Assembly: GCA_008080735.1 (NCBI GenBank)
Contig: SHMW01000017.1
Span: 1 to 14,185, forward strand
Direction: 5' to 3'
Origin: Promethearchaeota archaeon
Lineage (GTDB): Archaea > Asgardarchaeota > Lokiarchaeia > Sigyniarchaeales > SOKP01
Length of the DNA: 14,185 nucleotides
The notes under the pieces are model-generated. The model had not been told where the DNA came from, searched no databases, and was given only the letters and a program-made list of their open reading frames with translations. The position numbers were made by a program, and so were the translations under genes. The first letter of the stretch is position 1. Each line of letters opens with the position of its first letter. Positions 1-14,185 of the stretch are shown here, piece after piece.

Positions 1-1
1 T

Positions 2-1558
2 TCTTTTATCTCGACGATTCCAAAAACCTATGGTGTGGGAGAGACAATTGAGAATTTTATTGGTCATGATTTTAGTGAGGAATCATGGTCAATATTATAT
101 GATTTTGCCGGAAATTATTTGGAAGAGGATTATTCACCTCCCACAGGCACGAATTTAACAGTGGGAGCTTCAGATGATATAACCAATATTGATTCGAAAT
201 TCTTCTTTACGTATAGTAATATTCGCAACGTCCGTAGCCTCTATATGGCTTTTCAGAATTTCACTTGGGATGTTGGGAATACCTCGGCATACGGATGTGC
301 ACCCTATCAATTACTTATCCAACATTTCCGTCCTCCTAACAACCAACGAATTAATATATTTTCCATCAATAGATTTTTAGGACTGTTAGCATACCGAGAA
401 AACTCTTCAACTCAAGTGGAGAAGGTACCCGATGAAAATGATGAGCTCTACATGGGTTGGGCCTTTTATTCAGAATGGCACAAATATATTGTAAACCAAA
501 TTTTTGGCGCAGTTGGAGCACCAGCATACTTTAATGACAGTCTCTCGGTACAAGGCACTGCGACCCCGATTCCTATAGAAGAGACCTCCCCAGATACCTT
601 TAAATTTGGAATGTCTTATCAAAATATATTTTTATTATGGCAAAAAATATCTGTCGAGGAGGGTCTGGATGATACAGTGACTGATGTGGACCTCTTACAA
701 AAGTGTGCTGCATTTGCTCTCATCTCTGAAATTAATTTCACCTATACGATTTCCATTGGTCCGAGCGAAATCAGCGGATATAGCAAGTTAACCACTACCA
801 CGGAATATGATATCGGTGAGCTTACAGATTTATGGATACTTGGAGATAACAGTTCGGTTGCCAATTTTTTTGGAGGGTCCCATATTGATCTCTCTACTTA
901 TTCAAATATCAACCTCTCATATTACAACACAACTGGTGATGGTGTGAAAAATAGATTGGGTGGAAATGAGACTATACCTGGATTTTCCTTAGCTGTTATT
1001 AACAATGCCAATCTAATGATAGTTAATTTAGGTAGACCCTTCCAAGGATATACATATACAGGCAGCACAAATTTTACTGATCAAACCGGAAACAGCCTAG
1101 GTATTTCCACAAGAAATATTAGCGAAGCAAATTACAATTTCGAGGGAGATCCCGCATACAAAATAGATTTTGCGTCCAAACCAGATTATATCTTGAATGG
1201 TGGAGACACTTACCCCGCCCCTACTCGAGTATTAGCAAATGAATTGATCAGAACGAATGTATCGCTTCTTCAAAGACTCTATGTTAGAACATTAATGGGT
1301 ACCTTAGTAGCCAAATTAACTGGAAGTCCGCTTGCAGGATTATTGACGTTATTCAACTCGAGGATTGATACCGCCCAGTTTTACTATGTCACGTGCTTTC
1401 CAGAATGGTCTGGAGGCTCAATCGAGCAAGACCCAACCTTCTCAGTATACATATTGGATGGGCGGATTCCGGGATTCGACCTACTTGTCATATCTTTGAT
1501 TGGGTTATGTGGTGCCGTTTTAATCGCAATAAAAGTGAAAAAAAGAATACCTAACTAA
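2..1558 (+). CDS. Cell-surface (S-layer-like) glycoprotein with C-terminal IPGF-TM-basic sorting signal (PGF-CTERM/Loki-CTERM-like); probably 5'-truncated by the window edge
   Basis: The frame is open from position 2 (SFISTIPKTYG) into the GTG at 35, so the true start and signal peptide probably lie upstream. The C-terminus is RIPGF, then hydrophobic DLLVISLIGLCGAVLIAI, then basic KVKKR. I counted 13 N-x-S/T sequons in an S/T/N/G/aromatic-rich body. Confidence 0.75.
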   Translation, partial: SFISTIPKTYGVGETIENFIGHDFSEESWSILYDFAGNYLEEDYSPPTGTNLTVGASDDITNIDSKFFFTYSNIRNVRSLYMAFQNFTWDVGNTSAYGCAPYQLLIQHFRPPNNQRINIFSINRFLGLLAYRENSSTQVEKVPDENDELYMGWAFYSEWHKYIVNQIFGAVGAPAYFNDSLSVQGTATPIPIEETSPDTFKFGMSYQNIFLLWQKISVEEGLDDTVTDVDLLQKCAAFALISEINFTYTISIGPSEISGYSKLTTTTEYDIGELTDLWILGDNSSVANFFGGSHIDLSTYSNINLSYYNTTGDGVKNRLGGNETIPGFSLAVINNANLMIVNLGRPFQGYTYTGSTNFTDQTGNSLGISTRNISEANYNFEGDPAYKIDFASKPDYILNGGDTYPAPTRVLANELIRTNVSLLQRLYVRTLMGTLVAKLTGSPLAGLLTLFNSRIDTAQFYYVTCFPEWSGGSIEQDPTFSVYILDGRIPGFDLLVISLIGLCGAVLIAIKVKKRIPN

Positions 1559-1564
1559 TCTCTA

Positions 1565-1586
1565 TTTTTTTTTCTGTAATTTTTTT
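1565..1586 (+). terminator. Putative archaeal oligo-T terminator
   Basis: T9 and T7 runs directly after the TAA at 1558. Confidence 0.5.
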
Positions 1587-1758
1587 CCATGTCCTCTTTT
1601 TCAAATTTCAAATAATGTTAGATATTTGATTCATAATGTATAGATTTTAGATGAATTATTCACGATAAGTGCCAAGCTCCCCATTCGAACTTGAATAAAA
1701 ATATTAAAATATGTTAATTTCTTTATCTAATCCTATAAATTGAATAATAAGGTTTACA

Positions 1759-2511
1759 ATGAATATCCATTCCTTTTTTATCTTAAAAAAAAGCGGTGCG
1801 TGCATTTATAACAAGAATTTTACCAATGAAATTGACTATAATGTAAATCTAATTACTCCCTTTTTTTCCGCAATTTTTAGTTTTTCAGAGAAGATTATTT
1901 CTCGGGATTTAGAAGTGCTTGAGATGGGGGGATTACGCTTCGTGTTTGAGATAAAGGATGATTTCATTTTCGTTTTATTATCCGATTCGACGGCGAGCAT
2001 CCTCTTTGTCAATACACGATTAGACAAAATTGCAGATATCTTTTTTAAAAAATTTCCTGATACAGAAAAAATACAAGATTATCAGGAGATAGAGGATAAA
2101 GAATTTGATCAGATGGTAGATTCGATTATTGAAGGAGAGGAAGAGATCTTTAAGGAACGCGCTCTTTATGATAAAATGATCAATCTCTTCAAGGACCTGA
2201 TATTTCAAAACGAAATTATCGGAGCGGCAGTATTAGCGACGAATGGAAATATCATCTATTCCTCTCTCCCAAACGAAATTTTACTCAGATCACTTAAAGA
2301 ATTGGAAATCCGGTTTATGACAGGAGCCGTCGAATTACCTGAATTGTTTTACAGCCTCGATGACGGGAGAAAAGTCTTTTCGAAATATGTGAAGATTCCG
2401 TGGAAGATTGATAATTTCCTCATAGTCTTACTATTTGATAAAAATGTCCCTTTAGGAATGGCCGAAATCAACCTGCATAAAGTCTCAAAACAGACCATCA
2501 ACTTGATTTGA
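1759..2511 (+). CDS. Longin-domain / roadblock(LC7)-domain fusion protein
   Basis: The N-terminal ~125 aa show a longin pattern: IHSFFILKKSGACIY, helix TPFFSAIFSFSEKI, LEVLEMGGLRFVF, FIFVLLSD and a closing helix. The C-terminal half shows a roadblock pattern: helix, EIIGAAVLATNGNIIYSSLP, helix, strands LIVLLFDK and helix PLGMAEINL. TATAAA at 1734-1739 is about 25 nt upstream of the ATG. Confidence 0.7.
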   Translation: MNIHSFFILKKSGACIYNKNFTNEIDYNVNLITPFFSAIFSFSEKIISRDLEVLEMGGLRFVFEIKDDFIFVLLSDSTASILFVNTRLDKIADIFFKKFPDTEKIQDYQEIEDKEFDQMVDSIIEGEEEIFKERALYDKMINLFKDLIFQNEIIGAAVLATNGNIIYSSLPNEILLRSLKELEIRFMTGAVELPELFYSLDDGRKVFSKYVKIPWKIDNFLIVLLFDKNVPLGMAEINLHKVSKQTINLI

Positions 2512-2635
2512 AGCCTTCAAAAATCTTTTCTTAATCCCCGATTTGAATGATTAAATAAGTTTTTAATAGTTCTTTGAATTACATAGAATTAATCTAAGCG
2601 ATATAGATAACGAGAGTTCGCACGAGTGACTAAAA

Positions 2636-3901
2636 ATGTATGATATAATTGTGATTGGAGCGGGGATCTCTGGAATTAGTTTTGCTCAAAAAATGGCTCC
2701 ATATGCCAAAATTATACTTATCGATGAGAATGAAGAAATACCGATTAAAACCAATATCTTTCCGGAACATAACCGCCCTTATTTAGATGTTGTAAGTATG
2801 GATGATTCCACCATTTTTCCACGCGATCATATTAAAACACTTTACCTTGGTAAAGAAGAGAGCGGAGTTATTAATTCAGAAGAATTTGGTGATCCATTGG
2901 GAAAGATTGTCTATACTGATAAACTTCTTAAACATCTCATAAATGATTTCAAAGAGAAAGGGGGCAAAGTAAAATTTAATGAAATGGTGAAAAGAGTTAA
3001 TAGATCCAGTGAGAAAGTTGAAGTTCATACAACTATAGGAGAGACTTATTCAGGAAAGGTGTTGATCCTCGCGACTGGCTCTCGTGGGTTTGAAATACAA
3101 AAAGCTTTAGGATTCGATATCCCTGATTCATATTTGGGGATTTATACTCATTTATATGGCTCTGAGGCTCAGATCGATGAGAATTTCGACTTTGATTATA
3201 TGTTTCATATTAATCCAAACATTAGCAAAAATGGGCCATTTTTCTTCAATGTAGGAGAGGAGAGAGTTCTAACGGGATATTTGGGAAACTCGGACGAATC
3301 GGAATCTGAGATTGTTGATAAATTAGATAGAATATTGAACAATTATCCTTATATTCAATCGAATGTAACCAATTTGAAATGGGATCGAGCAGAATTTATA
3401 ACCGGAAGGATCTCAAAACACCCTATTGATAGATTTTCCCATGATCGGGTGCTTGTTCTTGGAGAAGCGGCGGGATTAGTTACAGCTTTCTTTTACGAGG
3501 GACTTCTCTCAGGGTTAGTATCTGCCGATGCGGCAGTTAGAACCTTGAGACCTTTATTTGAACAAGGAAGCAGTTTTCCATCCTCTGAATTAAGTGCTTA
3601 TGATAAAGAGATCAAGAGAATTTTATTAAATAAATACTATAATAACGGAGATGCTTGTGAGTATGTTTTTTATGATAATAGCCCTTCAGCAATAAAGAAA
3701 ATTTGGGAGACCTACATAGATCTCGTCAATGACAATCAAAAACTTCGACGGCAGATTTGGGAAGCTTACCGAATGTATGATGTTGAAAATTATGATACTA
3801 GTAGAGATAAATGGGCAGGCGAGAAATTGTTCGAAAAACTTCCCACCTTATCAAAAATTTCTCTTGGTCCGAAATTTCTGAAAGCATTGATGAAATTTTA
3901 A
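2636..3901 (+). CDS. NAD(P)/FAD-dependent oxidoreductase, geranylgeranyl-reductase-like superfamily; substrate unknown
   Basis: N-terminal Rossmann motif YDIIVIGAGISG, then LILATG and the C-terminal FAD motif VLVLGEAAG. Length 421 aa. Confidence 0.8.
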   Translation: MYDIIVIGAGISGISFAQKMAPYAKIILIDENEEIPIKTNIFPEHNRPYLDVVSMDDSTIFPRDHIKTLYLGKEESGVINSEEFGDPLGKIVYTDKLLKHLINDFKEKGGKVKFNEMVKRVNRSSEKVEVHTTIGETYSGKVLILATGSRGFEIQKALGFDIPDSYLGIYTHLYGSEAQIDENFDFDYMFHINPNISKNGPFFFNVGEERVLTGYLGNSDESESEIVDKLDRILNNYPYIQSNVTNLKWDRAEFITGRISKHPIDRFSHDRVLVLGEAAGLVTAFFYEGLLSGLVSADAAVRTLRPLFEQGSSFPSSELSAYDKEIKRILLNKYYNNGDACEYVFYDNSPSAIKKIWETYIDLVNDNQKLRRQIWEAYRMYDVENYDTSRDKWAGEKLFEKLPTLSKISLGPKFLKALMKF

Positions 3902-3974
3902 GTTTTTGAAATAGCTGCGATTCAGATTATAAGAATGGAATAAGAAAAAGATAGATTCTAAAATTTAATAACCT

Positions 3975-5441
3975 TCATTTTTCTTTTGTTAGTTTTGTAG
4001 TGACTGGTGTGCATCCCAAGACTTCTTTGAATTTTTTCATAAAGTCCATATCAATAGGCTGACTTGTATCTCCCCACGACATTTCTAGCAATTTTTCTGC
4101 TATTTCTGGAGCCTCCGAAATTATATTCTTTGTTAATTCGGGATCTTTTTCTACGTTATATAGACTCCCGTCCTCTGTATTCCATACATAGCCGTTGTAC
4201 CAATATTTTCCATCATAAACGGCGACCGAACCACCCCAGGCAACCGTCACATGGTCATAATATATAAGTTTATCATTTTCGACTAATTCGAATAAATCTT
4301 TCCCTTCCATATTGCTTGTTGATACTTTGCAAGCCTTGCAGATGGTCGTGCTTATGTCATGATGATAACAGAACTTATCACATGTCTCTCCGCTATGCTT
4401 ACCACCTGGAAATCGGATCATCGCCACAAGATCGGCGACTTCTCGACCAAGAGGATTCGCAGCTTTCGCAATAAGACCGTGTTCTCCCAACATGTGTCCA
4501 TGATCGGATACCACGACTATGATAGAATCATCCCAGATACCGATACGCTTGATATATTCAATAAAATAGCCAAACCAAGTATCTGTAAGGGTTACTTCAG
4601 CAGCATATCGCGTGCGGAGGTTTTTAAGCTCTTGTTCAGAGAGAATACTGGCGGGACCATATAAGGAATGTGTGATTTTACGACATCCTTTTTGCCAATC
4701 CTCATCCTCTTCATACATCCGAATATAATGCATTGGAGGGTTCCATGGCTCATGTGGGTCAAATGACTCTACAGTCAGAAATCCCTTTCCTTCTATTAAA
4801 GTTTCATAATTCATATCCAACCATTCTCCCGCAGCTCGAAAAACTTTCGCTGGAAAGGTGTCCGCTTCAGATTTCCACCAACGGGTATTTTGAAGGAATT
4901 GCTTCATCATAACTTGCGCAAATACGGTACCAGCAGTCACTCCATTCTTTTTTGCCGTAAGATATTGCTCCAATACCTCATTATCCACTTCCGGACCAGA
5001 AAGATAGGCATCTTCTTCCTGTCCTCGAATCCATTGCCATTGGTCGAATCCCCTTTGAAAATTATATCCCGGCTTAAATTGATGATATACATCCGAAAAC
5101 AAAGCTGAAACATATTTTTTACGCCCGAATCGCTCTGCTAGGGTATCGTGAGAATCGGAGATTGTACTCCATCCAGGAGCTCCGAGGGCGTCGCTAATAA
5201 AATCCCCTCGCGGAGTTCTTGTTATGCCCCTATGGTCCTCGTTGAAGGGAAATACACGCCTCCCAGTATAAAGCGCTTTCCGAGCTGGAAGAGTTGGTAA
5301 AGATTCAGGATACATTCGCGTGAATTTCACGGATTCCTCCGCAAATTTATCAAGATTCGGTGTTTTAATCCATTCATTCCCATATGCCCCTACGTGATCT
5401 TGCCGTAGTGTATCTAAAACAATCAAAATCGCGTTAACCAT
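3975..5441 (-). CDS. Sulfatase-like hydrolase (alkaline phosphatase superfamily) with Thr at the nucleophile position
   Basis: ILIVLDTLRQDH, TPNLD, PTLPARKALYTGR, DPHEPW, VVSDHG and LYNVEKDPELTKNI are all typical sulfatase-fold motifs. Confidence 0.85.
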   Translation of the reverse strand: MVNAILIVLDTLRQDHVGAYGNEWIKTPNLDKFAEESVKFTRMYPESLPTLPARKALYTGRRVFPFNEDHRGITRTPRGDFISDALGAPGWSTISDSHDTLAERFGRKKYVSALFSDVYHQFKPGYNFQRGFDQWQWIRGQEEDAYLSGPEVDNEVLEQYLTAKKNGVTAGTVFAQVMMKQFLQNTRWWKSEADTFPAKVFRAAGEWLDMNYETLIEGKGFLTVESFDPHEPWNPPMHYIRMYEEDEDWQKGCRKITHSLYGPASILSEQELKNLRTRYAAEVTLTDTWFGYFIEYIKRIGIWDDSIIVVVSDHGHMLGEHGLIAKAANPLGREVADLVAMIRFPGGKHSGETCDKFCYHHDISTTICKACKVSTSNMEGKDLFELVENDKLIYYDHVTVAWGGSVAVYDGKYWYNGYVWNTEDGSLYNVEKDPELTKNIISEAPEIAEKLLEMSWGDTSQPIDMDFMKKFKEVLGCTPVTTKLTKEK

Positions 5442-5460
5442 TATTATTCACTTAGAAAAA

Positions 5461-5470
5461 TACTTTATAA
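5461..5470 (-). promoter_or_regulatory. Putative TATA box (TTATAAAGTA on the minus strand) of the sulfatase-like gene
   Basis: Lies 20-29 nt upstream of the ATG at 5441, consistent with a leaderless or short-leader transcript. The same 10-mer precedes the GH4 gene. Confidence 0.5.
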
Positions 5471-5791
5471 TTATTAATCTGAGAATTTTTTAATCTACTC
5501 TACTCTAGCTTAAATGATTATATTCAATAATTCGTGCTTTTCTTATTTATATTCTTAGATAGGATCTAAAAAGATATATAATTAAATATGATTTCATGTT
5601 GAAATATACTTTTTAGCCTCCTTTTAATGATAAATAGCATCCTATTTCTTGATAAGAAAATTAGATGATCAGATTTCAATTTTATAAATTACTTTTCGTA
5701 GCAATATAACGAAATTTACACATATGTTAAATTTTTATAATTACGTTATTATGTTAATCACTAAATTAAATAATTATTAAGTGATAAAAAA

Positions 5792-6295
5792 ATGACGATG
5801 GTTTTGGAGAAATCCATTATTTGCAAACTCGGAGGCCATGTTGATTCTAATCCAGAACTAATAATTTCATATCCTCCCTTAGAAGAAACCGATGCAGATT
5901 CTAAAGATTTAATCTATAATTGTTTACCTACGGGATGTAAATCAGGTGATATTGTAATTAAAAAATATGAAAAATTCAGTCTCATTTCCTATATCTTTTC
6001 TCTGAAGAAAGAAATGGCGCGTGATGACTTGTTTTCATTTTCAATTCTATTAAATAAAAAAATTGAGCCAGAAATTTATACATATGTAATGAGACAATTT
6101 ATCGAAATCTTAGAGAATAACAATCTATTATCAGAAAATATTTTAATTAATTATCAAAATCTGATCTATGAGAGCTTTAATGAAGAAAAAGACCTTGATA
6201 TTGATGATAAAACGATTAAATTATCCGATTTATTCGGAAATGCGAAAACTGAGCTTAAAAAGGATAAACCAGATCTGAAAGGTCATTTTTTCTAG
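5792..6295 (+). CDS. Stand-alone uDENN/longin-like domain protein (candidate small-GTPase regulator)
   Basis: uDENN-like pattern: first strand SIICKL, then PELIISYPP, helix ending in NCLPTG (compare the DENN FCFP.G motif), beta hairpin SLISYIFSLKKEMARDDLFSFSILL, and C-terminal helices. An alternative start is ATG 5798. Confidence 0.6.
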   Translation: MTMVLEKSIICKLGGHVDSNPELIISYPPLEETDADSKDLIYNCLPTGCKSGDIVIKKYEKFSLISYIFSLKKEMARDDLFSFSILLNKKIEPEIYTYVMRQFIEILENNNLLSENILINYQNLIYESFNEEKDLDIDDKTIKLSDLFGNAKTELKKDKPDLKGHFF

Positions 6296-6304
6296 GTGGT
6301 GAGC

Positions 6305-6961
6305 ATGATTCGATTAATAACGCAGACAATTGCAAATTGGGCTACCATTATTGTCGCTCCAATTATGACGGTATTAGTAGCCAATAGATTTTGGCAATAT
6401 TACAAAGAAACGGGCAAAATTAACTATATACGACTTAGCATCTTTGCAATCTTTTTAGCGTTCTCTTGGGCAATTATTCCAACAAATCTGTCTGAAGTTC
6501 CACCTTTTGATATTTTTATCAATAAGGATATAATTGGAACGGACGAAGCCACTATTAATCCATATTCGATAGCATTAGGATTAATGGTAAGCTTTTCTTT
6601 ATGTATGATTGCCTATGCGAATCGTTGGGAATCCTTGTATTATGTTCCTTTGTTTTTATATGCGGGTGTAATTATTTCCTATACTCTAAATGATTTTAAT
6701 GATGCTTATTTTATAGTAAATCAGATTTATATCTATGCTGCTGGAGTTTTCGGGGTTATTTTTTTCTATATTACGGGAATACGCTTGAAAGATAATGGAT
6801 CGCTCGGACTTGGGATATTCTTTACCCTTTCATATTCATCTCTAATTGCGGGAGAAAATATAATCGGGGATGTTTTCACACTCCTTATCGGAGTTTTTGG
6901 GCTAATCTTCGCCTTAGGATATTTCTCTCCTTATAAAATATCGGGGGTGGAAGAGAAATGA
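6305..6961 (+). CDS. Integral membrane protein with about 7 TM helices (paralogue A), function unknown
   Basis: Seven hydrophobic segments by eye, with basic loops after TM1 (KETGK), TM3 (NRWE) and TM5 (IRLKD). ATG 6305 is preceded by the SD-like GGTGGTGAG; the ORF track starts at GTG 6296. Confidence 0.75.
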   Translation: MIRLITQTIANWATIIVAPIMTVLVANRFWQYYKETGKINYIRLSIFAIFLAFSWAIIPTNLSEVPPFDIFINKDIIGTDEATINPYSIALGLMVSFSLCMIAYANRWESLYYVPLFLYAGVIISYTLNDFNDAYFIVNQIYIYAAGVFGVIFFYITGIRLKDNGSLGLGIFFTLSYSSLIAGENIIGDVFTLLIGVFGLIFALGYFSPYKISGVEEK

Positions 6962-7596
6962 TTTGGTATATCAGTGTAATAGACTTTTTTATATTAATTC
7001 TTGTTCTCCTTAATGCGTATTTTGGGATAAGAAAATGGAGAGAAAGTAAAATCAATATCAATTTATTTCTCATGATCTTTTTTATAGCGCTTATATTTAC
7101 CGCTTTTAGGCAATTGTTGTTTGGCTTGGGAATATTTCTTGATGTATTTTTTGGTGAGAATTTATCCATCAATGGAATTATTTCATTAATCATTCTATTA
7201 GTTCCAATCCAGTTCTTATTATATTTAAAAGAGTGGAAACGATATTATTATCTCCCACTAATTTTCGCTTTTTATTCCCTCTATAATCTATATTTCGTAC
7301 CAGATAATACCATATTCAGAGTTTCTTCAATAGTGTTAGGAGCAATAGCGTTTACTATCCTCATATTCAATGGAATTAGAAGAAGAAACGGAGTGTCAAT
7401 TTCGATTGGTTTTATCTTTCTGTACGGGTTAGCTTATTCCGAAACGCTTACATTACTCACTGGTGCTATTTCACGTCTTATTGGAGTCTTAGTATTGCTT
7501 TTAGGGACCTCTGGAATACTTGATAAATTCGTTCTGATTGATGATGAAAAAGAGGAAAAAATTAAGAACACTTGGATTGCTAAGATGGTTAAATAA
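6958..7596 (+). CDS. Integral membrane protein with about 7 TM helices (paralogue B), function unknown
   Basis: ATGA overlap with the upstream gene. Seven hydrophobic segments, basic loops RKWRESK, KEWKR and RRRN, and a charged C-terminal tail. Shares collinear motifs with paralogue A. Confidence 0.78.
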   Translation: MIWYISVIDFFILILVLLNAYFGIRKWRESKININLFLMIFFIALIFTAFRQLLFGLGIFLDVFFGENLSINGIISLIILLVPIQFLLYLKEWKRYYYLPLIFAFYSLYNLYFVPDNTIFRVSSIVLGAIAFTILIFNGIRRRNGVSISIGFIFLYGLAYSETLTLLTGAISRLIGVLVLLLGTSGILDKFVLIDDEKEEKIKNTWIAKMVK

Positions 7597-7621
7597 CTTG
7601 TAATTAGTATTAATTTGAAGA

Positions 7622-7650
7622 TTTTTCTTTTTTCTCTTTCTGTTTTTCTT
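7622..7650 (+). terminator. Putative oligo-T terminator after the uDENN-7TM-7TM unit
   Basis: Pyrimidine tract TTTTTCTTTTTTCTCTTTCTGTTTTTCTT about 25 nt after the stop at 7596. Confidence 0.5.
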
Positions 7651-7684
7651 GAAGTTCACATTAGAATTACGACAAAAAACCTTA

Positions 7685-7756
7685 TTGTGTGTTATTGATA
7701 CACAAAAGTGTCATTAAAAATGTATTATAAATACAGGGTATGATAAATTATAAATA
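7685..7756 (+). promoter_or_regulatory. Putative promoter/operator region of the Arf-longin gene
   Basis: Inverted repeats TTGTGT-N9-ACACAA (7685-7705) and TGTATT-ATA-AATACA (7721-7735). TATA-like ATTATAAATA occurs twice (7724-7733 and 7747-7756). Confidence 0.4.
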
Positions 7757-7801
7757 AGGTATATTTCTATTATTAGAAAAAAAGATACTATATTGATTAA
7801 A

Positions 7802-8701
7802 ATGGGTATAAAGAATATACTTCGACGAATTGTAAGTAAAGATAGAAAAATCGTTATCACGGGGTTAGATAATGCTGGGAAGACCACAATGGTGTCCTTT
7901 TTACAAACTGGGACTTTTATTGAACATACACCCACCATGGGAAAAGAGGAGACCACAATTGAAGTTCAAGGCGTACGCATGAATCTTATTGATATGGGTG
8001 GCCAGAAAGATTTTCGCGCAATGTGGCAAGGAGAATTGGATGATGCCCAATTTGCCATATTTATGGTGGATGCCGCAGATAAAGACAGATTTGCAGAGGC
8101 GAAAGAAGAATTATGGAAAATCTCTTCAGTCGTGAAAGAAATTCCTTTAATTGTGCTAGCAAATAAATATGATTTACCAGATGTCGCATCGCTTAGCGAA
8201 ATAATTGAGGCTCTCGATCTACAGAGGCTCTCTTCATTTGAAGTTCTTCCTATTTCTTGTAAAACGGGATATGGAATCGTCAAGGCTTTTAAAAAGATCT
8301 ACTACAAAATGACTGGTGATCAACTAACTAAGAAATTAAGACCGAAAGCAGTGACCATCTTTGACAAGGGCGGAGTTCCATTGACCTCGACCTCATCTGA
8401 TGATGTATTAAAAGGTGGCCTTTTTGCTGCTATAACGAACTTCATCAAGGAATCGTTCAATTCCGAACTGAATCAAATTAAGATTGAGGGAAACACAATA
8501 ATTTTTAAGCGGTCGAATCATCTAATGGGATCAATTGTTATAGATGATACCGAAAATATAGATGCTAAAGAGGCAGAAGATGGTTTAAACGAATTACTCT
8601 GCCACTTGGAAAATATGTGTCCTGAATTAGAGCAAGAAAAACTGGATGAAGAAAAGCTTAAGTTTCTGGTTGAGCAATACTCGACTAATCTGCTTGAATA
8701 A
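7802..8701 (+). CDS. Arf-family-like small GTPase fused to a C-terminal longin-like domain
   Basis: G1 GLDNAGKTT (7862-7888), switch I PTMG, G3 DMGGQ followed by FRAMW, G4 NKYD, G5 SCKTG. N-terminus MGIKNILRRIV from ATG 7802 (track start TTG 7793). The C-terminal ~120 aa contain VTIFDKGGVPL, GGLFAAITNFIKESF and LNQIKIEGNTIIF, a longin pattern. Confidence 0.9.
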   Translation: MGIKNILRRIVSKDRKIVITGLDNAGKTTMVSFLQTGTFIEHTPTMGKEETTIEVQGVRMNLIDMGGQKDFRAMWQGELDDAQFAIFMVDAADKDRFAEAKEELWKISSVVKEIPLIVLANKYDLPDVASLSEIIEALDLQRLSSFEVLPISCKTGYGIVKAFKKIYYKMTGDQLTKKLRPKAVTIFDKGGVPLTSTSSDDVLKGGLFAAITNFIKESFNSELNQIKIEGNTIIFKRSNHLMGSIVIDDTENIDAKEAEDGLNELLCHLENMCPELEQEKLDEEKLKFLVEQYSTNLLE

Positions 8702-8720
8702 AATACGTGCCTTCTACCAA

Positions 8721-8745
8721 TTTCTTTTTACTTTTTTCCTTTTTT
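8721..8745 (+). terminator. Putative oligo-T terminator after the GTPase gene
   Basis: Several T5-T6 runs 20-45 nt after the stop at 8701. Confidence 0.45.
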
Positions 8746-8822
8746 AATATTAAAACATTTATCAAGTCCTAAAATAATCTAAATAATATTGAAGATTAAC
8801 TAGAAATAAAAAAATTAATTAA

Positions 8823-10436
8823 ATGGAAAATTGGGAAATGTCAAATAAAATTTTTTATAATGGTGATATCGTCACTTTAGTGGACGAAGACCTTATAGTC
8901 GAAGCGGTAGGAATAAAAGAAGAGAAAATCCACTCTGTAGGGTCTCTGGAAACTGTAAAAGCAGAGATGCCCGAAAATTCTCAATTAATAGATTTGAATA
9001 ATAAAGCATTGCTTCCGGGATTTATCGACAGCCACTTACATCCAATAATGTATGTATTCTTTCTCATTAAAACCAATCTTTCAAACCTTCGCAGTTTAGA
9101 GGAATTAAAATCGCTATTGCGAGAGGTAGCGAAAGATAAAGACTCCGATGAGTTAATTCTGGGACTAAGATTGATGGAGGAAAAGTTTGATAATCCCACA
9201 CTGCCCACGAGATGGGATCTTGATGAGGCATGTCCGAATAATCCCGTATTTCTATTGAGATATGACGGACATATAGGAATTGCAAATACGAAAGGCTTGG
9301 AATTAGCAGGTGTGGATAAGGAAACAATCTCTCCCGAAGGTGGAGAAATTAGAAAAAATGAATCTGGAGAGCTTACCGGGATTTTATCCGAACAAGCGAT
9401 TGGACTACTTCTCTCAAAGATTAGTTTTCCAGAACCCGAGGAGATTAAAGAAACCGCTGTACAGGCATTCAAAAACTTGGCGGCAAAAGGATTAACTTCA
9501 CTCCATGGGATAATTCATGCCGATAAAGGAGGAGAATTTGGAAGTGTAGGAAGTATGGAAATTCCTATATTTCGCACAATCCAAGATGTGATTCTACAAA
9601 ATTGGTATAGTATGGTTTTTACAGAACGACCCAAAAAATTGAAACGGTTAAAAAAACCTCCCCTCCATGAGGAGCTTCCTGAGGGAAAATTTAAAGTAAA
9701 TTGTCTTAAACTATTTATTGATGGGACCTTTGGTGCCGCAACTGCGTGTATGTATGAACCTTTCACAGACCAACCAGATAAAATTGGGTTTTGTGTGGTC
9801 GATATAGATGATTTATATGAGCAGATGAAAGAAGCACATAATTTGGGCTTCCAAATCTGTGTTCATGCGATTGGGGATAAAGGAAACAAGCGTATCGTAG
9901 ATTTATTTAAACGTTTATTAGAAGAATTTCCCCGAGAAAACCATCGCCACAGGATAGAGCACGCCTCTATGTTACGAGAAGATGTAATTAAAGATATTAA
10001 AGAATTGGGATTAATCGTCTCTTCTCAACCTCCGTTCCTTAATTCTGAATACGATTGGCTTAAAAAACGGATAGGGGAGCAGCGCTGTTCTTATGCATAT
10101 CCATATAAAACCCTTTTTCAAAACGGTATTGTAATGGCAGCGGGGTCGGATTGTCCCGTAGAAGTACCGGATGTAATTCAGGGCTTGCATGCGATGGTCA
10201 CGCGCAACGGGTTCGTTCCCAAAGAATGTGTCTCAATAAAGGATGCATTGAAGGCATATACGATTAACGGTGCTTATGCGGCTTTTGAGGAGGATGTTAA
10301 AGGAACGATTGAGAAGGGGAAACTCGCAGATTTTGTAATTCTTGACAAAAATCCTCTAGATTTAAAACCAGAGGAAGTCAAAGATCTCGAAGTTGTAGAA
10401 ACTGTTATTCGGGGAAAAACAGTCTTCAAAAATTAA
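8823..10436 (+). CDS. Metal-dependent amidohydrolase (amidohydrolase_3 / YtcJ-like family)
   Basis: LLPGFIDSHLH, KLFIDG, HAIGD, RHRIEH, GSDCPV, YTINGAYA and GTIEKGKLADFVILD. An alternative start is ATG 8838. Confidence 0.92.
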   Translation: MENWEMSNKIFYNGDIVTLVDEDLIVEAVGIKEEKIHSVGSLETVKAEMPENSQLIDLNNKALLPGFIDSHLHPIMYVFFLIKTNLSNLRSLEELKSLLREVAKDKDSDELILGLRLMEEKFDNPTLPTRWDLDEACPNNPVFLLRYDGHIGIANTKGLELAGVDKETISPEGGEIRKNESGELTGILSEQAIGLLLSKISFPEPEEIKETAVQAFKNLAAKGLTSLHGIIHADKGGEFGSVGSMEIPIFRTIQDVILQNWYSMVFTERPKKLKRLKKPPLHEELPEGKFKVNCLKLFIDGTFGAATACMYEPFTDQPDKIGFCVVDIDDLYEQMKEAHNLGFQICVHAIGDKGNKRIVDLFKRLLEEFPRENHRHRIEHASMLREDVIKDIKELGLIVSSQPPFLNSEYDWLKKRIGEQRCSYAYPYKTLFQNGIVMAAGSDCPVEVPDVIQGLHAMVTRNGFVPKECVSIKDALKAYTINGAYAAFEEDVKGTIEKGKLADFVILDKNPLDLKPEEVKDLEVVETVIRGKTVFKN

Positions 10437-10500
10437 AAGAAATAAAACTTTTCTTAATTTCTTTTTTCTCTATTTTTAGCTCAAGAAGATTTTAGCTATA

Positions 10501-11670
10501 TCAGTCTGTAAAATATAAATGCTCATCAAAACCAGTTTCGGCGATGAGGTCTTGACCCAGCTTTTGGATTCTTTTTTTTGATGGATTCCGAAGGATCTTT
10601 CGGGCAATCTTGATTACCTTCGAGAGTTTTGAATCAGAAAAATCTTTAATAATCGGGTCATAACGTGAAAATGACGTTCCTGCGGTATAGACCCCCACAT
10701 TTCCATGGGACGCTTGGCTGCTGACTTGCCAATGTTCCACCTTTAATTCGATATTTTCTAAAAGATGAGTACTAAAAAACCACTCAAGATATAAATCCAT
10801 TCTCTCATGCTTATGTTTGGTATCTTTTAGAAATTTATATGCTCGCTTTAACCTATCGGGATGCATTTGTCGATAGACGCGTTCATAGTTTTGCGTCATC
10901 TTATCCTTCACATGATCTTTAATGTCTTGGATGATTTCATTTACTTTCTTGGCTCTCTCATCACTAATATCTCGTTGAATCGATTGAATATGATCTTCTA
11001 TAATATCTCCTCCAGATTCAGAGCTTTCTTCTGTGTCAGGGCTACTGGAAGCTTGACTCGATGCTGACCCTGAAGCAGATTCTTCTAATTCTGGGGGCAT
11101 ATTATAGATTTCCTTCGGTGGAAGATTAAATAGGGCATCCAATTTGGACGGATCATCTCTCACATCTTTTATTTTTTCATTTATTTCATCTGCTTCATAT
11201 CCAATCTCCCTTAAATAAAATTTAGCTGAGGATATTTGGTTTTCTAAGGATTGAGCTTGTGAATATTGTGGTGCGCTGCCTCCGAACTCATCCTCAAGTT
11301 GTTTGTCCGCCATCATACTTATCTTTTTTTCATTAATCTCTTCTATTTTGAGTTGATCAATGTTATTGAGCACATAATCTACTTGATTAGGACTTAGATA
11401 AGTAAGATTTCCCATCGGTCCGAGAAGATATGAAAGCTTTTCCAGCTTTTCGATTAATTCCTCGAAATCGTCGACAGATTCCCCGAGATAGTCCTTCAGA
11501 AAGAATTTTAAAAAACCTTGATTAAATCCCGCGATAATCTTTAAAATTTTCGTATCGTACTGGTTTAAAAGAGTTTGAACACTCTCGATACTATTAAAAC
11601 GATCTGGTATACTTAAGTCAAATACAGCAATATTATCAAGAATCATCTGTATATAGTCAGCTTTTTCCAT
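10501..11670 (-). CDS. Hypothetical multi-domain helical protein with a Ser/acidic low-complexity linker
   Basis: 389-aa ORF with normal protein composition filling the gap between neighbours. No family recognised with confidence. Contains an HPD-bearing, J-domain-like segment. Confidence 0.75.
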   Translation of the reverse strand: MEKADYIQMILDNIAVFDLSIPDRFNSIESVQTLLNQYDTKILKIIAGFNQGFLKFFLKDYLGESVDDFEELIEKLEKLSYLLGPMGNLTYLSPNQVDYVLNNIDQLKIEEINEKKISMMADKQLEDEFGGSAPQYSQAQSLENQISSAKFYLREIGYEADEINEKIKDVRDDPSKLDALFNLPPKEIYNMPPELEESASGSASSQASSSPDTEESSESGGDIIEDHIQSIQRDISDERAKKVNEIIQDIKDHVKDKMTQNYERVYRQMHPDRLKRAYKFLKDTKHKHERMDLYLEWFFSTHLLENIELKVEHWQVSSQASHGNVGVYTAGTSFSRYDPIIKDFSDSKLSKVIKIARKILRNPSKKRIQKLGQDLIAETGFDEHLYFTD

Positions 11671-11756
11671 CTAAATCAGTCCCATTTGCAAATCTTAAAA
11701 TTAATGAACAAAATTCAAACTACTAATTAATGAATAAAATTTAGATATAAAATATT

Positions 11757-12251
11757 TTACATTTCCTTATGTCTGAATTTTTGGGCAATTCTTCTGGCAA
11801 GAGTTACTTGTTCTCGTGATTCTAAAGAGCATTTTCTAAAAGACCGGATCCATTTCACGGGATCCATATCTTTCGGAATATATCCATAATAAGAACCCCA
11901 TGCGACCAACATTTGTCCAGTTCTTCCACATCCTGCTACACAATGCACCACAATGGGCTCTTTTCTTGCATGATGATACTCGGTAATTTTCAGAAATCGA
12001 TTAATTTGCTCCTCTGTCGGAGTCCCATAATCAGGGATATTGATATGATAATAATGAAATCCATCGGGAATATCATTTCGATTGTTGAATTCTGAGCAGT
12101 TAATAATCACCTTTATCCCTTCTTCCCTATAGATATCAAACACATAAGGGTCGGGCCACCAACTTGCGGCAATCTTTTCTGTTTCTATCCACGTAAAAGG
12201 TTCTGTTCGATGAGGTTGTCCCCCTTCTGGCCAATACCAAGGTCTCACCAT
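11757..12251 (-). CDS. Dual-specificity protein phosphatase (PTP/DSP superfamily, DUSP23/CDC14-like)
   Basis: Catalytic P-loop HCVAGCGRTG (CX5R), general-acid loop IPDYGTP, N-terminal FTWI..KIAA..P, and C-terminal R..SLESREQ. Confidence 0.92.
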   Translation of the reverse strand: MVRPWYWPEGGQPHRTEPFTWIETEKIAASWWPDPYVFDIYREEGIKVIINCSEFNNRNDIPDGFHYYHINIPDYGTPTEEQINRFLKITEYHHARKEPIVVHCVAGCGRTGQMLVAWGSYYGYIPKDMDPVKWIRSFRKCSLESREQVTLARRIAQKFRHKEM

Positions 12252-12297
12252 AATTCATATCATCTCTCTTATATTAAGAATTAGAAAAGAAATAAAA

Positions 12298-13587
12298 TTA
12301 TTCTAATTGAAGATGCTCAGATTGTTGTTTAAGCATCTCTTCCAGAATATTTTCTGCTTGCTTGTGGCTATTTACTACGGGGTCTGCTAAAAGGGCTTGA
12401 AGTGCGATCTTTTTCGACTTCTTTAAAACGGCTTCCACGCATAAATCTTGTACGGATGCCTGATTTCTTAATAAACCTGCTAATCCTTTTGGATACTCTC
12501 CGAGCTTAATACCTTCAATACCACTATTGCTGATTTTTGCTGGGCATTCCACTACGATATCTTCTGGAAGATTTGTAATTATTCCCTCGTTCGGGATATT
12601 TACGGCTAGCTCAATATGATTCGAGTCTGTTAATATCCCCTCGATAATCGGAATTGCTCTTTCTTCATCAGGCTTCACCAATCGAGCTCCTTTTCCGCGC
12701 TTAATTAATCTTCGAATCTTTTTTCCCTCATATCCGATTACTGTCATGTAGGTATCCCTGAACTCTTTGATACCTGAGATATCCGCGACATCCCACGCCC
12801 ACTGAATATATTCTCCAAAGTGGCTGTCTGTTGTGTATGGTATATATCCATAGGTTTCTAAAATATACTTATTCAAATCCACATCCTGATTATCAAGCTT
12901 TTCTAAATAATTTGGACCTTTTTCTCTAAGCTTAGGATACGCATCCTCTCCAGTATCTCTATATTTGATTTCCAATACTACACCGAAATGATTGAGACCG
13001 CCTGCGATAATCTCTAAATTAGAGAGATCTGTATCTAAAATTCTTGCATAATGAATCATAAAATGCCCAAGCTCATGGCAGAGCCCGACAAACTTTAATT
13101 TCGGGAATTTACGCTTAACTGCCAAACAAATTCTACTCATTGGATTAGAAAAGTTGATGAATAGAGCCTCTGGACATAATTTCATTATATCTTCGCATAT
13201 ATCTAAAATTGGAGGAATTACACGCAATGAATGAAACAACCCGCCTGGTCCTCCATTCTCACCAAAAACTTGTCTATTGCCGTACCAGTGGGGGATGTGA
13301 AGGTCTTGATCCCATAATTCGAATCGTGGAGCCACTTCAATAGAATTGATAATAAATGTTGCATCTTTGAGTGCTTCTTCTCTGTCAGTGGTCGATTCTA
13401 ATGCAAAATCTAAATCCCGTTCATCAATCGCGTCTTGACACGCTTTGGCAGCTAGTTCTAATGATTTGGCATCGATATCATGGAGGCATATAGTAGAGCC
13501 TTTTAAAACTTCACTGTTCATTATGCTCCCCGCGGAACCTAATCCAAATTGTAGAGAGCCCGCACCTATTAATACAATTTTTTGCAT
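12298..13587 (-). CDS. Glycoside hydrolase family 4 (NAD+/Mn2+-dependent alpha-galactosidase/alpha-glucosidase-like)
   Basis: KIVLIGAGS, GENGGPGG, INFSNP, GLCH, GLNHF, VNIPNEG.I.NLP..VVECP and ALQALLADP. Confidence 0.92.
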   Translation of the reverse strand: MQKIVLIGAGSLQFGLGSAGSIMNSEVLKGSTICLHDIDAKSLELAAKACQDAIDERDLDFALESTTDREEALKDATFIINSIEVAPRFELWDQDLHIPHWYGNRQVFGENGGPGGLFHSLRVIPPILDICEDIMKLCPEALFINFSNPMSRICLAVKRKFPKLKFVGLCHELGHFMIHYARILDTDLSNLEIIAGGLNHFGVVLEIKYRDTGEDAYPKLREKGPNYLEKLDNQDVDLNKYILETYGYIPYTTDSHFGEYIQWAWDVADISGIKEFRDTYMTVIGYEGKKIRRLIKRGKGARLVKPDEERAIPIIEGILTDSNHIELAVNIPNEGIITNLPEDIVVECPAKISNSGIEGIKLGEYPKGLAGLLRNQASVQDLCVEAVLKKSKKIALQALLADPVVNSHKQAENILEEMLKQQSEHLQLE

Positions 13588-13617
13588 ATTATAGATAAAA
13601 TTAGATTTAATAAAAAT

Positions 13618-13633
13618 TAAAGTACTTTATAAA
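13618..13633 (-). promoter_or_regulatory. TATA box of the GH4 gene overlapped by a 12-bp palindrome
   Basis: TTTATAAA at 13626-13633, about 40 nt upstream of the ATG at 13587. Perfect palindrome TAAAGTACTTTA at 13618-13629. Confidence 0.45.
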
Positions 13634-13874
13634 TTGGGATTTCAGAACATCTACTTTATGAATCATCTATTGGGAGATTTCAATTTTTCTAATACGGTTC
13701 TATTTGTTAGATAGATGAAAAATTATTATATATGGATTTAAAGAAACCACAAGGTAGGATAAGAACTGTCAATAGACGAATCATACAATTAAAAATATGG
13801 AGAAAAAAACAAATATTAGTAGATTCTATCAAATCATAACAAATATGCTTCAGATGCTCTAAAAGAAAAGTTTA

Positions 13875-14126
13875 CTAATAGTTTATTTTTCTAATCAACC
13901 TTTTCTCGATTAAATGCTTCAATACATGTGTTAAATCATTTTCATTTAAATTCTCGAGCGGTTGCTTCTCTTTAATAGCTTTCATAACATAATATTCTTC
14001 TCGAGTAATTAACCCTAATTCATAGGTTAGTTCTAAAGTATTGCTCGATGGACCATCAGCTTTTACAATCCTTTGACTAAATATTTTTCGTATTGGTTCT
14101 AATCTATACTTGGCTAAATTTTCCAT
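13875..14126 (-). CDS. Small hypothetical protein, possible winged-helix-like C-terminus
   Basis: 83 aa. SD-like AGGTGA at 14133-14138 and TTTATATA at 14149-14156 upstream on the minus strand. Tandem stops TAG TAA. Sequence pattern ITREEYYVMKAI...VLKHLIEKRLI. Confidence 0.65.
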   Translation of the reverse strand: MENLAKYRLEPIRKIFSQRIVKADGPSSNTLELTYELGLITREEYYVMKAIKEKQPLENLNENDLTHVLKHLIEKRLIRKINY

Positions 14127-14185
14127 TCAATTTCACCTTTTTTTTCTCTATATAAATATAATAAAACTACTATTAAAATTAAAAT

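Follow-up and report, generated by a model that had tools for sequence, protein, structure and literature searches.

A conserved Asgard archaeal gene cassette of an Arf-family GTPase, an NPRL2-like longin protein and two seven-helix membrane proteins

In Asgard archaea, the genes for an Arf-family GTPase, for a longin protein resembling NPRL2 and for a paralogous pair of seven-helix membrane proteins have been inherited, duplicated and rearranged together. The cassette is described here from a Lokiarchaeial window, the 14,185-nucleotide stretch of contig SHMW01000017.1 that was analysed, in which four co-oriented genes (gene 1, TMA, TMB and the GTPase gene) occupy positions 5792–8701 of the forward strand (Table 1). 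We propose that they may form a single membrane-bound small-GTPase switch in which the longin protein acts as a GAP and the 7TM pair holds or regulates the complex, a reading to which we give about an even chance. Asgard archaea carry dozens of eukaryote-like small GTPases and longin/roadblock proteins. To the question of which regulates which, the cassette offers candidate native partners, namely one Arf subfamily, one NPRL2-like longin and the membrane proteins, and a testable answer is available in the cultured Ca. Lokiarchaeum ossiferum, which also carries it. Should the longin prove to be a GAP, control of GTPases by longins at membranes would be older than eukaryotes.

Table 1. Positions of the cassette genes, their parts and an upstream neighbour within the window.
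Feature	Position	Strand	Remarks
250-aa longin-like protein, upstream neighbour	1759..2511	+	Pfam below threshold
Gene 1, stand-alone NPRL2-like longin protein	5792..6295	+	167 aa
Codon of Arg77, candidate arginine finger, β4-β5 loop (R-D-D)	6020..6022	+ (gene 1)	
TMA, 7-helix membrane protein	6296..6961	+	ATG 6305 or GTG 6296; 218 aa from ATG
TMB, diverged TMA paralogue	6958..7596	+	212 aa; start overlaps TMA stop (ATGA)
Spacer TMB-GTPase	7597..7801	+	oligo-T tracts, inverted repeat, TATA-like boxes, read from sequence
GTPase, whole frame	7802-8701	+	299 aa
Arf-family G domain with short basic, putatively amphipathic N-terminus (MGIKNILRRIVSK)	7802..8326	+	
C-terminal longin-like domain of GTPase, ~117 aa	8348..8698	+	weak profile matches

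The layout is as the initial annotation had it: four consecutive genes on one strand, the first three tightly linked (gene-1 stop at 6295, ATG at 6305, ATGA overlap at 6958–6961), with a gap of about 205 bp, exactly 205 bp by our count, before the GTPase. Translation of TMA may begin at ATG 6305 or at GTG 6296, which immediately follows the gene-1 stop, because the Shine-Dalgarno-like run GGTGGTGA ends just 2 nt upstream of that ATG. The GTPase start is placed at ATG 7802 rather than TTG 7793, since MG(I/V)K opens all orthologues.

The spacer ahead of the GTPase contains oligo-T tracts (7620–7651), an inverted repeat TTGTGT-N9-ACACAA (7685–7705) and TATA-like boxes (about 7723–7760), and its T tracts and core TGTGGCAACATAACA are kept in most family-level relatives. 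The terminator and separate promoter suggested earlier for this interval fit the T tracts, the TATA-like boxes and the layout kept in relatives; both functions are putative and are read from these sequence elements. Based on the terminator-like T tracts, the GTPase is probably a transcript of its own here, and in sister families, where it lies directly upstream, it is probably co-transcribed. A 6+9+6 inverted repeat is present in both promoters of the window, on the gene 1 side and on the GTPase side. An operator common to the two genes was considered and rejected, because only the GTPase-side repeat recurs in relatives.

Among the frames of the source genome, 64 match the small-GTPase G-domain model, two of them at more than 250 bits and the next at 77. 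Gene 1, TMA and TMB occur just twice in the genome, each time next to one of these two high-scoring GTPases (1:1:1:1). As the two GTPases are the only members of the subfamily among the 64, and they adjoin the only copies of the other three genes, we conclude that the linkage is not due to chance. The neighbourhood is also conserved across Asgard genomes, a point that the initial annotation had asked to be checked. For the 52 full-length GTPases of the subfamily in 400 genomes of the phylum, we asked whether a gene-1 homologue lay no more than 1.6 kb away on one and the same contig; this was so for 48 of the 52. The exceptions comprise a locus with an adjacent gene-1 fragment below the cut-off applied (G282), two loci that look split by contig ends (G202 and G173), and one, from a genome that is 79% complete, where gene 1 had no match (G254).

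The linkage is kept in three gene orders, with the GTPase downstream, divergent upstream or co-oriented upstream, and whole cassettes are duplicated in some genomes. TMB follows TMA in nearly all loci long enough to tell, and linkage to a membrane protein holds in several classes. Heimdall-type loci present a simpler version, in which a longin, a stand-alone Arf and then a 6–7TM protein follow one another in tight order. The 7TM proteins of these loci have no profile similarity to TMA or TMB (hhalign probability 1.6%), which may mean that membrane proteins joined the unit on more than one occasion. Distances for gene 1 and the GTPase correlate at r 0.86–0.90, values inflated by shared ancestry, and within the family the trees of the four genes agree only in part; among tandem cassettes, TM pairs and longin/GTPase pairs appear shuffled. 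A congener carries gene 1 fused in frame to the GTPase longin-like tail. This fusion may be a decaying remnant, since neither the G domain nor the 7TM genes survive in that genome.

Gene 1 is predicted to fold as a longin, of the kind found in GAP longins. Its AF2 model (pLDDT 85) contains a beta-beta-alpha-beta-beta-beta-alpha core plus helices, which is the longin order, and longin proteins fill its structural match lists in both Foldseek and VIA. The Foldseek run, a kind of check that the initial annotation had suggested, placed NPRL2/Npr2 chains on top (E 4e-5 to 9e-4). In VIA, NPRL2 (8fw5_B, Z 13.6, 154 residues aligned) and Npr2 (8adl_S, Z 12.5) stand above a Loki roadblock-longin protein (Z 10.7), DENND10 (9.5), Lst4 (8.4) and FLCN (8.2). 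DENN proteins score Z 8.6–9.5 against the model, below NPRL2, which fits better. The protein had been called uDENN/longin; the longin half of that name stands on the model and the NPRL2 match, whereas the uDENN half does not, as only 2 of 18 family members match uDENN, below threshold (best E 0.0056), and the core DENN domain is absent. Gene 1 has no Pfam match at threshold, and its profile gives chance matches only against PDB sequences. A 'DUF835' label in UniRef on the L. ossiferum homologue was set aside, no Pfam match supporting it. Past the longin the protein has just a short extension of helix and hairpin and no second domain, and nearly all family members measure 155–180 aa.

Arg77 of gene 1 is a candidate arginine finger. 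It is invariant in 18 of 18 close homologues and is also kept in the Lokiarchaeum ossiferum and Heimdall-type homologues, that is, from Lokiarchaeia to Heimdallarchaeia; the residue after it is D or N across classes. Npr2 has R84-N85 at its finger (PMC12999518), and the position of NPRL2 Arg78 is that given by citations in PMC8213707. The aligned VIA ranges (model 4–167 to NPRL2 6–172; model 1–167 to Npr2 7–241) would place Arg77 within about 1–3 residues of NPRL2 Arg78 and Npr2 Arg84, these being range offsets rather than a residue-level superposition. A GP motif preceding the second strand is also reported for GAP longins (PMC12290439). At this position Loki-type homologues have S-N-P-E, and Heimdall-type homologues have G-(L/I)-E in most cases and G-P in two. 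Pro or Gly is retained there and the GP dipeptide itself is rare, which we count against a GAP role.

By sequence, the GTPase belongs clearly to the Arf family. It scores 127.4 bits against Pfam Arf PF00025 (cut-off 22.3; residues 6–167), its L. ossiferum orthologue scores 126.8 bits, and GLDNAGKT (G1), DMGGQ (G3, with the catalytic Gln68) and NKYD (G4) do not vary among 10 orthologues. Of the PDB sequences, 8oun and 8oum ('GTP-binding protein') match best, followed by Arf1 and Arl3, with 8oul and 8ouk ('Arf GTPase') within the top 60; we take these four entries to be Asgard ArfR structures. The N-terminal 12-mer has a hydrophobic moment of 0.70, which 6% of shuffles reach, and a net charge of +4; the ranges for the 12-residue segment after Gly2 are 0.6–0.7 for the moment (reached by 5–14% of shuffles) and +2 to +4 for the charge. 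This segment is shorter than the 18 residues that PMC11914678 demands for an amphipathic segment.

In the name Arf-longin GTPase used initially, the Arf part is thus well founded, and the longin part applies to a tail whose longin-like character is suggested by weak profile matches rather than by a fold. Three of 11 members match Pfam Fuz_longin_1 (best E 0.0068), hhalign pairs the tail with the N-domain of the family of 250-aa longin-like proteins (E 3e-4, probability 39%), and the tail HMM matches the N-termini of other longin-like frames in the same genome. Atlas leads are Fuz_longin_1 and Roadblock clusters at 0.86–0.88. Against PDB sequences the tail profile gives chance matches only. An apparent hhalign relation between gene 1 and the tail proved artificial: it traced to the fusion protein that the first gene-1 alignment included, and disappeared without it.

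TMA and TMB had been described as 7-TM proteins, and the predictions agree: TMA has seven helices in its AF2 model (pLDDT 94), and TMB about seven segments by hydropathy. They are diverged paralogues, with a BLASTP match (E 4e-4) over W-x-x-YY-x-PL and G-I-R-x-(K/R)-(D/N)-G. The positive-inside rule gives an N-out/C-in topology, and the cytoplasmic loops of the pair are better conserved (1.9–2.5 bits) than the outer loops (1.0–1.2 bits), which are short; a ligand-binding domain is absent. The best 50 VIA matches of TMA are all GPCR 7TM domains, led by ADGRL3 (Z 15.4, rmsd 4.1, 191 residues aligned). Pfam assigns TMA to no family at E ≤ 0.1, by sequence it belongs to no receptor family, and its ESM Atlas neighbours are unnamed archaeal clusters. 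An analogy drawn earlier with the 7-TM protein PQLC2 finds no support in these searches: no Pfam PQ-loop match was found, and no PQ-loop chain is among the structural matches listed (Foldseek, VIA).

We propose that the GTPase would cycle at the membrane, with its short basic, putatively amphipathic N-terminus, the 7TM pair or both as platform. The gene-1 longin may pair with the C-terminal longin-like domain of the GTPase, as NPRL2 does with NPRL3 and SMCR8 with C9orf72. Such pairing would place the invariant Arg77 beside the catalytic Gln68 and speed GTP hydrolysis, so that gene 1 would act as a GAP and off-switch. The TMA–TMB pair, through its best-conserved cytoplasmic loops, would hold or regulate the longin–GTPase complex. 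The conserved, putative separate promoter would allow GTPase dosage to be set independently in this family. In favour of this reading we count the linkage, the fold and invariant Arg77 of gene 1, the invariant Arf motifs with Gln68, the fusion of gene 1 to the longin-like tail, the conservation of the cytoplasmic loops and the correlated distances; against it we count the possible decay of the fusion, the dissimilar Heimdall-type 7TM proteins, the shuffling among tandem cassettes and the probable separate transcript of the GTPase. The order of membrane sensor, longin regulator and Arf switch that the initial annotation put forward is likewise a hypothesis.

The fold of TMA invites a different arrangement, in which a GPCR-fold 7TM pair senses a signal and serves as exchange factor for the Arf GTPase, and the longin is an RGS-like off-switch. 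Besides the GPCR matches and the linkage of a membrane protein in several classes, the conserved ICL2, ICL3 and tail sit on the cytoplasmic side at the places of receptor–G protein contact, and the GTPase has sub-threshold Pfam G-alpha matches. Against this, the best Foldseek E value of TMA is about 1e-2, for helical bundles a Z of 15 lies close to values at which no more than the arrangement is shared, TMA is unrelated in sequence to any GPCR family, and the short outer loops come with no ligand-binding domain. We consider such a receptor-driven switch unlikely. If it were true, an archaeal receptor, G protein and GAP circuit would be older than eukaryotes, with a bearing on the roots of GPCR–G-alpha signalling or of LYCHOS–GATOR1–Rag-type nutrient sensing. 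Equally doubtful, in our judgement, is that the longin is a GEF or scaffold, as in Mon1-Ccz1, TRAPP and DENN proteins, with Arg77 then structural. GEF platforms are the majority of characterised longin or DENN regulators, DENND10, DENND1A and Mon1-Ccz1 match gene 1 at Z 7–9.5, and the GP motif is not retained in its exact form; yet NPRL2 and Npr2 head the list clear of the rest, and a loop arginine that is invariant across classes and followed by D or N matches the expectation for a finger.

Two further readings have little to recommend them. A device for targeting or sorting membrane proteins, built on an Arf-like GTPase and a longin with the 7TM proteins as clients or anchor, would recall SR-beta and the SRX domain of SR-alpha, where an Arf-like GTPase is paired with a longin-fold domain, and the GTPase does match Pfam SRPRB above cut-off (37.9 vs 25 bits). 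This is quite improbable, as the Arf score is far above that of SRPRB, the GTPase has no TM anchor, and the locus has no link to SRP or translocon genes. Still more improbable is a conserved neighbourhood with no joint function. Related genomes contribute many of the loci, and the upstream 250-aa gene is likewise syntenic; however, the linkage outlasts inversions, reordering, block duplication and class-level divergence, and copy numbers match exactly.

The proposed GAP switch has partial counterparts among known systems. GAP longins act in NPRL2/Npr2 (GATOR1/SEACIT) on RagA/Gtr1, in FLCN-FNIP on RagC and in C9orf72-SMCR8 on Arf1; longin domains serve as GEF platforms more often than as GAPs, which we count against the GAP reading. 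Gene 1 resembles NPRL2/Npr2 in its predicted longin fold, with the NPRL2 N-lobe as best structural match, and in an invariant arginine with a D/N neighbour near the equivalent loop by aligned ranges, and the cassette resembles GATOR1/SEACIT in having a second longin-like domain as possible partner, an Arf/Rag-like candidate substrate and a membrane setting. [quoted passage not shown] GPR155/LYCHOS binds GATOR1; it is no nearer to TMA (VIA Z 10.1) than many other receptors. TMA shares the seven-helix bundle and helix arrangement of adhesion, class B and class C GPCR 7TM domains, and the side-by-side paralogues recall class C dimers, but TMA and TMB are just 212–218 aa, show no relation in sequence and lack a ligand-binding ectodomain. 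In the MglA-MglB and actinobacterial conservon operons, a Ras-superfamily GTPase stands beside a regulator of the roadblock/longin superfamily, the conservon also including a membrane sensor. They are likewise prokaryotic GTPase–regulator gene sets, yet their regulator is a roadblock protein rather than an NPRL2-like longin, their GTPase is MglA/Ras-like rather than Arf, and the conservon has a histidine-kinase-like sensor instead of a 7TM pair.

Among Asgard proteins, ArfR (bioRxiv 10.1101/2024.02.28.582541) and AArf (PMC11914678) share the Pfam Arf match and, putatively, the amphipathic N-terminus, whereas the cassette subfamily adds a C-terminal longin-like domain and fixed neighbour genes. 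By term search we found no mention of operons or gene neighbours in either report, and native regulators of Asgard Arf proteins are still to be identified (PMC11914678). An Asgard operon of a LAMTOR1-like roadblock protein, a Rab-like GTPase and a DENN protein has been described, NPRL2-like longin families are listed in the same study, and most such genes lie outside conserved neighbourhoods (Liu et al., bioRxiv 10.1101/2020.10.19.343400). That operon is also a conserved neighbourhood of a small GTPase with longin/roadblock-superfamily regulators, but its GTPase is Rab-like rather than Arf, its regulator differs and it has no membrane proteins. Gene order seldom helps to match GTPases to regulators (PMC10933270), and the question of the partner GTPases of GAP-like Asgard longins has been raised (PMC12290439). 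We found no description of the four-gene unit in the literature open to search, in keeping with the initial annotation, which knew of none.

In 7 related loci, the 250-aa longin-like gene precedes gene 1 by about 1.5 kb; it was found neither by the second copy (L004) nor by the Ca. L. ossiferum cassette; it is possibly merely syntenic. Its product has sub-threshold Pfam matches to Fuz_longin_1 and Sybindin.

The protein encoded by gene 1 is predicted to be a longin. Its AF2 model (pLDDT 85, pTM 0.80) follows the beta-beta-alpha-beta-beta-beta-alpha longin order, then adds helices and a hairpin. Foldseek places the NPRL2/Npr2 chains of GATOR1 and SEAC on top (E 4e-5 to 9e-4, TM ~0.6), and VIA, an independent search, aligns 154 residues with NPRL2 (Z 13.6; model 4-167 against chain 6-172), with Npr2 at 12.5 and lower matches to a Loki roadblock-longin protein (10.7), DENND10 (9.5), DENND1A (8.6), Lst4 (8.4) and FLCN (8.2). 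Because NPRL2 and Npr2 lead both structural searches, "NPRL2-like longin" is, as judged from the model, a better label than "uDENN". Thus the longin half of the uDENN/longin call in the initial annotation is retained and the uDENN half is not: gene 1 has no Pfam match at threshold, and uDENN is matched weakly in 2 of 18 homologues. The family, found in Asgard-type sequences only, includes these 18 close homologues; at E <= 1e-3 it extends to 91 representatives, almost all with lengths of 155-180 aa. NPRL2-like longin families in Asgard archaea have already been catalogued (Liu et al., bioRxiv 10.1101/2020.10.19.343400).

Arg77 of gene 1, our candidate arginine finger, lies in the beta4-beta5 loop. 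It is invariant among close homologues and also in those of Lokiarchaeum ossiferum and of Heimdall-type genomes (a label derived from the name of MCE7741483.1), and the next residue is always Asp or Asn. NPRL2 uses Arg78, as cited in PMC8213707, and Npr2 uses Arg84 with Asn85 as auxiliary (PMC12999518). Gene 1 resembles these GAP longins in fold, and Arg77 would fall within a few residues of both arginines, as judged from the aligned ranges. The "GP" motif that is a feature of GAP longins (PMC12290439) is not retained as an intact dipeptide by most gene-1 family members. N-terminally extended variants also occur (table); one, P0030, has a zinc-ribbon-like N-terminus and another residue at the position of the invariant Arg (NGKEELFSFS).

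When the frames were re-read, the four consecutive co-oriented genes and the ATGA overlap reported in the initial annotation were found where it had put them. The window (C17:1-14185) comes from a genome of 4.1 Mb, 93% complete, which belongs to Lokiarchaeia (Promethearchaeia) to judge by what its nearest relatives are called. A Shine-Dalgarno-like GGTGGTGA ends just 2 nt upstream of the TMA ATG, and we place the GTPase start at its ATG because orthologues all start MG(I/V)K. The spacer holds oligo-T tracts directly 3' of TMB, TATA-like boxes 5' of the GTPase, and a core, TGTGGCAACATAACA, ~110-125 nt 5' of the GTPase start. Since all three are conserved in relatives, the earlier caveat of a predicted terminator and separate GTPase promoter is reasonable. 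Two 6+9+6 inverted repeats, each followed after ~20-30 nt by a TATA-like box, may be operator sites.

Coordinates of the cassette and associated features (window positions unless a contig or locus is named)
Feature	Position	Strand	Remarks
Gene 1	5792-6295	+	open reading frame
TMA	6305-6961	+	ATG start; alternative start GTG 6296
TMB	6958-7596	+	ATGA overlap with TMA
GTPase	7802-8701	+	205-bp spacer on 5' side
Inverted repeat	5694-5714		TTTCGT-N9-ACGAAA, upstream of gene 1; in this window only
Inverted repeat	7685-7705		TTGTGT-N9-ACACAA, upstream of GTPase; core conserved in relatives
250-aa protein gene	1759-2511	+	longin-like N-domain
Sulfatase-family gene	3975-5441	-	between FAD oxidoreductase gene and gene 1
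Phosphatase-like gene	11757-12251	-	3 kb downstream of cassette
Gene 1-tail fusion, YT6_002	JAEOUA010000002, L008:6001-6828 (also L016)		275 aa, in frame
Extended gene-1 variants	P0030; G273:C111:17719-18153; G278:C37:10164-10577		
Free tail frames	G233:C83:77108-77548; G247:C158:4822-5178; G171:C332:2966-3412; G175:C221:21091-21516; G272:C5:81335-81661		one carries stop codons
Heimdall-type locus, G014	L056:3127-7855	one strand	218-aa longin-like, 6TM, gene-1 homologue, stand-alone Arf, 6TM, 452-aa with longin-like N-terminus

The GTPase was earlier read as an Arf-longin protein. Its Arf membership is borne out (Pfam 127 bits; P-loop, DMGGQ with Gln68, and NKYD invariant in orthologues), and in sequence the closest PDB entries are 8oun and 8oum ("GTP-binding protein"), followed by Arf1 and Arl3. 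The tail, residues 183-299, appears longin-like by its pattern and by weak profile matches only. Modest evidence points to a short basic amphipathic segment at the N-terminus. Several family-level relatives retain of the GTPase only its last 110-150 aa, the longin-like tail, as a free frame.

Linkage between gene 1 and this GTPase is tight. Of 64 frames in the window's genome that match the G-domain model, just two belong to the cassette subfamily (266 and 255 bits; next 77), and these flank the two sets of gene 1, TMA and TMB, which are the only ones in the genome; in the second cassette, on contig C7, the GTPase is divergently upstream. Within the same taxonomic family, gene 1, TMA and TMB lie in order at 28 of 29 further loci, and the GTPase is present at every locus with sufficient flank. 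Gene-1 and GTPase distances show the strongest co-variation (r 0.86-0.90, inflated by shared ancestry). In the congener YT6_002, which has lost the family's 7TM genes as well as its G domain, the sole gene-1 copy is fused to the GTPase tail; the fusion is a hint of joint action by the two longins, but may be a remnant. Where two cassettes stand in tandem (L004/L066, G275:C373), the gene 1 and GTPase closest to those of the window are accompanied by a TMA/TMB pair closest to the one in the second cassette of the window's genome, which suggests that TM pairs were exchanged between the tandem copies.

The initial annotation had asked whether the neighbourhood is conserved, and a survey of 400 genomes of the phylum found that it is. 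Sixty-nine of these carry gene 1 and 61 a GTPase of the subfamily, and 48 of 52 full-length subfamily GTPases lie within 1.6 kb of gene 1. One of the other four adjoins a gene-1 fragment below the cut-off, two are apparently split by contig ends, and one, in a genome 79% complete (G254), is unexplained. The GTPase stands downstream of gene 1/TMA/TMB (gap ~200-265 bp), divergently upstream, or co-oriented directly upstream, where it overlaps gene 1 or lies 16-68 bp from it; this third order is found in two sister families and in part of the window's own family. Ca. Lokiarchaeum ossiferum B-35 has a single cassette ordered GTPase, gene 1 (NEF87_004542), TMA, TMB. In Heimdall-type genomes a stand-alone Arf (~175 aa) and then a 6-7TM protein (~277 aa) come close behind the gene-1 homologue, with proteins bearing a longin-like N-terminus nearby. 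Longin plus Arf is thus the conserved core. Membrane genes accompany it in all lineages examined, but the Heimdall-type ones have no profile similarity to TMA/TMB.

The earlier 7-TM assignment agrees with the TMA model (pLDDT 94, seven helices), and TMB is a diverged paralogue (BLASTP E 4e-4 across two common motifs). TMA matches no named sequence family in Pfam or the ESM Atlas. Foldseek gives weak matches (E ~1e-2), all GPCRs, and the best 50 VIA rows are all GPCR 7TM domains, led by ADGRL3 (Z 15.4 over 191 residues); GPR155 (Z 10.1) has no special standing among receptors, and no PQ-loop protein is among the structural matches listed. In helical bundles, Z values of this size reflect a common helix arrangement and not homology. 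The positive-inside rule predicts an N-out/C-in topology, and conservation is higher in the cytoplasmic loops and tail (1.9-2.5 bits) than in the outer loops (1.0-1.2 bits), a pattern that fits a conserved cytosolic partner.

From the observed folds, family membership, Arg77 invariance and linkage, we infer all contacts and activities in the following proposal, to which we give an even chance. The Arf-type GTPase would be a membrane-bound switch, with the NPRL2-like longin using Arg77 to catalyse its off-step; this longin and the GTPase tail would form a longin-longin platform assembled on the TMA/TMB pair. It is unlikely that the cassette is instead a circuit in which the 7TM pair is a receptor that serves as GEF. 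We judge with similar doubt that the gene-1 longin is itself a GEF or scaffold; its family seldom has the GAP-longin dipeptide intact and keeps the arginine. An SR-beta/SRX-like targeting device seems highly improbable, and mere synteny, given the recurrence of the neighbourhood, slightly more so.

The cassette parts are already known as families, and so are prokaryotic operons of the general kind, which join a GTPase to a roadblock/longin regulator; no description of this cassette operon came up when the papers covered were searched by term and keyword. In MK-D1, GTPases generally lie outside operons with longin or roadblock genes (PMC10933270).

Other genes of the window deserve brief mention. 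The sulfatase-family gene looks like an insertion, because the corresponding block in related loci is ~1.5 kb shorter. The 250-aa longin-like protein, with sub-threshold Fuz_longin_1 and Sybindin matches, is kept upstream of the cassette at 7 related loci and has several paralogues in the window's genome. The phosphatase-like gene is of dual-specificity/tyrosine type (Pfam Tc-R-P, PTP-SAK, DSPc).

Follow-up and report, generated by a model that had tools for sequence, protein, structure and literature searches.

The adjacent genes for two small membrane proteins, A and B, in the 14,185-nt window (the whole stretch of Promethearchaeota DNA analyzed here) encode distant paralogues, each with seven helices, an N-out/C-in topology and a conserved cytoplasmic face, and they belong to a four-gene module that keeps a fixed gene order and has been duplicated as a whole. 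Because A and B always lie beside an NPRL2-like regulator and their own Arf-type GTPase, they probably serve as the membrane half of a GTP switch, and we lean towards a reading in which the two together make up a heteromeric platform in the membrane where the GTPase and its candidate arginine-finger GAP are docked and perhaps gated.

Asgard archaea contain many eukaryote-like small GTPases and longin proteins, and which of these partner with which is an open problem. The genetics offers an answer here: the cluster ties together a single Arf-type GTPase, a single NPRL2-like longin and a dedicated pair of membrane proteins. If A and B do bind or activate the GTPase, an archaeal Arf would for the first time have a native membrane partner, and the pair would be a concrete model for the start of eukaryotic membrane-bound GTPase signalling. 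No published description of the longin-A-B-Arf module was found in the literature searched.

Genes A and B

Gene A (6305–6961) and gene B (6958–7596) are both on the forward strand, as are the longin and GTPase genes flanking them. A is 218 amino acids long, or 221 if read from the GTG at 6296; the ATG at 6305 is the most likely start because the close homologues of A begin with MIRLIT. A putative Shine-Dalgarno run, GGTGGTGAG (6295–6303), can be read in the sequence between the longin stop codon (TAG, 6293–6295) and this ATG. The TGA stop of A overlaps the ATG of B (212 amino acids) within an ATGA at 6958–6961, bearing out the translational coupling originally predicted. A T-rich tract downstream of B (7622–7649), recognized by eye in the sequence, may be an archaeal oligo-T terminator, and the 196-nt AT-rich spacer after B suggests that the GTPase gene has a promoter of its own in the lineage of the window.

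A and B are true, if distant, paralogues by BLASTP (E-value 4e-4) and by profile–profile comparison. The hhalign match has a probability of 92.7% (E 4.3e-7) when eight B sequences are used and 96.9% (E 1.7e-10) with 24, and intermediate members of the family match both profiles. The four pairs of shared motifs on which the prediction of paralogy had been based are all present, and all are in register in the hhalign alignment.

Seven helices are seen in the AlphaFold2 models of both proteins, with hydropathy in agreement. The model of A (pLDDT 89.8, pTM 0.85) is a GPCR-like helix bundle with helices at residues 2–39, 44–65, 89–108, 117–131, 137–164, 167–185 and 189–206; that of B also has seven long helices, with low confidence (pLDDT 54.8; built from only eight sequences), and was for this reason left out of the fold searches. 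Lysine and arginine are concentrated in the loops between helices 1–2, 3–4 and 5–6, which by the positive-inside rule gives the N-out/C-in orientation that had been proposed. These loops have a mean of 6.06 Lys+Arg in A, against 1.17 in the N-terminus and other loops (108 of 109 sequences); the corresponding values for B are 8.5 and 1.5 (32 of 34 sequences). On the three points at which the original prediction could have failed, the helix count is seven, mutual homology is detectable, and neither protein falls into a known transporter or enzyme family.

Neither protein of the window carries a fused output domain, again as predicted, and all 93 family clusters are of 281 amino acids or fewer. 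The B protein of one sister family has a C-terminal zinc-ribbon-like extension that brings its length to 321–358 amino acids; a search for longer fused forms of B, which is weak evidence, found none at 563–2000 amino acids.

Conservation of the cytoplasmic face

The conserved surface of A and B does lie on the predicted cytoplasmic side. Cytoplasmic loops are more conserved than outer loops in A and B each (Mann-Whitney p ~1e-6), and the inner halves of the helices more than the outer halves. Conservation is highest in cytoplasmic loop 3 (0.64 in both proteins), in loops 1 and 2, and in the tail of B (0.63), and lowest in the outer loops of both (0.24–0.44).

In A, the motif of cytoplasmic loop 1, YYKETGKINYIR (6398–6433), includes N43 and R46, which are among the top conserved positions. 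The end of TM3 and cytoplasmic loop 2, YANRWESLYYVPL (6614–6652, with Y107 and N109), align with YLKEWKRYYYLPL of B (7222–7260), with Y97 and P100 invariant. Conservation within A peaks in cytoplasmic loop 3 together with the start of TM6, TGIRLKDNGSLGLG (6773–6814, with D166, N167 and G171); in cytoplasmic loop 3 of B, NGIRRRNGVSISIG (7369–7410), G145 is invariant.

Two further differences between the proteins are as originally claimed: A has the longer outer loop after TM2 (24 residues against 15), and B has a charged C-terminal tail. The cytoplasmic tail motif of B, KIKNTWIAKMVK (7558–7593), lies downstream of an acidic linker and contains an invariant W206, followed by I207, which is kept in at least 90% of sequences (94% in the non-redundant B set) and in all three families. 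The hydrophobic moment of the tail is only 0.32, so a docking peptide is likelier than a helix lying on the membrane.

Charged or polar residues are not conserved in the membrane core of A or of B; the helix positions that are conserved hold glycine, proline, or an aromatic or aliphatic residue. No extracellular or ligand-binding domain is present in A or B, and the pattern of conservation gives no sign of a ligand pocket.

The longin and the GTPase

The longin gene (5792–6295), which opens the coupled longin-A-B trio, encodes a 167-amino-acid protein for which no Pfam family or PDB profile match was found. Its Atlas model (pTM 0.80) has eukaryotic NPRL2 and NPRL3 as structural neighbours, with TM-scores by query of 0.68–0.70 over 152–156 residues, and has an NPRL2/NPRL3-type longin fold. 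Arg77 is invariant across 23 homologues, which makes the longin a candidate arginine-finger GAP. The loop between beta1 and beta2 reads G15...S19-N-P21; Pro21 is near-invariant, and the position of the GP-motif glycine is mostly occupied by asparagine.

The gene following B (7793–8701) encodes an Arf-family GTPase (Pfam Arf, 5.2e-37; 127 bits against a cutoff of 22.3) of 302 amino acids from the TTG at 7793 or 299 from the ATG at 7802. Its best solved relatives are 8oun and 8oum ('GTP-binding protein', 4e-27), with eukaryotic Arf1, Arl3 and Arf6 at ~1e-25. The N-terminus, MGIKNILRRIVSK, is amphipathic (hydrophobic moment 0.60), and the C-terminus is a longin-like domain of ~120 amino acids. 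The profile of this C-terminal domain matches the N-terminal domain of a family of 250-amino-acid proteins (1759–2511 in the window) at E 7e-6; the latter domain, as it occurs in the window, is itself weak against Pfam longin models (Fuz_longin_1, 0.006).

Gene order and distribution of the module

Approximately 38 non-redundant cassettes were compared, from three families (f1, f3 and f4) of one Asgard order. All 38 have the genes in the order longin-A-B, and in all 38 A and B are separated by no more than 3 nt or overlap; the interval between the longin gene and A is 0–12 nt, or an overlap. Each cassette with its flank available is adjoined by an Arf-longin GTPase gene, which is found after B, directly before the longin gene, or in divergent orientation; where it directly precedes the longin gene, in f3 and f4, the spacing ranges from an overlap to 64 nt. 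The cassette is present, at about 5,353,094–5,355,879, in a genome that consists of a single 6,035,313-bp contig (G138).

The whole four-gene module has been duplicated, in tandem at one locus (L002) and as a second copy on another contig (C7) of the genome to which the window belongs; each of the four module genes occurs exactly twice in this genome. A same-genus genome that has neither A nor B carries an in-frame fusion of the longin to the longin domain of the GTPase; the two 7-TM genes and the G domain have been lost together. A and B are separated by a branch with SH-aLRT support of 100%, each clade containing members from f1, f3 and f4, and the duplication that gave rise to them is older than these families.

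The module was found in 40 of 134 genomes of the same family and, as many complete genomes of that family are without it, is accessory. The cassette in the window is a mosaic, with the longin, B and the GTPase of one cassette type and A of the other; pairing of A with B is therefore not strictly specific. In two genomes (G185 and G186) an A-like gene stands alone, no gene for B, a longin or a GTPase adjoining it, and both genomes are absent among the longin matches; the 281-amino-acid zinc-ribbon protein encoded beside these solo genes is not longin-like (probability 0.15%). Amino acid identities are 62–80% for the GTPase, 37–61% for A and 31–42% for B, so that the GTPase is far better conserved than A or B, unlike what a tight interface might predict.

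Relationships to known protein families

Neither A nor B matches a Pfam family, and a set of 40 members of the A family gave only scattered matches far below threshold. Sequence-profile searches of the PDB with A and with B were empty, and no GPCR profile (Pfam 7tm_1/2/3, Frizzled, Dicty_CAR and others) was matched by either protein at E-values up to 1; the one GPCR-related match among the 40 members of A is to BILF1, at E 0.73. In the ESM Atlas, A is related to unnamed archaeal clusters only, the nearest named lead being HisKA_7TM (10% of members, score 0.80). A and B are best described as a small family of compact seven-helix membrane proteins, with members seen in one Asgard order only.

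Structural comparison places A closest to GPCRs in shape. All of the 50 best VIA matches to the A model are GPCR seven-helix domains or designed GPCR-like folds, and no transporter is among them. The best match, ADGRL3 (191 residues aligned, rmsd 4.8 Å), has a Z-score of 15.3, which is within the range common for helical bundles—by the tool's own warning, helical models typically score ~14 by chance—and thus shows shape and not descent. The list of matches is also biased, as GPCRs predominate among solved 7-TM structures. Foldseek gave no match of the A model in the PDB at an E-value of 0.001 or better, the best having E 0.02.

Several other seven-helix families were considered and rejected. 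PQ-loop/MtN3 (SWEET) carriers have a 3+1+3 internal duplication with PQ motifs, whereas in A no internal repeat was found when the TM1–3 and TM5–7 profiles were compared with hhalign (probability 2%), and there is no Pfam PQ-loop match. Microbial rhodopsins, which bind retinal through a lysine in helix 7, are discounted by the lack of any lysine in that helix (residues 193–210 of A, 169–187 of B); bacteriorhodopsin ranks 50th in the Foldseek list of A, with a TM-score of 0.35. The 7TMIC superfamily of insect odorant and gustatory receptors, judged by published criteria (bioRxiv 10.1101/2023.08.30.555482), has the opposite orientation to that given by the positive-inside rule for 108 of 109 A and 32 of 34 B sequences. 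As to HisKA_7TM/7TMR-DISM sensors, one of the 40 A members matches HisKA_7TM (E 0.087) and no output domain is fused.

Three further sets of candidate relatives were not supported. A 426-amino-acid protein with multiple TM segments and a roadblock-like region, encoded 3 kb past the window, is unrelated to A (probability 1%), as is a 7-TM ORF near the longin fusion of genome G278 (4.7%), and two multi-TM proteins encoded downstream of a longin gene in G011 have no detectable likeness to A or B.

A proposed membrane platform for an Arf-type GTPase

We propose that the longin, A and B would be made from one translationally coupled message, with the dedicated Arf-longin GTPase encoded alongside, and that A and B most likely assemble as a heteromer in the cell membrane, as the genetics points to. 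Their conserved cytoplasmic loops and the C-terminal KNTWI tail of B would then dock the GTPase, the longin, or both, and so keep the cycle of the GTPase at the membrane. The off-switch would be the longin, acting through its invariant arginine. The 7-TM pair would serve as a tether and possibly as an activator, by analogy with the action of a GPCR on G-alpha or of SLC38A9 on RagA; any exchange-factor or sensing activity that A and B may have is inferred.

The original prediction, of a receptor pair signalling through a soluble partner in trans, survives in part. The pair looks obligate, being present in all 38 cassettes, its cytoplasmic surface is conserved, and suitable partners—the longin and the Arf-longin GTPase—are genetically fixed alongside. 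Ligand sensing is unsupported, as the outer loops are the least conserved part, the core has no conserved polar or charged residue and an extracellular domain is lacking; the role of a passive anchor or scaffold would fit equally well.

The synteny that we cite for a docking platform also fits a different arrangement, in which A and B lie downstream of the switch, as a channel, a transporter, or a handler of lipid or envelope regulated in its activity or position by the Arf-type GTPase. Effectors at membranes are the usual targets of Arf-family GTPases, differing substrates or envelopes could account for the variable outer face, and the solo A-like genes show a fold able to work without the GTPase. 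We nevertheless hold this to be unlikely, given the lack of conserved charged or polar core residues in either protein, the lack of a transporter or enzyme family match in Pfam or among PDB sequences, and the lack of any transporter among the 50 best structural matches.

We are doubtful, to a slightly greater degree, that A and B are a ligand-sensing receptor pair and the exchange factor for the GTPase, with the longin as GAP and the whole a counterpart of GPCR systems by descent or by convergence. The structural matches are uniformly GPCR-like and the topology is of GPCR type; the conserved parts, namely loops 2 and 3 and the C-terminal tail, are those with which GPCRs bind G proteins; and the module is otherwise without an obvious exchange factor. 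The Z-score, however, is one that unrelated helical bundles commonly reach, Foldseek gives nothing at E 0.001 or better, the GPCR dominance of solved structures biases the list, no sequence links A or B to any GPCR family, and the outer face and helix core are poorly conserved, with no ligand-binding domain. The same doubt attaches to the specific form in which a GPCR-fold receptor heteromer directly activates its own Arf GTPase and the NPRL2-like longin is the matching GAP. Were it true, this would be a complete operon-encoded receptor-GTPase-GAP circuit in archaeal relatives of eukaryotes, either an ancestor of GPCR-G protein signalling and lysosomal Rag/GATOR nutrient sensing or a parallel to them.

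That A and B are ordinary membrane proteins sharing an operon by chance, with no functional tie to the GTPase, is very improbable: the module is accessory and patchy, solo A-like genes exist and A has been exchanged between cassette types, but over three families the gene order stays fixed even where the identity of A falls to 37%, the genes are translationally coupled, the module has been duplicated as a whole, the 7-TM genes and the G domain have been lost jointly, and an analogous longin-Arf-7TM operon occurs in other Asgard families (f13 and f18, described below).

Comparison with known systems

The docking platform that we favor resembles the lysosomal longin-GAP modules of eukaryotes, GATOR1 (NPRL2-NPRL3) acting with Rag and C9orf72-SMCR8-WDR41 with Arf. 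The multi-pass membrane partners of such modules include SLC38A9, GPR155/LYCHOS and the 7-TM protein PQLC2. Shared features are an NPRL2/NPRL3-shaped longin with an invariant arginine, a small GTPase with a longin/roadblock-type domain of its own, and a multi-pass membrane protein tied in. The archaeal set differs in that its GTPase is of the Arf family and not a Rag, that the longin loop before beta2 reads N-P and not G-P, that A and B, small 7-TM proteins, constitute a new family unconnected by sequence to SLC38A9, PQ-loop proteins or GPR155, and that everything is encoded in one prokaryotic gene cluster. An arginine finger and a GP motif just before the second strand have been described for the eukaryotic complexes as well as for one class of Asgard longins, the GTPase partner of these GAP-type longins being posed as a question (PMC12290439).

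With GPCRs, A and B have in common the seven helices, in a bundle of similar overall shape, the N-out/C-in topology, conserved cytoplasmic loops and tail, and a genetic link to an Arf-family GTPase. G-alpha is usually placed near the Arf family. A and B are, however, without a sequence relationship to GPCRs, and their structural score is within the helical-bundle background; they are much shorter (~215 amino acids), come as a seemingly obligate paralogue pair and show no ligand pocket in their conservation, and the module contains neither a G-alpha helical domain nor beta and gamma subunits.

Among prokaryotes, the bacterial conservon (CvnA, a roadblock protein and CvnD) and the MglA/MglB system (PMC4316618) are similar as clusters of a membrane protein, a roadblock/longin-fold regulator and a small GTPase. 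In the conservon, the membrane component is a histidine kinase and the GTPase is MglA-like, whereas the module has no output domain and an Arf-like GTPase. GTPases of the same kind as that beside A and B, the Asgard ArfR/AArf proteins, are the subject of several papers (bioRxiv 10.1101/2024.02.28.582541; PMC11914678; PMC10933270), which name no membrane partner and no operon. One of these describes GTPase-longin fusions of Asgard archaea and reports that MK-D1 does not, in general, group its GTPase genes into operons with those for longin or roadblock proteins (PMC10933270).

A further parallel in gene content comes from two other Asgard families, f13 and f18, which have operons encoding, in tight order, a longin resembling the 167-amino-acid longin (E 1e-19 to 1e-26), an Arf-type G domain and a protein with approximately seven helices. 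These operons have one membrane protein of 277–321 amino acids in place of two of ~215, and their GTPase is a G domain only, encoded between the longin and 7-TM genes, whereas that of the module carries a longin domain. The f13/f18 membrane protein is either a different one or strongly diverged, no homology being established with A (probability 1.5%) or with B (19.6%, E 1.2e-3); its C-terminal tail does contain a K-(S/T)-W-(I/F) motif that lines up with the KNTWI of B.

Gene organization

Positions 5792–8701 of the window are filled by four open reading frames in the same orientation, encoding a 167-aa soluble protein (the longin; 5792–6295, +), membrane protein A (6305–6961, +), membrane protein B (6958–7596, +) and a 302-aa GTPase (7793–8701, +). 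The stop codon of A and the start codon of B have ATGA in common, an AT-rich spacer of 196 nt lies between B and the GTPase gene, and the 9 nt between the end of the longin gene and the ATG of A contain GGTGGTGAG, a run resembling a ribosome-binding site. The ATG at 6305, assumed in the original prediction, is likely to be the start of A because close homologues begin MIRLIT. The source of the window is an Asgard archaeon of the Loki type. Homologues carry the names Promethearchaeota or Lokiarchaeota.

Distribution of the cassette

A is present in 48 of the 400 genomes searched from the phylum, and all 48 fall in three families of a single order, namely f1 with 40/134 (in addition to the genome of the window itself), f3 with 4/14 and f4 with 3/4. 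It was not found in the approximately 248 genomes of other families. B begins no more than 3 nt after A, or overlaps it, in 38 of 38 non-redundant cassettes, and in the same 38 the longin gene ends 0–12 nt before A or overlaps it. The GTPase gene adjoins every cassette with available flank, and is positioned after B, directly before the longin gene (f3, f4 and some f1 genomes; the order in genome G138 is GTPase-longin-A-B), or divergently. Two cassettes with an upstream GTPase have a further ORF after B (L006 7327–7779, 150 aa; L020 2908–3312, at least 135 aa), homologous to the GTPase C-terminal longin domain (E ~1e-22) and predicted to be an extra stand-alone longin.

The window's genome contains exactly two cassettes, each of the four genes being present twice, and at locus L002 the entire cassette occurs twice in tandem. 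Comparison of the window cassette (5792–8701) with those of L002 (2318–5224 and 5479–8419) reveals a mosaic: A is nearest to A of the second L002 cassette (59% vs 32%), whereas the longin, B and GTPase are nearest to the first (57, 38 and 80% vs 49, 32 and 69%), which suggests an exchange of A between paralogous cassettes. Exceptions to the usual arrangement are genomes G185 and G186, which have a solo A-like gene beside a zinc-ribbon protein. Genome G276, of the same genus as the window's, lacks A and B, and its longin is joined in frame to the GTPase longin domain at a locus also lacking the G domain. The fusion protein is 275 aa long (L049 6073–6900, −; longin residues 3–156, GTPase C-terminal longin domain 155–274). 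Loss of the G domain accompanied that of the two membrane genes, and the fusion has the appearance of a deletion that joined similar K-K-x-x-P-K stretches in the longin and GTPase genes.

A and B are divergent paralogues

All four motif pairs previously described as shared by A and B are present, and are in register in the alignment. Pairwise BLASTP similarity is weak (E 4e-4, 29% identity, 82 residues). The A profile (40 sequences) matches that of B with a probability of 92.7% when B is represented by 8 sequences (E 4.3e-7, 146 columns) and 96.9% with 24 (E 1.7e-10), a positive alignment that bears out their predicted mutual homology. Some family members match both profiles, such as P0095 (A 3e-38, B 1.5e-9). 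In a joint tree, the branch between A and B has 100% support, and because f1, f3 and f4 all appear on each side of it, the duplication is placed before the radiation of the order, with both copies kept since. The case for a heteromer rests chiefly on this ancient, kept pairing.

Architecture and fold

A confident AlphaFold2 model of A (pLDDT 89.8, pTM 0.85) has the seven expected helices, all long; B was modelled poorly (pLDDT 54.8), yet with the same seven. Among 109 A and 34 B non-redundant sequences, Lys and Arg are enriched five- to six-fold in loops 1-2, 3-4 and 5-6 relative to the opposite side, which indicates an N-out/C-in orientation, in agreement with the original prediction. The same prediction held that no output domain is fused, and indeed neither protein is large enough for another domain; among 1.84 billion cluster representatives searched, only 93 clusters belong to the family, the longest being no more than 281 aa.

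Neither A, B nor 40 A members match a Pfam family, PDB sequence-profile searches gave no solved protein matching A or B, and Foldseek with the A model returned no match at or below E 0.001, the weak matches at the head of its list being adhesion, class B and class C GPCRs. GPCRs predominate among solved 7-TM structures. When A was compared with 48,161 chains in an all-against-all structural search, the best 50 matches consisted exclusively of designed GPCR-like folds and seven-helix domains of GPCRs, led by ADGRL3 at Z 15.3 (rmsd 4.8 Å, 191 residues aligned), where helical models reach ~14 by chance. Given this chance level and the GPCR dominance, the A model reads as a GPCR-like arrangement and not as evidence of descent. 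Other seven-helix types were rejected: PQ-loop (A has no internal 3+1+3 repeat), rhodopsin (helix 7 has no lysine), 7TMIC (opposite orientation) and sensor kinase (no fused kinase in the A/B family).

Column conservation, averaged by region, peaks in cytoplasmic loop 3 (0.64 in A and in B), with cytoplasmic loops 1 and 2 and the B C-terminal tail (0.63) likewise among the most conserved regions, and is lowest in the N-terminus and outer loops (0.24–0.44). Cytoplasmic loops exceed outer loops in both proteins (p ~1e-6), and inner helix halves are more conserved than outer ones. The helix positions that are conserved hold Gly, Pro, aromatic or aliphatic residues, none of them charged. The B tail motif K-I-K-N-T-W-I is kept across f1, f3 and f4, and because the hydrophobic moment of the tail is low (0.32), a docking peptide would suit it better than a surface helix.

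The longin and the GTPase

The 167-aa longin has no Pfam match, and the structural neighbours of its ESM Atlas model (pTM 0.80) are eukaryotic NPRL2 and NPRL3 (TM by query 0.68–0.70). Arg77 is invariant among 23 homologues, and the loop preceding the second strand has S-N-P. According to a 2025 paper (PMC12290439), the longin GAPs (FLCN, NPRL2, SMCR8) and a class of Asgard longins bear two hallmarks, a GP motif and an arginine finger; which Asgard GTPase such longins act on is left there as a question. The GTPase has a strongly amphipathic N-terminus, an Arf-family G domain (Pfam Arf, 5e-37; best solved relatives 8oun and 8oum at 4e-27, with Arf1, Arl3 and Arf6 near 1e-25) and a longin-like C-terminal domain.

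Related loci in other Asgard archaea

In other Asgard families, ones without A and B, more distant longin relatives (E 1e-10 to 1e-23) are present in multiple copies, and at 6 of 10 such loci the longin is followed by a G-domain-only Arf and then by a 277–321-aa protein with approximately seven helices. Because these six loci share that order, the theme of longin, Arf and 7-TM protein is broad in Asgard archaea, and the two-paralogue form is its Loki-type version. The 277–321-aa proteins have no detectable relation to the A profile (probability 1.5%) and at most a weak one to B (19.6%, E 1.2e-3), carried by helix 7 and by the motif K-(S/T)-W-(I/F) in the tail. At L055 3816–5710 (genome G011, family f13), two multi-TM proteins of 212 and 254 aa come directly after a similar longin, and no GTPase intervenes; no relation of these to A or B is detectable, though the layout resembles the Loki cassette.

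No publication on the A/B gene cluster or membrane family was found. Two papers on Asgard Arf proteins mention neither membrane partners nor operons, and the main text of Liu et al. covers other conserved neighbourhoods and NPRL2-like longins and does not include this cluster. An October 2026 preprint describes four 'GPCR' structural clusters common to Asgard archaea and eukaryotes, and '7TM proteins' that are earlier-reported signature proteins, giving neither identities nor gene context; these may overlap with the A/B family.

Possible roles of A and B

The most economical reading, which we consider somewhat probable, is that A and B would assemble in the membrane as a heteromeric platform whose cytoplasmic face would dock the NPRL2-like longin, the Arf-longin GTPase or both, and the longin would serve as a GAP. 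Counting against a tight complex are the much better conservation of the GTPase than of A or B, the mosaic window cassette with A of the other cassette type, the solo A-like genes, and the accessory nature of the module. A and B might instead be a regulated target, a channel or a transporter, which seems rather unlikely. It is more doubtful still that the pair is in addition a sensor that stimulates nucleotide exchange. Both its variable outer face and the bland core of its helices count against a conserved ligand pocket. That A and B are pure hitch-hikers is very improbable.

Other genes around the cassette

A zinc-ribbon-like domain (CPxC ... C-x-H-x-[FY]-x-[AM]-[YF] ... [RL]-[GD]-Y) recurs around the system, at L043–L045 (C-terminus of B), L050 5425–6081, L041 6118–6963 and L047 6896–7747. 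It is fused to B in f4 and to a truncated longin in genome G278, forms the start of a 281-aa protein beside solo A-like genes, and has at least eight paralogues elsewhere in the window's own genome.

Within the window, a 250-aa protein (1759–2511, +) has a weak N-terminal longin signal (Fuz_longin_1, 0.006), and this domain is matched by the GTPase C-terminal domain profile (E 7e-6); its gene is conserved ahead of the cassette at L002 and L003 and also occurs in L049. In a sulfatase-family protein (3975–5441, −), T-L-P-A-R occupies the site expected to carry the formylglycine-forming Cys or Ser. At 10501–12251 (−) are a 164-aa phosphatase of the dual-specificity/PTP type (Pfam Tc-R-P, 3.7e-17) and a 389-aa protein of no clear family (weak RasGAP match, E 0.11), a pair also located within a few kb of the cassette, on either side, in L002, L003, L005 and L007.

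The part of the contig 3–7 kb beyond the window (L048) is dense in eukaryote-like signalling genes. Three more genes of eukaryote-like kinds lie there, encoding a 426-aa multi-TM protein unrelated to A with a roadblock-like C-terminal domain (3129–4409, −), a RING-H2 and TPR protein (5183–5752, −; zf-RING_2, 1.5e-7) and a 520-aa roadblock and Rab-like GTPase protein (5918–7480, +; Pfam Ras, 8e-45).
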